Sequence record: NC_054927.1 | Direction: 5' to 3' (one strand) | From: Escherichia phage vB_EcoM_Ozark | Length of the DNA: 64,000 nt | In this document: positions 1-64,000 of the stretch, in pieces | How the letters are laid out: each line of letters opens with the position of its first letter | How positions within the stretch are numbered: position 1 is the first letter of the stretch | Notes under the pieces: model-generated | Told to the model about the DNA's origin: nothing | Database searches by the model: none | The model's input: the letters and a program-made list of their open reading frames with translations, nothing else | Translations under genes and position numbers: made by a program

Positions 1-1
1 A

Positions 2-283
2 GCGACTATTCAAGAATTTAGAACGTTTAGTGAAAAAGGCGTGTCTTGGGCGGCTGAAGAAGGTTATCATGACGATTTAGTAATGTCTTTAGTGATTTTT
101 GGATGGTTATCAACGCAGTCAAAATTTATTGATTATGCGGATAAAGATGACATGCGACTAGCATCTGAAGTGTTTTCAAAAGAACTTCAAGATATGAGCG
201 ACGACTACGCGCCAGTTATATTTGTGGATTCGGTTCATTCTGCTGAGTATGTTCCAGTATCTCATGGTATGTCAATGGTATAA
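2..283 (+). CDS. 17: terminase large subunit, C-terminal fragment (5' end outside window)
   Basis: Frame open from window edge to stop at 281-283; sits immediately upstream of tail sheath gene as in T4 order 17-18-19. Confidence 0.6.
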   Translation, partial: ATIQEFRTFSEKGVSWAAEEGYHDDLVMSLVIFGWLSTQSKFIDYADKDDMRLASEVFSKELQDMSDDYAPVIFVDSVHSAEYVPVSHGMSMV

Positions 284-286
284 ATA
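279..286 (+). promoter_or_regulatory. late promoter motif TATAAATA upstream of gene 18
   Basis: Exact TATAAATA 29 nt upstream of the gene 18 ATG. Confidence 0.6.
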
Positions 287-314
287 TATTAAAGCATATT
301 AAAGAGGATTAAAA

Positions 315-2294
315 ATGACTTTATTATCTCCGGGCATTGAGCTCAAAGAAACTACGGTTCAAAGCACCGTGGTTAATAACTCTACTGGTACAGCAGCTTT
401 GGCCGGTAAATTCCAGTGGGGTCCTGCTTTTCAGATTAAACAGGTTACAAATGAAGTAGATTTAGTTAATACTTTTGGTCAACCAACCGCTGAAACTGCT
501 GACTATTTTATGTCTGCGATGAATTTCTTGCAGTACGGAAATGACTTACGAGTTGTTCGTGCTGTCGATAGAGATACCGCTAAAAACTCATCTCCGATTG
601 CTGGTAATATTGAATACACAATTTCTACCCCAGGTAGTAACTATGCGGTTGGAGATAAAATCACGGTCAAATATGTTTCAGATGATATTGAAACTGAAGG
701 TAAAATCACCGAAGTAGATGCTGATGGAAAAATCAAGAAAATTAGTATTCCTACTGCAAAAATTATCGCTAAAGCGAAAGAAGTCGGTGAATATCCAACA
801 CTAGGTTCTAACTGGACTGCGGAAATTTCTTCGTCTTCCTCTGGTTTAGCTGCAGTAATAACTCTTGGAAAAATTATTACTGATTCTGGTATTTTATTAG
901 CTGAAATTGAAAATGCTGAAGCTGCTATAACAGCAGTTGACTTTCAAGCAAATCTCGAAAAATACGGAATTCCAGGAGTAGTAGCTCTTTATCCAGGCGA
1001 ATTAGGCGATAAAATTGAAATTGAAATCGTATCTAAAGCTGACTATGCAAAAGGAGCTTCTGCATTACTCCCAATTTATCCAGGTGGTGGTACTCGTGCA
1101 TCTACTGCCAAAGCAGTGTTTGGATATGGACCGCAAACTGATTCACAGTACGCTATTATAGTTCGTCGTAATGATGCTATTGTTCAAAGCGTTGTTCTTT
1201 CAACTAAGCGTGGTGAAAAAGATATTTACGATAGTAACATCTATATCGATGACTTTTTCGCAAAAGGTGGTTCAGAATATATTTTTGCAACTGCACAAAA
1301 CTGGCCAGAAGGCTTCTCTGGAATTTTAACTCTGTCTGGTGGATTATCATCAAATGCTGAAGTAACAGCAGGAGATTTGATGGAAGCTTGGGACTTCTTT
1401 GCTGACCGTGAATCTGTTGACGTTCAACTGTTTATTGCGGGTTCTTGTGCCGGTGAATCTTTAGAAACAGCATCTACTGTCCAAAAACATGTTGTTTCAA
1501 TCGGGGATGCTCGTCAAGATTGCTTAGTATTGTGCTCTCCTCCGCGTGAAACTGTAGTTGGAATTCCTGTAACTCGTGCTGTTGATAACTTAGTCAATTG
1601 GAGAACTGCGGCAGGTTCATACACTGATAATAACTTTAATATCAGTTCAACCTATGCAGCAATCGACGGCAACTACAAATATCAGTATGACAAATATAAT
1701 GATGTGAATCGTTGGGTTCCATTAGCAGCTGATATTGCTGGTTTATGCGCAAGAACTGATAACGTTTCTCAAACTTGGATGTCTCCAGCTGGTTATAATC
1801 GTGGCCAGATTCTTAACGTTATTAAACTTGCTATTGAAACTCGCCAAGCTCAGCGCGACCGTTTATACCAAGAAGCTATTAACCCGGTAACTGGTACAGG
1901 TGGCGATGGTTACGTATTGTATGGTGATAAAACAGCTACTTCTGTTCCTTCTCCGTTTGATCGTATTAACGTTCGTCGTCTGTTTAATATGTTGAAAACG
2001 AATATCGGACGTAGTTCAAAATATCGTTTGTTCGAATTAAACAACGCGTTTACTCGTTCATCATTCCGCACAGAAACTGCCCAGTACTTACAGGGAATTA
2101 AAGCTCTCGGTGGAATTTATGAATATCGTGTAGTTTGCGATACAACAAATAACACTCCGTCAGTAATTGATAGAAATGAGTTTGTTGCAACATTCTACAT
2201 CCAACCTGCGCGCAGTATAAATTATATTACTTTGAATTTCGTCGCAACTGCTACTGGTGCAGACTTCGATGAGTTAACTGGTCTTGCAGGTTAA
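315..2294 (+). CDS. 18: tail sheath protein
   Basis: 659-aa ORF starting MTLLSPGIELK, ATG preceded by AGAGGA; length and position match T4 gp18. Confidence 0.93.
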   Translation: MTLLSPGIELKETTVQSTVVNNSTGTAALAGKFQWGPAFQIKQVTNEVDLVNTFGQPTAETADYFMSAMNFLQYGNDLRVVRAVDRDTAKNSSPIAGNIEYTISTPGSNYAVGDKITVKYVSDDIETEGKITEVDADGKIKKISIPTAKIIAKAKEVGEYPTLGSNWTAEISSSSSGLAAVITLGKIITDSGILLAEIENAEAAITAVDFQANLEKYGIPGVVALYPGELGDKIEIEIVSKADYAKGASALLPIYPGGGTRASTAKAVFGYGPQTDSQYAIIVRRNDAIVQSVVLSTKRGEKDIYDSNIYIDDFFAKGGSEYIFATAQNWPEGFSGILTLSGGLSSNAEVTAGDLMEAWDFFADRESVDVQLFIAGSCAGESLETASTVQKHVVSIGDARQDCLVLCSPPRETVVGIPVTRAVDNLVNWRTAAGSYTDNNFNISSTYAAIDGNYKYQYDKYNDVNRWVPLAADIAGLCARTDNVSQTWMSPAGYNRGQILNVIKLAIETRQAQRDRLYQEAINPVTGTGGDGYVLYGDKTATSVPSPFDRINVRRLFNMLKTNIGRSSKYRLFELNNAFTRSSFRTETAQYLQGIKALGGIYEYRVVCDTTNNTPSVIDRNEFVATFYIQPARSINYITLNFVATATGADFDELTGLAG

Positions 2295-2310
2295 TACGGT
2301 GCATTCTAAA

Positions 2311-2328
2311 GGCCTGTTTCGGCAGGCC
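2311..2328 (+). terminator. stem-loop downstream of gene 18
   Basis: GGCCUG-UUUCGG-CAGGCC inverted repeat directly after the gene 18 stop. Confidence 0.4.
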
Positions 2329-2388
2329 ATATAAATACACTATATCCTTAATTCTTTAATTCTATATGCCCTAGGTTAAACATAGGGA

Positions 2389-2396
2389 TATAAATA
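2389..2396 (+). promoter_or_regulatory. late promoter motif upstream of gene 19
   Basis: Exact TATAAATA 15 nt upstream of the gene 19 ATG; a second copy lies at 2330-2337. Confidence 0.55.
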
Positions 2397-2410
2397 CTAC
2401 AGAGGCTAAT

Positions 2411-2902
2411 ATGTTTGTAGATGATGTAACACGAGCGTTTGAATCTGGTGATTTTGCTCGACCTAACTTATTCCAAGTAGAAATTTCTTATCTTGGACAA
2501 AATTTTACGTTCCAATGTAAAGCTACTGCTCTACCAGCTGGTATTGTAGAAAAAATTCCAGTCGGATTTATGAACCGTAAAATTAACGTAGCAGGCGATC
2601 GTACATTCGATGACTGGACTGTTACAGTAATGAACGATGAAGCTCATGATGCTCGCCAGAAGTTCGTTGATTGGCAAAGCATTGCTGCGGGGCAAGGAAA
2701 CGAAATTACTGGTGGAAAACCTGCAGAGTATAAAAAGAGCGCTATTGTTCGCCAATATGCTCGTGACGCTAAAACAGTAACAAAAGAAATTGAAATTAAA
2801 GGCTTGTGGCCTACTAACGTGGGTGAACTTCAATTAGATTGGGATTCAAACAATGAAATCCAAACCTTTGAAGTAACTCTTGCTCTCGATTATTGGGAAT
2901 AA
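2411..2902 (+). CDS. 19: tail tube protein
   Basis: 163-aa ORF starting MFVDDVTRAFESGDF; size and position as T4 gp19. Confidence 0.93.
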   Translation: MFVDDVTRAFESGDFARPNLFQVEISYLGQNFTFQCKATALPAGIVEKIPVGFMNRKINVAGDRTFDDWTVTVMNDEAHDARQKFVDWQSIAAGQGNEITGGKPAEYKKSAIVRQYARDAKTVTKEIEIKGLWPTNVGELQLDWDSNNEIQTFEVTLALDYWE

Positions 2903-2934
2903 AATGAATGGGGAGAAATCCCCATCCTGCTTAA

Positions 2935-4559
<1,625 letters not shown>

Positions 4560-4560
<1 letters not shown>

Positions 4561-4808
4561 TGGAAGGTTTAATTGAAGCTATTAAATCAAACGACCTCGT
4601 AGCCGCTCGTAAATTATTTGCTGAAGCCATGGCTGCAAGAACGATTGATTTAATTAAAGAAGAAAAAATCGCTATCGCTCGTAATTTCTTAATCGAAGGT
4701 GAAGAACCTGAAGACGAGGATGAAGATGATGACGAAGATAGCGATGATAAAGACGACAAAAAAGACAAAGACTCTGACGAAGATGACGAAGACGAGGATG
4801 ATGAATAA
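4560..4808 (+). CDS. 67: prohead core protein with highly acidic C-terminus
   Basis: 82-codon ORF overlapping the gene 20 stop (TAATG); Asp/Glu-rich tail; position as T4 gene 67. Confidence 0.75.
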
Positions 4809-5233
4809 TGCTTCTGATCCCTGAAACTCATGAATTAGTTCTCGAGAATGTCGAAGCACTTATTCCTGAAGCACAGGGTCGCTTTGACGAATTGTCTTCT
4901 GCTTTAAATAAAGACGATATAAATACAATTGTCGAGAATATGCTTGATGATGAAACTGATTTAGCGGTTGCATTAGCTTCTATTAATGAAAATATGCCGT
5001 TAAATGAATTTATCGTTAAACATGTTTCTGCCCGTGGTGAAATTACTCGCACTAAAGATCGCAAAACGCGTGAACGTAATGCATTTCAAACCACTGGGCT
5101 GTCTAAAGCAAAACGTAGACAAATTGCTCGTAAAGCTACCAAAACGAAGATTGCCAATCCAGCAGGTCAATCTCGTGCTCAGCGTAAGCGTAAAAAAGCT
5201 CTTAAACGCCGTAAAGCATTAGGATTAAGCTAA
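4808..5233 (+). CDS. 68: prohead core protein
   Basis: 141-aa ORF translationally coupled (TAATG) between genes 67 and 21. Confidence 0.75.
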
Positions 5234-5871
5234 TGAATGAACCCCAATTACTAATTGAAACTTGGGGTCAACCTGGCGAAATTATTGATGGTGTGCCAAT
5301 GCTCGAATCCCACGATGGAAAAGACTTAGGTTTAAAACCGGGTTTATACATCGAAGGAATATTCATGCAAGCGGAAGTCGTCAATAGAAATAAACGTCTT
5401 TATCCAAAACGCATATTAGAAAAAGCGGTAAAAGACTATATTAATGAGCAAGTTTTAACTAAACAAGCTCTCGGAGAATTAAATCATCCTCCACGCGCTA
5501 ATGTTGACCCAATGCAAGCCGCTATCATTATAGAAGATATGTGGTGGAAAGGAAATGACGTATACGGACGAGCTCGTGTTATTGAAGGTGACCACGGTCC
5601 TGGAGATAAATTAGCAGCTAATATTCGTGCCGGATGGATTCCAGGAGTTTCTTCTCGTGGATTAGGTTCATTGACTGACACAAATAAAGGTTATCGTATC
5701 GTAAACGAAGGATTCAAATTAACTGTAGGTGTTGATGCAGTATGGGGTCCAAGTGCTCCAGATGCATGGGTAACTCCTAAGGAAATTACCGAATCACAGA
5801 CGGCGGAAGCCGATACAAGTGCCGATGACGCCTATATGGCTCTCGCAGAGGCCATGAAAAAAGCGTTATAA
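5233..5871 (+). CDS. 21: prohead core protease
   Basis: 212-aa ORF; size and position as T4 gp21. Confidence 0.88.
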   Translation: MNEPQLLIETWGQPGEIIDGVPMLESHDGKDLGLKPGLYIEGIFMQAEVVNRNKRLYPKRILEKAVKDYINEQVLTKQALGELNHPPRANVDPMQAAIIIEDMWWKGNDVYGRARVIEGDHGPGDKLAANIRAGWIPGVSSRGLGSLTDTNKGYRIVNEGFKLTVGVDAVWGPSAPDAWVTPKEITESQTAEADTSADDAYMALAEAMKKAL

Positions 5872-5874
5872 ATA
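5867..5874 (+). promoter_or_regulatory. late promoter motif upstream of gene 22
   Basis: TATAAATA overlapping the gene 21 stop, 27 nt before the gene 22 ATG. Confidence 0.5.
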
Positions 5875-5901
5875 TTATTATCTAAACAACAGGACTACAA
5901 A

Positions 5902-6711
5902 ATGCTTAAAGAACAACTGATTGCCGAAGCGCAGAAAATTGATGCTTCCGTTGCTCTTGATAGTATTTTCGAATCAGTTAATATTTCTCCGGAAGCAAAA
6001 GAAACTTTCGGCACTGTATTCGAAGCTACCGTCAAGCAGCACGCCGTTAAATTAGCTGAATCTCATATCGCTAAAATTGCTGAAAAAGCAGAAGAAGAAG
6101 TAGAAAAAAATAAAGAAGAAGCCGAAGAAAAAGCTGAGAAGAAAATCGCTGAGCAAGCTTCTAAATTCATTGACCATCTTGCAAAAGAATGGCTCGCTGA
6201 AAATAAATTAGCAGTTGATAAAGGCATCAAAGCCGAACTGTTTGAATCCATGCTTGGTGGATTAAAAGAGCTCTTTGTTGAACACAACGTTGTTGTTCCA
6301 GAAGAATCAGTTGATGTTGTAGCTGAAATGGAAGAAGAGCTGCAAGAACATAAAGAAGAATCAGCTCGTCTGTTCGAAGAACTCAATATGCGCGACGCAT
6401 ATATCAATTATGTGCAGCGTGAAGTGGCATTGAGCGAAAGTACTAAAGATCTGACTGAGTCTCAAAAAGAAAAAGTCTCTGCTCTGGTCGAAGGTATGGA
6501 TTATTCAGATGAATTCTCAAATAAATTGAGTGCCATCGTAGAAATGGTGAAGAAGTCTAATAAAGATGAAAGCACTATTACTGAGGGTATAAATACTCCT
6601 GATACTGAAGCAGCCGGACTAAATTTCGTCACTGAAGCTGTAGAAGATAAATCTGCATCTGGTGCAGAAGATATTGTAAGTGTATATGCGAAAGTCGCAT
6701 CTCGTTTCTAA
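5902..6711 (+). CDS. 22: prohead core scaffold protein
   Basis: 269-aa Glu/Lys/Ala-rich coiled-coil-like ORF; position as T4 gp22. Confidence 0.88.
   Translation: MLKEQLIAEAQKIDASVALDSIFESVNISPEAKETFGTVFEATVKQHAVKLAESHIAKIAEKAEEEVEKNKEEAEEKAEKKIAEQASKFIDHLAKEWLAENKLAVDKGIKAELFESMLGGLKELFVEHNVVVPEESVDVVAEMEEELQEHKEESARLFEELNMRDAYINYVQREVALSESTKDLTESQKEKVSALVEGMDYSDEFSNKLSAIVEMVKKSNKDESTITEGINTPDTEAAGLNFVTEAVEDKSASGAEDIVSVYAKVASRF
6588..6595 (+). promoter_or_regulatory. late promoter motif for gene 23, inside the 3' end of gene 22
   Basis: TATAAATA about 135 nt upstream of the gene 23 ATG. Confidence 0.5.
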
Positions 6712-6729
6712 TTTTAAAGGTTAACACAA

Positions 6730-8295
6730 ATGACTATCAAAACTAAAGCTGAACTTTTGAACAAATGGAAGCCATTACTGGAAGGTGAAGGTTTACCGGA
6801 AATTGCTAATAGCAAACAAGCGATTATCGCTAAAATCTTTGAAAACCAGGAAAAAGATTTCCAGACAGCTCCGGAATATAAAGACGAAAAAATTGCTCAG
6901 GCATTCGGTTCTTTCTTAACAGAAGCTGAAATCGGTGGTGACCACGGTTACAATGCTACCAACATCGCTGCAGGTCAGACTTCTGGCGCAGTAACTCAGA
7001 TTGGCCCGGCTGTTATGGGTATGGTACGTCGTGCTATTCCTAACCTGATTGCTTTCGATATTTGCGGTGTTCAACCGATGAGCAGCCCAACCGGTCAGGT
7101 ATTCGCACTCCGCGCGGTATATGGTAAAGATCCGATCGCTGCCGGTGCTAAAGAAGCATTCCACCCAATGTATGGTCCAGATGCAATGTTCTCTGGTCAG
7201 GGTGCTGCTAAGAAATTCCCAGCTCTGGCTGCTAGCACACAAACCACAGTAGGTGATATCTATACTCACTTCTTCCAGGACACTGGTACTGTGTATCTGC
7301 AAGCTTCTGTTCAAGTAACAATCGATGCTGGTGCGACTGATGCTGCTAAATTAGATGCTGAAATTAAGAAACAAATGGAAGCTGGTGCACTGGTAGAAAT
7401 CGCTGAAGGTATGGCTACTTCTATCGCTGAACTCCAGGAAGGTTTCAACGGTTCTACCGATAACCCATGGAATGAAATGGGCTTCCGTATCGATAAACAA
7501 GTTATCGAAGCTAAATCTCGCCAGCTGAAAGCTGCTTACTCTATCGAATTAGCACAAGACCTCCGCGCTGTTCACGGTATGGATGCTGATGCCGAACTGT
7601 CTGGTATTCTGGCTACCGAAATCATGCTGGAAATCAACCGTGAAGTTGTTGATTGGATTAACTACTCGGCTCAGGTTGGTAAATCTGGTATGACCCTGAC
7701 TCCAGGTTCTAAAGCTGGTGTATTTGACTTCCAGGATCCGATTGATATTCGTGGTGCTCGCTGGGCGGGTGAATCCTTTAAAGCTCTGTTGTTCCAGATT
7801 GACAAAGAAGCAGTTGAAATTGCTCGTCAGACCGGTCGTGGTGAAGGTAACTTCATTATCGCTTCCCGTAACGTAGTTAACGTTCTGGCTTCAGTTGATA
7901 CTGGCATTTCTTATGCTGCACAGGGTCTGGCTACCGGCTTTAACACTGATACTACCAAGTCAGTATTTGCTGGTGTTCTGGGTGGTAAATACCGTGTATA
8001 TATCGACCAGTATGCTAAACAGGATTATTTCACTGTAGGTTATAAAGGTCCGAACGAAATGGATGCTGGTATTTACTATGCTCCATATGTAGCTCTGACT
8101 CCGCTGCGTGGTTCCGATCCGAAGAACTTCCAACCAGTAATGGGATTCAAAACTCGTTACGGTATCGGTATCAACCCATTTGCAGAATCCGCTGCTCAGG
8201 CTCCGGCTTCTCGCATTCAAAGCGGTATGCCTTCTATTCTGAATAGCCTTGGTAAAAACGCTTACTTCCGCCGTGTATATGTTAAAGGTATCTAA
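6730..8295 (+). CDS. 23: major capsid protein
   Basis: 521-aa ORF starting MTIKTKAELLNKWKPLLEGEG; matches the T4 gp23 precursor in length and sequence pattern. Confidence 0.96.
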   Translation: MTIKTKAELLNKWKPLLEGEGLPEIANSKQAIIAKIFENQEKDFQTAPEYKDEKIAQAFGSFLTEAEIGGDHGYNATNIAAGQTSGAVTQIGPAVMGMVRRAIPNLIAFDICGVQPMSSPTGQVFALRAVYGKDPIAAGAKEAFHPMYGPDAMFSGQGAAKKFPALAASTQTTVGDIYTHFFQDTGTVYLQASVQVTIDAGATDAAKLDAEIKKQMEAGALVEIAEGMATSIAELQEGFNGSTDNPWNEMGFRIDKQVIEAKSRQLKAAYSIELAQDLRAVHGMDADAELSGILATEIMLEINREVVDWINYSAQVGKSGMTLTPGSKAGVFDFQDPIDIRGARWAGESFKALLFQIDKEAVEIARQTGRGEGNFIIASRNVVNVLASVDTGISYAAQGLATGFNTDTTKSVFAGVLGGKYRVYIDQYAKQDYFTVGYKGPNEMDAGIYYAPYVALTPLRGSDPKNFQPVMGFKTRYGIGINPFAESAAQAPASRIQSGMPSILNSLGKNAYFRRVYVKGI

Positions 8296-8310
8296 TCTTT
8301 GACGATTTAA

Positions 8311-8326
8311 GGGACCTTCGGGTCCC
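8311..8326 (+). terminator. intrinsic terminator after gene 23
   Basis: GGGACC-UUCG-GGUCCC tetraloop hairpin followed by a U-rich tract. Confidence 0.7.
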
Positions 8327-8343
8327 TTTAGTTGTTTTTATGG

Positions 8344-8351
8344 TATAAATA
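8344..8351 (+). promoter_or_regulatory. late promoter motif upstream of gene 24
   Basis: Exact TATAAATA 28 nt upstream of the gene 24 ATG. Confidence 0.6.
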
Positions 8352-8378
8352 AATCATATAAACCAAAAGGAAAGCGCA

Positions 8379-9662
8379 ATGGCTAAAATCAACGAACTTC
8401 TGCGCGAATCAACCACAACGAATAGCAACTCAATCGGTCGCCCAAATCTCGTTGCTTTGACTCGCGCTACCACTAAATTAATATATTCTGACATTGTAGC
8501 AACGCAAAGAACTAATCAACCTGTTGCTGCTTTTTACGGTATCAAATACCTTAACCCAGATAACGAATTTACGTTTAAAACTGGTGCTACTTACGCTGGC
8601 GAAGCTGGGTACGTAGACCGAGAACAAATCACAGAATTAACAGAAGAGTCTAAATTAACTCTCAATAAAGGCGATTTATTCAAATATAATAATATCGTTT
8701 ATAAAGTATTAGAAGATACACCATTTGCTACCATTGAAGAAAGCGATTTAGAATTAGCTCTTCAGATTGCAATTGTTCTTTTAAAGGTTCGTCTATTTTC
8801 TGACGCAGCATCAACAAGCAAATTTGAAAGCTCTGATAGCGAAATTGCTGATGCTAGATTCCAGATTAATAAATGGCAAACCGCAGTTAAATCTCGTAAA
8901 CTTAAAACTGGCATCACAGTTGAATTAGCACAAGATTTAGAAGCAAATGGATTCGATGCTCCTAATTTCTTGGAAGATTTGCTTGCAACTGAAATGGCGG
9001 ATGAAATCAATAAAGATATTCTACAGTCTTTGATTACAGTATCAAAACGATATAAAGTTACAGGAATTACTGATACTGGATTCATTGATTTGAGTTATGC
9101 ATCTGCACCTGAAGCTGGCCGTTCATTATACCGAATGGTATGTGAAATGGTTTCGCATATCCAAAAAGAATCAACTTATACAGCAACGTTCTGCGTTGCT
9201 TCAGCTCGTGCCGCTGCGATTCTTGCTGCATCAGGTTGGTTAAAACATAAACCAGAAGATGACAAATATCTTTCACAAAATGCCTACGGGTTCTTAGCTA
9301 ATGGTTTACCACTTTATTGTGATACTAACAGCCCATTAGATTATGTAATCGTTGGTGTGGTAGAAAATATCGGTGAAAAAGAAATTGTCGGATCAATTTT
9401 CTATGCTCCGTATACAGAAGGTCTTGACTTAGATGACCCTGAACATGTAGGTGCATTTAAAGTTGTAGTTGATCCAGAAAGCTTACAACCATCTATCGGT
9501 TTATTGGTTAGATATGCTTTATCTGCAAATCCTTACACTGTAGCAAAAGATGAAAAAGAAGCAAGAATAATTGACGGTGGAGACATGGATAAAATGGCAG
9601 GTCGTTCAGATTTGTCTGTTTTATTAGGTGTTAAGCTACCAAAAATTATTGTTGATGAATAA
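8379..9662 (+). CDS. 24: capsid vertex protein
   Basis: 427-aa ORF; length and position as T4 gp24 (gp23 paralogue). Confidence 0.92.
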   Translation: MAKINELLRESTTTNSNSIGRPNLVALTRATTKLIYSDIVATQRTNQPVAAFYGIKYLNPDNEFTFKTGATYAGEAGYVDREQITELTEESKLTLNKGDLFKYNNIVYKVLEDTPFATIEESDLELALQIAIVLLKVRLFSDAASTSKFESSDSEIADARFQINKWQTAVKSRKLKTGITVELAQDLEANGFDAPNFLEDLLATEMADEINKDILQSLITVSKRYKVTGITDTGFIDLSYASAPEAGRSLYRMVCEMVSHIQKESTYTATFCVASARAAAILAASGWLKHKPEDDKYLSQNAYGFLANGLPLYCDTNSPLDYVIVGVVENIGEKEIVGSIFYAPYTEGLDLDDPEHVGAFKVVVDPESLQPSIGLLVRYALSANPYTVAKDEKEARIIDGGDMDKMAGRSDLSVLLGVKLPKIIVDE

Positions 9663-9668
9663 AACAAA

Positions 9669-9684
9669 GGGACCGAAAGGTCCC
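9669..9684. terminator. bidirectional terminator between convergent genes 24 and rnlB
   Basis: GGGACC-GAAA-GGUCCC hairpin with an A-tract upstream and a T-tract downstream. Confidence 0.7.
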
Positions 9685-9691
9685 TTTTTAT

Positions 9692-10696
9692 TTAACTTAC
9701 CAATTCAATCCAAGCCGGACGAAGTACATCTTGTACCATTTTAACTAATTCCTTTTTAATCAAAGAAGGATTATCCGCTTGAGTTAGAGTAATACCTTCA
9801 CGAGAAGTTTCTTCCAAAATATCTTGAACAGTTAGTCCCATCACCTTTCCAAAATCTTTTGGACCAATTTCGCCAATTTTAGAAATAACGTTATTTACTC
9901 GGTTCAGTGTAACGTAGCAAGCTAAAATTCCCAGCAATTTATTATCAGCTTCTGACAGCTCAACTTTAGCTTTAATAGGCTTATCAGACTTTTTCTTTTC
10001 ACTAAATTTGGAATTCTTGCATTTGATGGCTACACGATTGCCATTAGGCATCCAAGAAGGATAACAAGGTTTCAATACATATCCTTCAGCAGTAAATACT
10101 TCGCCTTTTGCTTCAGCATTCCAAACACATTTATTTGCATCAACTAATCCAGCATGGTCTACTGTAAAATTATAATCTTGAACAACAGAATCTAAATCAT
10201 TTGGCAATTTAATAAGCTCTTCAAATTTACCGCGACCTAAAAGTGGAGCCATTTTAAATTTAAATGTATTACAGAATGATTCCATCATATAATCATCGAC
10301 ATAAGTCACATCACCACTTTCTGTAGTGACAATAATGTCAAATACATAAAAATCTTTATCGCCATAATCAACATTCTTCTGAATGCCAGGTCCAGCGAAT
10401 TCGCCAAAAACTTGATAAGATACAACCGCTGAAGTTTCCATAATATCTTGTACTGCTTTAATGGAATCAGCGTAATTCTTTAGAATAATTTCATACCCAA
10501 AGAAATCTTCAGCAGGAAGAATTGGTCCAGTACGTTTAGCGCAAGTTACTTTATCACGCTCAATAATCAATGAGAAATTTGTGCCGTGAATCTTTTCACG
10601 AGCTACCCACTCCCCACCAGTCAATCCCAGGCTATAAAGTTTTTCAATAAATTTAGAGTTGTAATGATTTTCAAGACTGCTATACTTTTTAAACAT
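9692..10696 (-). CDS. rnlB: RNA ligase 2
   Basis: 334-aa ORF starting [16 protein letters not shown] with a KxHG nucleotidyltransferase motif (EKIHGTN). Confidence 0.9.
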
Positions 10697-10705
10697 AATT
10701 AATCC

Positions 10706-10984
10706 TCAAAATGTAATTTCTAACCAATCACCATCACGCTGATCACTATTGACTTTAAAGCTAAATCCTTCTTTTCTCAGCCAATCACCAATTTCTTCAG
10801 TAATCAATTTATCACGAGCAATACAATAATAATTAAAATGTGTTTTACCTTGTTCAGCTGCTTTATTAGCAAGTTCCGAAAAATCTTTAATAAAACATTC
10901 TAGCTTAAACTGTTTACTTTTGAATGCTTTTTCGCGTAATTGATTAGCAAAAGATGCATTTTCATAAAGATCATACTGTTCCAT
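10706..10984 (-). CDS. hypothetical protein (T4 24.2-like position)
   Basis: 92-aa ATG-initiated ORF packed between rnlB and hoc. Confidence 0.5.
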   Translation of the reverse strand: MEQYDLYENASFANQLREKAFKSKQFKLECFIKDFSELANKAAEQGKTHFNYYCIARDKLITEEIGDWLRKEGFSFKVNSDQRDGDWLEITF

Positions 10985-11186
10985 TTTTCACCTTTTTATT
11001 GATATGTCTTTTTCTATAGACAACTTTTTCTCGAGTTTCAAATTTATTCTTAGCAGTCATAGCTCGAGCCCATAATACAGCCACTTCTTTTGCCTGTAAG
11101 TTTAATTCACGAGCAATTTCAATGAATGACTTTCCAGACTCATGAAGAGTAAACACCACAACCTCAGTTCTCATAATCAATCTCAT
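10971..11186 (-). CDS. hypothetical small protein with helix-turn-helix-like segment
   Basis: 71-aa ORF; residues SGKSFIEIARELNLQAKEVAVLWARA resemble an HTH. Confidence 0.4.
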   Translation of the reverse strand: MRLIMRTEVVVFTLHESGKSFIEIARELNLQAKEVAVLWARAMTAKNKFETREKVVYRKRHINKKVKNGTV

Positions 11187-11255
11187 GTTATCGAGTTGGT
11201 GCCATTATATACATCATTTTCTGATTGTGTTTTGTGTGCTTTCAAAATGAAGAAA

Positions 11256-11269
11256 GGGGCCGAAGCCCC
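11256..11269 (-). terminator. terminator hairpin downstream of hoc
   Basis: GGGGC-UUCG-GCCCC on the minus strand followed by a U-rich run. Confidence 0.6.
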
Positions 11270-11275
11270 TTATGA

Positions 11276-12406
11276 TTATGGATAGGTATAGATGATACCA
11301 GTTTCTAAAGCAGTTTTATGAATGATGTATCCATTACGCGATTCTTGAACATCAACTTCTGGATAGTCTTTCATCATCTTCTGAAGAGTGTAACGATGCA
11401 AGTAGTACTTACTATCTGGATCGTCAGTTTTCCAATCTTTACCTTCTTCGGTCATTTTTTGGATTTCATCCATAACCCACCAACCGCACCAGATGTAAGC
11501 TGAAGTACGATGTGGAAGAGGATGAACATAAGGTAATTCACCTTCTGGTTCTGGAGCAACTTTATCAGTTACCTGAACTTGACCTGTTGCTGTAATAGTT
11601 TTGCTATCATAATCAGCAGCAGTAACAGTTGCAGTAACTTCAATAGTTTGACTTCCAACAGATGAAGTATCAACGGTATATACATTAGTTGACCCTTCTA
11701 CAGGAGAAGAATCTTTCTTCCATGAATAAGTAATTTGCGCTTCTTCTGGAGCATCAGTAACATTAGCAGTAAATGTAGCCGAAGCATCTTGCTGAACGTT
11801 AATAGAAGGAGGAGTCAATGTAACCTGTGGATTCATTGTCTTCTTATTAACCGTTAATGATACTTCATTAGAAGTAACTTCCTTTGCATCATAATCAGCC
11901 GCGGTTACTTGGGCTACGCATTTAATTCTTTTTACTCCACTTGTAGTTGGAGTATAGCTAAATGTAGAGTTAGTTTCTCCACCAACTTGTGAATCATCTA
12001 CATACCACTGATACGTAGCAGACGCTCCAACGGGTTGAGAAGCTAAGGCAGCGGTAAATTCAACAGCTGTTCCAATCACTCCAGCAGCAGGACTATCAGG
12101 AGTTACTGCCAAGGTAGTCGTTTGTGTCTTATTTTGAACTGTGATAGTTGTTGTCGCTTCAGCCGTTTCCGGGCCTCCTTCAGAAAGTGTATTTGTTGCA
12201 ACTACTTTAATAGTCTTTTGACCGGCAGGTCCTTTTAGTACATAACTAAAAGTTGCTTCAGCTCCATCTTGTGGAGCATCATCTACAATCCAAGCATATG
12301 TAATAGTTCCGCCTCCAGTTTCACCACTGGGTGTAGCAGTAAACTGCTGAGTCTGATCTATAACTCCAGTAGGTGTTTTAGGAGTTATATCAACTGTAAA
12401 AGCCAT
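11276..12406 (-). CDS. hoc: highly antigenic outer capsid protein with tandem Ig-like domains
   Basis: 376-aa ORF with repeated TY(x)W(x)VDD motifs typical of Hoc Ig-like repeats; T4-sized. Confidence 0.88.
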   Translation of the reverse strand: MAFTVDITPKTPTGVIDQTQQFTATPSGETGGGTITYAWIVDDAPQDGAEATFSYVLKGPAGQKTIKVVATNTLSEGGPETAEATTTITVQNKTQTTTLAVTPDSPAAGVIGTAVEFTAALASQPVGASATYQWYVDDSQVGGETNSTFSYTPTTSGVKRIKCVAQVTAADYDAKEVTSNEVSLTVNKKTMNPQVTLTPPSINVQQDASATFTANVTDAPEEAQITYSWKKDSSPVEGSTNVYTVDTSSVGSQTIEVTATVTAADYDSKTITATGQVQVTDKVAPEPEGELPYVHPLPHRTSAYIWCGWWVMDEIQKMTEEGKDWKTDDPDSKYYLHRYTLQKMMKDYPEVDVQESRNGYIIHKTALETGIIYTYP

Positions 12407-12415
12407 AAGTTATCC

Positions 12416-13096
12416 TTATTTTAATGTTACGAAAGAAGAATTGCGTGTTTCACGAATTAAAACTGATCCGTCACGGTTAATGTAATAAATTAAGCTAAAT
12501 AAAGTTTGGTGTGCTGACGCATGCTCAAAACTTGTTGGGTGAGATTTCCAATCCGGAGTTTCAGCAATCCATTGATAAATCCACCAAGGAACAGTGCAGA
12601 ATCCTGGATTTTTTCCAATCAGCTGAAGATTCGGACTAAAGTTTTCCGGAAGAGTAAATACAGACGGCTTTTCAGATTCAATAATCTCAGCTACAGCTTG
12701 TTCGAATTTTTCTTCAACAAAAGGAGTATCTTCAATCAAAACATCGGTATTTTCAGGAATTTTATCCTTTTCTACTACTTCAATTTTAATGTCAGATTTA
12801 ACCGGAGAATCAATCAAAAGTGCTGCTTCTGGATTGACTTCTTCATCGTCATATTTTAATCCCTCTGCGGCATCAGCAGCATCAATTAAGTCTTTAATAG
12901 ATAACCCATCAGTCTCTGGCATAGGTTCACTAGCGAGCTTCTGGAGGGCTTCTTCAATATCAACAACGATATTATCAAAAGATTTATTCTTTTTGACCTT
13001 TATACCAAACTGTTCAGCGTATTCAGCTAATTTAGCTTTAGCTTCTTTATTATCATCAAGAGCCTTCAGCTCTGCAATATAATCTTTATCTATCAT
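12416..13096 (-). CDS. inh: head assembly protein, inhibitor of prohead protease
   Basis: 226-aa ORF immediately upstream of hoc, as in T4. Confidence 0.7.
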   Translation of the reverse strand: MIDKDYIAELKALDDNKEAKAKLAEYAEQFGIKVKKNKSFDNIVVDIEEALQKLASEPMPETDGLSIKDLIDAADAAEGLKYDDEEVNPEAALLIDSPVKSDIKIEVVEKDKIPENTDVLIEDTPFVEEKFEQAVAEIIESEKPSVFTLPENFSPNLQLIGKNPGFCTVPWWIYQWIAETPDWKSHPTSFEHASAHQTLFSLIYYINRDGSVLIRETRNSSFVTLK

Positions 13097-13109
13097 AATA
13101 TTTCCTCAG

Positions 13110-13117
13110 TATAAATA
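13110..13117 (+). promoter_or_regulatory. late promoter motif upstream of uvsW
   Basis: TATAAATA 30 nt upstream of the uvsW ATG. Confidence 0.5.
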
Positions 13118-13146
13118 TAGATATATTTATTACATGGTATTTAGAC

Positions 13147-14658
13147 ATGACTGACATTAAAGTACATTTTTATGATTTTAGTCACGTGAGAATTGATTGT
13201 GAAGAAAGTACATTTCATGAACTCCGTGATTTCTTTAGCTTTGAAGCTGATGGGTATCGTTTTAATCCGAAATACAAATATGGCCACTGGGATGGACGAA
13301 TCCGTCTTTTAGATTATAATCGTCTTCTTCCATTCGGCTTAGTCGGGCAAATTAAAAAGTTCTGTGATAACTTTGGCTATAAAGCCTGGATTGACCCACA
13401 AATTAACGAAAAAGAAGAATTATCAAGAAAAGATTTTGATGAATGGCTTTCTAAATTAGAAATCTATTCAGGAAATAAAAGAATTGAACCACACTGGTAT
13501 CAAAAAGATGCAGTGTTCGAAGGATTAGTTAATCGTCGTAGAATTCTTAATCTTCCAACATCCGCAGGTAAATCGTTAATTCAAGCTTTGCTTGCGCGAT
13601 ATTATTTGGAAAATTATGAAGGTAAAATTCTTATCATTGTTCCAACAACTGCCTTAACAACTCAGATGGCTGATGACTTTGTTGACTATCGTTTATTCAG
13701 TCATGCAATGATAAAGAAAATTGGTGGCGGAGCATCAAAAGATGATAAATATAAAAATGATGCACCAGTCGTTGTTGGTACATGGCAAACTGTAGTTAAA
13801 CAACCGAAAGAGTGGTTCTCCCAATTTGGAATGATGATGAATGATGAATGTCATCTTGCTACAGGAAAAAGTATTTCATCTATCATATCAGGTTTAAATA
13901 ACTGCATGTTCAAATTTGGTCTATCTGGTTCATTACGTGATGGCAAAGCCAATATCATGCAGTATGTTGGAATGTTTGGTGAAATATTTAAGCCAGTAAC
14001 GACTTCTAAATTAATGGAAGATGGACAAGTAACTGAGCTAAAAATTAATAGTATTTTTCTTCGCTATCCCGATGAGTTTACTACTAAATTAAAGGGAAAA
14101 ACTTACCAAGAAGAAATAAAAATTATTACTGGGCTTAGTAAAAGAAATAAATGGATCGCTAAATTAGCTATTAAGCTTGCACAAAAAGATGAAAACGCTT
14201 TTGTCATGTTTAAACATGTATCACATGGTAAAGCTATTTTCGATTTAATTAAAAATGAATACGATAAAGTTTATTACGTATCAGGGGAAGTTGATACCGA
14301 AACTCGAAACATAATGAAAACCTTAGCTGAAAACGGTAAAGGAATAATTATAGTAGCTAGTTATGGTGTATTTTCTACTGGTATTTCAGTTAAAAATCTG
14401 CATCATGTTGTTTTAGCGCACGGTGTTAAATCTAAAATTATTGTATTGCAAACAATAGGTCGTGTATTACGTAAGCATGGTTCTAAAACAATCGCAACGG
14501 TCTGGGACCTCATTGATGATTGCGGTGTTAAGCCAAAATCTGCTAATACAAAAAAGAAATATGTTCATTTGAACTATCTTTTAAAACACGGCATTGATCG
14601 TATTCAGCGCTACGCAGATGAAAAATTTAATTACGTAATGAAAACAGTTAATTTATAA
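13147..14658 (+). CDS. uvsW: UvsW SF2 DNA helicase (recombination and repair)
   Basis: 503-aa ORF with Walker A (LPTSAGKS) and DECH box (MNDECH) motifs. Confidence 0.9.
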   Translation: MTDIKVHFYDFSHVRIDCEESTFHELRDFFSFEADGYRFNPKYKYGHWDGRIRLLDYNRLLPFGLVGQIKKFCDNFGYKAWIDPQINEKEELSRKDFDEWLSKLEIYSGNKRIEPHWYQKDAVFEGLVNRRRILNLPTSAGKSLIQALLARYYLENYEGKILIIVPTTALTTQMADDFVDYRLFSHAMIKKIGGGASKDDKYKNDAPVVVGTWQTVVKQPKEWFSQFGMMMNDECHLATGKSISSIISGLNNCMFKFGLSGSLRDGKANIMQYVGMFGEIFKPVTTSKLMEDGQVTELKINSIFLRYPDEFTTKLKGKTYQEEIKIITGLSKRNKWIAKLAIKLAQKDENAFVMFKHVSHGKAIFDLIKNEYDKVYYVSGEVDTETRNIMKTLAENGKGIIIVASYGVFSTGISVKNLHHVVLAHGVKSKIIVLQTIGRVLRKHGSKTIATVWDLIDDCGVKPKSANTKKKYVHLNYLLKHGIDRIQRYADEKFNYVMKTVNL

Positions 14659-14670
14659 GGGCTTCGGCCC
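14659..14670 (+). terminator. tetraloop hairpin between uvsW and uvsW.1
   Basis: GGGC-UUCG-GCCC directly after the uvsW stop. Confidence 0.45.
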
Positions 14671-14683
14671 TTTGGAGAAAAAG

Positions 14684-14914
14684 ATGTTACTAGAATTTAA
14701 ACAATTTCTTTATGAAGCTTCTATTGATGAATTTATGGGTAAAATTGCCTCTTGTCAAACATTAGAAGGTTTAGAAGAACTTGAAGCTTATTATAAGAAA
14801 AGAGTCAAAGAAACTGAATTAAAAGATACTGATGACATCTCAGTCAGAGATGCTTTGGCAGGAAAAAGAGCTGAATTAGAAGATTCAGACGATGAAGTAG
14901 AAGAAAGCTTTTAA
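14684..14914 (+). CDS. uvsW.1: small acidic protein UvsW.1
   Basis: 76 codons from the ATG at 14684 with GGAG SD; the track ORF starts at an upstream TTG. Confidence 0.65.
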   Translation: MLLEFKQFLYEASIDEFMGKIASCQTLEGLEELEAYYKKRVKETELKDTDDISVRDALAGKRAELEDSDDEVEESF

Positions 14915-14969
14915 ATTAAAAAAGGCCCAACCAAAAAGGAAGGGCCAAAACTATAGACTAAAGGTCACA

Positions 14970-15137
14970 CTATAGCAAAAGTTGTGTTTCATTTAATTGT
15001 TCTTCCGAACTTTCTGAAACTGGTAGTTCTTTAATGTAATTATAGCAAGGCCCAGGATGTACAGGACCTTTGTCTGTTTCAACAACCAATGCAGAATCGA
15101 TTGGAGTTTTACAGACAACACAAATCTTATCTGACAT
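14970..15137 (-). CDS. uvsY.-2: small Cys-containing protein (uvsY.-2-like), absent from the ORF track
   Basis: Hand-translated 55-codon ORF MSDKICVVCKTPIDSALVVETDKGPVHPGPCYNY... with AGGAG SD upstream of the ATG at 15137. Confidence 0.5.
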   Translation of the reverse strand: MSDKICVVCKTPIDSALVVETDKGPVHPGPCYNYIKELPVSESSEEQLNETQLLL

Positions 15138-15165
15138 GATTGTCTCCTCTGAATTATATATCTAT

Positions 15166-15390
15166 TTATACAACTCTCATATGCATATCAATGCCCATAT
15201 CTTTAGAATAAAAATATTCATCAAGATATCCGGCAAATTTTCCTTTAATATAAAGGACATCTTCACCACACGGATGGTCGGCCAGGATACGAATATCCTG
15301 ACGCTTAAGATTATGCTTTTTCATTAAGAATTGAATTTCCGTTTCAAATTCTTCTTCATAATTAAAAGCATCATCAATGCTATATCTCAT
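15166..15390 (-). CDS. uvsY.-1: hypothetical protein UvsY.-1
   Basis: 74-aa ORF translationally coupled to the uvsY stop. Confidence 0.55.
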   Translation of the reverse strand: MRYSIDDAFNYEEEFETEIQFLMKKHNLKRQDIRILADHPCGEDVLYIKGKFAGYLDEYFYSKDMGIDMHMRVV

Positions 15391-15803
15391 TATTTTCCAG
15401 CCTCAAATGCCCGCATGTCTTGAATATGCTTAATAGCAAATCCGCGTGATTTGATAGCATCAAGAGCTCCACTACAGAAATCTAATAAAATCCCCCAATA
15501 CTGTAGCGAGGTATCAACCTTTAAAACATCCTTATCAGCTGATAGAACTGTTTTCATTTCTGATTTCTCGTAACGATCCATACTAAATTCATCACCATCT
15601 CCTCGTCCCGAGTAGTAGTCTAATTTAGCTTTAAGAGCAACTTTTTTCTGTGCATCAATTCTAAGCATTTCCTTTTTAATACTTGAATGCTTATTAAGCC
15701 ATTTACTATATAACATCACATTATTAGCTGCTTCATACTGTAATTTAGTCGAATCTATAAACACATCTTTCTTCAATTCTTCTTGAAGATCTTCTAATCT
15801 CAT
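15390..15803 (-). CDS. uvsY: recombination mediator protein UvsY
   Basis: 137-aa ORF starting MRLEDLQEELKKDVF; T4-sized. Confidence 0.9.
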   Translation of the reverse strand: MRLEDLQEELKKDVFIDSTKLQYEAANNVMLYSKWLNKHSSIKKEMLRIDAQKKVALKAKLDYYSGRGDGDEFSMDRYEKSEMKTVLSADKDVLKVDTSLQYWGILLDFCSGALDAIKSRGFAIKHIQDMRAFEAGK

Positions 15804-15844
15804 ATTGTTCTCTATTCAATTGTTATTGGATGGACTTAGATTCA

Positions 15845-15872
15845 TTATACCACGTTTATACGTGAAGCATTA
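15845..15872 (-). promoter_or_regulatory. middle (MotA-dependent) promoter candidate for uvsY
   Basis: Minus-strand AATGCTTCA MotA-box-like element 13 nt upstream of a TATAAT -10. Confidence 0.45.
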
Positions 15873-16268
15873 TACTCTATTACTAGAAGCCAATTGCAGT
15901 TTTATCTGCTCAATATCATCAGGGTTATCGATGACCGAAAAGCGTATTTCTACTATCAGAGTATAATCATCATAAACGGGTATCACATTAACTGCTAATT
16001 TATCAATACGTGGCTCATAGTTTCTTACTGCGCTTTCGATATTGCGCTCAACCGTGTCAGCAGTAAGAGGAGTCATATTTTCAAAAAGCTGGTCTGATAA
16101 ATCACATCCAAATTCAGGGTCAAACGGTCTTGAACCTTTTCTTGTTGTAATAATTCCTAAAAGGCTATTTTTAATTGACCTTAATCCAAGAGATCTGGAA
16201 ACGTCTTTGTCCCAGTCCATTTTCATTTCTGGGTCAATGTCAGAATAAAGCTTATTAATATTTGCCAT
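15870..16268 (-). CDS. 25: baseplate wedge protein
   Basis: 132-aa ORF; T4-sized gp25. Confidence 0.88.
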   Translation of the reverse strand: MANINKLYSDIDPEMKMDWDKDVSRSLGLRSIKNSLLGIITTRKGSRPFDPEFGCDLSDQLFENMTPLTADTVERNIESAVRNYEPRIDKLAVNVIPVYDDYTLIVEIRFSVIDNPDDIEQIKLQLASSNRV

Positions 16269-16894
16269 TATAATAACTCAAAGAACTCTTTGAGGCCTCT
16301 TATTACATGAGCATGGGTTTTTCCACACTCTGGACATTTAATTGGAACAGCCAAATAAACGGTAGGCTTTAAAAGCATATCTTTTATAGCTACAATATCT
16401 GACTCTGTGATGATAGAATATAAATCTTCCAACTCTTTTTCATTTAAGTCTTCAATTGGAATGCTTTCCCCGTTAGCATGAATCGTTTCTATACATGATA
16501 CTATCATATGGGCTATATTTTTATCATCAAAAATTTTGGGGTAATGGAACTTAATTTTAATGTCACCTAGTGTATACCAGAGGTCTTCTGGTGCATCTAT
16601 TTGTGTATGTAATAGATTTATATGGGTTGGTATTTCAGTTCCACAGGTGCACTTCCAGGAGTTTTCGTGATTAACTTCACCAAGAGAATGTGCCCATAAA
16701 TGAATCAGCAATAGTTCTGATTCTTGACGGTTTAAATCTTTTGCATTTGTGCAGTCTTTGATTAGCTTTTTAACAATTACTTCTACAGAACCATTATTTT
16801 TTGCAGTAATAAGTTCTAGATATTCTTTAAGCGTGAATGCGCGACAATTGATTATTTTAGAACCAACTCTCACATCAAATTTGTATTCATACAT
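16268..16894 (-). CDS. 26: baseplate hub protein
   Basis: 208-aa ORF with AGGAG SD; T4-sized gp26. Confidence 0.85.
16277..16299 (-). promoter_or_regulatory. split Shine-Dalgarno: GAGG, then 18-nt hairpin, then AUG of gene 25
   Basis: Minus strand reads GAGG-C-CUCAAAG-AGUU-CUUUGAG-UUAUUAUA-AUG. Confidence 0.5.
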
Positions 16895-16915
16895 ATTTAG
16901 CTCCTTTATTTATCA

Positions 16916-16923
16916 TATTTATA
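16916..16923 (-). promoter_or_regulatory. late promoter motif for gene 26
   Basis: Plus-strand TATTTATA is TATAAATA on the minus strand, 22 nt upstream of the gene 26 ATG. Confidence 0.5.
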
Positions 16924-16927
16924 AATA
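16920..16927 (+). promoter_or_regulatory. late promoter motif for gene 51
   Basis: TATAAATA 17 nt upstream of the gene 51 ATG; overlaps the gene 26 motif by 4 bp. Confidence 0.55.
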
Positions 16928-16944
16928 GAATAAAAGGAGCATCT

Positions 16945-17694
16945 ATGGCAAACATTATTCGTTGTAAATTACCAGATGGTGTTCATCGTTTTAAACCATT
17001 TACGGTAGAAGATTATCGAGATTTTTTGTTAGTTCGAAACGATATAGAACATCGGTCACCACAAGAACAAAAAGAAGTAATTGCTGATTTAATTGCTGAT
17101 TATTTTGGAGACTATCCGAAGACTTGGCAACCATTTATATTTTTGCAGGTATTTGTAGGGTCAATAGGTAAAACTAAAGTACCGGTCACATTTGTATGTC
17201 CAAAATGTAAAAAAGAAAAGACAGTTCCATTTGAAATATATCAAAAAGAATTAAAGGAACCTGTTTTTGATGTAGCTAATGTTAAAATTAAATTAAAGTT
17301 TCCTTCTGAGTTTTATGAAAATAAAGCAAAGATGATTACTGAAAATATTCATTCTGTTCAAGTAGATGAAATATGGTATGATTGGAAGGAAATTAGTGAA
17401 TCAAGTCAAATAGAACTTGTTGACGCCATCGAGATAGAAACATTAGAAAAAATTCTCGATGCAATGAATCCTATTAATTTAACGCTACACATGTCATGCT
17501 GTGATAAGTATGTAAAAAAATACACTGATATAGTAGATGTGTTTAAGCTATTAGTTAACCCAGATGAGATATTTACTTTTTATCAAATTAATCACACACT
17601 CGTAAAAAGTAATTATAGTTTAAATTCAATAATGAAAATGATTCCTGCCGAGCGCGGATTCGTATTAAAACTGATTGAGAAGGATAAACAATAA
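16945..17694 (+). CDS. 51: baseplate hub assembly protein
   Basis: 249-aa ORF with paired CxxC motifs; T4-sized gp51. Confidence 0.85.
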
Positions 17695-18869
17695 TGAGTA
17701 TGTTGCAACGCCCAGGATATCCAAATCTCAGCGTTAAATTGTTTGATAGCTACGACGCTTGGAGTAATAATAGATTTGTTGAATTAGCTGCTACTATTAC
17801 CACATTAACTATGCGGGATTCTCTTTATGGTCGAAATGAAGGAATGCTGCAGTTTTATGATTCTAAAAACATCCATACAAAAATGGATGGAAATGAAATA
17901 ATTCAGATTTCTGTAGCTAATGCAAACGATATTAATAATGTTAAAACAAGAATTTATGGATGTAAGCATTTTTCCGTGTCAGTAGATTCAAAGGGTGATA
18001 ACATCATTGCTATTGAATTGGGAACTATTCATTCTATAGAAAATCTTAAATTTGGCAGACCGTTTTTCCCTGATGCAGGTGAATCTATAAAGGAAATGCT
18101 TGGTGTCATTTATCAAGACCGTACGCTATTGACTCCACCTATAAATGCTATAAATGCTTATGTTCCTGATATTCCGTGGACTAGTACATTTGAAAACTAT
18201 TTGTCATATGTCAGAGAAGTTGCTCTAGCTGTAGGAAGTGACAAATTTGTGTTTGTGTGGCAAGACATCATGGGAGTTAACATGATGGACTATGATATGA
18301 TGATAAATCAAGAACCGTATCCAATGATTGTCGGTGAGCCATCTTTAATAGGTCAATTCATCCAAGAATTAAAATATCCATTAGCATATGATTTCGTTTG
18401 GTTGACTAAATCGAATCCTCACAAACGCGACCCAATGAAAAACGCTACCATCTACGCGCATTCATTTTTAGATTCTTCATTGCCAATGATTACTACAGGA
18501 AAAGGCGAAAACTCTATTGTAGTGTCAAGGTCAGGTGCTTATTCTGAAATGACTTATAGGAATGGATATGAAGAAGCTATTCGTCTTCAAACTATGGCGC
18601 AATACGATGGCTATGCTAAATGTTCTACTGTCGGTAATTTTAACTTGACTCCTGGCGTTAAAATTATTTTTAATGATAGTAAAAACCAATTTAAAACAGA
18701 ATTTTACGTTGATGAAGTCATCCATGAATTATCAAATAATAATTCAGTAACTCATCTATATATGTTCACTAATGCAACGAAACTGGAAACAATAGACCCA
18801 GTTAAGGTTAAAAATGAATTTAAATCTGATACTACCACTGAAGAAAGTAGTTCTTCCAATAAGCAATAA
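17694..18869 (+). CDS. 27: baseplate hub protein
   Basis: 391-aa ORF; T4-sized gp27; TAATG coupling to gene 51. Confidence 0.9.
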
Positions 18870-19347
18870 AGAAGTTTCTATTCCTAAAATGGGTCTTAAA
18901 CACTATAACATTTTAAAAGATGTTAAAGGTCCTGATGAAAATTTAAAACTTCTTATTGATTCTATTTGTCCGAATTTATCACCGGCAGAAGTTGATTTCG
19001 TTTCTATTCATTTATTGGAATTTAATGGAAAGATTAAATCTCGTAAAGAAATAGATGGTTATACTTATGACATTAATGATGTTTATGTGTGCCAAAGATT
19101 AGAATTTCAATACCAAGGAAATACATTTTATTTTAGACCTCCTGGAAAATTTGAACAATTTTTAACGGTGAGCGATATGTTATCCAAATGCTTGCTTAAG
19201 GTCAATGATGAAGTTAAAGAAATTAATTTTCTTGAGATGCCAGCATTCGTTTTAAAATGGGCAAATGACATTTTTACAACTTTAGCAATTCCTGGCCCTA
19301 ATGGTCCAATAACTGGAATTGGCAATATTATTGGATTATTTGAATGA
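18814..19347 (+). CDS. 28: baseplate hub distal subunit
   Basis: 177-aa ORF overlapping the 3' end of gene 27 in another frame. Confidence 0.8.
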
Positions 19348-21116
19348 AAAAGCCACAAGAAATGCAAACAATGCGTAGAAAAGTTATTTCAGATAATAAA
19401 CCAACACAGGAAGCGGCTAAATCCGCTTCCAACACTTTATCTGGACTTAACGATATATCTACGAAATTGGATGATGCTCAAGCTGCTTCTGAGTTAATTG
19501 CTCAAACTGTCGAAGAAAAATCGAATGAAATAATTGGAGCAATTGACAACGTAGAAAACGCAGTGAGTGATACTACTGCTGGTTCTGAGTTAATTGCTGA
19601 AACTGTCGAAATTGGCAATAATATTAATAAAGAAATCGGTGAATCACTCGGGAGCAAATTAGATAAATTAACGAGTTTACTAGAGCAAAAAATTCAGACA
19701 GCCGGAATTCAACAAACAGGAACTAGTTTAGCCACGGTTGAAAGCGCTATTCCTGTTAAAGTTGTTGAGGATGATACAGCTGAATCTGTGGGTCCTTTAT
19801 TACCAGCTCCTGAAGCAGTTAATAATGATCCTGACGCTGATTTTTTCCCTGCCCCTCAGCCAGTTGAACCCAAACAAGAATCACCAGAAGAAAAACAGAA
19901 AAAAGAAGCATTTAACTTAAAATTATCTCAAGCTTTAGATAAATTAACAAAGACAGTTGATTTTGGATTTAAGAAATCCATTTCAATTACTGATAAAATA
20001 TCAAGCATGCTATTTAAGTACACCGTTAGTGCTGCTATTGAAGCTGCTAAAATGACTGCAATGATATTGGCTGTTGTTGTTGGAATAGACCTTTTGATGG
20101 TTCACTTTAAATACTGGTCAGGTAAATTTTCACAAGCCTGGGACTTGTTTAGTGCAAACTTTACTAAATTCTCTAGCGAAACCGGAACATGGGGTCCTTT
20201 ATTACAGAGCATCTTTGGTTCTATTGATAAAATTCAACAATTTTGGGAAAAGGGAGATTGGGGCGGATTGACGGCAGCTATCATAGAAGGACTCGGAAGT
20301 GTTCTTTTTAATTTAGGAGAGCTTATTCAATTAGGCATGGCTAAATTATCTGCTGCAATTCTTCGAGTCATTCCTGGCATGAAAGACACTGCTGATGAAG
20401 TAGAAGGAAGAGCACTGGAAAATTTCCAAAATACTACTGGAGCATCTCTCAATAAAGAAGACCAGGAAAAAGTTGCAAATTATCAGTACAAAAGAATGAA
20501 TGGAGACCTTGGTCCAATAGCAAAAGGATTAGACAAAATTGCGAACTGGAAAACTCGTGCATCTAACTGGATTCGTGGTGTAGATAATAAAGAAGCACTA
20601 ACATCTGATGAAGAGAGAGCAGAGGAAGAAGAAAAATTAAAGCAGCTTTCTCCAGAGGAAGCTAAAATTGCTTTAATGAAAGCTAATGAAGCTCGTGCTG
20701 CTATGAATCGTTTTGAAAAATATGCTGATTCAGCTGATATGAGTAAAGACTCAACGGTTAAATCTGTTGAATCTGCCTATGAAGACCTTAAAAAACGGAT
20801 GGATGACCCGGATTTAAACAATTCACCGGCAGTTAAAAAAGAACTTGCTGCTAGATTTTCTAAAATTGATGCTACTTATCAAGAGCTCAAGAAAAATCAG
20901 CCTAATGCCAAACCTGAAACTTCTGCTAAATCGCCAGAAGCGAAACAGGTCCAAGTTATTGAAAAGAACAAAGCACAGCAAGCTCCTGTTCAGCAAGCAT
21001 CTCCTTCAATCAATAATACTAATAATGTTATTAAGAAAAATACTGTCGTTCATAATATGACACCTGTCACAAGCACAACTGCTCCTGGTGTATTTGATGC
21101 GACTGGAGTTAATTAA
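19344..21116 (+). CDS. 29: tail length tape-measure protein
   Basis: 590-aa ORF, coiled-coil rich; T4-sized gp29. Confidence 0.85.
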   Translation: MKKPQEMQTMRRKVISDNKPTQEAAKSASNTLSGLNDISTKLDDAQAASELIAQTVEEKSNEIIGAIDNVENAVSDTTAGSELIAETVEIGNNINKEIGESLGSKLDKLTSLLEQKIQTAGIQQTGTSLATVESAIPVKVVEDDTAESVGPLLPAPEAVNNDPDADFFPAPQPVEPKQESPEEKQKKEAFNLKLSQALDKLTKTVDFGFKKSISITDKISSMLFKYTVSAAIEAAKMTAMILAVVVGIDLLMVHFKYWSGKFSQAWDLFSANFTKFSSETGTWGPLLQSIFGSIDKIQQFWEKGDWGGLTAAIIEGLGSVLFNLGELIQLGMAKLSAAILRVIPGMKDTADEVEGRALENFQNTTGASLNKEDQEKVANYQYKRMNGDLGPIAKGLDKIANWKTRASNWIRGVDNKEALTSDEERAEEEEKLKQLSPEEAKIALMKANEARAAMNRFEKYADSADMSKDSTVKSVESAYEDLKKRMDDPDLNNSPAVKKELAARFSKIDATYQELKKNQPNAKPETSAKSPEAKQVQVIEKNKAQQAPVQQASPSINNTNNVIKKNTVVHNMTPVTSTTAPGVFDATGVN

Positions 21117-21124
21117 GGAATAAT

Positions 21125-22219
21125 ATGGCAATTGTTAAAGAAATAACTACTGATTTAATTAAAAAGTCCGGTGAGAAAATTTCAGCCGGACAGAGCACTA
21201 AATCAGAAGTAGTAACTAAAACATACACTGCCCAGTTTCCAACTGGGCGTGCTAGTGGTAATGACACTACAGGGGACTTCCAGGTAACAGATCTATATAA
21301 GAATGGATTATTATTTACTGCATACAATATGTCATCTAGGGATTCTGGAAGTCTTAGATCGATGAGATCTAACTACTCTTCTTCATCTTCGAGTATTTTA
21401 AGTACAGCTAGAAACACTATTAGTAGTACAGTATCAAAACTATCAAATGGATTAATATCAAATAATAATTCAGGAACAATAAGTAAAGCTCCTGTCGCAA
21501 ACATTCTTTTACCGAGATCTAAATCTGATGTTGACACATCATCACATAGATTTAATGATGTTCAAGAAAGCCTTATTAGTAGAGGCGGAGGTACTGCTAC
21601 TGGTGTGCTAAGTAATATTGCTTCAACCGCAGTATTTGGGGCACTGGAAAGTATAACACAAGGTATAATGGCTGATAATAATGAGCAGATTTATACGACA
21701 GCCAGAAGTATGTACGGTGGCGCTGAAAATAGAACTAAAGTGTTTACATGGGATTTGACTCCACGTTCAACAGAAGATTTAATGGCTATTATTAATATCT
21801 ATCAGTATTTTAACTATTTTTCTTATGGTGAAACAGGTAAATCTCAATATGCTGCTGAAATAAAGGGGTATTTAGATGATTGGTATCGTTCTACGTTAAT
21901 TGAACCTTTATCTCCGGAAGACGCAGCTAAAAATAAAACACTATTTGAGAAAATGACAGCAAGTTTAACTAACGTTCTAGTGGTTTCAAACCCGACAATT
22001 TGGATGGTGAAAAACTTTGGTGCAACATCTAAGTTTGATGGAAAAACGGAAATATTTGGCCCATGCCAAATACAGAGCATTAGATTTGATAAAACACCTA
22101 ATGGTAACTTTAACGGATTAGCTATTGCTCCAAACCTCCCTAGTACATTTACTCTCGAGATTACTATGAGAGAAATTATCACGTTAAACCGTGCTTCTTT
22201 ATATGCGGGGACTTTTTAA
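21125..22219 (+). CDS. 48: baseplate/tail-tube junction protein
   Basis: 364-aa ORF; T4-sized gp48. Confidence 0.85.
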   Translation: MAIVKEITTDLIKKSGEKISAGQSTKSEVVTKTYTAQFPTGRASGNDTTGDFQVTDLYKNGLLFTAYNMSSRDSGSLRSMRSNYSSSSSSILSTARNTISSTVSKLSNGLISNNNSGTISKAPVANILLPRSKSDVDTSSHRFNDVQESLISRGGGTATGVLSNIASTAVFGALESITQGIMADNNEQIYTTARSMYGGAENRTKVFTWDLTPRSTEDLMAIINIYQYFNYFSYGETGKSQYAAEIKGYLDDWYRSTLIEPLSPEDAAKNKTLFEKMTASLTNVLVVSNPTIWMVKNFGATSKFDGKTEIFGPCQIQSIRFDKTPNGNFNGLAIAPNLPSTFTLEITMREIITLNRASLYAGTF

Positions 22220-23184
22220 TGTATTCTTTAGAGGAATTTAATAATCAAGCAATAAACGCAGATTTCCAACGTAATAATATGTTTAGCTGCGTTTTTGCAA
22301 CAACTCCATCAACTAAAAGCTCTTCGTTGATAAGTTCAATTAGCAACTTTTCTTATAATAACTTGGGCCTAAATTCAGATTGGTTAGGATTAACTCAAGG
22401 CGATATTAATCAGGGAATTACTACGCTAATTACAGCTGGCACACAAAAACTGATAAGAAAATCAGGGGTTAGTAAATATCTTATTGGTGCCATGAGTCAA
22501 CGTACAGTTCAAAGTTTATTAGGCTCGTTTACAGTTGGTACATATTTAATTGACTTCTTTAACATGGCATATAACTCATCTGGATTGATGATATATTCTG
22601 TAAAAATGCCAGAGAATAGATTATCCTATGAAACTGACTGGAACTATAATTCTCCTAATATTCGTATAACTGGGAGAGAATTAGATCCTTTGGTTATTTC
22701 ATTTAGAATGGATTCAGAAGCTTGTAACTATCGTGCAATGCAAGACTGGGTTAACTCTGTTCAAGACCCAGTAACTGGATTACGTGCTTTGCCACAAGAT
22801 GTCGAGGCAGATATTCAGGTTAATCTTCATGCTCGTAATGGATTACCTCATACTGCGGTGATGTTCACCGGATGCATTCCAATATCAGTGAGCGCTCCTG
22901 AGTTATCATATGATGGAGATAACCAAATAACTACATTTGACGTTACTTTTGCGTATAGAGTGATGCAGGCTGGAGCAGTTGATAGACAAGCTGCGCTTGA
23001 ATGGCTTGAATCTGCTGCTATAAATGGTATTCAAAGCGTTCTCGGAAATAGTGGAGGTGTTACTGGACTATCTAATTCGCTTTCACGGCTTAGTAGATTA
23101 GGAGGGACTGCAGGAAGCATTTCAAACATTAATACTATGACAGGGATTGTCAATTCGCAGAGTAAAATATTAGGAGCAATATAA
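22219..23184 (+). CDS. 54: baseplate tail-tube initiator protein
   Basis: 321-aa ORF coupled to gene 48; position as T4 gp54. Confidence 0.85.
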   Translation: MYSLEEFNNQAINADFQRNNMFSCVFATTPSTKSSSLISSISNFSYNNLGLNSDWLGLTQGDINQGITTLITAGTQKLIRKSGVSKYLIGAMSQRTVQSLLGSFTVGTYLIDFFNMAYNSSGLMIYSVKMPENRLSYETDWNYNSPNIRITGRELDPLVISFRMDSEACNYRAMQDWVNSVQDPVTGLRALPQDVEADIQVNLHARNGLPHTAVMFTGCIPISVSAPELSYDGDNQITTFDVTFAYRVMQAGAVDRQAALEWLESAAINGIQSVLGNSGGVTGLSNSLSRLSRLGGTAGSISNINTMTGIVNSQSKILGAI

Positions 23185-23188
23185 CAAT

Positions 23189-23206
23189 GGGGACCGAAAG
23201 GTCCCC
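23189..23206. terminator. bidirectional terminator between convergent gene 54 and the 96-aa ORF
   Basis: GGGGACC-GAAA-GGUCCCC hairpin flanked by T-run. Confidence 0.65.
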
Positions 23207-23212
23207 ATATTT

Positions 23213-23503
23213 TTATTTACGGAATGAAATAAAAGCAGCAACTGAAGCAACTAAACTGTCTTCAATATAAACTTCAATTTTTACCGGAGCTTCTGACTCA
23301 AATTTACCTGTTACTACACCCTGAAAAATACTTTCAGTCTGTTCTGGCTTTGAAAAATTTTCAGAAGGAAAAATTCCGAACTTTTTATCTGTTCCAAAAA
23401 TTTTAATAAATTCATCGTAAACTGCTTCATTAAAAGCATTATCAGCAGGAATAACGCCTTCAACTACAAGTTCTTGACCTAAAAAGCGCAAAGAAGATTT
23501 CAT
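23213..23503 (-). CDS. hypothetical protein (alt.-3-like position)
   Basis: 96-aa ATG-initiated ORF with GAGGA SD, directly downstream of the conserved leader cassette. Confidence 0.5.
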   Translation of the reverse strand: MKSSLRFLGQELVVEGVIPADNAFNEAVYDEFIKIFGTDKKFGIFPSENFSKPEQTESIFQGVVTGKFESEAPVKIEVYIEDSLVASVAAFISFRK

Positions 23504-23510
23504 TTTGTGT

Positions 23511-23564
23511 TCCTCATGTTATGTCAGTAAGACTACTATAACACAACACGAGAGACTTGTAAAC
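23511..23564 (-). repeat. 54-bp promoter/leader cassette, copy A (52/54 identical to 38729-38782)
   Basis: Minus strand reads GTTTAC then 17-18 nt then TATAGT ... GAGGA; second copy lies upstream of alc. Confidence 0.7.
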
Positions 23565-25621
23565 TACATTTTGAACTTTTTAGACATTCCGTTAATGTTA
23601 ACCAAAGAAGCTAAGATTTGAGAAACTTCGTTTTCCTCTTCTTTTGATTCTTCTACAAGGAATTGATTAAATCCAGTCATTGGACGAACTTCACCAGTTT
23701 CCATTAGATGGTCGCCATCATATACTGATTCCTCTAATTGTTCAGAAGGAGGAACGATTGTACCTTCTATTAGATACTTGTTATAAGCAGTTTCTTTCAT
23801 AAAGTACGTACTTACTTTATTAATCTTCAGTAAAATTCCGCGCGGTAGAATAACTTCAGCTTCTGATGGAAATCCTGATAAATGACCTGGAACGATAACT
23901 TTGATTCGCTCAGCTCCTTTAATTACCATACCCACGCTAGTTTCAGCATCTTCATTAGCATATGTAGAATGACTACCCATATGCATCAAATCTTCTGCAT
24001 CAACGGAACCTTCTCCTTCACCAGAAAATACTGCACCGGAATCATCTAGAGCCATATAGTTTTTACCATGCTCACCGAAGATATTTGGTTTAAGCGATGT
24101 GGATACGAAGTTCTTGAAATAGAACATTTTATTTTCAATGTTATGACGCAAAGTTTTAAAGGTAACTTCTTGTCCACGGTAAAGTGTAGTTCCTGGAGGA
24201 AGAACTGATCCTTTGGCAAAGGCAGAATCCAACGTCTCGATGTGCTTAATAGCTCGTTCCATGTATTCTTCACGGGTAGAATCTGGTTTACCCAAAAGGA
24301 ACGAGTTCATTTCAACATATGAATCTGCACAATAATCTTCAATTACATCAGATTCAGCTTGGGTTAGTCCTTTTGGAGTTACTTCGGTGCTTGCGTATTC
24401 ATATGCCTGAGCAGCAGATTCATTAATCAATTTATAAATGCCATTCATTACAAATTGAATAATAGCTGTCTTTTCATCTGGCGTAGCTTTAGAACCTTTA
24501 ACTAAATCATTAATAATTTTCTTAATAACATCAAAGCTATTAGAAATATTAATGTCAGCAAGATCGCTTAAAATTTTATCAGTTTTATAATCAAAGAATT
24601 CTTTATTCTTTAAATATTCTTGAGAACCTTGATATGTTATATCGCTCTGCAACTTGATGGATGGATCACGTAAACGTGCATGGGCTAATGCAATGTGATT
24701 TCGGAAGTTTTCTAGTTCATAATCGCTAGATTTAAAACGAGAAGCACTCCTCATGCCACCGATAGCTCCTTTGCTGAAGTTTGAACCAATCTGAATAACG
24801 CCAGAGTTCATTGGTCCTTCTGCTTTATATACCGGAACTTTAGATTCAAACTCTTGATATTTCTTAGCAGCGAAGCTATCACCCTGAAGTGAAGCATCAA
24901 CAGTAGAATATTGAGCTTGTGCTGCTAATCGACGACTAATTTTAGTTTTCTGAATAACAGCTTGGTCCGTGCGCTTATCATTTTCTAAAGCAATAGAAGC
25001 AGCAACAGCAACAGCTTTAGGAACAGCATTACCTGTTTTAATGTCTACATAAACATCACCAACCTTCGATTCAACTTTTGTGAATAACTCAGTTGAAATA
25101 GGAGGTACACCTGGAATGTCTTCTAAATTGGCATTTTTACGGTAAACCATAATATATGCATATTTCTTATCATAGTCCCAGATTTCCTTTAAAAGAACAT
25201 ATCGACCTGCTCCTTTAGTACGTACTAAACGGTCAGCAATAACTTGCATTTGACGAGCTGCGCCATTTGTTTTACTTTTTAGTACGCGGAATAGGCATGC
25301 GTCGATTTTATACTGTTTCATTGTTTGAAGAGCAGTATCAAAAACAGCATTAATGACGCCAATTGGATTTCCACCCAAGTTTCTAAGCTTAACCAGTGAT
25401 AATTTCTCGTTGACACCTATCATTACGATATGCATCATTTTATCGCCTGGCTTAACGTTTTTATTTGTATCACCGCCAGAGGTGTATGTACAAAATCTAA
25501 ATCCAGGAAGCACACTTTCTTCACCAGCTTGAATAGCAAAAATTTGTGGTATTTTATGCTTAGGATTTAAGTTAACAACCGGCGCCGAAGCGCCGTCAAA
25601 TAATTCTGTAATAAGTTCCAT
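23564..25621 (-). CDS. Alt-family mono-ADP-ribosyltransferase paralogue
   Basis: 685-aa ORF; N-terminus MELITELFD nearly identical to the adjacent alt; C-terminal YRGQ, STS and EAEV elements fit an R-S-E ART triad. Confidence 0.8.
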   Translation of the reverse strand: MELITELFDGASAPVVNLNPKHKIPQIFAIQAGEESVLPGFRFCTYTSGGDTNKNVKPGDKMMHIVMIGVNEKLSLVKLRNLGGNPIGVINAVFDTALQTMKQYKIDACLFRVLKSKTNGAARQMQVIADRLVRTKGAGRYVLLKEIWDYDKKYAYIMVYRKNANLEDIPGVPPISTELFTKVESKVGDVYVDIKTGNAVPKAVAVAASIALENDKRTDQAVIQKTKISRRLAAQAQYSTVDASLQGDSFAAKKYQEFESKVPVYKAEGPMNSGVIQIGSNFSKGAIGGMRSASRFKSSDYELENFRNHIALAHARLRDPSIKLQSDITYQGSQEYLKNKEFFDYKTDKILSDLADINISNSFDVIKKIINDLVKGSKATPDEKTAIIQFVMNGIYKLINESAAQAYEYASTEVTPKGLTQAESDVIEDYCADSYVEMNSFLLGKPDSTREEYMERAIKHIETLDSAFAKGSVLPPGTTLYRGQEVTFKTLRHNIENKMFYFKNFVSTSLKPNIFGEHGKNYMALDDSGAVFSGEGEGSVDAEDLMHMGSHSTYANEDAETSVGMVIKGAERIKVIVPGHLSGFPSEAEVILPRGILLKINKVSTYFMKETAYNKYLIEGTIVPPSEQLEESVYDGDHLMETGEVRPMTGFNQFLVEESKEEENEVSQILASLVNINGMSKKFKM

Positions 25622-25624
25622 GAT

Positions 25625-27718
25625 TTATCCTTGAACGAACTTGTAAGGCATGTTTGTAATATCTATGCAAGACGCAATAATTCCAAGAGATGATTCTACT
25701 TTCTGTTTAACATTTGATGAAACAAATGATGCAAAGTCAACTCTATCTTCTATTTCAATACCACCAGTCATTGCAACTACTTCGCCGGTTTCCATTAAAC
25801 GGTCTCCGTCATAGATTACCGATTCGGTGAGTTCTTCTGTGGTCATAACTTCAGCTTGAATGAGTTTTGTATTATTAGACGTGGTTCCGTCATTATTAGA
25901 AGCATCAGTTATTTTATTAACTTTAACCATCAATCCGCGCGGTAGAATAACTTCAGCTTCTGTTGCTATTCCGAGACTTCCTGGATATACAACATTAACT
26001 TTATGAGCTCCATCAATTGCCCATCCTATTTGAACTTTAACGTATTCAGGATTTTCTTTATACGCTCTTATTTCGTTTGGATTAATAGTTATTCCTTCTT
26101 CATTTTTATCAACCGTTAATTCGTTACGAGCTTCTGGTTCTAAAAGACCAATACCAGCATGTGTAATTCCAAAACGCCCAAAAATGATAGGAGTTAAAGA
26201 AGTAGATACAAAATTTCTGAAATAGAACACTTTATTTTTAACTAGCGCTTCGTATATAGGAGCAGTCATACTTTGAGCACGATAAACTGTAATGCCTTCC
26301 GGTATGCGGTCACCATTTTCAAAAGCTGAATCTAAATTATTTATAGCAGATTCAATTTCTTTTTCACTCATTACATCATATCGTTCTGGATTGTAACGAC
26401 CTAAAAGAAGATTATTGATGTCAGTATATCCTGAACCACAATACTCTCTAATGCCGCGCTTTTGTGATGGAGTATATTTAGAACCATCACGGGCAATAGT
26501 AATATCAATCATTGGACCTGCACCAATTCCAGAAAAACTATAAATCATTCTTTTGAGGAATTTAGTTTTTGCTGCGTTCCAGGAATTTTTAGTCATTTCT
26601 TCCCAGACTTCATCTTGCTGCCCTTTACGAGTTTTATTATGTTTATCAAGCCAATTATCTTTATATTCTTCAAAGAATTTATTAATAGCTGCTGCGTATT
26701 TCTCTAAACATTTTATTGAAGTAGTTGGTTCATTTTTTATCGCGTTAAAAATTACATCTTTAATTTTTTCGGAAACTTCATTAACCTCACTTTTTGAAAA
26801 GAATTTATAGTCATAGTGAAGTTCATTCGCAGTTCCTTCGGCAATAATTTTTGCTGCCTTAGTTTTAGAAGCTAATGAATTAATTCCAAGCTTCATTTCT
26901 TCTGCTTCGGGAATTAAAGGAGCGGTAGCGGGTTTATTGAAATTAGCTGCGGTAGATTCATACTTCTGAAATAATTCACTTTCAAATCTAGAAGATTCCA
27001 ATGACTGACTTTGTGCAATTGCTCTACGGGAAATTTTAACTTTAACGATTACAGCTTGATCAGAACGTTTATCATTTTCTTGCGCAATAGATGCTGCAAT
27101 TGCCTCATTTTTAGTTACTTGAGCTCCAGTATCTTTATTGATATAAACATCACCGACCTTCGATTCAACTTTAGTAAAGAGCTCGGTACTAATTTCCGGA
27201 ACCCCTGGAATGTCTTCTAGTGATACATTTTTGCGATGTATAAGAATATATGCATACTTTTTATCGTAATCCCAGAGTTCCTTAAGAAGGACGTATCTGC
27301 CACCTGAACGACTACGGATAAGTCTATCAGCAATAACCTGAATTTGTCGAGCTTGACCAGCGGTTTTAGACTTAAGAATACGAAGCATACAGGCATCAAT
27401 TTTATACTGACGCATTGTTTGCATTGCAACAGTAAAAACTGAATTGATATAATTAATTGGGCTTGAACCAAGACCTTTCAATTTAGCAATTGAACCTTTA
27501 GCAGTTAATGTAAAAGGAACAATATGCATCATTTTATCGCCCATCTTTAAATCGCGATTAGTATCACCTCCAGATGTATAGGTACATAAACGAAAGCCTG
27601 GTTGTTCAATTGCGTCATCAACATGAACTGAAAAAATTTGTGGTATTTTCTTCTTTGGATTTAAGTTTGTAATCGGAAGAGTAGTATCTTCGTCAAATAA
27701 TTCTGTAATGAGTTCCAT
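25625..27718 (-). CDS. alt: Alt ADP-ribosyltransferase (packaged internal head protein)
   Basis: 697 aa from the second of two tandem ATGs (GAGAGGA SD); YRAQ, STS and EAEV ART motifs; late promoter upstream. Confidence 0.82.
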   Translation of the reverse strand: MELITELFDEDTTLPITNLNPKKKIPQIFSVHVDDAIEQPGFRLCTYTSGGDTNRDLKMGDKMMHIVPFTLTAKGSIAKLKGLGSSPINYINSVFTVAMQTMRQYKIDACMLRILKSKTAGQARQIQVIADRLIRSRSGGRYVLLKELWDYDKKYAYILIHRKNVSLEDIPGVPEISTELFTKVESKVGDVYINKDTGAQVTKNEAIAASIAQENDKRSDQAVIVKVKISRRAIAQSQSLESSRFESELFQKYESTAANFNKPATAPLIPEAEEMKLGINSLASKTKAAKIIAEGTANELHYDYKFFSKSEVNEVSEKIKDVIFNAIKNEPTTSIKCLEKYAAAINKFFEEYKDNWLDKHNKTRKGQQDEVWEEMTKNSWNAAKTKFLKRMIYSFSGIGAGPMIDITIARDGSKYTPSQKRGIREYCGSGYTDINNLLLGRYNPERYDVMSEKEIESAINNLDSAFENGDRIPEGITVYRAQSMTAPIYEALVKNKVFYFRNFVSTSLTPIIFGRFGITHAGIGLLEPEARNELTVDKNEEGITINPNEIRAYKENPEYVKVQIGWAIDGAHKVNVVYPGSLGIATEAEVILPRGLMVKVNKITDASNNDGTTSNNTKLIQAEVMTTEELTESVIYDGDRLMETGEVVAMTGGIEIEDRVDFASFVSSNVKQKVESSLGIIASCIDITNMPYKFVQG

Positions 27719-27741
27719 CATATCCTCTCTAGTGTTTATTC

Positions 27742-27749
27742 TATTTATA
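27742..27749 (-). promoter_or_regulatory. late promoter motif for alt
   Basis: Plus-strand TATTTATA is minus-strand TATAAATA, 24 nt upstream of the alt ATG. Confidence 0.55.
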
Positions 27750-27756
27750 AAATTAA

Positions 27757-27770
27757 AGGCCCGAAGGCCT
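27757..27770 (-). terminator. tetraloop hairpin upstream of alt
   Basis: AGGCC-UUCG-GGCCU on the minus strand between the 62-aa ORF and alt. Confidence 0.45.
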
Positions 27771-27959
27771 TTAATAATCTATTGGTAAGAGAGTACGATA
27801 TATTTCAAACTTTGGACCTTTTTCATAAGCATCAAAAGTTTCTGTGAATTTATTATAAGCATATGCATCTATAAATTCAATCATGATTTGTGATACAGAA
27901 GTAGAAACATCTCCACCTTCTTTTTGAGCCACGACAATTGTTTCTAAGTAAGCTTTCAT
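27771..27959 (-). CDS. hypothetical small protein downstream of DNA ligase
   Basis: 62-aa ORF whose start overlaps the gene 30 stop. Confidence 0.4.
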   Translation of the reverse strand: MKAYLETIVVAQKEGGDVSTSVSQIMIEFIDAYAYNKFTETFDAYEKGPKFEIYRTLLPIDY

Positions 27960-29419
27960 AAACCAGTTACCTCATGAAAATCACCAAATACATCCTCGAA
28001 TGTATTAGCTTTAGTTTTATCTTCACGCAAACGAATCGCAATTGGAAGAAATAATTTAACGTAATCAGTGCGGCCATCGGATTTTAACCAACCGTTGCAT
28101 TCGCACTCTAGAATTTTTCCAATATAATAATTTTGGTTTTCCATAATGCGAGTACGGTCAAGTTCATGTGATTTTACGCCGGCTTTATCTTTTAAGCCTG
28201 AACCGGCATTTACCTTAATTTTTCCACACTCTGACTCAAGAATAAATCCACCTGCTTTAGTAGGGTCTTTACGGTGAGGATAAATTCCTACAATTTTTAA
28301 ATCAACATCAATTACTTCTTTAAATTTATAGAGATTTTTTGAACGAGCATTTTCCCATAATCCATCGATATTTTTGAGAATAATACCTTCAAGACCTTGG
28401 TCAATATACTTTTTATAAATTACCTTAGCTTCATCTAGGTTATTTACTACTTGGTTTTCAATTAAAATTACTTTATCATATCCTGATGTCATTTGTTCTA
28501 ATTTAGAAAAACGTACATCATATTTTAAACGAAATGCTGGAAGACCGTATATTTCTACCAACGGAACATAATCCCAGACCTGAAACTTCATGCATTGAGC
28601 TTCTTTTTCTGAAATAGTTCCCTTTAAAGATTTATTAGCGATTCCATTAGAAGTAGTACGTGATTCAGCTACTTCAGCAAACTCTTTAGCTTTACTAATT
28701 TCAGGATAAGCATCAAAAAGAAAATCTAGGCCTTCTGGCTCCTTTTTAACTTGCTCATGGTATACCAATTCGCCATCAATTAACACACCTTCTGGATGAA
28801 TCTGGCGGGCTTCAGCGGTCATTTTGATTAACTCTTCCTTAAGAAGATCTAATCCTAGATATTCATTACCAGCTCGTGATAAAAGACGGACATCATCTAA
28901 TTCATCGCCTCGGACTTCAGCAAAACACCTGGCTCCATCTGCTTTTAACTGTGCAAAGGCTGGAAATTTGATATTCTTACTAATGCCCTTTTCATCATAA
29001 GAACTTGCCAGCATTTGAGGTTGTTCAGGAATTAAACCTGGCCAAACTTTGTTTGCAATAGATACTGAAGCACCGCATTCAAGGTCTCGCATCATCACTC
29101 GACGCAAAACTTCAACATCATCCTTTTTACCATCGGTGATATATCCAGTCAATTCCTCAATTGCAGCATTTCCGGTCAATTTCCGAGTAGCTAACGTGAA
29201 TTCAATGAAGTCAAGCATATCGGTAATGGTCAGCATTCCAAAACTCTGGGTAGCAATACCAGGTTTAGGCCATTTCTTGATATAATACTGTAACCCACGA
29301 GAATAAGTTAGACGATATACTCGTTTAAGCAATTCATTATCTTTATTCTTTTCAAGAATTGCTTGCTTCTGCTTAGTTGATCCAATAGATGCTATTTCAT
29401 TCAGAATTTTAAGAATCAT
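27956..29419 (-). CDS. 30: ATP-dependent DNA ligase
   Basis: 487-aa ORF starting MILKILNEIASIGSTKQKQAILEKN with adenylation motif KADGAR. Confidence 0.95.
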   Translation of the reverse strand: MILKILNEIASIGSTKQKQAILEKNKDNELLKRVYRLTYSRGLQYYIKKWPKPGIATQSFGMLTITDMLDFIEFTLATRKLTGNAAIEELTGYITDGKKDDVEVLRRVMMRDLECGASVSIANKVWPGLIPEQPQMLASSYDEKGISKNIKFPAFAQLKADGARCFAEVRGDELDDVRLLSRAGNEYLGLDLLKEELIKMTAEARQIHPEGVLIDGELVYHEQVKKEPEGLDFLFDAYPEISKAKEFAEVAESRTTSNGIANKSLKGTISEKEAQCMKFQVWDYVPLVEIYGLPAFRLKYDVRFSKLEQMTSGYDKVILIENQVVNNLDEAKVIYKKYIDQGLEGIILKNIDGLWENARSKNLYKFKEVIDVDLKIVGIYPHRKDPTKAGGFILESECGKIKVNAGSGLKDKAGVKSHELDRTRIMENQNYYIGKILECECNGWLKSDGRTDYVKLFLPIAIRLREDKTKANTFEDVFGDFHEVTGL

Positions 29420-29685
29420 TGTTCATCCTTCAGAGTTTGATTTACAGCTCTATTATAAATCAATTCATCATTAAGCTCAGTCAAAGACCTATGATATGTA
29501 GTTCTAACTTTATTTCCTTGCATCCAGTGCTTGACGTAAATGAAACCTTGCTCTACACATTTTTTAAAAATTCGTTCGTCTTTTTGAGCTCGGAATTCTG
29601 GATTGCATCTAAAAAATTGATTTACGTGACCGTAATCACGTGTAGTATTACCTTCATTTTCATAAATAGTGTGAACGACAAACAT
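29416..29685 (-). CDS. hypothetical protein (30.1-like)
   Basis: 89-aa ORF overlapping the gene 30 start. Confidence 0.5.
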   Translation of the reverse strand: MFVVHTIYENEGNTTRDYGHVNQFFRCNPEFRAQKDERIFKKCVEQGFIYVKHWMQGNKVRTTYHRSLTELNDELIYNRAVNQTLKDEQ

Positions 29686-30518
29686 TAGAATGCTCCTTGG
29701 AAAATATTATCACCACTAGTAAATCTATTAAAATACCCTGCATCACCAGGCTTAGTATAGTTCCATGTCTGAAACGGATGTGTCTGATATAGATGATATG
29801 GATTATAAGGATTAAATCCAGGAGTTCTCCAGGTAGTGTTCCAACGAAAAGAATCGTTTTTAACCATCTTCTCAATTACATCTTTTATAGCTTTTTCACT
29901 ATCAAAACTTTCTTTATTTTCCTTCGGTGAAAAAAGCTTATTTTCTACATCATTCCATGTATAAACTCGCTGAGCGGTTTTTGGAATATTGTCACGCTCT
30001 CCTCGCGCCATCCAATAAACAGGAACATTTAATATTTCACTCGCATGATCGCAGTGGTGAGCGAGATCGTCAATATAACAAATTACGTTATATTTCTCTT
30101 TTGCCTTTTTGAACAACTCTTCTTTTGAAGAATCATGACCACACATCATTACTTCTGAGAAGGCACCAGGAAAAAGAGCATTCAAATTAAATTGACGATT
30201 CAACAGAGCGTCAATAGAATCACCCAACGCTGTAACAGCTACAAAATTATAATCTTCTTTTAATTTGTTAATTACGCACAGGGCGTCTTTATATGGAGAC
30301 AAATAACGAATAAAATCTGAACGATTGTATTTTTCAATTAACTTGACGCCAAGTTCTTCATCACAATTAAAGAGTTTACCCGGAGAAATAAATTTCTCAT
30401 CTTGGATCATTTTTAAAATATGTTCTAACGGAAGATTATATTTCTGAGCAAAATAAGGAAGGCCTGATTGCCAGCTTAAACATACTCCATCAATATCAGT
30501 TAAAATAGTAGGCTTCAT
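29685..30518 (-). CDS. HAD-superfamily phosphatase-like protein (30.2-like)
   Basis: 277-aa ORF with N-terminal DIDGV motif typical of HAD motif I. Confidence 0.55.
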   Translation of the reverse strand: MKPTILTDIDGVCLSWQSGLPYFAQKYNLPLEHILKMIQDEKFISPGKLFNCDEELGVKLIEKYNRSDFIRYLSPYKDALCVINKLKEDYNFVAVTALGDSIDALLNRQFNLNALFPGAFSEVMMCGHDSSKEELFKKAKEKYNVICYIDDLAHHCDHASEILNVPVYWMARGERDNIPKTAQRVYTWNDVENKLFSPKENKESFDSEKAIKDVIEKMVKNDSFRWNTTWRTPGFNPYNPYHLYQTHPFQTWNYTKPGDAGYFNRFTSGDNIFQGAF

Positions 30519-30979
30519 AGAGAGTCTCTTAATAGATTTAACACATCAATAAATTCAGCTTCGGTTAGTATTGTATCATCTTTTGTTAGACCACTAGCCA
30601 TGCTGTGCTTCAAAACTTTTCCTTTCGAGGCTTGTAATGCATCACGAAAGCCCTTGTTTTGGATCGCTGCTTCAAAATATGCATTTGTGTATAATTCTTT
30701 CCACGCCGGGGAGTATCTTGAAAACGGAACTCCAATCCAGAAGAGGGTCCCACGGTCCTGAGCTCTAGCATAAGACCTTCCAGCTTGTTGGGCGGCAAGC
30801 CCGGATAACCCAAATATACGACGTTGTTGTTCAACATTTTTCACCTTACACCCTTGGAGGAATCCTTCAAGACCTCCAAATTGAATACCATCCATAACGA
30901 AAGGCCATTGGGCGAAATTACTTAATGCGCATGATGGCCATCTAAAATTACTTCTAATCTCTAACTCAGACATTTTCAA
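30515..30979 (-). CDS. NADAR/YbiA-like domain protein (30.3-like)
   Basis: 154-aa ORF with SNFAQWPF and FxxxEGFLQ segments resembling the NADAR family. Confidence 0.55.
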   Translation of the reverse strand: MKMSELEIRSNFRWPSCALSNFAQWPFVMDGIQFGGLEGFLQGCKVKNVEQQRRIFGLSGLAAQQAGRSYARAQDRGTLFWIGVPFSRYSPAWKELYTNAYFEAAIQNKGFRDALQASKGKVLKHSMASGLTKDDTILTEAEFIDVLNLLRDSL

Positions 30980-31172
30980 TGCTTATAATTTCAACATCAG
31001 CCCAATGACCATAGCAAGGAAGACGAAATTCAACTGGCCAGTTAGGGTCCTTTTCTAATATAATAGACTTAACTTGTGGTTCTTCGTGTTCATCAGTATA
31101 CGGATTTTTATCTGTTACTTTATATGTGACCTTAATGTACTGAATTCCAAAAATCTTATTAATTATATTCAT
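30966..31172 (-). CDS. hypothetical protein
   Basis: 68-aa ORF in a tightly packed early-gene run. Confidence 0.4.
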   Translation of the reverse strand: MNIINKIFGIQYIKVTYKVTDKNPYTDEHEEPQVKSIILEKDPNWPVEFRLPCYGHWADVEIISIENV

Positions 31173-31366
31173 ACTAATTCCTTTAATCCGTAGATAGGAG
31201 ATAATTCATCACCCATACGAAGGTCTTCATTTCCATCTACCCAGGAAACAATATAAGCCTCTTTTATTTGAATACCACTCCATTTAAATGGAGGTAGAAC
31301 CTTAGAAATTAATCCAGGTATACCAACTCCCTTTAATTCAACGGTTTGACCTAAAAAGAATTTCAT
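31169..31366 (-). CDS. hypothetical protein
   Basis: 65-aa ORF overlapping its neighbours by 4 nt. Confidence 0.4.
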   Translation of the reverse strand: MKFFLGQTVELKGVGIPGLISKVLPPFKWSGIQIKEAYIVSWVDGNEDLRMGDELSPIYGLKELV

Positions 31367-31653
31367 TAAAACCTCATCTGAAAACCATGCGATTTAACGT
31401 TACCACCGCCAATATCAGAAATATTAATTTCACGCGCAATTGAAGGGTCAATGTCAATTTCACGATTGAGTTTAGTGATAGCTAAAGTATCGCGCCCATT
31501 TACAGTACGGAACTCTAAAGGACAAACCACATCAACGTAGTTTTTAATCGATTCACTAGTAGGCTGCAAATGAGCAGGAAGGTCTTTAGGCGCCTTTGAG
31601 AAAACCACTTCACAGAAATTTTTGCGGGTATCAAAATAAGTAGTCATAAACAT
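31366..31653 (-). CDS. hypothetical protein
   Basis: 95-aa ORF with GAGGA SD. Confidence 0.45.
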   Translation of the reverse strand: MFMTTYFDTRKNFCEVVFSKAPKDLPAHLQPTSESIKNYVDVVCPLEFRTVNGRDTLAITKLNREIDIDPSIAREINISDIGGGNVKSHGFQMRF

Positions 31654-31670
31654 AATATTTTCCTCAGTAA

Positions 31671-31684
31671 GGGGCCGAAGCCCC
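31671..31684 (-). terminator. tetraloop hairpin in the early-gene run
   Basis: GGGGC-UUCG-GCCCC on the minus strand with a U-run downstream. Confidence 0.45.
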
Positions 31685-31695
31685 TCATTTTATTT

Positions 31696-32061
31696 TTAAA
31701 TATCAAATTCGTTAAGAACTACATCAAAGATTGCTTCCAAGTGCTCAGGTTTAGCTTTGTTACTCAGAATATGACGAATCCAAGTTTTAACTAAGAGTTT
31801 ACGATTAGCACCATTCCAGCAAGGATGAGTCCCTAAATCGCGTTGGCGGAAATCATCATCCAGAGCGATTTTGAAGTTGGAACCTTTCATCGTGATTGAA
31901 ACCGTGATACCGTTTTCAAATCGCATATAAACGTAGTTAGGAGTCATATACTGTTCAATTTCGCATACTGATCCGTTTTGATGTTTCCAGAGGCAAATAG
32001 TATCAATAGAACCTGCAATACCATTAGAAACATATTTACGTTCAAAGTTGATGTAGTTCAT
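31696..32061 (-). CDS. hypothetical protein
   Basis: 121 aa from the ATG at 32061 with GGAG SD; the track ORF begins at an upstream TTG. Confidence 0.45.
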   Translation of the reverse strand: MNYINFERKYVSNGIAGSIDTICLWKHQNGSVCEIEQYMTPNYVYMRFENGITVSITMKGSNFKIALDDDFRQRDLGTHPCWNGANRKLLVKTWIRHILSNKAKPEHLEAIFDVVLNEFDI

Positions 32062-32128
32062 TTTATTCTCCAAGATGTTTAATTGCGGTACAGGTATATA
32101 ATATCATATCCTGTACCAAAGTAAACAA

Positions 32129-32461
32129 TTATTTTACTACTTTCCAATGCTGCATGTCAAGTTTACCAACTTTTTTCATCTTCTCAATTAAGCGTTCTGC
32201 ACGTTGGCGAGCTGTAACATAATGCCATTCGCCTAATTCATTTTGTTCAATTTTTCCAACGATTACTGTATTCAATTCATAAATCCAACCAGTAAAGAAA
32301 TTATGAACTTGAATTGTAAAGGTGAAATCTGTTCCCATACCTTCTGTTGTTTCTACTTCAATAATATCACCTTCAACTGCCATTAAGAACCACATAGTTT
32401 CATTATATTTACCATTGAAGCATTTAGTTTTAACTGCAGCGTTCAGATTAATCGTTTTCAT
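32129..32461 (-). CDS. hypothetical protein
   Basis: 110-aa ATG-initiated ORF. Confidence 0.45.
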   Translation of the reverse strand: MKTINLNAAVKTKCFNGKYNETMWFLMAVEGDIIEVETTEGMGTDFTFTIQVHNFFTGWIYELNTVIVGKIEQNELGEWHYVTARQRAERLIEKMKKVGKLDMQHWKVVK

Positions 32462-32571
32462 TTTATTCTCCTTTGTTTGTGTAAGATAATACTATCACAA
32501 AGGAACTATACTGTAAACAACTTTATGCAATCTTTGGAAAATAAAAAAGGACTCCCGAAGGAGTCCTCAAC

Positions 32572-32790
32572 TTATGCTTTCTGCTTACCAAAACGAGAAG
32601 CATCATCTCGAAGAACCGCACGTGCTCGGCGCATGATCTTCTCAACAGTTTGATTGATACGAGAGTTCGACCCACGCTTGTAACCAGCGCGTTTAGAATC
32701 ACCAACTTTCTTTTCAACTGCTTTCTTTGCTTTAACTTGTTTTGCCATTATAAATTCTCTTTTAAATGAAAATGCAGGACTTATTGACAT
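32572..32790 (-). CDS. small basic protein (start uncertain)
   Basis: 72-aa Lys/Arg-rich ORF; an internal ATG at 32748 is an alternative start. Confidence 0.35.
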   Translation of the reverse strand: MSISPAFSFKREFIMAKQVKAKKAVEKKVGDSKRAGYKRGSNSRINQTVEKIMRRARAVLRDDASRFGKQKA

Positions 32791-32944
32791 TGCCTGCGCA
32801 AGCCCTCAAGGGGAACATAGGTTTTTGGATATTTAACGACCAGGATAACCATAAACCTCGTCAACATTCAAGAGGTACACCGTAAAACAAAGTTCGACGG
32901 CTCCTCGTTTTAACTTCACACTAAGGCAGTGACTCTCCAATAAA

Positions 32945-33193
32945 TTACTTCAGTGTTACCACAAAGTGACGAACTGCTTTTCGTGCGGCAGAAGCCAGAG
33001 GCTTAGCATATTTAAGTTCATCTTTTTCCTGAAGCTCAGCAGCTAATGCAGTTTGAGCAGGATTCAGATGTTTGAAATAACGCAGGATTTCAAGAGCTTC
33101 GGCTTCAACATCAATAGATGCGCCATAGTTTTCGTGACCATTATTCCATGCGTTTCGTTGCAGTTCAAGAGCGTGTTGTAATTGTTTAATCAT
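32945..33193 (-). CDS. rIII: rIII lysis-inhibition accessory protein
   Basis: 82-aa ORF in the T4 rIII position between the 30.x run and gene 31. Confidence 0.7.
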   Translation of the reverse strand: MIKQLQHALELQRNAWNNGHENYGASIDVEAEALEILRYFKHLNPAQTALAAELQEKDELKYAKPLASAARKAVRHFVVTLK

Positions 33194-33311
33194 TTAAAAA
33201 TTCTCGTTAGAGATTAAAACTCGGTAGTCACGTTCTTCTGAATTTCATCTTCTTTCGACAGATCTCTCAGTTGTAGACTACCACATAGAATTGAAACTCA
33301 ATTCATATTAT

Positions 33312-33319
33312 TATTTATA
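33312..33319 (-). promoter_or_regulatory. late promoter motif upstream of rIII
   Basis: Minus-strand TATAAATA just downstream of the gene 31 stop. Confidence 0.35.
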
Positions 33320-33655
33320 TCACTTATAAAGACACGGAATAGCTTTATAGTGACAGGTAACAAATTTTTGTTTAATTTCTTTTGGCTGCTTAAGACCTAG
33401 AGCTACAAAAGGATGCGGAACGTTTCGAATTTGACCAACTGGAAGAGAAGTCAAATCACCAACTTCGCAGAAACCTTCAGGAACATCAGGACCGACAGAG
33501 TGAACTACACACAGTTCAGGAACTTCACCTTGGACACGTTTACCAATAATAAGTCCTGATTCTGTAACTTCTTCATCACCGGCTTGCGCAGGTTCAGAAA
33601 CTAAAATAACATATTCACCGACAGCACGAATTGGTAGCTGTTGTACTTCAGACAT
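33320..33655 (-). CDS. 31: co-chaperonin (GroES analogue) for capsid folding
   Basis: 111-aa ORF starting [21 protein letters not shown]; T4-sized gp31. Confidence 0.93.
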
Positions 33656-33711
33656 CGTTTTTCCTTTTTGTTAACAGATGAATTAATAATAACAAATAAT
33701 TCTTAAAGCAT

Positions 33712-34020
33712 TTATTTACCAATAAATTGAAGCAAATGCTCAACTTTCATGCCATTAACGGAAATCAATTTGTCAATAGAAAAACCTCGCCATGCACCGA
33801 GTTCAACATCAAATATCGGAATCATATCAGTAGATTCTTTCCGAGTAGATTCAGTCAATTTACCGGTTTGCATAGTTGGCATAAAGTCAGCATCACGGGT
33901 GCCTTTCATAGTACGAATAGTACCATCAGACTTTTCAAAAACCACGTTTGAAATACCCATGGACAATTTAGTTTTCAAAATTTCACGAATTGCTACTTTC
34001 TGTTCAGTTGTCAGTTTCAT
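33712..34020 (-). CDS. hypothetical protein (31.1-like)
   Basis: 102-aa ORF. Confidence 0.5.
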   Translation of the reverse strand: MKLTTEQKVAIREILKTKLSMGISNVVFEKSDGTIRTMKGTRDADFMPTMQTGKLTESTRKESTDMIPIFDVELGAWRGFSIDKLISVNGMKVEHLLQFIGK

Positions 34021-34257
34021 TTATTTACCTATTACAGTTTTAATATGAGTTGTTCCACGTTCTTTAAGAGTGGAAAGCAACTTTTGGCATTTTTCTAAAT
34101 CAGATTTCCAACTATACGGTCTATCAATACAAACCCATTCTGACTTATAATACTGTTTCCATTTAGAGAAAAAATATTTCTTATACTCTACAGCAAATGA
34201 AATGTTCTCGTTAGAATAAGAACTAATTGCTGTGAGCTGTACCAAACGAAATTTCAT
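34021..34257 (-). CDS. hypothetical protein (31.2-like)
   Basis: 78-aa ORF. Confidence 0.45.
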   Translation of the reverse strand: MKFRLVQLTAISSYSNENISFAVEYKKYFFSKWKQYYKSEWVCIDRPYSWKSDLEKCQKLLSTLKERGTTHIKTVIGK

Positions 34258-34838
34258 TATTCACCACAGAATTCGTTGATATTTTCCCAATTTAACTTAT
34301 TCAAGTTTTTCTTAGGAACATTAAACACTTCAATACCTGCATTTCGCAGAATATCATCCCAGCCAGGTTTATTTTTATCGTATGTTTCGCAATAAACCAG
34401 TTTTTTAATTCCAGATTGAGCTATGGCTTTTGCACAATCCGGACAAGGAGAAAGTGTTACATACATAGTAGCACCTTCAATTGAAGAACCGTTTCGTGCA
34501 GCAAACAAAATCGCATTTAGTTCAGCATGAATTTCATTTTTAGACGACCATTCAGAGTGAGCATTACGATGTTCTTTCGCCAAGACAAAACGATCAGTTG
34601 AACCAAATGATACACATTCAGGCTTATGACCTTGAATGATAGTATGTTTAGGTTTATTCAACAACCAACCTTGCTCGGCAGCATAATCGCAGCAATTCAC
34701 ACCACCTGCCGGAGAACCGTTATATCCGGTAGAAATAATACGTCCATTCTTTTCAATTACTGCTCCTACCTTCCAGGAGCAACATTTTGATTCTTGTGAT
34801 ACTAAATATGCAATTTGAAGTACTGTACTCGCTTTCAT
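34257..34838 (-). CDS. cd: dCMP deaminase
   Basis: 193-aa ORF with zinc-binding HAE and PCxxC cytidine/dCMP deaminase motifs. Confidence 0.9.
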   Translation of the reverse strand: MKASTVLQIAYLVSQESKCCSWKVGAVIEKNGRIISTGYNGSPAGGVNCCDYAAEQGWLLNKPKHTIIQGHKPECVSFGSTDRFVLAKEHRNAHSEWSSKNEIHAELNAILFAARNGSSIEGATMYVTLSPCPDCAKAIAQSGIKKLVYCETYDKNKPGWDDILRNAGIEVFNVPKKNLNKLNWENINEFCGE

Positions 34839-35173
34839 TTCATAATCACCAGATAAGCAGATTTAGCAGTTTCAACACGATAAATTTCGTGACGAAGTTT
34901 AGTTATACTTTTAATAACAGAACTAATTATATTCTGCCCATCTTTAAAGCGGTTTTTCTTATCAATAAAAATTGCACCAGCCATCTTTTTGTGAAGCTCA
35001 ACTGGATATTTCGTCACAATAATAGCATCATACACAGAAGGATGAATACTATTCACTAGAGTATCATTCATTAAAGTTATTCTAATGAACTGTGCTGTTT
35101 CAGAATCAAGCGCTCTATGATCGCCAGTATCATTTTCAAGACAATTATCAATTATATCAGTTAAATTCATCAT
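34835..35173 (-). CDS. hypothetical protein
   Basis: 112-aa ORF. Confidence 0.45.
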   Translation of the reverse strand: MMNLTDIIDNCLENDTGDHRALDSETAQFIRITLMNDTLVNSIHPSVYDAIIVTKYPVELHKKMAGAIFIDKKNRFKDGQNIISSVIKSITKLRHEIYRVETAKSAYLVIMK

Positions 35174-35406
35174 AGTACGCCATACGCCCTTTGTGCTTCA
35201 ACTAATCCATCAAAATCCAGTTTAAGATGTGTTATTTGGTCACCATCACCTGGATTCACAATTACTAATACTGAACGAGGAGTTTCGGTAATAACACGAA
35301 CCGATGTTTCAGGAAATCGTTCAGAAACCTTATTTACCAATTCCTGCGCAAATAGTTTAACTTTTTCTTGGAATTCTTTAACAGTAATTGGTTTTTCACT
35401 TAGCAT
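35170..35406 (-). CDS. hypothetical protein
   Basis: 78-aa ORF. Confidence 0.45.
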   Translation of the reverse strand: MLSEKPITVKEFQEKVKLFAQELVNKVSERFPETSVRVITETPRSVLVIVNPGDGDQITHLKLDFDGLVEAQRAYGVL

Positions 35407-35468
35407 TTTGTTTTCCTCATTTGTTTTGGTAGAGCTATAATATCACAACTCTACCATAAAGTAAACTG

Positions 35469-35744
35469 TTAAATTGCCTTGAATTCTGATGTCTGTGATT
35501 CAAAACGAATATCGCCTTTGATGACTAGCTCAGCATCAAGACCAAATACGACAATGATATGCGCGGAACCCGGATACAGCGTAATTGCAATAGAATCCAC
35601 CTGGTCTGGAAGCAAAGTGTTCAATACATGAGTCACTTGAGCATGAATTCGAAGCTCGGCTGCGTTATCAAGCTTTTCAAACATATTATTAGCGATAATT
35701 TGACTAAACACTACTTCTACGATTTTAGAATAAGTCGGAAACAT
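35469..35744 (-). CDS. hypothetical protein
   Basis: 91 aa from the ATG at 35744 with GAGGUGA SD; the track ORF begins at a GTG. Confidence 0.4.
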   Translation of the reverse strand: MFPTYSKIVEVVFSQIIANNMFEKLDNAAELRIHAQVTHVLNTLLPDQVDSIAITLYPGSAHIIVVFGLDAELVIKGDIRFESQTSEFKAI

Positions 35745-35746
35745 AT

Positions 35747-35939
35747 TCACCTCACATAATTTTCTTCAAGCCAATTAATAACATCCAACGCATTATCAAA
35801 AGTTGAACCATCTACTATGTCTTCTGTTTCATAATCAAGAATATCTAAGTCTACTCTTCCATCAACAATAGGCCATAAACAAAATAGATATTTCTTTTCT
35901 TTTTCAATTTTATCACAAAGTCGATAAATCTTTTCTATG

Positions 35940-35947
<8 letters not shown>
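35747..35947 (-). CDS. hypothetical protein
   Basis: 66-aa ORF. Confidence 0.4.
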
Positions 35948-37353
<1,406 letters not shown>

Positions 37354-37356
37354 TTA

Positions 37357-37587
37357 TTATTTCTCAACCAATGATTGAATATAATCATGCAAGTCTTTAG
37401 ATGCTTTACCCCACTTATTTTGGTATTCATTTTTAAGATTAGCCCGAGATTGAGCTAATAAAACATCATTAGTTGGAGGTAAAGATTCTAACCGTTGAAT
37501 CTGGCGTCCATAAATCATTGCAGCCATCTCGGATTCATAAATCAATCCTTTGAGATGTTCAAATTGATGCCATGAAATCATTTGCAT
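37357..37587 (-). CDS. hypothetical protein
   Basis: 76-aa ORF. Confidence 0.4.
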   Translation of the reverse strand: MQMISWHQFEHLKGLIYESEMAAMIYGRQIQRLESLPPTNDVLLAQSRANLKNEYQNKWGKASKDLHDYIQSLVEK

Positions 37588-37877
37588 TTATCCTCTTTTA
37601 ACTCTTGACGATAATAACATATCATAGTTTTCTGATCATGTACATATCGTTTTACATCATTAAGCCAAATGCGAAATTCCTGGGAATCTTCAAATGGCAT
37701 ACCGACCCAAGCTTTACCATCAATAACTTTAACTTGCCAAGATAGTTTAGCTTCATCATATGACTTTATTTGTACAGGCCAATTAGGATGAACTGTTTCT
37801 TTCTTTACTTCTAGAGGCTTTGTCGAACAACCAACTAGAAGACCAATAGATAATATTACTGCTGATAGTTTAATCAT
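37578..37877 (-). CDS. pseT.2: outer-membrane lipoprotein, o-spanin candidate
   Basis: 99-aa ORF with signal peptide plus lipobox LLVGC and C-terminal Cys residues. Confidence 0.6.
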   Translation of the reverse strand: MIKLSAVILSIGLLVGCSTKPLEVKKETVHPNWPVQIKSYDEAKLSWQVKVIDGKAWVGMPFEDSQEFRIWLNDVKRYVHDQKTMICYYRQELKEDKCK

Positions 37878-38227
37878 TTAGAAAGGTCCTGGATGTCTTC
37901 TGCGAACTTGTTGAAGGAGTTGTTGATTTGTTTTTCAACCAATCCTGGCTTATGAGCCACCACATCCGCCTTCTTTGCGTCTTTGCGCAGTTTTTCATTT
38001 TCACGCTCAATAGCAGCAATTGCCTCACGATTTTTATTATTCATCGCATCAATATAATTATACTGAATTCGCAAATTATTTAATGCTAAAGCGTTTTCAT
38101 TGGCCGTTTTTGTAATTTCTACAACAGACGTTTCTAATCTTTCAATTTTATTTTTTAAAATTAAAGAAGTTCCGCCCAATGCAATTACAATTAATAGCAA
38201 GCCTGCTGTCGTATTACTTAATTGCAT
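37874..38227 (-). CDS. pseT.3: inner-membrane spanin (i-spanin) candidate
   Basis: 117-aa ORF with N-terminal TM helix (LLLIVIALGGTSLIL) then coiled coil; 4-nt overlap with the lipoprotein ORF. Confidence 0.6.
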   Translation of the reverse strand: MQLSNTTAGLLLIVIALGGTSLILKNKIERLETSVVEITKTANENALALNNLRIQYNYIDAMNNKNREAIAAIERENEKLRKDAKKADVVAHKPGLVEKQINNSFNKFAEDIQDLSK

Positions 38228-38724
38228 AAAGTTTTAATAACCTCTATAATATCGTCTTGAGAAAGACCGTTAATTAAAATATGATGTTCAGCCGGAGATT
38301 TAGAAATTTTAAAGCATGCCTCAACATCTTCTGCCATATCTGATGCGCTACGATTTGGATTACTAATTCCAAGACGATGTTTTCCCGTCAAAGGATTAAC
38401 GATGATATAGCATTTACAGTTGTTAATATGAACATTAGGTTGAGTCTGATTAATGAACACATCACAATCATATTTCGCAAGCTGATTTTCTAAAAAGACT
38501 TTCATCTCCTCAACTGCATCAGGAAGCATATCACGGGCTTGCTCAAGACGACGATTTCGATATTCTTTAATGGTCGTTTTCCGCTTGACTTGCTTAGCTA
38601 AATCTTTCTTAAGATCGGTGATATATCCAACTCGACGATTTCCTTTAAATACAGAAATCCCATCTGTAGTATCACCGTATGCTTCAACGACCATTTCAGT
38701 AGTAATAAGCTGTAAATCCATCAT
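38218..38724 (-). CDS. alc: Alc, inhibitor of host transcription
   Basis: 167/168-aa ORF at the T4 alc position, preceded by the conserved leader cassette. Confidence 0.65.
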   Translation of the reverse strand: MMDLQLITTEMVVEAYGDTTDGISVFKGNRRVGYITDLKKDLAKQVKRKTTIKEYRNRRLEQARDMLPDAVEEMKVFLENQLAKYDCDVFINQTQPNVHINNCKCYIIVNPLTGKHRLGISNPNRSASDMAEDVEACFKISKSPAEHHILINGLSQDDIIEVIKTLCN

Positions 38725-38728
38725 AAAG

Positions 38729-38782
38729 TCCTCATGTTATGTCAGTAAGACTACTGTAACACAACACGAGGGACTTGTAAAC
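38729..38782 (-). repeat. 54-bp promoter/leader cassette, copy B (52/54 identical to 23511-23564)
   Basis: Minus strand reads GTTTAC then 17-18 nt then TACAGT ... GAGGA; ends 2 nt before the AUGAUG of alc. Confidence 0.7.
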
Positions 38783-38785
38783 AGC

Positions 38786-40373
<1,588 letters not shown>

Positions 40374-40381
40374 AATAAAAT

Positions 40382-40400
40382 GGGCCTTGCGGCCCACTCC
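40382..40400 (-). promoter_or_regulatory. split Shine-Dalgarno / terminator-like hairpin between nrdB and denA
   Basis: Minus strand reads UAAGGAG-U-GGGCC-GCAA-GGCCC-AUUUUAUU-AUG; SD and AUG are separated by 23 nt. Confidence 0.5.
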
Positions 40401-40903
40401 TTAAAAATATTTTTTAAAACTCATCATAACTTTATCATCAACATCATTATCAATCTGTGCAACAAGGTAAGATGACAGTTCTACTTCTTGTGGCGCGGAT
40501 TGAACATTATCAGAATTAAGATATTCACGAATCCAAGGATATGGGTGTTTAACCGGAGCATCGGTAATTGGGCATGGAAGACCACACTGTTTCATACGAG
40601 ATACAGTTAAGTAATCAATAAAGCTCCACATGCTATTTGTATTTAATCCAGGAACATCGCCATCTTTAAATAAATGAACTGCCCAATCTTTTTCTTGGCG
40701 GTTAACTTCCATGAAAATATCAACTGCTTCTTGTTCACACTCTTGAGCAATTTTAACCCATTCATCGCCATCAGTGCCAAGTTGAAGTTGACGAATAATA
40801 TATTGGGTGCCCTTGAGGTGGAGCTGTTCATCACGAGCAATGAACTTCATAATCTTGGCATTACCTTCCATGATTTCCATGTTCTTATGGAAGTTAAAGG
40901 TAC
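40401..40903 (-). CDS. nrdB: ribonucleotide reductase small subunit, exon 2
   Basis: C-terminal NrdB sequence (MEGNAKI...); 3' splice site placed after G at 40904 so the junction reads FYVSFAC-TFNFHKNMEIMEG. Confidence 0.75.
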
Positions 40904-41994
40904 CGTTATGTTCGATTGAGCTCGCTAATTCTCAACCCGTTCTCTTATGAACTGCTACATATTACTATGCAGACCAGACTATATCACAATCCCAGAGGGA
41001 TTCTCCCCATTTCGAGTCGCTTGACCCTACGTCCGAAGACTAGTCGTTGAACCTTGCTTTGCAATTGTCGCCGTGCCATCGTTTATATGTTGATGGTGAT
41101 AAATCTTTCTTATCACAATATGGACAATTCAATTGAATTCTATTTGGATTTAATTTACATCTGTCATTATGTTTTAGATAAAATCCAGGACCTTTACCAA
41201 TGTGACCGCAGAAATCACATGTGATTTCTTTTTGTGCAGGATGGGTCCCGTTCTTAACCATTTCTAATGTTTTTGCTGATGTTCTTTTCTTATGGTCTTC
41301 TGACAAGAAATGATGTGAACCGTCATTTACCCGTTTTGATTGAGTTTCTGACTGCATTTTACCACCGCAAAATACATGAGTACCTTCTTTTATAGCTGCA
41401 ATATTGCGTTCTTTAACTTTTGCAATATGCTCAGCTTGTTGAAAATTATGTATACCTAATGCAACTCTATTTAAATTAGATTTACGTTGTATTTCACCAC
41501 CTAAAAGATGAAATGTACCATTTTCTATCTTAGATTTAATAGAGGCAATATTTTTAGCTCGTACTTCAGGGATATTAAAAACCTGGATTTCTCTAGATTT
41601 TGCGGCTTTAGAAGCTAATTCAGAAATTTCTTCAGGAGAATATTTCATTCTGAGCTTTATAGCATGACAAGCCTGGTAGTCTTTTTGAGCTAAATGTATA
41701 TCATAATGTTCCTGTATAGAAAGGCACATCAAATTATCTAAATCATTATTTTCACGGTTACCGTCTTTATGATGGATTTCGTATGTTCTTCCATCAGAAT
41801 CTTTAGGTATAGGTCCGTTAGCATCTATCCAAATTTTTCTATAGTTCAATTGTGCATCCTCTTAAAAGTATAATCATATTTATATTATACTAATTAAAGG
41901 TGCAAGCAAAACCTTGGCTGCTAGTTTTCCTATAAAGGACTTTCCAGCAATTAAAGGAGTTTTCGATAAACGTTACCGTTTAAAGGCGCATTTT
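40904..41994 (-). mobile_element. group I intron in nrdB (about 1091 nt) carrying an HNH homing endonuclease ORF
   Basis: nrdB reading frame interrupted between conserved FYVSFA and CTFNFH blocks; 5' exon ends in U and intron ends in G. Confidence 0.75.
41040..41849 (-). CDS. intron-encoded HNH homing endonuclease (I-TevIII-like, full length)
   Basis: 269-codon ORF with HNH signature (EIHHKDGNRENN...HYDIH) and C-terminal Cys clusters; initiator appears to be TTG with GAGGA SD 7 nt upstream. Confidence 0.75.
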   Translation of the reverse strand: MNYRKIWIDANGPIPKDSDGRTYEIHHKDGNRENNDLDNLMCLSIQEHYDIHLAQKDYQACHAIKLRMKYSPEEISELASKAAKSREIQVFNIPEVRAKNIASIKSKIENGTFHLLGGEIQRKSNLNRVALGIHNFQQAEHIAKVKERNIAAIKEGTHVFCGGKMQSETQSKRVNDGSHHFLSEDHKKRTSAKTLEMVKNGTHPAQKEITCDFCGHIGKGPGFYLKHNDRCKLNPNRIQLNCPYCDKKDLSPSTYKRWHGDNCKARFND

Positions 41995-42670
41995 ACGCAA
42001 AAGATACATAAAAACGAATAGCTTCCAATGCGTTGATTACATGGAGGCAAAGGTAAAGAGATTTCATTAAAGCACGTTTAGCTTCGGCTTCTTGTTTAAT
42101 AGCTCGGTTTAAACGAAAGACGGCATCAGGAGATTCTTTAGCTAGTTCTACAAATTCTTTAGCATTTTCCCATTCACGAGTCTTAACTAGAACATCATCG
42201 TAATAGCGACCAATGGACTCGGCACGTTTCATAATAGCTTTATCTAATACAATCTCATCAAATACCTTTGACGGATCAGTATAAAGATTTCGCATAATAT
42301 GAGTGTATGAACGACTGTGAATAGTTTCACTAAAAGTCCATGTAGCAACCCATGTATCAAGACTTGGGTCTGAAATTAACGACATAAGTACAGCAGACGG
42401 TGCACGACCCTGAATGCTATCTAGAAGTGATTGATACTTCAGGTTATTAGTAAAAATATCTTGCTGATATTGAGGAAGCTTGTTAAATTGTGCAGCATCC
42501 ATCATCAAGTTTACTTCTTCAGGACGCCAGAAAAATGATAATTGCTTTTCGGTTAAATCTTCAAAAACTTTATGACGTTGAATATCATAACGCGCAATAC
42601 CAAGACCTGAACCAAAAAACATAGGTTCTTTTAAAACATCAACTGGATTTGTATTAAAAACTGTGCTCAT
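41995..42670 (-). CDS. nrdB: ribonucleotide reductase small subunit, exon 1
   Basis: N-terminal 225 codons of NrdB ending ...EAIRFYVSFA plus the first nucleotide of the Cys codon. Confidence 0.8.
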
Positions 42671-42721
42671 AAATTTTCCGCTTAGTTAATAGTTGGTGAC
42701 TCGTCCATGAGTCAAATTATA

Positions 42722-44986
42722 TCATAATTTACAGGATGAACAATCTTCAGCTTTTGGAGTTTCTATTTCATAATCATCAGTACCGGAACCATCACGGGTA
42801 TTATGATAATAGAAATTTTTTCCGCCAAAATACCAGAAATACAAAAGGTCATCAATCATTATTGACATTGGAACTTTTCCTTTTGGAAAAATCTGTGGGT
42901 CATAATACGTATTCGCTGAAGCTGATTGACATACCCATTTCAGCATAATAGCTACCTGCGTAAGATAAGGTTTATTACCTTTCTTAGCTAATTTCCATGT
43001 ATAATCATATAGGTCTATGTTATGCTCAATATTGGGCACGACTTGATTAAAGGAACCCTCTTTTGATTCTTTAACAGAGACTGGTCCACGTGGAGGCTCG
43101 ATACCGTTTGTACTGTTAGAAACTTGGGAAGATGACTCACATGGCATAAGTGCTGATAATGTGCTATTACGGATGCCAAAGAGCTTAAGGTCTTCCCGCA
43201 GCGACGACCAGTCACAAACGTATTTTGGAGCTGCGATTTGGTCAATCTTTTTATTGTACCAGTCGATAGGTAATTCGCCTCGAGACCAACGAGTGTCTGA
43301 ATAATATTCGCAAGGTCCTTTTTCTTTGGCGAGCTTAATGGATGCTTTAATGAGTCCATACTGTAATCTCTCAAATAGTTCATGTGTTAAATCGTTAGCA
43401 TCTTCATAAGAAGCAAAGTTACTTGCCAGCCAAGCTGCATAGTTGGTAACACCTACACCGAGGTTACGACGCTTTTTAGCTTTTTCTGCTTCAGGAACTG
43501 GATATCCTTGATAATCCAAAAGATTATCAAGAGCACGAACTTGAACTTCTGCCAATTCATTAATTTTATCTTGGTCTTGCCAGTCAAAATTATCTAGTAC
43601 GAATGCAGAGAGAGTACACAATCCAATTTCAGCATCAGGACTGTTCACATCATTTGTTGGAATAGCAATTTCACAGCACAAGTTACTCTGACGAATAGGT
43701 GCCTTTTCACGAATAAACGGAGTATAGTTATTCGTATTATCAATGAACTGCACATAAATCCTTGCTGTTCCTGAACGTTCAGTCATGAGCAATTCAAATA
43801 GTTCACGGGCTTTAATACGCTTTTTACGAATATTAGGGTCTTTTTCTGCTGCTTCGTATAATTCACGGAAACGGTCTTGGTCTTTAAAATAAGAATAATA
43901 AAGCTCGCCACCCATTTCATGTGGACTGAACAAAGTAATGTAATCGTTCTTTCCGAATCGTTCCATCATCAAATCATTCAGTTGAACACCATAATCCATA
44001 TGACGAATGCGGTTTTCTTCTACGCCTTTGTTATTTTTCAAAACGAGAAGATTTTCAACTTCCAAATGCCAAATAGGATAATAAGCAGTAGCAGCGCCGC
44101 CACGAATTCCACCCTGTGAGCATGATTTAACAGCAGTTTGAAAATGTTTCCAAAAAGGAATAACACCGGTATGGCGTACTTCACCCATGCCAATCTTAGA
44201 ACCTTCGGCACGAATCATACCAACGTTAATACCAATTCCAGCGCGTTTAGAGATATATTCAACAATTGAAGCAGAAGCCTTATTGATAGACTTCAGCGAA
44301 TCACCTGCCTCAATAACAACACATGAACTAAACTGTCGAGTCGGAGTACGGCAACCAGCCATAATAGGAGTTGGCAATGAAATCTGTCGAGTAGATACTG
44401 CTTCATAAAAACGGATAACATGTTTTAGTCTATCAACAGGTTCATCTTGATGCAATGCCATTCCAATAGCCATAAATGCAAACTGCGGAGTTTCATAAAT
44501 TTGACCAGTGGTTTTATCTTTAACTAGATATTTTTCTTTTAATTGCATCGCCCCGGAATAAGTAAATTCCATATCCCGCTCGTGCTTAATTTTTGATTCT
44601 AAAAATGTAATTTCTTCCGCAGAATATTTTGACAATAATTCAGGGTCATATTTCCCTTCATTTACGCAATAAGAAATATGGTCAATAAATGAACGCGGTT
44701 CATACTGCCCGTAAACATGCTTACGAAGAGCAAACATTAAACAGCGTGCAGCTACATATTGATAATCAGGCTCTTCAACCGAAATAGAATTCGCAGCAGC
44801 CTTAATTACAATAGTTTGAATGTCATCAGTGGTCATTCCATCACGGAGATATGATTTAATATTTTCATATAATTCATAAGGATCTACAGATGTTCCTTCA
44901 GCTGCCCAAGATAAAACTTTAATAATTTTTTGTGGGTCAAAGCTCTGAGAAACACCACTACTTTTGATAACATTAATTAATTGCAT
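42722..44986 (-). CDS. nrdA: ribonucleotide reductase large subunit
   Basis: 754 aa from the ATG at 44986 (MQLINVIKSSG) with GAGGA SD; the track ORF is extended upstream from a TTG. Confidence 0.93.
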   Translation of the reverse strand: MQLINVIKSSGVSQSFDPQKIIKVLSWAAEGTSVDPYELYENIKSYLRDGMTTDDIQTIVIKAAANSISVEEPDYQYVAARCLMFALRKHVYGQYEPRSFIDHISYCVNEGKYDPELLSKYSAEEITFLESKIKHERDMEFTYSGAMQLKEKYLVKDKTTGQIYETPQFAFMAIGMALHQDEPVDRLKHVIRFYEAVSTRQISLPTPIMAGCRTPTRQFSSCVVIEAGDSLKSINKASASIVEYISKRAGIGINVGMIRAEGSKIGMGEVRHTGVIPFWKHFQTAVKSCSQGGIRGGAATAYYPIWHLEVENLLVLKNNKGVEENRIRHMDYGVQLNDLMMERFGKNDYITLFSPHEMGGELYYSYFKDQDRFRELYEAAEKDPNIRKKRIKARELFELLMTERSGTARIYVQFIDNTNNYTPFIREKAPIRQSNLCCEIAIPTNDVNSPDAEIGLCTLSAFVLDNFDWQDQDKINELAEVQVRALDNLLDYQGYPVPEAEKAKKRRNLGVGVTNYAAWLASNFASYEDANDLTHELFERLQYGLIKASIKLAKEKGPCEYYSDTRWSRGELPIDWYNKKIDQIAAPKYVCDWSSLREDLKLFGIRNSTLSALMPCESSSQVSNSTNGIEPPRGPVSVKESKEGSFNQVVPNIEHNIDLYDYTWKLAKKGNKPYLTQVAIMLKWVCQSASANTYYDPQIFPKGKVPMSIMIDDLLYFWYFGGKNFYYHNTRDGSGTDDYEIETPKAEDCSSCKL

Positions 44987-45011
44987 AAGTCCTCTGTAGT
45001 AAGTTACCCCA

Positions 45012-45019
45012 TATAAATA
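45012..45019 (+). promoter_or_regulatory. late promoter motif upstream of the free-standing GIY-YIG gene
   Basis: TATAAATA 22 nt upstream of the ATG at 45042, followed by AGGAG SD. Confidence 0.5.
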
Positions 45020-45041
45020 TAATTTTATATAGGAGAATATA

Positions 45042-45773
45042 ATGAAATCTGGAATATATGCTATTATAAACACTAAAACCAATAAGCACTATATAGGAAG
45101 TGCAATTAATTTTGAAGAACGATGGAAACGACACTTTAAAGATTTAGATAATGGAAATCATCATTCAATAAAGCTGCAGCGTTCTTATAATAAGCATGGG
45201 AAAGATGCTTTCGTATGTAAAATCATAGAAGAACTTCCATACGAAAAATCTATCATTATTGAACGTGAAAATTATTGGATACATGAATATGACTCAAAGG
45301 AAAATGGGTATAATATAGCAGACGCATCGTTTGGGGATACCTTATCTCATCACCCAAGAAAGCAAGAAATCCTTAATAAAATTTCAAATGCAATTAAAAA
45401 TAATAATTCAAAATTATCACCAGAAGAACTTAAGCAAAAACATGGTAGACCTAAAGACATCAAAGGTAAAACTATAGAAGAACACTATGGGTTAGATCGT
45501 GCTATAGAAATAAGCAAAAAGTTCCAAGAAAGAAACGCTGCACTTAATATGAAAGGCATCAATAATCCATATTATGGACAGACACATACCAATGAAGTTA
45601 GAAAACGAATTTCTGACTCACAAAGAGGTAAAAAGAAACCCCATCTAAGAGTAAGTATAGATGGGGTAGAATATCCAACAATAGCAGAAGCTGTGCGTCA
45701 AACCGGAATAAGCAGAAAACTTATATCTAAAAGATGTGCTCTAGATTGTTGGGAATCATATTTATACTGCTAA
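45042..45773 (+). CDS. free-standing GIY-YIG homing endonuclease, I-TevI-like
   Basis: 243-aa ORF starting [21 protein letters not shown] with ERWKRHF and [13 protein letters not shown] blocks closely resembling I-TevI; opposite strand to nrdA and td. Confidence 0.8.
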
Positions 45774-46007
45774 AGTTCTACATTCGTCATATTGTTTTTC
45801 CGTTAAAACAGTAATATCGTAGTAACAGTCAGAAGAAGTTTTAACTGTGGAAATTTTATTATCAAAATACTCACGAGTCATTTTATGAGTATAGTATTTT
45901 TTACCATAAATGGTAATAGGCTGTTCTGGTCCTGGAACTTCTAACTCGCTTGGGTTAGGAAGTGTAAAAAGAACAACGCCAGAAGTATCTTTAAATCGTA
46001 AAATCAT
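45762..46007 (-). CDS. hypothetical protein translationally coupled downstream of td
   Basis: 81-aa ORF whose ATG overlaps the td stop (ATGA). Confidence 0.5.
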
Positions 46008-46864
46008 ATTGCCATTTTCCCTTTAATTGCTGGATGCGATTCATAATTTTCAAGGATAAAATCTTTCGGTTTCATGTATTCAGTTAACCAGTAAAGCTGT
46101 GTTTCGGTGTCACAATTTCCAAACTCTATAGGCCAATCAATTTTAAGTTCACATAGTTCTTTAGGCTCACGACGTAAAATTTCTTTACATTGCTCAGTAT
46201 GATTCATATAGATGTGAGTATTACCACCAGAAAATATCAAATCTCCTGGGATAAGATTACACATCTTAGCCACAATATGCGTCAAGGCAGCGTACGAGGC
46301 AATGTTGAATGGCAATCCCAAGAAAACATCTACACTTCTTTGGTACCATTGTAAATCAAGATAACCATTACGCACATTAAACTGATAGAACATATGACAG
46401 GGCGGTAATGCCATTTGATTGATTTCAGCTGGATTCCATGCTGAAACGATTTGACGTCGATCAGTTGGTAATTTTTTAATACGATCAATAGTTTCAACTA
46501 ATTGATCCACACCACCGAAATCACGCCATTGTTTACCGTATATAGGACCAAGTTCACCACTATGATATCCTAGGTCTTTAGCCTGGTTTTCATAGTTATC
46601 GTCCCAAATAGTTTTACCTTGAATAAGACTACCATGAGTGCGAAGACGTAAATCATTAACATTGGTAGAACCGGAAATAAACCATAGAAGCTCAGCAATG
46701 CATGCATTCCAGGCGAGCTTCTTAGTTGTTACTGCAGGAAAACCTTTAGTTAAATCCCAGCGTAATTTAGTACCGAACAAAGCAATTGTTCCTGTGCCTG
46801 TTCGGTCATCGGTTTCATAGCCATTTTCAAAAATGTCTTTAATTAAATCTTGGTATTGTTTCAT
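46004..46864 (-). CDS. td: thymidylate synthase, uninterrupted (no intron)
   Basis: Continuous 286-aa ORF containing the conserved TS active-site region ([12 protein letters not shown]). Confidence 0.93.
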
Positions 46865-46909
46865 TTAGTACCTTATATAAATTATAATACATTTTATGAA
46901 GCTGAATAA

Positions 46910-47269
46910 TCAATACGGTTTAGCATCAAATTTTCTCTCAATTTCAGGTGTGAAATATAATTCTTTACCGCGTTTGGAAAAGCGACCAATAATATGATAA
47001 TTATTCTCATCAAACGTGATATTACCAATATCCATAGCTTTCAACCAAATATCGATATTTCTATCCAGCTTTATGTCAAAATTCCAATACGGAGAACTAT
47101 TACCGAAAATACTACAAGCGGATTCAGTGAAACAGCTACTATAAATCTTGTCTTTAGGAACTACTAATTGATAAACACCTTTAATAAACTGAGGACCTTG
47201 CCATTTTGGCTGTTTCGCGTCTTTTTCTAATAGAATAGGGTAATAATTAAAATTCATATTTTCCGCCAT
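46910..47269 (-). CDS. hypothetical protein inserted between frd and td
   Basis: 119-aa ATG-initiated ORF occupying a 417-bp spacer between frd and td. Confidence 0.5.
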   Translation of the reverse strand: MAENMNFNYYPILLEKDAKQPKWQGPQFIKGVYQLVVPKDKIYSSCFTESACSIFGNSSPYWNFDIKLDRNIDIWLKAMDIGNITFDENNYHIIGRFSKRGKELYFTPEIERKFDAKPY

Positions 47270-47277
47270 GCGTTATT

Positions 47278-48104
<827 letters not shown>

Positions 48105-48115
48105 ATCATCTCCAA

Positions 48116-48448
48116 TTAAAAAGGATCAGGAACGTATCCGCTAGCTTTAATCATTTTAATTAACGTTAACATTCCTTTGTTAACTGCTCGTGAGATTTCA
48201 TCAAAAGCTTCAGGATTAAAAAGTTCTAACACGCCCTTCTGAACTTTTAATTTACAGCCAACAATTTCTTCATCGCCTATAGTAAATTCATTACCACCAA
48301 TTCCTCCGAAAAACTTAATTACACCAGTTAACTGTCTTCCACGAGAATATGGGTCGTGTGATAAATTAATATGAGTCACCCCGGGTACAGTTTTAAATTG
48401 GCAGCGAATGTTTACTTGGGAAATTCCAGTTACATGAATATCAGACAT
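48116..48448 (-). CDS. hypothetical protein
   Basis: 110-aa ATG-initiated ORF. Confidence 0.45.
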   Translation of the reverse strand: MSDIHVTGISQVNIRCQFKTVPGVTHINLSHDPYSRGRQLTGVIKFFGGIGGNEFTIGDEEIVGCKLKVQKGVLELFNPEAFDEISRAVNKGMLTLIKMIKASGYVPDPF

Positions 48449-48458
48449 AATATTTTCC

Positions 48459-48701
48459 TCAAACAGACTTTTTCACAATTTTCCAATCAGCTTTAAACTG
48501 TTCAACGTCAGAATGGTAAATCCAGAATCCTGCGCTTTCTCCATCCTCATAAAGAGGGCATCCATCACATTCATCTTCCCATCCCATATCACGCAAAAGA
48601 CGTTCAGCTTTTTCAACAAGTTCAGAATCTTTACCAATAATATTAAAATACCATTTACCTCTAACTTCTGAATCTTTGATACTCTGACGTTGTAATCTCA
48701 T
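48459..48701 (-). CDS. hypothetical protein
   Basis: 80 aa from the ATG at 48701 with AAGGAG SD; the track ORF begins at an upstream TTG. Confidence 0.4.
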   Translation of the reverse strand: MRLQRQSIKDSEVRGKWYFNIIGKDSELVEKAERLLRDMGWEDECDGCPLYEDGESAGFWIYHSDVEQFKADWKIVKKSV

Positions 48702-48758
48702 TTTATTCTCCTTAGTTGATAAGGCTATAGTATCACTACCATAGCCTGTTGTAAACAA

Positions 48759-49019
48759 TTATTTTTGAATTTTATCGAGCCACTTACCAAGCTTAATCAT
48801 TTCTTTAGTAGCCTTTTCCATACTTCTGAACTTAACCAATAGAGGATAGGTATCGACACCCATAACTAAACTGGTTACAAGACTGTGTTCACCCACAAGC
48901 CATAACGAATACGTTTGAATATCGAGCCCGTAATTTCTGTCTTTGTGGACCCGTACACCCATCACTTCAAATTTCTCACTAGCTTTTTCTACCGCATTCA
49001 GGAAATCATCTTTAGTCAT
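48759..49019 (-). CDS. hypothetical protein
   Basis: 86 aa from the ATG at 49019; the track ORF begins at a TTG. Confidence 0.4.
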   Translation of the reverse strand: MTKDDFLNAVEKASEKFEVMGVRVHKDRNYGLDIQTYSLWLVGEHSLVTSLVMGVDTYPLLVKFRSMEKATKEMIKLGKWLDKIQK

Positions 49020-49020
49020 A

Positions 49021-49401
49021 TTAGGCCTTAAAAGTTTTTCGCAAAAGTTCAATGATTTCGTCTACATTGTTTTCATCTACAATGCAGTGAATTTTTGTTA
49101 CGCCAGAAACCTTGTCTTTGACTTCATCTTTTTCAGAAGTCGGTTCTTTATACTCACGAAAACAATGAAATTCGTCTTCGCAAATTTCTAAAAGTCTATC
49201 TTTGAGGTAAAAATGCTTTCCATTTGCGCATTCAATGTGTTTTACTGCTTTATATCCGTTAGCGACGGAAACTTCTTTAACTTCAAACCATCCGCCATTA
49301 TCTCGAATGGCTTTAACTATTGATGAATTAGAACGTGGGCTATAATTAATAAATGTATCAATAAGTCTTGGAACAAGTTCATACTTTTTACCAGTATACA
49401 T
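49021..49401 (-). CDS. hypothetical protein
   Basis: 126-aa ATG-initiated ORF. Confidence 0.45.
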   Translation of the reverse strand: MYTGKKYELVPRLIDTFINYSPRSNSSIVKAIRDNGGWFEVKEVSVANGYKAVKHIECANGKHFYLKDRLLEICEDEFHCFREYKEPTSEKDEVKDKVSGVTKIHCIVDENNVDEIIELLRKTFKA

Positions 49402-49445
49402 TACGGTTTCCTCATTTTGATAGGGGCTTGATAGCCCCTTGATAA

Positions 49446-49676
49446 TTATTGTTCAATCAGTCCCATGTAAAATTCTGCGTCTTCAGAATCCATGCCATCA
49501 CAATATTCATTAGCCATAAAGCGGGTGAGGTCTTCAAGAGGACCTTCAATGACAATAGAAAAATTGCAATAATTGGGATCATCGTGAATACTTGTGATGC
49601 TAAGTTCAGGATAACGATTACGAATAATTTCTTCGATATATTCAAAATCAACGATGTCAATATCAACTTTAGCCAT
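49446..49676 (-). CDS. hypothetical acidic protein
   Basis: 76 aa from the ATG at 49676 with AAAGAGGAAA SD; the track ORF begins at a TTG. Confidence 0.4.
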
Positions 49677-49782
49677 ATTATTTTCCTCTTTAATCATCAG
49701 CAGTATTGCCGATAGTTGTATAGTACCATGGAAGGACAAGGATGTAAACTGTTTTGTGAAAAAAATTTTTGAAATAAAAAAA

Positions 49783-49801
49783 GGGGACCTCTAGGGTCCC
49801 C
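49783..49801 (-). terminator. intrinsic terminator downstream of gene 32
   Basis: 7-bp GC-rich stem (GGGGACC/GGUCCCC) followed by a U-run on the minus strand. Confidence 0.65.
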
Positions 49802-49823
49802 AATTAATTAATAATATAATCTA

Positions 49824-50732
49824 TTAAAGGTCATTCAAAAGGTCATCCAGGTCCGTGTCATCAGCACTAGATGAACTGCCAGAGCTTGAGCTCATAAAAT
49901 CATCTTCAGTTTTTGTATTGAAGTCATCAACATTGAATGCATCCAAATCATCAGCAACTTTATCAGCTTTCTTAGCAGCAGTCGCTGCGGCACCGCCCAT
50001 CACAGCAGTTCCCATAACTTGACCGAATTTAGTATTCAGTTCTTCAAATGATTTGAATTTATCTTTAGAAGTCATTTCAGAAAGGTCAACCATTTGTTCG
50101 AACAGTTCTTTCTGGAAAGATTCATCATCAATGTTTGGAATCGCAGATTGATTCAGGAATTTAGATTCGTCGTAGTTACTAAATCCAGAAACTTGTTTAA
50201 CTTTCAGTACAAAGTTAGCACCTTCCCACGGACAAGTTACATCAACTGGAGTTTCACCCATTTCAACATCAACCGCAATCATTGCATTGATTTTATCCCA
50301 GATTTTCTTACCGAAACGGTATTTAAATACTTTACCTTCGTTTTCTGGAGCAGCTGGGTCTTTTACTACAAGAATGTTAGCCCAGTAAGAAGTTTTACGT
50401 TTAACAAGACTGTACTCTTTATTGTCAGTGTTGTACAGATCATTTTTACTAATATATTGACATACTGGGCAAGAATCGTAATCACCGTGGGTAGATGAAC
50501 AGTTTTCAATATACCATTTACCATTTTTCTTGAAACCGTGATTTACAAGAATTGCGAATGGTGCTTGTTCATCATTTTTAGACGGAAGAAAACGAATTAC
50601 TGCTTGACCGTTACCCGCATTGTCGAGTTTCAGTTTCCACTCGCCTTTATCTTCAGAAGAAAAACCACCTTTATTTCCAGCCAGTTTAGCCATTTGTGCA
50701 GCGAGTTCAGCAGTAGATTTACGTTTAAACAT
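49824..50732 (-). CDS. 32: single-stranded DNA-binding protein
   Basis: ORF starting [17 protein letters not shown] with Zn-binding Cys/His cluster and acidic Ser-rich C-terminus. Confidence 0.95.
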
Positions 50733-50815
50733 TTTTATTTCCTTTTTAATTTAATTAACAGTTGGTGCTATGACGATGTATGACCTCATAGCTAGTCAGT
50801 GAGATAATTATAATC

Positions 50816-50823
50816 TATTTATA
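50816..50823 (-). promoter_or_regulatory. late promoter motif upstream of gene 32
   Basis: Minus-strand TATAAATA in the 59-32 intergenic region, with a TATAAT -10 nearby. Confidence 0.45.
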
Positions 50824-50831
50824 ATAAGCAA

Positions 50832-51485
50832 TTAATACTTACAAGATTTCACAGTTTCAATGAAAACACTTTTAGCTTTCTGTGAATCAATATTTAAAAT
50901 TTTTCTATAAGCCTTTAACTTTATAGAATAATTATTCCAGACTAAATTATCAGTCTGTTCATCATGTTTATCAATTATATTTAAAAATGAATCAAGCAAG
51001 ATAAACGTCTCAAACGAAATTATGTTCGATTGCAGAAGTTTAAAAATATAACTTGATTGAACTTTTGGATTATATTCAAAAATTTCTTTAAAAGCAGAAA
51101 CTTCAACTTTTTTACTAAAATAATAAATGTTGCGAATATCTTCTTCAAACTTAAATTTAATTTGCTTTAAGCGTCCGATATATTCACGATAAAACACAAG
51201 TGCATCAGCGTCAGAGATGTCGCCAATCCAAGCATCTTGGTTAGCAACCAAATTACTTATAAAGATTAAAGCAAGTTCCTTTAATTTATATTTTTCTGAT
51301 AACTTCTGGAAAAAATACTTATCCCTTCGCTTTTGATAAGCGGCATCAGACACCCGCATGCACCAATTATACTTAATAACATCATACTTTCCATTCATAT
51401 GTTGTTTTATCATTAAGTATAATTTATAAACTGATTTACCATCAATGTATCTTTCACCACCAGCAGGCATGCGGAGTTTAATCAT
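50832..51485 (-). CDS. 59: helicase loader (gp41 loading protein)
   Basis: 217-aa ORF in the T4 position between 33 and 32. Confidence 0.85.
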   Translation of the reverse strand: MIKLRMPAGGERYIDGKSVYKLYLMIKQHMNGKYDVIKYNWCMRVSDAAYQKRRDKYFFQKLSEKYKLKELALIFISNLVANQDAWIGDISDADALVFYREYIGRLKQIKFKFEEDIRNIYYFSKKVEVSAFKEIFEYNPKVQSSYIFKLLQSNIISFETFILLDSFLNIIDKHDEQTDNLVWNNYSIKLKAYRKILNIDSQKAKSVFIETVKSCKY

Positions 51486-51820
51486 AGCAGAAAATCTAAT
51501 GTATTAGTTTTTTCACAACGAACAACAGAAGGACGTAAAAGATTTTCGTCAATAGCTTCCGACTGAATTTTTTCAATTATACCCGAAGGAATAAATTTAG
51601 CAAATTGAGTTTCAGGAATAGAGTTTTCTTCCAAGAATGCTGTCGTAGCTTCAAGATAACTCATTCCAAACTCTTCTACCATTTTTTCAATAATAAATCC
51701 ATTTTCTTGACGATCAAGAAGCTTTGCTATTTCATCCTTTTCTTTCTTAATTGAAAGTTCTTTTTCTGAAAGACCGGTCTCATCGACCGGACGAATATCA
51801 TTTAGAGAAAACTGTGTCAT
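51482..51820 (-). CDS. 33: late transcription co-activator
   Basis: 112 aa from the ATG at 51820 (MTQFSLNDIRPVD); the track ORF begins at a TTG. Confidence 0.8.
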   Translation of the reverse strand: MTQFSLNDIRPVDETGLSEKELSIKKEKDEIAKLLDRQENGFIIEKMVEEFGMSYLEATTAFLEENSIPETQFAKFIPSGIIEKIQSEAIDENLLRPSVVRCEKTNTLDFLL

Positions 51821-52067
51821 AAAGTTCAACTACCTCTTCAGTTTCAGCTTCAAACACATCACGGTTATCTTTATGATACAAAGCTAATAGACGATTAAAC
51901 ATCTTACCATCAACGCCAAGTTCATCTTTGGCACGAATTCGAATATCTTTAATCAGTTCATTATAACCGGAAATTTTCAGTTTATGATCAGATGCTTCTT
52001 TAATAAATTTAGCCAAGTCTTCGCCATGGATAGCTTCATCAAATTCAACCATTTCTTTTTTAGCCAT
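51798..52067 (-). CDS. dsbA: double-stranded DNA-binding protein
   Basis: 89-aa ORF overlapping the start of gene 33. Confidence 0.75.
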   Translation of the reverse strand: MAKKEMVEFDEAIHGEDLAKFIKEASDHKLKISGYNELIKDIRIRAKDELGVDGKMFNRLLALYHKDNRDVFEAETEEVVELYDTVFSK

Positions 52068-52075
52068 TATTCACC

Positions 52076-52993
52076 TCAAAATTCATTAATGCTATTAGTT
52101 AATTTAGAAAGACCCGCTTTTACAAAATATGAATAAATTTTGCCACGCGGTGGTAATTTATATGAATTATAGTAATTCACAATGTTTGAAGCAATATTAT
52201 CAGGAATATAATCAAAATCAATTAGAACTAAATTTTCTTTATAACGATTATATTCAGATTCTGTGAGAAGCACCTTAGCTTGCTCACGGTCATTAGCAAT
52301 AGCTTCAACGATTGAAGTTTTCATTGAAGGAGTTCGTTCACCTTCAACTCTGGTAAACCAAAAGTCAGATCGTACTTTAACTGAAGCAACGTTATCCTTT
52401 TTGTCGCCTTTAAGGATTTTAGTCATGCAATCAATTTCAGCAGAACCGCTTTTAATTTTAACCCATTTCTTATGCATCGGTGACCATTGCTTAACATTTG
52501 GATATTTGTGAAGCTGTGTAAAGTCACCATCCGATGAAATGATTAAAATCTTGTGTCCTTCTAAAGAGAACTTTTTAACAAGAACAGCAATGTGGTCATC
52601 CGCTTCATACTTATCAATATCCATAACAATGTATGGCATATAAGCTTTCAATTCATCTATAACTTTATGGCTGGATTCAAAATAACCTTCCCAGTCCCAA
52701 GTAGATTCTTCTCGTGCTTTTCCACGGTTTTTCTTATAATAATAAGCGAAATCACGACGCCAGTATCCAGATTTCGCGTTATCAATACACAGTACAATTT
52801 TAGTGTATCCAAGCGTTTTTGCTTTTTTGACATTAAACTTAATTGAGTTCAATATCAAATGACGAACCATTGATAAATTAATTTTTTCTTTATCTGGGAA
52901 GTTTACTAAAGCAGTTGAAAGCGCAATTTGACTAAAGTCAATAAAGCAAATTCCTTCTTTGTAATCTTCATCCAACATCATTTCTAAATCCAT
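52076..52993 (-). CDS. rnh: RNase H (5'-3' exonuclease, FEN family)
   Basis: 305 aa from the ATG at 52993 (MDLEMMLDEDYKEG); the track ORF begins at a TTG. Confidence 0.88.
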   Translation of the reverse strand: MDLEMMLDEDYKEGICFIDFSQIALSTALVNFPDKEKINLSMVRHLILNSIKFNVKKAKTLGYTKIVLCIDNAKSGYWRRDFAYYYKKNRGKAREESTWDWEGYFESSHKVIDELKAYMPYIVMDIDKYEADDHIAVLVKKFSLEGHKILIISSDGDFTQLHKYPNVKQWSPMHKKWVKIKSGSAEIDCMTKILKGDKKDNVASVKVRSDFWFTRVEGERTPSMKTSIVEAIANDREQAKVLLTESEYNRYKENLVLIDFDYIPDNIASNIVNYYNSYKLPPRGKIYSYFVKAGLSKLTNSINEF

Positions 52994-53055
52994 ATGAACC
53001 TCGTTCAATTAGTGAGATTTCTATTATATACCATCCAAATCTTAAAGTAAACAAG

Positions 53056-53063
53056 TATAAATA
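53056..53063 (+). promoter_or_regulatory. late promoter motif upstream of gene 34
   Basis: TATAAATA 35 nt upstream of the gene 34 ATG. Confidence 0.55.
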
Positions 53064-53097
53064 CTTATTATTGAAAACACAATAGGAGCCCGGGAGA

Positions 53098-56000
53098 ATG
53101 GCCGAGATTAAAAGAAAGTTCAGAGCAGAAGATGGTCTGGACGCAGGTGGTGATAAAATAATCAACGTAGCTTTAGCTGATCGTACCGTAGGAACTGACG
53201 GTGTTAACGTTGATTACTTAATTCAAGAAAACACAGTTCAACAATATGATCCAACTCGTGGATATTTAAAAGATTTTGTAATCATTTATGATAACCGCTT
53301 TTGGGCTGCTATAAATGATATTCCAAAACCGGCAGGAGCTTTTAATAGCGGGCGCTGGAGAGCATTACGTACAGACGCAAACTGGATTACGGTTTCATCT
53401 GGTTCATATCAATTAAAATCCGGTGAAGCTATTTCGGTTAATACTGCAACTGGAAATGACATCACGTTTACTTTACCATCTTCTCCAATTGATGGAGATA
53501 CTATCGTTCTCCAAGATATTGGAGGAAAACCTGGAGTTAACCAAGTTTTAATTGTAGCTCCAGTACAAAGTATTGTAAACTTTAGAGGTGAACAAGTACG
53601 TTCAGTACTAATGACTCATCCAAAGTCACAGCTAGTTTTAATTTTTAGTAATCGTCTGTGGCAAATGTATGTAGCTGATTATAGTAGAGAAGCTGTAGTT
53701 GTAACACCAGCGAATACTTATCAAGCGCAATCTAATGATTTTATCGTGCGTAGATTTACTTCTGCTGCACCAATTAATGTCAAACTTCCAAGATTTGCTA
53801 ATCATGGCGATATTATTAATTTCGTTGATTTAGATAAACTGAATCCACTTTATCATACAATTGTTACTACATACGATGAAACGACTTCAGTACAAGAAGT
53901 TGGAACTCATTCCATTGAAGGCCGTACATCGATTGACGGTTTCTTGATGTTCGATGATAATGAGAAATTGTGGAGATTGTTTGACGGTGACAGTAAAGCA
54001 CGTTTACGCATTATAACGACTAATTCTAATATTCGTCCAAATGAAGAAGTCATGGTGTTTGGAGCGAATAACGGAACAACTCAAACAATTGAGCTTCAGC
54101 TTCCTACTGATATTTCTGTTGGTGATACTGTTAAAATTTCCATGAATTACATGAGAAAAGGACAAACAGTTAAAATCAAGGCTGCGGGCGAAGATAAAAT
54201 TGCTTCTTCAGTTCAATTACTGCAATTCCCAAAACGCTCAGAATATCCGCCTGAAGCTGAGTGGGTTACAGTCCAAGAATTAGTTTTTAATGGTGAAACT
54301 AATTATGTTCCGGTTTTACAACTTGCTTATATAGAAGATTCTGATGGAAAATACTGGGTTGTACAGCAAAACGTTCCAACTGTAGAAAGAGTTGATTCTT
54401 TAAATGATTCTACTAGAGCAAGATTAGGCGTAATTGCTTTAGCTACACAAGCTCAAGCTAACGTCGATTTAGAAAATTCTCCTCAAAAAGAATTAGCAAT
54501 TACTCCAGAAACGTTAGCTAATCGTACTGCTACAGAAACTCGTAGAGGTATTGCAAGAATAGCAACTACTGCTCAAGTGAATCAGAACACCACATTCTCT
54601 TTTGCTGATGATATTATCATCACTCCTAAAAAGCTGAATGAAAGAACTGCTACAGAAACTCGCAGAGGTGTCGCAGAAATTGCTACACAGCAGGAAACTA
54701 ATACAGGTACTGATGATACTACAATCATTACTCCTAAAAAGCTTCAAGCTCGCCAAGGTTCTGAGTCATTATCTGGTATTGTAACTTTTGTATCTACTGC
54801 AGGTGCTACTCCAGCTTCTAGCCGTGAATTAAATGGTACGAATGTTTATAATAAAAACACTAATAATTTAGTTGTTTCACCTAAAGCTTTGGATCAGTAT
54901 AAAGCTACTCCAACGCAGCAAGGTGCAGTAATTTTAGCAGTTGAAAGTGAAGTAATTGCTGGACAAAGTCAGGAAGGATGGGCAAATGCTGTTGTAACAC
55001 CAGAAACGTTACATAAAAAGACATCAACTGATGACAGAATTGGTTTAATTGAAATTGCTACGCAAAGTGAAGTTAATACAGGAACTGATTATACTCGTGC
55101 AGTCACTCCTAAAACTTTAAATGACCGTAGAGCAACTGAAAGTTTAAGTGGTATAGCTGAAATTGCTACACAAGTTGAATTCGACGCAGGCGTCGACGAT
55201 ACTCGTATCTCTACACCATTAAAAATTAAAACCAGATTTAATAGTACTGATCGTACTTCTGTTGTTGCTCTATCTGGATTAGTTGAATCAGGAACTCTCT
55301 GGGACCATTATACCCTTAATATTCTTGAAGCAAATGAGACACAGCGTGGTACACTTCGTGTAGCTACACAGGTTGAAGCTGCTGCAGGAACATTAGATAA
55401 TGTTTTAATAACTCCTAAAAAGCTTTTAGGTACTAAATCTACCGAATCGCAAGAAGGTGTTATTAAAGTTGCAACTCAGTCTGAAACTGTGACTGGAACG
55501 TCAGCAAATACTGCTGTATCTCCAAAAAATTTAAAATGGATTGTGCAGAGTGAACCTACTTGGGCAGCTACTACTGCGATAAGAGGTTTTGTTAAAACTT
55601 CATCTGGTTCAATTACATTCGTTGGTAATGATACAGTCGGTTCTACCCAAGATTTAGAACTGTATGAGAAAAATAGCTATGCGGTATCACCATATGAATT
55701 AAACCGTGTATTAGCAAATTATTTGCCATTAAAAGCAAAAGCTGTAGATAGTAATTTATTGGATGGTCTAGATTCATCTCAGTTCATTCGTAGGGACATT
55801 GCGCAGACAGTTAATGGTTCACTAACCTTAACCCAACAAACGAATCTGAGTGCCCCTCTTGTATCATCTAGTACTGCTGCGTTTGGTGGTTCAGTTTCGG
55901 CAAATAGTACATTAACTATTTCTAATACTGGAACGGCAACTCGTCTGATTTTTGAGAAAGGACCTCAAACTGGAACTAACCCAGCGCAGACGATGACTAT

Positions 56001-56967
56001 CAGAGTTTGGGGAAATCAGTTTGGTGGTGGATCAGATACAACACGTTCTACTGTATTTGAAGTTGGTGATGAAACATCTAATCACTTTTATTCTCAACGT
56101 AATAAAGCTGGTAATATTACGTTTAGCATTAATGGTACTGTGATGCCAATAAATGTTAACGCTTCCGGTTCATTGAATGCGAATGGCGTAGCAACATTTG
56201 GTAGTTCAGTTACAGCCAATGGTGAATTCATTAGCAAGTCTGCAAATGCTTTCAGAGCAATAAACGGTGATTATGGATTCTTTATCAGGAATGATGGCGG
56301 CAGTACATATTTTATGCTTACTGCATCTGGTGATCAGACCGGTGGATTTAATGGATTACGTCCATTATCAATTAATAATCAATCCGGTCAAGTCACAATT
56401 GGTGAAAGCTTAATCATTGCCAAAGGTGCTACTATAAATTCAGGCGGTTTAACTGTTAACTCGAGAATTCGTTCTCAGGGTACTAAAACATCTGATTTAT
56501 ATACCCGTGCGCCAACATCTGATACGGTAGGATTCTGGTCAATTGATATTAACGATTCAGCCACTTATAACCAGTTCCCGGGTTATTTTAAAATGGTTGA
56601 AAAAACTAATGAAGTGACTGGGCTTCCATACTTAGAACGTGGCGAAGAAGTTAAATCTCCTGGTACACTGACTCAGTTTGGTAACACACTTGATTCGCTT
56701 TACCAAGATTGGATTACTTATCCAACGACGCCAGACGCGCGTACCACTCGCTGGACACGTACATGGCAGAAAACCAAAAACTCTTGGTCAAGTTTTGTTC
56801 AGGTATTTGATGGAGGTAACCCTCCTCAACCATCTGATATCGGTGCTTTACCATCTGATAATGCCACAATGGGTAATCTTACTATTCGTGATTTCTTACG
56901 AATTGGTAATGTTCGCATTATTCCTGACCCAGTGAATAAAACTGTTAAATTTGAATGGGTTGAATAA
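53098..56967 (+). CDS. 34: long tail fibre proximal subunit
   Basis: 1289-aa ORF, same length as T4 gp34. Confidence 0.93.
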   Translation: MAEIKRKFRAEDGLDAGGDKIINVALADRTVGTDGVNVDYLIQENTVQQYDPTRGYLKDFVIIYDNRFWAAINDIPKPAGAFNSGRWRALRTDANWITVSSGSYQLKSGEAISVNTATGNDITFTLPSSPIDGDTIVLQDIGGKPGVNQVLIVAPVQSIVNFRGEQVRSVLMTHPKSQLVLIFSNRLWQMYVADYSREAVVVTPANTYQAQSNDFIVRRFTSAAPINVKLPRFANHGDIINFVDLDKLNPLYHTIVTTYDETTSVQEVGTHSIEGRTSIDGFLMFDDNEKLWRLFDGDSKARLRIITTNSNIRPNEEVMVFGANNGTTQTIELQLPTDISVGDTVKISMNYMRKGQTVKIKAAGEDKIASSVQLLQFPKRSEYPPEAEWVTVQELVFNGETNYVPVLQLAYIEDSDGKYWVVQQNVPTVERVDSLNDSTRARLGVIALATQAQANVDLENSPQKELAITPETLANRTATETRRGIARIATTAQVNQNTTFSFADDIIITPKKLNERTATETRRGVAEIATQQETNTGTDDTTIITPKKLQARQGSESLSGIVTFVSTAGATPASSRELNGTNVYNKNTNNLVVSPKALDQYKATPTQQGAVILAVESEVIAGQSQEGWANAVVTPETLHKKTSTDDRIGLIEIATQSEVNTGTDYTRAVTPKTLNDRRATESLSGIAEIATQVEFDAGVDDTRISTPLKIKTRFNSTDRTSVVALSGLVESGTLWDHYTLNILEANETQRGTLRVATQVEAAAGTLDNVLITPKKLLGTKSTESQEGVIKVATQSETVTGTSANTAVSPKNLKWIVQSEPTWAATTAIRGFVKTSSGSITFVGNDTVGSTQDLELYEKNSYAVSPYELNRVLANYLPLKAKAVDSNLLDGLDSSQFIRRDIAQTVNGSLTLTQQTNLSAPLVSSSTAAFGGSVSANSTLTISNTGTATRLIFEKGPQTGTNPAQTMTIRVWGNQFGGGSDTTRSTVFEVGDETSNHFYSQRNKAGNITFSINGTVMPINVNASGSLNANGVATFGSSVTANGEFISKSANAFRAINGDYGFFIRNDGGSTYFMLTASGDQTGGFNGLRPLSINNQSGQVTIGESLIIAKGATINSGGLTVNSRIRSQGTKTSDLYTRAPTSDTVGFWSIDINDSATYNQFPGYFKMVEKTNEVTGLPYLERGEEVKSPGTLTQFGNTLDSLYQDWITYPTTPDARTTRWTRTWQKTKNSWSSFVQVFDGGNPPQPSDIGALPSDNATMGNLTIRDFLRIGNVRIIPDPVNKTVKFEWVE

Positions 56968-56975
56968 GAGGTATT

Positions 56976-58091
56976 ATGGAAAAATTTATGGCAGAGTTTG
57001 GACAAGGATATGTCCAAACGCCATTTTTATCGGAAAGCAATTCAGTAAGATATAAAATAAGCATAGCGGGTTCTTGCCCGCTTTCTACAGCAGGGCCATA
57101 CGTTAAATTTCAGGATAATCCTGTAGGAAGTCAAACATTTAGCGCAGGACTTCATTTAAGAGTTTTTGACCCTTCCACCGGAGCATTAGTTGATAGTAAG
57201 TCATATGCTTTTTCGACTTCAAATGACACTACATCAGCTGCCTTTGTTAGCTTCATGAATTCTTTGACGAATAATAGACTTGTTGCTATATTAACTAACG
57301 GAAAGGTTAATTTTCCTCCTGAGGTAGTATCTTGGTTAAGAACCGCCGGAACGTCTGCTTTTCCATCTGATTCTATATTGTCAAGATTTGACGTATCATA
57401 TGCTGCTTTTTACACTTCTTCTAAAAGAGCTATTGCATTAGAGCATGTTAAACTAAGTAATAGAAAAAGCACAGATGATTATCAAACTGTATTAGATGTA
57501 GTATTTGATAGTTTAGAAGATGTTGGAGCGACAGGATTTCCTAAAAGAACATACGAAAGCGTTGAGCAATTTATGTCAGCTGTTGGTGGAACTAATAACG
57601 AAATTGCGCGTTTACCGACTTCATCCGCGATAAGTAAACTCTCTGATTATAATTTAGTTCCTGGTGATGTTCTTTATCTTAAAGCTCAGTTATATGCTGA
57701 TGCGGATTTACTTGCGCTTGGAACTACAAATATATCTATCCGTTTTTATAATGCATCAAATGGATATATTTCCTCGACACAAGCTGAATTTACCGGACAA
57801 GCTGGGTCATGGGAATTAAAGGAAGATTATGTAGTTGTTCCAGAAAACGCTGTAGGATTTACGATATATGCACAAAGAACTGCTAAAGCTGGCCAAGGTG
57901 GCATGAGAAATTTAAGCTTTTCTGAAGTATCAAGAAACGGCGGTATTTCAAAACCTGCTGAATTTGGCGTCAACGGTATTCGTGTTAATTATATCTGTGA
58001 ATCCGCTTCACCTCCGGATATAATGGTACTTCCTACGCAAGCATCATCTAAAACTGGTAAAGTGTTTGGGCAAGAATTTAGAGAAGTATAA
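56976..58091 (+). CDS. 35: long tail fibre hinge (knee) protein
   Basis: 371-aa ORF following gene 34. Confidence 0.85.
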   Translation: MEKFMAEFGQGYVQTPFLSESNSVRYKISIAGSCPLSTAGPYVKFQDNPVGSQTFSAGLHLRVFDPSTGALVDSKSYAFSTSNDTTSAAFVSFMNSLTNNRLVAILTNGKVNFPPEVVSWLRTAGTSAFPSDSILSRFDVSYAAFYTSSKRAIALEHVKLSNRKSTDDYQTVLDVVFDSLEDVGATGFPKRTYESVEQFMSAVGGTNNEIARLPTSSAISKLSDYNLVPGDVLYLKAQLYADADLLALGTTNISIRFYNASNGYISSTQAEFTGQAGSWELKEDYVVVPENAVGFTIYAQRTAKAGQGGMRNLSFSEVSRNGGISKPAEFGVNGIRVNYICESASPPDIMVLPTQASSKTGKVFGQEFREV

Positions 58092-58096
58092 ATTGA

Positions 58097-58114
58097 GGGA
58101 GCCTTCGGGTTCCC
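58097..58114 (+). terminator. intrinsic terminator after gene 35
   Basis: GGGAGCC-UUCG-GGUUCCC hairpin followed by UUUUUCUUU. Confidence 0.65.
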
Positions 58115-58122
58115 TTTTTCTT

Positions 58123-58130
58123 TATAAATA
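58123..58130 (+). promoter_or_regulatory. late promoter motif upstream of gene 36
   Basis: TATAAATA 23 nt upstream of the gene 36 ATG. Confidence 0.6.
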
Positions 58131-58153
58131 CTATTAAAATAAAGGGGCATACA

Positions 58154-58819
58154 ATGGCTGATTTAAAAGTAGGTTCAACAACCGGAGGCTCTGTCATTTG
58201 GCATCAAGGAAATTTTCCATTGAATCCAGCCGGTGACGATGTACTCTATAAATCATTTAAAATATATTCAGAATATAATAAACCACAAGCTGCTGATAAC
58301 GATTTCGTTTCTAAAGCTAATGGTGGTACTTATGCATCAAAGGTAACATTTAACGGTGGAATTCAAGTTCCGTATGCTGTAAACAACACAAACCCATGCG
58401 GTGTTTATCCAGGTAACGGTGATAATGCTACTTTTGCTGTAGCAAATATCGATATTGTTTCGTGGAATGGTATTGGTTTTAAATCATCACAAGGTTCAGC
58501 AGCTCGAACTGTTGTAATTAATGCACGTAATGGTGATATTAGTACAAAAGGCGTTGTGTCGGCAGCAGGTCAAGTAAGAAGTGATGCGGCTGCTCCTATA
58601 GCAGCGAATGACCTTACTAGAAAGGACTATGTTGATGGAGCAATAAATACTGTTACGGCAAATGCAAACTCTAGGGTGCTACGGTCTGGTGACACCATGA
58701 TAGGTAATTTAACAGCGCCAAACTTTTTCTCGCAGAATCCTGCATCTCAACCTTCACACGTTCCACGATTTGACCAAATCGTAATTAAGGATTCTGTTCA
58801 AGATTTCGGCTATTATTAA
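58154..58819 (+). CDS. 36: long tail fibre distal connector
   Basis: 221-aa ORF, same length as T4 gp36. Confidence 0.88.
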
Positions 58820-58827
58820 GAGGACTT

Positions 58828-61800
58828 ATGGCTACTTTAAAACAAATACAATTTAAAAGAAGCAAAACCGCAGGTGCACGTCCTGCTGCTTCAGTATTAG
58901 CCGAAGGTGAATTGGCTATAAACTTAAAAGATAGAACAATTTTTACTAAAGATGATTCAGGAAATATCATCGATTTAAGCATTTCTACTGGCGGTAATAT
59001 CAGTGGTAATATCACTCAAACTGGTGATTATACACAGACTGGAAAATTTAATTTAATTGGTCCGCAAATTGTAGCAAGCGGTGGATATATTGAGTTTAAT
59101 TATCGTACTACTGGAAGTGGGGCTTGGTCCGGTCAACATACTGCGAAAGCTCCAATTTTTGTAGATTTAAGCTCAGCTACTTCCACATCTGAATATAATC
59201 CTATAATTAAACAGCGCTTTAAAGATGGAACTTTTTCATTAGGTACTTTAGTTTCTGAAGGTTCGTTGAAGATTCATTATATCAATGAATCTGGCGATTC
59301 GAAATATTGGACGTTTCGACGTGACGGCGGATTTACTGTTGACGGTGGAGGTTTAGCAGTATCAGGAGGTAGTATAACTACATCTGGAAATATTGCAGCT
59401 ATTGGAAATATTACTTCGCCTCAGATTAATACTAAAAATATTATTTTAGATACAAAAGCATTTGGACAATACGATTCGCAATCATTAGTTCAATATGTTT
59501 ATCCTGGAACAGGCGAAGAAAATGGTATAAACTATCTTCGTAAAGTTCGAGCTAAATCAGGCGGTACAATTTATCATGAATTAGCTTCTGCGCAAACCGG
59601 AAAAAGTGATGAACTTTCTTGGTGGACTGGTAATACAGCCGTTAATAAACAAATGGGTCTTCGTAATGATGGGGCTTTAGTATTACGACGCTCACTCGCA
59701 ATTGGTACAATTACAACAGATGAAAACATTAATAACTACGGCTCCGCTGGAGCAATGGGCGAATGTTATATAGTTATCGGTGATGCATCAACAGGCTTAT
59801 CATACAAAAAAACTGGAGTATATGATTTAGTTGCTAGTGGTCTTTCTTTAGCATCTATTACTCCTGATAGTTTCCGTAGTACCCGTAAAGCGATTTTTGG
59901 TCGTTCCGAGGACCAAGGTACAACATGGATTATGCCTGGAACCAACGCCGCGTTTTTATCGGTTCAAACACAAGCTGATGAAAACACTGCTGGAGACGGC
60001 CAGACGCATATTGGCTATAACTCAGGCGGAAAAATGAACCACTATTTCCGTGGTAAAGGCAAAACTAATATTAATACTCAAGAAGGCATGGAAGTTAACC
60101 CGGGTATTTTGAAATTGGTAACTGGCTCTAATAATGTAATGTTTTATGCTGATGGCGGTATTACATCTGTTAAGCAGCTTTCAATATATAATGGCATATA
60201 TTTAGCAGCTAATAATTCTACTGCTGGGCTAACATTCGCTCCAACTACTACAATTGATGGCACTAAGCAAATTTTGTGGGAAGGCGGTACTCGTGCTGGT
60301 CAGAATAAAAGCTATGTAACTGTTAAAGCATGGGGTAATTCATTTAACGCATCTGGCGATCGTAATCGTGAAACGGTTTTTGAAGTAGCTGATGGACAAG
60401 GATATTATTTTTATTCACAGCGTGTGGCTCCAAGTGGCTCTGAAACTACTGGGCCTGTTGTAACCCAGTTCAATGGACAAGTTAATGCTAGAGGAAGTAT
60501 TATTACTGACGGAAGTTTTAAAGTTAATGGATTAAGCACTTTAGTCGGTAATGTTACCATGTCTAATGGTTTGTTTGTCCAAGGTGGTTCTTCTATTACT
60601 GGACAAGTAAAAATTGGTGGAACTGCTGATGCATTAAGAATTTGGAATGCCGAATACGGTGCTATTTTCCGTCGCTCAGAAACAGCATTACATATTATCC
60701 CGACTCCTAAAGATGCCGGTGAAAGTGGTGGAATAAGTAATCTCCGCCCACTTAGTATTAGTCTTAATAATGGTATGGTACAAATGCGCCATTCTGTTAC
60801 GTTAGGCGATGATGGCGCTGGCGGTAATATGATTACTGTGGACAACGATACCAAACTTGTTGTTGTTACTAGTAATAGTCGCATTTCTCCTAATTACCGT
60901 ATGCAGGTAGGACAAGCAGCTTATATTGATGCTGAATGTACTGACACAGTTCGCCCGGCTGGTGCAGGGTCTTTTGCTTCACAAAATAATGAAAACGTTC
61001 GTGCTCCATTCTATATGAATATTAATCGTACAGATACAAGTACTTACGTTCCTATTTTGAAACAACGATATGTCCAAGGAAACAGTTGTTATTCTCCAGG
61101 AACTCTAATTAACGGCGGTAACTTCAGAGTTCATTATCATGAAGGCGGCGATGGCGGTTCGACTGGCGCTATTATAAAGGATTTAGGTTGGGAATTTAAC
61201 AAAAATGGTGATTTTATATCTCCTAAGCGTGTTTCTGCTGGTGGTTCAGTTTATTTAGGTACAGACGGCAATATTACAGGTGGTTCTGGCAATTTTGCTA
61301 ATTTAAACAGTACAATTGAATCACTTAAAACCGATATTGTATCGAGTTACCCAATCGGTGCTCCTATTCCATGGCCAACGGATACTCCTCCTGACGGTTA
61401 CGCTATTATGGAAGGCCAGACTTTTGATAAGTCTGCATACCCAAAATTGGCTATGGCTTACCCATCTGGCGTAATTCCAGATATGCGCGGGCAAACTATT
61501 AAAGGTAAACCAAGTGGTCGAGCTGTATTAAGCGCAGAAGCCGATGGTGTTAAGGCTCATAGCCATAGTGCATCGGCTTCAAGTACTGACTTGGGTACTA
61601 AAACTACGTCGAGTTTTGATTATGGTACTAAGACGACAAGTAGCTTTGACTATGGCACTAAGACTAGCAATACCACAGGTAACCACTCTCATACTGTAAG
61701 CGGTACTACGAGTTCTGCTGGTGCACACCAACATGCGCGCTCAGGTCCTCAGATACAAGCCGGCATACCCAATAACATATTCTATGACGGATATAATAGT

Positions 61801-62103
61801 GTAGGTGCAAACGCCAACGCTAAATTCACTGGAACCGTGAACGGTGCTACTGCAGGGTCGAATATAGCCAAAACTTCTTCAGACGGTGCTCATACTCATA
61901 CTTGGTCTGGTACTACAAGCACTACAGGTAACCATGCTCACACAGTAGGTATTGGTGCTCATACCCATACTGTAGGTATCGGTGCTCATACCCACACGGT
62001 AGCAATTGGCTCGCATGGTCATACTATCACTGTAAATAGTACAGGTAATACAGAAAACACGGTTAAAAACATTGCTTTTAACTATATCGTTCGTTTAGCA
62101 TAA
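58828..62103 (+). CDS. 37: long tail fibre distal subunit (receptor-recognising)
   Basis: 1091-aa ORF ending ...[10 protein letters not shown] with a C-terminal HxH array; longer than the 1026 aa recalled for T4 gp37. Confidence 0.9.
61594..61653 (+). repeat. tandem 30-nt coding repeat in gene 37 ([10 protein letters not shown] twice) with synonymous codon divergence
   Basis: Two adjacent units encode identical decapeptides but differ at about 10 of 30 nucleotides; a third degenerate unit follows. Confidence 0.7.
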
Positions 62104-62123
62104 GGAGAGGGGCTTCGGCCCCT
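62104..62123 (+). promoter_or_regulatory. split Shine-Dalgarno: GGAG, then 16-nt UUCG hairpin, then AUG of gene 38
   Basis: Reads UAAGGAG-AGGGGC-UUCG-GCCCCU-UCUAAAU-AUG. Confidence 0.6.
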
Positions 62124-62130
62124 TCTAAAT

Positions 62131-62682
62131 ATGAAAATATATCATTATTATTTTGACACTAAAGAATTTTACAAAGAAGAAAATTACAAACCGGTTAAAG
62201 GCCTCGGTCTTCCTGCTCATTCAACAATTAAAAAACCTTTAGAACCTAAAGAAGGATATGCAGTTGTATTTGATGAACGTACTCAGGATTGGATTTATGA
62301 AGAAGACCATCGCGGAAAACGAGCATGGACTTTTAATAAAGAAGAAATTTTTATAAGTGAAATTGGAAGCCCGGTTGGTATAACTTTTGATGAGCCTGGC
62401 GAATTTGATATATGGACTGATGACGGTTGGAAAGAAGACGAAACATATAAGCGAGTTTTAATTCGTAATAGAAAAATTGAAGAATTATATAAAGAGTTCC
62501 AAGTTTTAAATAATATGATTGAAGCTTCTGTCGCCAATAAAAAGGAAAAATTTTATTATAAAAACCTTAAGCGGTTCTTTGCTCTTTTAGAAAAGCATGA
62601 GCATTTAGGTGGTGAATTCCCTTCATGGCCTGAAAAAGAACGGAAACCTTGGTATAAGCGTTTATTCAAGCATTACGTATAA
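62131..62682 (+). CDS. 38: tail fibre assembly chaperone (T4-type gp38)
   Basis: 183-aa ORF starting MKIYHYYFDTKEFYKEENYKP; T4-type chaperone rather than T2-type adhesin. Confidence 0.88.
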   Translation: MKIYHYYFDTKEFYKEENYKPVKGLGLPAHSTIKKPLEPKEGYAVVFDERTQDWIYEEDHRGKRAWTFNKEEIFISEIGSPVGITFDEPGEFDIWTDDGWKEDETYKRVLIRNRKIEELYKEFQVLNNMIEASVANKKEKFYYKNLKRFFALLEKHEHLGGEFPSWPEKERKPWYKRLFKHYV

Positions 62683-62685
62683 ATA
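62678..62685 (+). promoter_or_regulatory. late promoter motif upstream of holin gene t
   Basis: TATAAATA overlapping the gene 38 stop, 17 nt before the t ATG. Confidence 0.55.
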
Positions 62686-62702
62686 TCTTAAAAGGAGGGT
62701 CT

Positions 62703-63359
62703 ATGGCAGCACCTAGAATATCATTTTCGCCCTCTGATATTCTGTTTGGTGTTCTAGATCGCTTGTTCAAAGATAACGCTACTGGGAAGGTTCTTGCTTC
62801 CCGGGTAGCTGTCGTAATTCTTTTATTTATGATGGCGATTGTTTGGTATAGGGGAGATAGTTTCTTTGAGTACTATAAGCAATCAAAGTATGAAACATAC
62901 AGTGAAATTATTGAAAAGGAAAGAAATGCACGCTTTGAATCTGTCGCCCTGGAACAACTCCAGATAGTTCATATATCATCTGAGGCAGACTTTAGTGCGG
63001 TGTATTCTTTCCGCCCTAAAAACTTAAACTATTTTGTTGATATTATAGCATACGAAGGAAGATTACCTTCAACAATAACTGAAAAATCACTTGGAGGATA
63101 TCCTGTTGATAAAACTATGGATGAATATGCAGTTCATTTAAATGGACGTCATTATTATTCTGACTCAAAATTTGCTTTTTTACCAACTAAAAAGCCTACT
63201 CCCGAAATAAACTACATGTACAGTTGTCCATATTTTAATTTGGATAATATCTATGCTGGAACGATAACCATGTACTGGTATAGAAATGATCATATAAGTA
63301 ATGACCGCCTTGAATCAATATGTGCTCAGGCGGCCAGAATATTAGGAAGGGCTAAATAA
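62703..63359 (+). CDS. t: holin
   Basis: 218-aa ORF with one N-terminal TM segment (VAVVILLFMMAIVWY) and a large periplasmic domain. Confidence 0.88.
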   Translation: MAAPRISFSPSDILFGVLDRLFKDNATGKVLASRVAVVILLFMMAIVWYRGDSFFEYYKQSKYETYSEIIEKERNARFESVALEQLQIVHISSEADFSAVYSFRPKNLNYFVDIIAYEGRLPSTITEKSLGGYPVDKTMDEYAVHLNGRHYYSDSKFAFLPTKKPTPEINYMYSCPYFNLDNIYAGTITMYWYRNDHISNDRLESICAQAARILGRAK

Positions 63360-63632
63360 TTATTTGTTCGTATACATCTCTAGATATCGATATACACCCT
63401 CAAAACCCTCGTTGAATTCGTCGATGAGGGTTTTCTTATCTTCCTGAGTTAATTCAGAAACAATTTTACGGAATGAATTCTGATTTAACTTTCTACCTTC
63501 ATGCGTTACTCCAATCTCATTCAGAAATGCAATAAAATTAGCACGATTTTCAACAATATCTTCTCTGGAAAATTTAATCAAAATAGACGCAACAGTAATA
63601 ATTTCACGAACTGTATCAATATTTTTATTCAT
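63360..63632 (-). CDS. asiA: anti-sigma-70 factor AsiA
   Basis: 90-aa ORF starting MNKNIDTVREIITVASILIKF. Confidence 0.9.
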   Translation of the reverse strand: MNKNIDTVREIITVASILIKFSREDIVENRANFIAFLNEIGVTHEGRKLNQNSFRKIVSELTQEDKKTLIDEFNEGFEGVYRYLEMYTNK

Positions 63633-63644
63633 TAACTATACCAC

Positions 63645-63797
63645 TCAATTAGTTGACTTTGTTATAATATCATCAGACGCTTGATTTGTAAACTGGTCTG
63701 TGTTATTTTCTTCAAAAATTTTTTCTACGAATTCCTTGAACGACTCACGTTCCTGAGCTACATTATGCTCGATTACCTTTTCAAGATTATGACTCAT
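63645..63797 (-). CDS. hypothetical small protein, absent from the ORF track
   Basis: Hand-translated 50-codon ORF MSHNLEKVIEHNVAQERESF...; its ATG overlaps the upstream stop (ATGA). Confidence 0.35.
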   Translation of the reverse strand: MSHNLEKVIEHNVAQERESFKEFVEKIFEENNTDQFTNQASDDIITKSTN

Positions 63798-64000
63798 TTG
63801 AAATAATCTTCAATTTCATAATCATGGACATAAAACATTATAGTTTTTAATACATCATCAATACTTTTTCCTGGAGCTGGAATTACGTAGAAATATCCTG
63901 CTTTTGAGAGGTCTTTATAAGTTCCAATCAAGAAATCATTATTCTCAAGATGTAGTTCTTCAACTAATTCATTAACAATTGAATGGTATAGGTTTGGTAG
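63794..64000 (-). CDS. hypothetical protein, C-terminal fragment (5' end outside window)
   Basis: Minus-strand frame open from the window edge to a TGA at 63794-63796. Confidence 0.4.
   Translation of the reverse strand, partial: LPNLYHSIVNELVEELHLENNDFLIGTYKDLSKAGYFYVIPAPGKSIDDVLKTIMFYVHDYEIEDYFK

Follow-up and report, generated by a model that had tools for sequence, protein, structure and literature searches.

The window, a stretch of 64,000 nucleotides from the genome of Escherichia phage vB_EcoM_Ozark (NC_054927.1), which is a T4-like phage (Tequatrovirus), contains an intact open reading frame (ORF) at 45,042–45,773 on the plus strand, stop codon included, which encodes a free-standing GIY-YIG homing endonuclease of the I-TevI family with 243 amino acids. 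This homing endonuclease gene (HEG) lies antisense between nrdA and nrdA.2/td, and all of its neighbours (nrdB, nrdA, nrdA.2, td, and frd) are located on the minus strand, as the initial annotation had stated. On the left, nrdA (42,722–44,986, minus strand) reads through as one continuous ORF, where the true start codon is the ATG at 44,986 and not the upstream TTG given by the automatic ORF listing. On the right are nrdA.2 (45,762–46,007, minus strand; 81 aa; Pfam DUF5496, E = 8e-54), the ORF of which overlaps that of the HEG by 12 nt, and td (46,004–46,864, minus strand), which is a continuous ORF of 286 codons. Neither td nor nrdA of Ozark gave an Rfam match to a group I intron, in agreement with the earlier description of a free-standing gene beside an intronless td. 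The point in Ozark td equivalent to the T4 td intron insertion point lies between 46,316 and 46,315.

The HEG has its own expression signals on the plus strand, which had also been recognised previously. The T4 late-promoter consensus motif TATAAATA is read at 45,012–45,019, and an AGGAG Shine-Dalgarno (SD) sequence is located at 45,031–45,035, with the ATG 6 nt further on. In seven of seven free-standing homologues examined, TATAAATA is found 20–30 nt 5′ of the ATG. From these motifs, we infer that the HEG would be transcribed late from its own TATAAATA, in antisense to the early/middle transcripts of nrdA and td.

The 243-aa protein can be aligned end to end with T4 I-TevI at 46% identity. 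It matches the Pfam GIY-YIG profile (E = 1e-15), NUMOD3 in two stretches (E = 2e-6), and I-TevI_DNA-bd with 21 bits, which is under the 27-bit cut-off; the NCBIfam model TIGR01453, “group I intron endonuclease”, is matched with 130 bits against a cut-off of 56. In a sequence search of the PDB, the I-TevI catalytic domain (1MK0/1LN0) was found with an E-value of 4e-40 and 69% identity, and the domain of I-TevI that binds DNA (1I3J) with an E-value of 3e-7 over residues 156–239. The profile and PDB matches confirm that the ORF has a complete I-TevI-like GIY-YIG domain, as was first noted from the sequence alone. The AlphaFold2 model of the protein, computed with 50 homologues, has a mean pLDDT of 89; in Foldseek, its catalytic domain matches 1MK0 with an rmsd of 0.6 Å and a target-normalised TM-score of 0.98, and the model matches 1I3J with an E-value of 7e-4. 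The catalytic domain, residues 1–98 (45,042–45,335, plus strand), keeps Y6, Y17, R27, H31, H40, E76, and N91, which correspond to the catalytic Tyr/Arg/His/Glu/Asn set of the I-TevI subfamily defined by TIGR01453. All of these residues are invariant in the 50 homologues except Y6, which is nearly so, and R27 and E76 are the counterparts of R27 and E75 of I-TevI, which are mutated in two crystal forms of its catalytic domain.

The linker and DNA-binding domain occupy residues 99–243 (45,336–45,770, plus strand), as delimited by the NUMOD3, I-TevI_DNA-bd, and 1I3J matches and by the secondary structure of the model, in which a NUMOD3 minor-groove helix is predicted at residues ~171–194 and a helix-turn-helix at ~201–238. 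The protein thus has a modular NUMOD3 and helix-turn-helix DNA-binding domain joined by a linker to the catalytic domain. The Cys4 zinc finger of I-TevI (PF22635) is absent, with no Cys at the aligned positions; the zinc-finger segment of I-TevI, CKCGVRIQTSAYTCSKC, aligns with a Cys-free stretch, where the model predicts a helix instead. Of the two features that mark I-TevI proper, namely the PF22635 zinc finger and a location in the td group I intron, neither is found. As judged from the alignments and the model, the C-terminal half is the I-TevI architecture (linker, NUMOD3 helix, and helix-turn-helix) minus the zinc finger. The claim of a different C-terminal DNA-binding region has therefore to be withdrawn, since the whole length aligns with I-TevI and the missing zinc finger is the sole difference. 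The repeated basic segments cited for that claim represent the NUMOD3 repeats. No stop codon occurs inside the HEG in any of the eight E. coli-phage copies, and the dN/dS ratio between the window HEG and that of Klebsiella phage KP179 is 0.12 overall.

Comparison of the nrdA–td interval with relatives, which the initial annotation had suggested, reveals a cassette with sharp junctions. Against the HEG-less phage NR1, the window shows 98% identity up to 44,994 and again 97.5% from 45,782, and these borders define a mobile cassette of 787 bp (44,995–45,781, plus strand), consisting of the leader with the promoter, the ribosome-binding site, the ORF, and 8 nt past the stop codon. Its left end is 8 nt from the nrdA start, and the intron insertion point in td is ~540 nt away. 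The counterpart of the cassette in NR1 is a 300-bp segment with nrdA.1 and the nrdA.2 3′ end; in other words, what HEG-less relatives have where the cassette lies is nrdA.1 together with the final ~38 nt of nrdA.2. The nrdA.2 product has 81 aa in the window versus 87 aa in NR1, with the point of divergence at 45,781/45,782, because the cassette 3′ end replaced the end of nrdA.2, the last ~7 codons of which (the number depends on the junction) are now read from the antisense of the cassette. No intron remnants flanking the cassette were detected with Rfam, and it includes only ~50 nt 5′ and 8 nt 3′ of the ORF. The left junction is the same in KpV477, Roth16, and the window, where CAT AAGTCCTC is followed by T(G/A)TAGTAAG.

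The cassette is rare among Tequatrovirus records, being present in 8 of ~680 including the window. The only other carriers are LH2, sutha, TB004, RPN226, ECO07P5, CJY920, and N2, which have it at the same site with 98.8–99.7% identity. The td allele beside it differs: it is intronless in the window and ECO07P5, contains a 254-nt ORF-less group I intron in N2 and CJY920 (Rfam RF00028, 73–76 bits), and contains the full I-TevI intron in LH2, sutha, TB004, and RPN226. The mean pairwise difference among the eight carriers is 0.010 in the cassette, compared with 0.031–0.040 in nrdA, 0.042 in nrdA.2, and 0.14 in td exon 2. The HEG also occurs in ~18 Klebsiella phages at 90–92% identity, those checked being Jiaodavirus. 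KP179 is 92.8% identical to the window over 44,992–45,774 and only 72% identical in both nrdA and td, so the similarity of the cassette is discordant with that of its flanks. A stand-alone ORF with its own expression signals, presence or absence among close relatives, and sharp junctions are expected of a free-standing HEG, and a diversity below that of the flanks together with flank-discordant similarity is expected of horizontal spread; each of these was found. On these comparisons, the patchy presence, the sharp junctions, the low diversity in diverse backgrounds, and the flank-discordant similarity form the signature expected of an active selfish element. The Klebsiella copies differ pairwise by 4–17%, and none of the E. 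coli-phage copies is more than 1.2% (9 nt) away from the window, which suggests that the gene has resided longer in Jiaodavirus and that the Tequatrovirus copies are a recent import from Jiaodavirus-type phages. The transfer between genera has left no co-converted flank; in this step, insertion by illegitimate or microhomology-mediated means looks more likely than classical homing.

The similarity to KP179 is not uniform along the cassette. The first 349 nt (the leader and the catalytic domain) are 98.6% identical, whereas the other 434 nt are 88% identical, with a dN/dS of 0.09 in this DNA-binding half. Trees built domain by domain place the window with KP179 and KpV477 in the catalytic part and with Roth16 in the DNA-binding part. 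The split in identity and the discordant trees point to recombination at the boundary between the catalytic and DNA-binding parts, and the mosaic agrees with the modular evolution proposed for GIY-YIG enzymes (PMC12774661).

The same arrangement, with the HEG between nrdA and td and on the opposite strand to both, is found in Jiaodavirus, Tegunavirus, Kagamiyamavirus, Winklervirus (where the gene is decayed), Hadassahvirus, and Lazarusvirus, as well as in three metagenomic relatives with 75%, 78%, and 54% identity. The proteins encoded at this slot in Yersinia phage phiR1-RT, E. coli phage EcS1, and the Acinetobacter phages AbTZA1 and Kimel are 47–57% identical to the window protein. In Erwinia phage Gravdalen, the HEG is ~67% identical at the nucleotide level and is split into two ORFs, that is, decaying. 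One protein (P0003) is found in identical form beside an intronless td and beside a td intron with a zinc-finger endonuclease. The window, Jiaodavirus, EcS1, and phiR1-RT proteins form a clade with 99% bootstrap support, the intron-borne zinc-finger proteins of T4, sutha, Salmonella phage STP4-a, and Pseudomonas phage PspYZU05 form another with 100%, and the Acinetobacter proteins do not settle in either. In a tree of 50 sequences, the PF22635 zinc-finger proteins are monophyletic and nested among proteins without the zinc finger, so that a single intronic clade seems to carry the zinc finger as a derived feature. As all of these are neighbour-joining trees of small samples, the order in which the free-standing lineages branch is provisional. 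Taken together, the synteny and the trees indicate that the window gene is a member of a separate, old free-standing lineage, which is held at one locus in at least six genera. It is, on this evidence, neither a recent escapee from an intron nor a direct precursor of intron-borne I-TevI, because the intronic zinc-finger proteins form a separate clade. The best reading of the trees is that the free-standing lineage would be an old sister or grade to intron-borne I-TevI and not derived from it. The initial annotation had considered the gene as either a precursor or a remnant of intron-borne I-TevI. The membership in this separate lineage argues against the former, and the intact ORF under purifying selection, the lack of a flanking intron, and the position outside the intronic clade argue against the latter. 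Its further alternative, intronless or collaborative homing, survives in its intronless part, which appears to fit best; the collaborative part does not apply to the window because td carries no intron there.

We consider it quite probable from the comparative evidence that the locus holds a free-standing I-TevI-family HEG, organised as a cassette of late promoter, ribosome-binding site, and ORF between nrdA and nrdA.2/td, which spreads by intronless homing with td as the probable target. In a mixed infection, the enzyme would bind a long site in the genome of a HEG-less phage, and the tethered GIY-YIG domain would reach out to make a staggered double-strand break away from it. The break would then be repaired by recombination with the genome that carries the HEG, and the cassette would be copied in, which constitutes intronless homing.

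As for the target, the conserved td sequence around the I-TevI/I-BmoI site, ~0.3–0.55 kb from the cassette, is the most likely candidate, with a chance somewhat above even. According to PMC12774661, the sites that these two enzymes cut in thymidylate synthase genes are related. The preference for td is based on the fact that all sampled lineages nearer to the window than the outgroup P479 are td-linked, some of them in contexts without nrdA; the contexts include introns that hold zinc-finger members. In L025, the family member P0042 is free-standing, lies immediately downstream of an entire td, and has no nrdA in its vicinity. In L026, a member without the zinc finger (P0040) is located inside a td intron, the 5′ part of which ends in AATCCCGTGCTAAAT, as in T4. 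In L027, a complete td is followed by the gene of a free-standing relative, P0019, and then by a second td fragment, which covers Td residues 177–286 and has 77% nucleotide identity to the resident 3′ part. The homology of this fragment starts ~15–20 nt upstream of the T4 intron insertion site, and the duplication next to P0019 recurs in six independent assemblies. The P0019-type protein belongs to a different subclade and is 46% identical to the window protein. I-TevI cuts 23 and 25 nt upstream of the td intron insertion site. As the td fragment starts about where I-TevI cuts, we read the duplication as a probable scar of imprecise repair after a break at an I-TevI-type position by a non-intronic member of the family.

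The td sequences of the carriers themselves gave no further indication of the cut site. There is no signal of target-site immunity in td, since around the I-TevI site the td of the window does not differ from that of HEG-less NR1, and several td alleles are found there among the eight HEG-carrying phages. Phages that pair the HEG with an intronless td would present the target themselves, unless this is tolerated or the enzyme acts elsewhere. A search for flank haplotypes limited to HEG carriers revealed no co-conversion tract pointing to a cut site; a haplotype of nrdA.2 and td exon 2 is common to six HEG carriers and is also frequent in HEG-less phages. A scan of the 5′ leader against td for operator or target similarity missed the known homing site in the T4 positive control.

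A free-standing homing endonuclease could instead be directed at the nrdA 5′ end or at the replaced nrdA.1/nrdA.2 segment, and not at td. The cassette's left border lies directly against the conserved ribosome-binding site and start of nrdA (GCATAAGTCCTC) in Tequatrovirus as well as in Jiaodavirus, nrdA adjoins the gene as constantly as td does throughout the clade of the window gene, and a target within the replaced segment would account for the self-immunity of which td shows no sign. However, the distant relatives in L025 and L027 are linked to td without nrdA, and the replaced segment differs by genus: Tequatrovirus has nrdA.1 there, KpV477 and Roth16 have nothing, and KP179 has a 76-aa ORF, where the 256-bp gap from nrdA to the HEG is filled by this unrelated small ORF and not by a td or nrdA fragment. 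With a DNA-binding domain homologous to that of I-TevI as well, a target on the nrdA side seems unlikely. The probability that remains after td and the nrdA side falls to something else or to no activity.

A domesticated, non-mobile GIY-YIG protein kept for the benefit of the phage, as a late-gene repressor or as an exclusion nuclease against co-infecting phages, would be in keeping with the strong purifying selection on the DNA-binding half, with the long persistence at one locus across genera, and with a 5′ leader organised like the promoter region of I-TevI, at which I-TevI autorepresses. Such a role is nevertheless very improbable, because the patchy presence, the near-identical cassette in unrelated backgrounds, the decayed copy in Gravdalen, and the transfer between genera are hallmarks of a selfish mobile gene and not of a function fixed in its host; in addition, none of the catalytic residues is lost. 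Hardly any weight can be given to a recent escape of I-TevI from the td intron upon intron loss, even though the cassette has the same TGTAG start and leader organisation as the I-TevI insert, the GTTCTAC past its stop codon also ends the T4 insert, and the neighbouring td is intronless. The identity to I-TevI is only 46% and the zinc finger is missing, the protein lies outside the fully supported intronic clade, the nearest relatives from other genera occupy this locus without exception as free-standing genes, and the gene coexists with the full I-TevI intron in four phages.

The ends of the cassette can be compared with those of the I-TevI insert. The ORF-less td intron of N2 and CJY920 consists of nt 1–84 of the T4 intron, a 12-nt hairpin (GTTCTTTTGAAC), and nt 860–1017 of the T4 intron, and from its comparison with the T4 intron, the I-TevI insert starts at TGTAGGACTTGCCC; the free-standing cassette starts at TGTAGTAAGTTACCCC. 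The alignment of the 47/48-nt leaders of the cassette and the I-TevI insert was matched or beaten by only 3 of 2000 shuffles, and both contain, in the same order, TGTAG, a C-rich box (CCC), the late-promoter motif, and the SD sequence. At the other end, GTTCTAC is located just past the HEG stop codon in the cassette and at the end of the T4 insert, and the ORF ends with TGC TAA in both STP4-a and the window. The borders and the leader order match the I-TevI insert, so one and the same promoter-to-stop module is present in two settings, an intergenic slot and the td intron, as would be predicted by the endonuclease-invasion and collaborative-homing models (summarised in PMC3984707). A further step is suggested more tentatively, with a likelihood somewhat short of even: the free-standing lineage would cut the I-TevI td site, and this discrete unit would have changed places between the td intron, in its P6 loop, and the nrdA–td slot.

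Among known systems, I-TevI of the T4 td intron (1MK0, 1LN0, 1I3J) is one of the closest, with the full-length and catalytic-domain identities and the rmsd given above, a homologous linker, NUMOD3 helix, and C-terminal helix-turn-helix, the same leader order, and the linkage to td. It differs in that the window gene is outside any intron, antisense to td, and in a separate clade, has the canonical TATAAATA where I-TevI has AATAAATA, and encodes a predicted helix instead of the zinc finger, which is the distance determinant of I-TevI. I-BmoI of the thyA intron of Bacillus mojavensis, compared by description only, is also a GIY-YIG enzyme that targets a thymidylate synthase gene, and its DNA-binding region, described as NUMOD3 repeats (PMC3664794), resembles the two NUMOD3 matches and the helix-turn-helix of the window protein; unlike the window gene, it is bacterial and intron-encoded. 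The T4 Seg endonucleases and SegH, the genes of which are known for intronless homing, are likewise encoded by stand-alone GIY-YIG genes that lie between conserved genes, are patchily distributed, and replace small non-essential ORFs, and the expected mechanism is the same, namely a double-strand break in a conserved neighbour gene followed by gene conversion. However, the window protein is much closer to I-TevI (TIGR01453 and the I-TevI_DNA-bd domain), and its gene, unlike the Seg genes, adjoins the host gene of the intron-borne relative.

Collaborative homing has been described for T3 gene 5.3 and I-TslI of PhiI and for the cyanophage F-CphI and a psbA intron (Bonocora & Shub 2009; Zeng et al. 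2009, summarised in PMC3984707). In both systems, as in the window, a free-standing endonuclease lies beside an intronless gene that carries a group I intron in relatives, and in T3/PhiI, as here, a homologous endonuclease is encoded in that intron. In the sister phages N2 and CJY920, the free-standing gene is accompanied by an ORF-less intron at this site, so that an ORF-less intron in the same genome, as in collaborative homing, is found in these two and not in the window. In contrast to the present case, where a shared site is putative, those systems involve HNH or Endo VII-type enzymes with mapped cleavage sites; moreover, many phages that lack the free-standing gene have ORF-less td introns too.

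The gene is of a kind already known, a free-standing GIY-YIG homing endonuclease, and the GenBank records of its carriers label it “homing endonuclease”, “GIY-YIG nuclease”, or “I-TevI”. Full-text searches of a collection of papers found none in it that characterises this HEG lineage or its relation to the td intron; the only mentions, made in passing, were of “I-TevI-like” genes in the Acinetobacter phages 133 and Ac42 (PMC4177764). What is added is a natural free-standing counterpart of the best-studied intron endonuclease. If the gene were merely Seg-like, it would be an ordinary selfish gene that already has an annotation. Intron homing has its founding model in I-TevI and the td intron, and the I-TevI nuclease domain is used in genome-editing fusions. 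A free-standing sister lineage beside td, without the zinc finger as distance determinant and naturally combined with td alleles of all three types (intronless, with an ORF-less intron, and with the I-TevI intron), would offer, within the experimental system that is best developed, a natural test of the model in which a pre-adapted free-standing endonuclease invades an intron, and related linker and DNA-binding modules with which it can be studied how GIY-YIG enzymes set the cleavage distance and switch targets. If the module moved between the slot and the intron, Tequatrovirus alone would hold every stage of the proposed mobile-intron pathway, from an intronless td with the free-standing gene, through an ORF-less intron with the free-standing gene, to an intron with its own endonuclease, and the origin of the textbook td mobile intron would become directly testable.

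Many phages have short td introns, of ~254, 262, 320, and 445 nt. Two of these phages were checked, HMD-9 and 236Ecol005PP, and both are without the free-standing gene, which rules out an exclusive pairing of ORF-less td introns with it. The size series of the td introns looks like the decay of I-TevI.

When the segment of the window at 44992-45774 was compared with its counterpart in Klebsiella phage KP179, the leader and the catalytic domain were found to be 98.6% identical, whereas the linker and the DNA-binding domain were 88% identical, and the break in identity lies near codon 100 of the endonuclease gene. The trees built separately for each domain were discordant. Identity along the gene is mosaic, which suggests intragenic recombination at the domain boundary.

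The right end of the endonuclease cassette is formed by the 8 nt AGTTCTAC (45774-45781), which extend from the stop codon to the position where homology with the phages lacking the gene resumes, and which were not found in the Klebsiella copies or in the two phages without the gene that were examined (NR1 and T4). In the td intron of T4, the I-TevI insert also ends with GTTCTAC(A), as at this position of the window; the 7-mer was counted 10 times in total on the two strands of the 64 kb. The 8 nt may represent a filler left by template switching, or the match may be due to chance. On the right flank, the 27-nt spacer between nrdA.2 and td, which is present in all seven of the other phages carrying the endonuclease gene, is missing in the window (46007-46010), and the td gene of the window belongs to the NR1 type, with 97.5% identity, and not to the T4 or sutha type. 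Taken together, the missing spacer and the type of td indicate a haplotype switch in the right flank directly at the cassette boundary.

Relatives of the gene were also found elsewhere. In the contig JGI 3300045325 (L027/L028), the order is a complete td (2055-2912), a free-standing I-TevI-like gene (3001-3813) and a td fragment (3813-4124 in L027). This fragment duplicates the 3′ part of td corresponding to Td residues 177-286, is 77% identical to the resident copy at the nucleotide level and starts near the I-TevI cleavage position. This td/endonuclease/td-fragment order was observed in six independent assemblies. In the Logan contig ERR6168671 (1-1407), an I-TevI-like gene without the zinc finger lies within a td intron, the 5′ part of which is similar to nt ~40-84 of the T4 intron. 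In this cut contig, td homology apparently resumes past an intron-like 3′ core, 7 codons upstream of where the intron is inserted in T4, and the intron position may be shifted relative to that in T4. At the slot between nrdA and td of Erwinia phage Gravdalen (2501-3228), the free-standing homologue consists of two ORFs of 468 and 225 nt and appears to be a decaying copy. A partial protein (P0005), 86% identical to that of the window and labelled Xanthomonas campestris by NCBI, is encoded on a 760-nt contig and probably derives from phage sequence within a bacterial assembly.

Phages N2 and CJY920 each carry an ORF-less td group I intron of 254 nt (4805-5058, minus strand, in both; Rfam scores of 73-76 bits), which is composed of nt 1-84 of the T4 intron, the hairpin GTTCTTTTGAAC and T4 nt 860-1017. 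Td introns of ~262, 320 and 445 nt are present in other Tequatroviruses, and this range of sizes suggests a series of I-TevI decay.

The nrdA gene of phage RPN226 (277-3445) is divided into two ORFs by a gene for a 236-aa HNH endonuclease (1256-1966). This resembles Aeromonas phage Aeh1, in which mobE is inserted in nrdA. No mobE was found in the nrdA-nrdB interval of the window. The nrdB gene of the window (40401-42670, minus strand) is split: 41993-42670 encodes its 5′ part (225 aa) and 40401-40880 its 3′ part. The two are separated by ~1.1 kb with a 269-aa HNH ORF (41040-41849), which matches Pfam HNH_3 at E = 6e-13. The group I intron model RF00028 also matches there, below its threshold (33.9 bits, E = 2e-6). 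Judged from these matches, the interruption looks like the T-even nrdB intron carrying a full-length I-TevIII-type gene.

Within codons 15-24 of the window endonuclease gene (45086-45113), a short hairpin, GCACT-N8-AGTGC, is followed by a T-rich tail; it was flagged as terminator-like on both strands, with a weak stem of 5 bp. Internal terminators close to the 5′ end have been reported for mobE and segF (PMC2988022).

Follow-up and report, generated by a model that had tools for sequence, protein, structure and literature searches.

A conserved small gene between frd and td of T4-like phages, probably lost from T4 by deletion between 9-bp direct repeats

The frd and td genes of phage T4 overlap by a stop/start ATGA, with the td start at 145112 and the frd end at 145109 of NC_000866, and no open reading frame (ORF) lies between them. 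In the window, the 64,000-nt stretch of Escherichia phage vB_EcoM_Ozark (NC_054927.1) analysed here, the same two genes are held apart by an ATG-initiated ORF of 119 codons. Is this ORF an addition to a T4-like locus, or is it T4 that has changed, and what would the product do? The first-pass annotation described the ORF, gave the T4 overlap correctly, and read the ORF as extra DNA inserted at a hotspot next to td.

The window is a segment of a Tequatrovirus (T4-like) genome with its genes on the minus strand. Read along that strand, the order is gp32, several small ORFs, frd, the ORF under study (hereinafter gene A), td, an nrdA.2-like ORF, a GIY-YIG gene on the plus strand, and nrdA:

49824-50732, minus: gp32
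48759-49052, minus: 97-aa ORF between frd and gp32, without T4 counterpart
48116-48448, minus: 110-aa ORF between frd and gp32, without T4 counterpart
47859-48104, minus: 81-aa ORF between frd and gp32 (phrog_3183; RB32ORF231c in T6)
47278..47859, minus: frd (dihydrofolate reductase), upstream neighbour (Pfam DHFR_1, E=3.6e-19)
46910..47269, minus: maximal ORF between frd and td, 119 codons (ORF listing)
46004..46864, minus: td (thymidylate synthase), downstream neighbour (Pfam Thymidylat_synt, E=7e-96)
45762-46007, minus: nrdA.2-like ORF, 81 aa (T4 NrdA.2, 87 aa)
45042-45773, plus: free-standing GIY-YIG homing endonuclease gene (Pfam GIY-YIG and NUMOD3, with a weak match to the I-TevI DNA-binding domain)

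The maximal ORF is present at 46910..47269 (minus) and begins 8 nt past the frd stop, as described. The 417 bp given earlier as the distance between frd and td is right as the excess over T4, where the genes share 4 nt; the actual space is 413 nt. The window frd is 98% identical to that of phage JK08, and the window td is an uninterrupted, intronless gene of 286 aa. Three more small window ORFs, those of 81, 110 and 97 aa between frd and gp32, also have no T4 counterpart, and along the stretch from gp32 to nrdA at least four small ORFs of the window phage are missing from T4.

The first of two in-frame ATG codons defines the 119-codon ORF, and relatives favour the second:

46910..47257, minus: gene A, 115-codon CDS (MNFNYYPILLEKD...DAKPY), phrog_1928 member
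47258..47269, minus: N-terminal extension MAEN, four codons, giving the 119-aa form; upstream ATG not conserved

The upstream ATG (47267-47269) is GTG in T6, RB33, Lutter and AugustSocin and neither ATG nor GTG in phage F2, and no purine-rich Shine-Dalgarno sequence is seen ahead of it. The second ATG (47257, MNFNYY...) is common to all five of these phages. Because the relatives share the second ATG, because GGCGGAAAAT lies upstream of it, and because GenBank records of relatives annotate a 348-nt version of gene A, the conserved product is the 115-aa form. The 119-codon form is a quirk of the window's own sequence, and the MAEN extension is probably not translated.

Coding statistics are those of a real gene. 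Specifically, gene A differs from its F2 homologue by 31 synonymous and 10 non-synonymous changes, with dS of 0.77, dN of 0.037 and dN/dS of 0.047; td has a dN/dS of about 0.10 over the same pair, and frd was left out of the comparison because an indel misaligns the sequences. Other Tequatrovirus pairs give dN/dS values of 0-0.09 for gene A, and one gives 0.22, that pair differing at two sites only. The GC3 of gene A (0.267) is like that of frd, td and gp32 (0.263-0.284). Of the 579 phage records matched by tblastn, all but one (578) have an intact gene at a coverage of 80% or more. Judged by these sequence comparisons, gene A is a genuine gene under purifying selection, beyond a chance ORF.

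The product belongs to a small family. It matches phrog_1928 (PHROGs v4, 'unknown function') nearly end to end, with E=9.5e-36 and residues 8-115 on profile positions 2-125 of 126, and the homologue from Mineola, B of Moon and B of locus L009 match the same profile. Members of phrog_1928 in GenBank include the 'hypothetical proteins' RB32ORF229c, that of RB51, T6 AXN58269, AR1 ar1_242 and phiD1 g240; these are the same gene, and the window copy differs from them only by the extra upstream in-frame ATG. A profile search of 1.84 billion representative proteins recovered only about 20 clusters, all of 95-119 aa. The family alignment contains the motifs LLExDxxQKKW, HGIY, GN and IIGRFxKxGxxxxF; Q20, W23, G31, G95, K99 and G101 are invariant, no Asp, Glu, His or Cys is, and the median pI is about 8.8. 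Consistent with the first-pass statement that the protein has no recognisable motif, Pfam gives no match for the query at E up to 0.1, nor any common to the 23 family members when the limit is relaxed to an E of 1. Against PDB sequences, the protein alone and the family profile both returned noise only, and there is no NCBI-style family match for the gene A product.

A structural model was predicted by AlphaFold from a 23-sequence alignment, with pLDDT of 89.6 and pTM of 0.82; four sequences alone had given a poor model (pLDDT 63.8), which was set aside. The 23-sequence model contains eight strands and one helix. Fold matches in the PDB are all non-significant and are mostly OB folds (RPA, RMI, Stn1-Ten1, HIN, Teb1, RecO, S1), and BFVD yields nothing but uncharacterised proteins from T4-like phages, those from Aeromonas phages among them being longer. 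The model resembles OB-fold modules (RPA14/32, RMI1/2, Stn1-Ten1, S1, HIN and the RecO N-domain) in being small and beta-rich with one helix between strand groups, although the matches are weak. Like these modules, the family also has conserved aromatic and basic residues (W23, Y33, R96, F97, K99) and a mildly basic pI.

Homologues of gene A are found far beyond Tequatrovirus and, in every match listed, in the same place. By tblastn, 218 further records outside the genus fall below 60% identity (26-46%), from phages of Klebsiella, Enterobacter, Salmonella, Citrobacter, Serratia and Erwinia, and each match listed touches or overlaps an annotated frd, an annotated td or both. Homologues in this interval are known from at least seven other Tevenvirinae genera, usually as tandem paralogues A and B and sometimes with a further gene, C. 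Specifically, the order is frd-A-td in Mineola (Jiaodavirus), frd-A-B-td in Moon (Moonvirus) and frd-A-B-C-td in CIP9 (Kanagawavirus), with stops and starts overlapping in all three; frd-A-B-C-td recurs on a Logan metagenomic contig with a gene A that shares 63% identity with that of the window. We surveyed 19 loci, 14 of them from IMG/VR. A script classified 17, and in all 17 the phrog_1928 members lie between frd and td; annotations give the same placement for the other two (L004 and L013). Across loci from at least eight genera, every phrog_1928 member examined sits between frd and td, and most of the genera surveyed carry the A-B pair.

Paralogue B (Moon AIX12224, CIP9 QHS01596) belongs to the same PHROG as A (E=1e-33 to 1e-37), occupies the same interval and shares the C-terminal G-R-F-x-K-x-G-x-x-x-x-F motif. 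Unlike A, it has a longer N-terminal part, its identity to A being about 22-28%, and it occurs in none of the Tequatrovirus alleles examined. In Moon, A and B match each other with E=4e-10, and both match phrog_1928.

The divergence of gene A parallels that of its neighbours. The window frd is only 44-54% identical to frd of Jiaodavirus, Kanagawavirus, Moonvirus and other genera. Between the window and L009, identities are 63% for A, 48% for frd, 82% for td and 63% for gp32; between the window and CIP9 they are 44% for A and 48% for frd, and between Mineola and Moon 41% for A and 66% for frd. Comparison of these loci indicates that the A-B-(C) cluster is probably ancestral, having been inherited vertically and differentially lost, and not inserted.

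Within Tequatrovirus, the interval is polymorphic, and the T4 state is the rare one. This frd is present in about 531 Tequatrovirus records, and megablast matches the 413-bp interval at 80% identity or more in 361 phage records, including T2, T6 and RB phages. In 312 of the 361, gene A DNA is 95-99% identical, and the protein is found in hundreds of sequenced Tequatroviruses at 92-100% identity and at the same position. The A-only allele accounts for about two thirds of Tequatrovirus records. A contiguous T4-type frd/td junction is confined to about 19 records, among them T4 isolates, G28 and G2133, a count obtained by subtracting the 361 A-type records from the 380 that cover at least 80% of a 113-bp T4 junction probe, and not by enumeration. 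In about 133 records only the frd half of this probe is matched, and there the interval is filled by gene C:

L007 3060-3266 (Shigella phage JK08): gene C, in the frd-td interval
L008 (ACG-C40), L009 5670-5879 and L005 3188-3394: other copies of gene C

Gene C is a 68-aa gene (phrog_9550) unrelated to A and is present in 147 records. It overlaps the frd stop by ATGA and abuts the td start, and the Tequatrovirus gene is 81% identical to C of the metagenomic A-B-C contig and 68% identical to that of CIP9. The C-only allele makes up about a quarter of the genus (about 137 records). Among T4 relatives as a whole, then, the frd-td interval holds zero, one, two or three small genes.

These counts reverse the polarity proposed at first. 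An ORF inserted into a T4-like junction is not what the genus displays, with the same DNA in 361 of about 531 records and the T4 state rare. The synteny comparison upheld the absence of the ORF from T4 itself; most relatives carry it in the same interval, and this is largely the observation, uniform presence in T4 and its relatives, that had been named as grounds for giving up the insertion, T4 being the exception.

How might T4 have lost the gene? The answer is suggested by a 9-bp direct repeat, TAAATGAAA, that brackets the segment:

47276..47284, minus: left copy of TAAATGAAA, covering the last Lys codon and the TGA stop of frd
46859..46867, minus: right copy of TAAATGAAA, covering the td start ATG AAA

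If one copy of TAAATGAAA and the intervening DNA, 417 bp in all, are taken out of the window, what remains at the junction is exactly GTATATAAATGAAACAATACC, as in T4. Over its first 45 nt, T4 td agrees at every position with the A-type sequence but not with the C-type; T4 therefore derives from an A-type ancestor. We propose that A, its paralogue B and the unrelated C would form an ancient small-gene cluster in the frd-td interval across Tevenvirinae, that the Tequatrovirus alleles (A only, C only or nothing) would be its deletion derivatives, and that the T4 state would have arisen by a 417-bp deletion between the two TAAATGAAA repeats in an A-type ancestor. Gene boundaries in the cluster are mostly ATGA-type stop/start overlaps, which is why such repeats exist; with ATGA junctions serving as repeats, the deletion would have recreated a translationally coupled frd/td overlap. 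A vertically inherited gene A lost from T4 by deletion is very probably the correct evolutionary account. For the reading as a whole, a conserved accessory gene A, deleted in T4, whose product most likely acts by binding a partner, we estimate a probability of roughly 0.8.

Two features of the junctions bear on this account. The 9-bp repeats could in principle be a target-site duplication left by an insertion, which would look alike locally; this is outweighed by the out-group synteny. In addition, the left junction ATGAAATAA looks like a td start ATGAAACAA that has decayed, and this likeness could reflect a past duplication or insertion event inside Tequatrovirus instead of plain retention. 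A two-codon mini-ORF also lies there:

47270-47284, minus: mini-ORF ATG AAA TAA, two codons, at the frd stop

One C-to-T substitution separates it from the td start, ATG AAA CAA, and it may have been left by an earlier rearrangement at the frd junction.

On its other side, gene A is joined to td by a short spacer:

46865..46913, minus: gene A-td spacer, 45 nt, with a sigma-70-like site and the td ribosome-binding site AAGG
46872-46903 (approximate), minus: AT-rich 32-nt segment with TATAAT-like hexamers, central part of the spacer

A promoter scan places the sigma-70-like site at 46913-46884 (minus), reading TTGATT, 18 nt, TATTAT and then TATAAT, and the annotation of phage Lutter has a promoter at this position. 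Because promoter-like sites are no more numerous in the region than in shuffled sequences, the spacer promoter is only a candidate. The 32-nt segment is present in most A-type Tequatroviruses and absent from F2, where the gap between gene A and td is 13 nt (L010 1861-1873) and a frameshift lengthens frd into gene A.

The td gene itself varies more. The window td is a minority allele, with about 105 records at 95% identity or more and 527 at 80-90%; it shares 84% and 81% nucleotide identity with the two T4 exons, its first 45 nt being identical to T4. Set against the 95-99% identity of gene A in 312 of 361 records, this spread shows td to be far more polymorphic in the genus, and mosaic. The polymorphism may be related to I-TevI homing and to resistance to I-TevI. 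A link between loss of gene A and the td intron or I-TevI was considered and rejected, as the td intron and gene A occur together (T6, Lutter), gene A occurs without the intron (the window, RB33, AugustSocin, F2), and the intron occurs without gene A (T4, JK08).

Downstream of td, the GIY-YIG gene does behave as a recent arrival. It is antisense to all of its neighbours and stands in place of T4 nrdA.1. Within Tequatrovirus it is rare, being found in seven records at about 99% identity; it is also found in 18 Klebsiella Jiaodavirus records at about 92% nucleotide identity, where it lies just downstream of td and convergent with it. Between the two genera the flanking genes share only about 77% (td) and about 44% (frd) protein identity, and since these flanks are far more diverged than the GIY-YIG gene, a recent transfer between genera looks likely. 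The first 75 residues of the nrdA.2-like ORF equal those of T4 NrdA.2, the remainder being divergent, and its 3' end overlaps that of the convergent GIY-YIG gene by 12 nt; from this overlap, the NrdA.2 C-terminus and the whole of nrdA.1 appear to have been displaced when the endonuclease gene inserted. Thus, the statement that td is flanked on both sides by material not expected from T4 holds for the GIY-YIG side as a real recent insertion, while gene A on the other side is probably ancestral DNA that T4 has lost. Variability between frd and td fits differential loss, and the proposed insertion hotspot is not supported there.

What the product does can be approached from its family, predicted fold and context. 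Gene A would share a transcript with frd, its translation beginning at the 47257 ATG; in the window it lies 8-20 nt past the frd stop, and in most genera it is predicted to be translationally coupled to frd. The protein would be small, mildly basic, beta-rich and possibly OB-like, with no catalytic residues, and would bind a partner, either nucleic acid or a protein of the nucleotide-synthesis or replication machinery. Absent catalytic residues, fold and context together give about an even chance that it is a non-catalytic binder, and any specific partner, such as single-stranded DNA or RNA, or Frd or Td, is doubtful at best. T4 and the C-type phages are without gene A, so it is probably dispensable in the laboratory. 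Its conserved position in genomes that are collinear throughout the T4-like phages is not proof of a functional link to frd or td. A literature search on the ORF name and the frd/td interval returned nothing on gene A, its expression, interactions and phenotype included, and the T4 reviews consulted do not mention it.

An alternative is that the product is an anti-defence or host-takeover factor, in which case its position between frd and td would be historical and not functional. Many small, dispensable, early T-even proteins are such factors, and gene A is likewise small, non-enzymatic and dispensable. Its presence varies among close relatives that infect different strains, it is under strong purifying selection where present, and expansion into A and B paralogues is typical of accessory phage genes. 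However, fold searches of PDB and BFVD gave no known anti-defence protein or fold, the literature search yielded no support, and synteny this stable with divergence this slow (A is better conserved than frd in the comparison with L009) would be unusual for arms-race genes. We consider an anti-defence role unlikely, though it fares best among the alternatives.

A more specific proposal is that A and B form a new phage-specific, OB-like (hetero)dimeric adaptor that joins dihydrofolate reductase to thymidylate synthase, or tethers both to gp32 and the replisome, within the T-even dNTP-synthesising complex. This is a long shot. If true, the complex was defined in a phage, T4, that lacks the adaptor subunit through a natural deletion.

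Turning from function to origin, the segment could be a mobile cassette, moron-like or homing-associated, that entered a T4-like frd/td overlap, duplicated a 9-bp target and brought a promoter for td. The 417-bp segment is flanked exactly by 9-bp direct repeats, its left junction ATGAAATAA is like a mutated td start, a promoter-like element lies at its 3' end, the locus has three alleles in one genus, and homing endonuclease genes are nearby (I-TevI in relatives, GIY-YIG here). Flanking direct repeats are what an insertion element would leave; deletion between pre-existing repeats explains the TAAATGAAA copies at both ends equally well, and a short repeat at the deletion endpoint is expected whenever a deletion derivative exists. 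Against a cassette, at least seven other genera have homologues between frd and td that have diverged comparably to frd or less, and there the gene overlaps frd and its downstream neighbour, with neither repeats nor promoter. The rarity of the T4 state, the 95-99% identity of gene A DNA in most A-type records and a composition like that of the neighbours also argue against it. No transposase, recombinase or nuclease domain was found in the 417-bp segment, whose sole sizeable ORF encodes the 115-aa protein without known domain. Entry as a mobile cassette is thus very unlikely, and vertical inheritance of gene A followed by deletion in T4 remains the preferred account.

Some GenBank records name the product a 'putative homing endonuclease', among them the BASEL phages AugustSocin, AndreasVesalius, FriedrichMiescher and AdolfPortmann and the Klebsiella phage ValerieMcCarty04. 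Apart from these product names, the label has in its favour that gene A is polymorphic for presence beside td, a known homing endonuclease target. We reject it, as motif, fold and distribution are all unlike those of such genes. Specifically, the 23 family members share no match to a GIY-YIG, HNH, LAGLIDADG, His-Cys box, PD-(D/E)xK or EDxHD family, nor to any other in Pfam, at E up to 1; the alignment has no invariant acidic, His or Cys residue; fold searches (PDB, BFVD) returned no nuclease; and a length of 95-119 aa leaves little room for a site-specific endonuclease that includes a DNA-binding domain. Synteny is stable across genera, and sporadic spread of near-identical copies was not found, gene A diverging in parallel with frd and gp32. 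The free-standing seg and mob genes of T4 (PMC2988022) are, like gene A, intergenic ORFs of the nucleotide-metabolism cluster that are polymorphic among T-even phages. Unlike them, gene A has no nuclease domain or catalytic residues and is ancestral and syntenic, not sporadic; seg/mob-like behaviour is shown instead by the neighbouring GIY-YIG gene (45042-45773). That gene A encodes a homing endonuclease is therefore highly improbable.

That the ORF is a non-functional remnant in a spacer, whether a chance ORF or a decaying pseudogene, could be argued from the absence of a known domain, from T4 managing without it and from the missing ribosome-binding site ahead of its first ATG, but is effectively refuted by the selection and conservation data, namely a dN/dS of about 0.05, a frame intact in all but one record, motifs kept down to 26% identity and a confident AlphaFold model.

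Gene A is thus an already known, widely annotated hypothetical gene (phrog_1928), and its presence in the window is an ordinary finding. The lesson for the genus is that T4 is not a neutral reference for its own relatives: 'extra relative to T4' means here, in the one case worked out in detail, a loss by T4 and not a gain by the others. The T4 junction further suggests a route to clean gene excision, in which recurrent ATGA stop/start junctions act as short direct repeats and deletion between them restores translational coupling. For the family, phrog_1928 is strongly constrained, has no known fold relative and sits between two textbook enzymes, which makes it a modest but tractable target.

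Follow-up and report, generated by a model that had tools for sequence, protein, structure and literature searches.

A TuIb/FelixPlatter-type gp37 tip with a predicted additional needle rung in Escherichia phage vB_EcoM_Ozark

The structure of the T4 gp37 tip (PDB 2XGF) was reportedly described by Bartual et al. in 2010, and its metal needle of His-x-His (HxH) motifs is said to have been known since then. T4 gp37 holds seven Fe bound by HxH motifs, H929 is an Fe ligand, and the D11 region spans residues 882-1009 (PMC6957217, PMC11705849). Six antiparallel strands make up the needle (PMC9659904), and the residues of the T4 head that bind OmpC and LPS have been described (PMC6957217, PMC5221442). 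The gene 37 tip of phage TuIb was sequenced in 1990 (X55191; Montag, Hashemolhosseini and Henning, J Mol Biol 1990), and the receptors of TuIb are listed as OmpC/LamB (PMC9659904). FelixPlatter (Bas40 of the BASEL collection) lost infectivity on an ompC mutant and regained it upon complementation (PMC8594841). Side tail fibre (Stf) tips from lambdoid E. coli and Shigella prophages also belong to the T4/lambda receptor-binding protein family (PMC9659904).

We analysed a 64,000-nucleotide stretch of Escherichia phage vB_EcoM_Ozark (NC_054927.1), hereafter the window, and the gene 37 that it carries. The explanation that best fits the whole, to which we give a probability of about 75%, is an OmpC-type TuIb/FelixPlatter tip that probably adopts a T4-like collar-needle-head fold, with one extra needle rung and repeats that stem from an old duplication.

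Gene 37, its neighbours and its closest relatives

Gene 37 (58828-62103, plus strand) is a 1091-aa open reading frame (ORF) for the long tail fibre distal subunit with its C-terminal adhesin. Codon A910 starts at 61555, and the stop codon lies at 62101-62103. The interval 61555-62103 thus encodes the final 182 aa of gp37, and the first-pass annotation, made from the sequence alone, had both its coordinates and its frame right. It had also described a protein 65 aa longer than T4 gp37, which agrees with the lengths of 1091 and 1026 aa; the two proteins are 68% identical. Upstream of gp37 we observed ORFs of 1289, 371 and 221 aa in the gene order of T4 (NC_000866), and the gp36 ORF matched PF03903 (E = 1.4e-42). 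This places gp37 within a gp34-gp35-gp36-gp37 long tail fibre module. Downstream, gene 38 (62131-62682, plus strand) encodes a 183-aa protein with 181 residues as in T4 gp38. By this identity it is a T4-type assembly chaperone and not a T2/T6-type gp38 adhesin; T4 NC_000866 annotates the counterpart as tail fiber assembly.

The gp37 gene was 99.9% identical at the nucleotide level to those of Escherichia phages FelixPlatter and vB-Eco-KMB22, and 99.4-99.9% identical across FelixPlatter, teqhad, teqdroes, AdolfPortmann, KMB22 and R5505. Several phages of this group matched the last 804 nt at 100%; there is essentially no difference, and the Ozark gene is a member of the group. Over the same 804 nt, nucleotide identity to TuIb gene 37 was 99.3%, in a comparison that leaves out the N-terminal 820 aa, the TuIb record being partial. 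The TuIb protein differed at 3 of 267 residues, all in the head (F/I, T/S and N/S at aa 1000, 1002 and 1005). It has the same two decapeptides, eight HxH motifs and three 9-aa units described below, with gene 38 and then t following in the same order. The head domain fell into the same tip cluster as TuIb.

Judged from these alignments, 61555-62103 encodes the C-terminal receptor-binding tip of a Tequatrovirus gp37 of the TuIb/FelixPlatter allele. Its identity to FelixPlatter and TuIb makes OmpC the most likely receptor. The novelty implied by the first-pass annotation does not hold. This exact tip has been on record since the TuIb sequence of 1990, and the allele is an ordinary, already known one (TuIb; FelixPlatter/Bas40, OmpC).

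Layout of the tip compared with T4

A phmmer search aligned aa 814-1091 with chain residues 2-242 of 2XGF (E = 7.2e-96), a structure that covers T4 gp37 residues 785-1026. The proposed likeness to the metal-binding needle of T4 is borne out by this homology, in which all seven HxH pairs of T4 (883/885, 915/917, 929/931, 966/968, 980/982, 989/991 and 998/1000) were matched in the Ozark protein, which has one further pair. At least eight such motifs had been proposed for the last ~180 residues. We counted exactly eight in the last 182 aa (H911/913, 953/955, 967/969, 1022/1024, 1036/1038, 1045/1047, 1054/1056 and 1063/1065), and all 16 histidines of this segment sit in these pairs. Shuffling of the same residues gave a mean of 1.3 HxH and a maximum of 7 (20,000 permutations), which rules out the eight motifs as a chance product of His-rich composition.

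Collar, needle and head follow in the same order as in T4. The collar or knob domain (aa 839-909; 61342-61554, plus strand, as are all features below) corresponds to T4 D10, residues 811-881. It was recognised from the 2XGF alignment and from Pfam PF07484, Collar (aa 844-891, E = 2.3e-11, 43.9 bits vs a cut-off of 24); its limits and those of the C-terminal strand were taken from PMC6957217. The outgoing needle arm begins with the first HxH, H911-S-H913 (61558-61566), aligned to T4 H883/H885. Two identical decapeptides follow (aa 923-932 and 933-942; 61594-61653) where T4 has only one, and then a degenerate third unit (aa 943-952; 61654-61683), which is the last outgoing unit in all homologues. 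The outgoing 14-aa His-box module (61684-61734) runs from the second HxH (H953/955) to the third (H967/969) and aligns with T4 H915/917 to H929/931. The head, or receptor-binding tip domain, is of the TuIb type (aa 970-1021; 61735-61890).

The chain then enters the returning 14-aa His-box module (61891-61941), from the fourth HxH (H1022/1024) to the fifth (H1036/1038), which shares 9 of 14 residues with the outgoing module. Three 9-aa units carry HxH 6-8 (aa 1040-1066; 61945-62025), two of them VGIGAHTHT and the last VAIGSHGHT; T4 has two units. For phage teqhad, GenBank lists the counterpart of 61940-62002 as a repeat_region. The C-terminal strand returns to the collar domain (aa 1075-1091; 62050-62100) and corresponds to T4 1010-1026, with 100% nucleotide identity over aa 1072-1091. 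Both sets of tandem peptide repeats that had been noted, the decapeptide pair with its degenerate third copy and the nonapeptides, were recovered. Tandem Repeats Finder placed a repeat of 30-nt period at 61587-61666 (2.7 copies, 74% match) and another of 27-nt period at 61939-62002 (2.4 copies, 86% match). The identical sequence is present in many independent phage genomes, and the repeats are therefore not an assembly artefact of the window.

The tip is 37 aa longer than that of T4, with 10 aa added to the outgoing arm, 18 to the head (15 and 3) and 9 to the returning arm. The remaining 28 aa (net) of the surplus over T4 gp37 lie farther upstream; the N-terminal third of the protein is also divergent from T4. 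Alignment with T4 thus confirmed a genuine repeat expansion on both arms, with one extra outgoing decapeptide and one extra returning HxH nonapeptide, and eight HxH motifs against seven. The suggestion that the receptor-binding tip may differ from T4 was also correct, since the head is 18 aa longer than the T4 head and only 19-50% identical to it. The flanks at aa 862-932 and 1045-1091 are identical or near-identical to T4, as is gp38. At the nucleotide level, identity to T4 was 92-100% outside aa 922-1044 and the sequence was divergent inside, with the borders of the block lying within repeats. Both extra units fall inside this divergent cassette, which is flanked by sequence common with T4.

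The Stf tips were 57-67% identical to the Ozark tip. They share the collar, decapeptide units, His-box modules and 9-aa HxH units, and both two-rung and three-rung needles (rungs are defined below) occur among them. They differ in fibre shaft, phage type and heads, and the collar motif has one more residue (KGKPASG vs KGKPSG). In some Stf tips the 14-aa modules are missing and the HxH count is 5 or 6.

Synonymous divergence of the decapeptide copies

The two decapeptide copies (61594-61623 and 61624-61653) differed at 8 of 30 nucleotides (27%), all synonymous and spread over 6 of 10 codons. The earlier description of copies alike in protein and diverged in nucleotides holds, but its figure of about a third was slightly high. 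Selection for the protein repeat, as had been proposed, agrees with what we found: the copies encode the same amino acids with randomised synonymous sites, and conservation of the unit extends across the family.

It had further been proposed that the codon differences are themselves adaptive and protect a needed repeat against recombinational loss (or slippage). When codons for the decapeptide are drawn twice and independently from gene 37 codon usage, the two sequences are expected to differ at 7.1 +/- 2.1 nt (P(>=8) = 0.42). The observed 8 differences match this expectation, and therefore no excess divergence needs explaining. All 16 distinct two-copy homologues showed 4-11 differences per 30 nt, in most of them with amino acid differences too, which is the pattern of an old duplication. 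The two VGIGAHTHT copies in the same needle differed at only 3 of 27 nt (89% identity, with 14-nt identical runs in common), yet these repeats are kept in nearly all relatives. On the other side, 56 phage records all carry the 30-nt repeat in the same number of copies. In addition, a T-even metagenome contig (L004) is short of exactly one 27-nt unit between identical flanks and retains both 30-nt units, so that the less diverged repeat is the collapsed one; this sole supporting case is a single contig and may be an assembly collapse. We consider selection against recombinational loss distinctly unlikely.

An old duplication constrained at the protein level is enough to account for the synonymous pattern, and the nucleotide divergence probably represents the randomised synonymous state of such a duplication held by protein-level selection. 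As the orthologue of the single T4 copy, copy 1 and copy 2 tied at 5 differences each. Copy 2 differs at only 2 nt from its counterpart, copy 2, in L005, but the local rise to 84% nucleotide identity spans just 15 codons, a stretch too short to support a mosaic ancestry.

Matched needle arms across the family

We compared 189 unique complete homologous tips, 188 of which were scorable for arm match. The length of the proximal outgoing arm rose with the number of 9-aa gaps on the returning arm: 22 aa with one gap, 32 with two (94 tips), 41-42 with three (84 tips), 52 with four (6 tips), 62 with five and 73 with six. These values fit outgoing length = 12.1 + 9.96n for n = 1-6 returning 9-aa HxH steps (r = 0.99), and 1 of 188 tips was mismatched. 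The 14-aa His-box modules were matched as well, with none on either arm in 81 tips, one on each in 106 and two on each in 2; unmatched modules were never seen. Because the 189 sequences are related by descent, P-values for these correlations overstate independence. For the proximal arms, T4 has 32 aa against 14+9+9 = 32, and the Ozark tip has 42 against 14+9+9+9 = 41.

Published T4 contacts (G921-F970 and H929-G964; PMC6957217) give residue sums of 1891-1893. If these two contacts are extended along the arms as a plain 1:1 antiparallel pairing, the T4 decapeptide 895-904 would lie opposite residues 988-997, between HxH 989/991 and H998. In the Ozark register (sum 1985-1987), decapeptides 1, 2 and 3 would lie opposite HxH segments 1054-1063, 1045-1053 and 1036-1043.

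Since the arms change together across the 189 tips, the extra repeats are best read as one added rung of the needle that carries an eighth metal site. The tip would fold, with help of the adjoining gp38 chaperone, into a trimeric collar-needle-head structure like 2XGF. Each chain would run out along the needle to the head and back antiparallel, and at each HxH the three chains together would bring six histidines to one axial metal (Fe) site. A rung would consist of one outgoing 10-aa unit (G-T-K-x-T-S-S-F-D-Y) facing one returning 9-aa unit (V-x-I-G-x-H-x-H-T). The Ozark needle would then have three rungs against two in T4, giving an eighth metal site, a needle ~2.5-3 nm longer and a larger, different head. 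Both the in-register extension by the extra units and metal binding by the eighth HxH are predicted from the sequence.

The co-variation could instead reflect genetic linkage only, if needle and head are swapped as one cassette and the copy numbers travel together without structural matching. The cassette borders within repeats and the 92-100% identity outside them fit such an exchange. The title of Tetart 1998, as cited in PMC3157838, refers to an exchange of adhesin specificity in T-even phages through recombination between conserved motifs. Because the extra units lie in one divergent cassette, its exchange and co-inheritance do contribute to the co-variation. As the whole explanation, linkage would need repeated independent changes on both arms to place six copy-number states on one line, and it would have to account for a second, unrelated 14-aa module pair that is always matched. 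The tip family of Ozark itself is found on both two-rung and three-rung needles, and the repeats are recombination-prone, yet only one scorable tip is mismatched. The T4 contacts moreover set the units face to face. We regard linkage alone as very unlikely. The mismatch in L004, with two decapeptides and only two 9-aa gaps, means that a mismatched needle may be tolerated. Among 56 phage records, the length of the three-rung cassette was constant down to ~85% nucleotide identity.

It is less probable still that the extra units form loops or enlarge the head, leaving the needle no longer and the eighth HxH without metal. In favour of this reading, the head is already 18 aa larger than that of T4, and an AlphaFold2 monomer of aa 813-1091 (53-sequence alignment), for a chain expected to form an intertwined trimer, gave a mean pLDDT of 54 and a pTM of 0.28, with an uninformative needle (pLDDT 40-55, no secondary structure). 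Against loops, the extra units repeat T4 needle units almost perfectly and lie proximal to the 14-aa modules, not beside the head. Key positions (G, F, D, Y, H) were 97-100% conserved, with G and H invariant in 243 returning units and F, D and Y at 97-100% in 149 outgoing units. The near-equal increments of 10 and 9 aa on opposite arms also suit an extended antiparallel pair.

No statement of the rung rule was found in the papers searched. Tetart 1996 reportedly described duplications bounded by His boxes. For the window itself the importance is small, as this gp37 allele is well represented and experimentally characterised, and the rung rule is a modest by-product. It would apply to a widespread receptor-binding family that includes both the long fibres of T-even phages and the side fibres of lambdoid ones. 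A tentative and rather unlikely extension is that the T4/lambda-type needle is a modular ladder of quantised length, with 4-10 metal sites, that gains and loses matched pairs (10/9-aa units and 14-aa modules), and that its length is adaptive and tunable. As a design rule, any change in the length of one arm would call for a matching change in the other, in steps of 10 aa outgoing with 9 aa returning, or of 14 aa on each. Should experiments bear the rule out, it would help fibre engineers to locate chimeric junctions and length changes that the fibre is likely to tolerate, and the metal content per fibre would be predictable from sequence alone. If the ladder proposal is true, products of single-arm slippage, L004 among them, would be transient intermediates or ones with partial function, and needle length would set the reach of the head through LPS, O-antigen or capsule to the porin.

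Identity of the gp37 tip

We found a T-even long tail fiber module on the + strand of the window, in the same gene order as in T4: gp34 (53098-56967), gp35 (56976-58091), gp36 (58154-58819; Pfam Phage_T4_gp36), gp37 (58828-62103; 1091 aa), gp38 (62131-62682; 183 aa) and holin t (62703-63359). The C-terminal tip of gp37 (61555-62103) is in the gene's frame, with A910 as its first codon and the stop codon as its last. The 27 nt that separate the gp37 stop from the gp38 start hold a C(UUCG)G tetraloop hairpin (62106-62126, GGGGC-UUCG-GCCCC; MFE -15.6 kcal/mol, z = -2.55), which overlaps the GGAG preceding gene 38. Hairpins of this kind are well known from T4 intercistronic regions.

The last 182 residues of gp37 contain exactly eight HxH motifs, in which 16/16 histidines of the segment are paired. 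Shuffling these residues 20,000 times gave a mean of 1.3 motifs and never eight. Tandem Repeats Finder returned a 30-nt period (61587-61666, 2.7 copies) and a 27-nt period (61939-62002, 2.4 copies). The count, the shuffles and the repeat search confirm the motifs and tandem repeats described in the first-pass annotation. The 14-aa His-box modules, absent from that description, form a further internal repeat: the outgoing (61684-61725, [14 protein letters not shown]) and returning (61891-61932, [14 protein letters not shown]) copies are homologous (9/14 identical) despite their antiparallel course in the needle. A ninth HxH (VHYHE; 61132-61140, aa 769-771) precedes the needle by ~140 residues and falls outside the collar. 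This motif is conserved in T4 (RVHYHGGGD), where the tally of seven needle Fe sites does not include it.

The tip matched the T4 gp37 crystal structure chain 2XGF (E = 7e-96), which supports the proposed homology to the T4 metal needle, and Pfam recognized the collar domain. The adjoining gp38 is identical to the T4 gp38 chaperone at 181/183 residues. By every testable membership criterion, the tip is that of a T4-type gp37 adhesin. The whole gp37 gene is 99.4-99.9% identical to those of FelixPlatter, FriedrichZschokke, AdolfPortmann, teqhad, teqdroes, KMB22 and others, and several of these phages match it at 100% over the last 804 nt. Over the same 804 nt, phage TuIb (X55191, 1990; genes 37, 38 and t) shows 99.3% identity; its tip protein differs at three residues, all in the head. 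The TuIb-type needle-head cassette (61570-62020) is present at ≥80% coverage in 56 phage records, and the T4-type tip at ≥80% coverage in 24, mostly T4 itself. From this near-identity and these records, the tip is a known, common allele of the TuIb type. FelixPlatter (Bas40) is OmpC-dependent by experiment (PMC8594841), and a repeat_region feature for the 27-nt repeats already stands in the GenBank entry of teqhad. The GiZh record (KT184311 / NC_054903) places an "attP prophage attachment site" and a "possible binding site of StbAB" inside gp37, which is odd for a virulent T-even tail fiber gene.

Differences from T4 and age of the repeats

The window gp37 exceeds its T4 counterpart by 65 aa, of which 37 aa lie in the tip: +10 from a second decapeptide, +9 from an extra HxH unit, and +15 and +3 in the head. 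The alignment thus supports both the repeat expansion and the different head that had been suggested. Most of the other 28 aa, which lie upstream, belong to a divergent N-terminal segment and an insertion of 11 aa near aa 652-662 (60781-60813). The N-terminal third (59008-59433, aa ~61-202) shares only 17-48% identity with T4 and carries several indels. Identity in the flanking shaft segments is 80-90%, so the shaft is mosaic too. In the tip, nucleotide identity to T4 is 92-100% over aa 892-921 and 1045-1091. The two sequences diverge over aa 922-1044, so repeats bound the exchangeable cassette, and both extra units lie inside it. Tetart's 1998 study reportedly describes conserved motifs as crossover points in this locus, an idea that a repeat-bounded cassette fits.

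The two decapeptides ([10 protein letters not shown]) had been described as identical in protein and different at about a third of nucleotide positions. The identity and the synonymous nature of the changes hold; the number of differences is 8/30 nt. The two VGIGAHTHT units differ at 3/27 nt. We compared these values with an expectation in which codons were drawn twice, independently, from gp37's own codon usage. The decapeptide result was as expected (7.1 ± 2.1 differences, P(≥8) = 0.42), and VGIGAHTHT had an expectation of 4.9 ± 1.5. All 16 distinct two-copy homologues carry 4-11 nt differences between copies, most also with 1-4 amino acid changes, and 25-45% of codons differ between T4 and the window in protein-identical orthologous stretches. 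The copies are therefore old and synonymously randomized, and strong peptide-level selection maintains them. The earlier proposal that divergence was selected to suppress recombinational loss is unsupported, and the data can be explained without any selection for divergence itself.

Matched needle arms across the family

The T4 needle domain D11 (residues 882-1009) binds seven Fe through HxH motifs, with H929 as one ligand (PMC6957217; PMC11705849), in a six-stranded antiparallel assembly with two strands per chain (PMC9659904). In a codon-threaded alignment, the T4 motifs fall at 883/885, 915/917 and 929/931 on the outward arm and at 966/968, 980/982, 989/991 and 998/1000 on the returning arm. 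Those of the window fall at 911/913, 953/955 and 967/969 outward, and at 1022/1024, 1036/1038, 1045/1047, 1054/1056 and 1063/1065 returning. Two inter-chain contacts published for T4 (G921-F970 and H929-G964; PMC6957217) imply an antiparallel register with i + j ~1891-1893. The T4 decapeptide (895-904) would then lie opposite 988-997, between HxH 989/991 and H998. With an equivalent register of 1985-1987, window decapeptides 1, 2 and the degenerate third would face returning HxH units 1054-1063, 1045-1053 and 1036-1043. We infer this unit-facing-unit placement from the two contacts, not from a structure. Arm lengths agree with it: 32 aa out and 14+9+9 = 32 back in T4, 42 out and 14+9+9+9 = 41 back in the window. 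Since the T4 needle measures ~150 x 25 Å by EM (PMC3004832), one 10-residue rung (an outgoing 10-aa unit facing a returning 9-aa HxH unit) should add roughly 2.5-3 nm.

We collected homologous tips from IMG/VR loci, a 90%-clustered protein collection and the 590 hits of a HMMER scan that exhaustively covered 1.84 billion representatives at 50% identity. HxH spacing in the 189 unique complete tips always followed one grammar, [12+10n] (14)m | head | (14)m (9)n, where n counts rungs and m the His-box modules per arm. Outgoing proximal lengths of 22, 32, 41-42, 52, 62 and 73 aa accompanied 1, 2, 3, 4, 5 and 6 returning 9-aa gaps (1, 94, 84, 6, 1 and 1 unique sequences). Outgoing length fitted 12.1 + 9.96n (r = 0.99), a correlation among mutually related tips whose P-values are not to be taken literally. 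The 14-aa modules were 0/0 (81), 1/1 (106) or 2/2 (2) out and back, never unmatched. Across 149 outgoing units, conservation is 100% for G, K and F and 97% for D/Y; across 243 returning units it is 100% for G and for both H. The window has n = 3, m = 1 and 8 HxH (a count shared by 41/189 tips), and T4 has n = 2, m = 1 and 7 HxH (72/189). The window's head family occurs on 2-rung (26 unique) and 3-rung (7 unique) needles. Two homologues, P0048 (10 HxH) and P0254, carry two 14-aa modules per arm; P0136 and P0218 have five and six returning steps, with outgoing arms of 62 and 73 aa.

The sole arm-length mismatch among 188 scorable tips was on a T-even metagenome contig (L004; IMGVR_UViG_3300030021_000020) that encodes gp37, a gp38 of 183 aa and a holin. 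Its tip (L004:2044-2310) is 84% identical to that of the window; both decapeptides are present, and precisely one 27-nt VGIGAHTHT unit is missing between flanks identical to the window. This looks like clean slippage between near-identical repeats, or assembly collapse. The deletion hits the less diverged repeat, which weakly favors the idea that such a repeat is the more fragile one (n = 1).

Six copy-number states on one line and a second, independently matched module pair make the co-variation of the arms hard to explain without a structural matching requirement. Genetic linkage also contributes, since the exchangeable cassette contains both extra units. Earlier work has noted in qualitative terms that gp37-like tips vary in length (PMC11990801); a matched 10/9 and 14/14 rule was not found in the literature searched, which excluded the primary structural paper. 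The window tip itself is already known, and its analysis yielded the rung rule as a modest side result open to testing.
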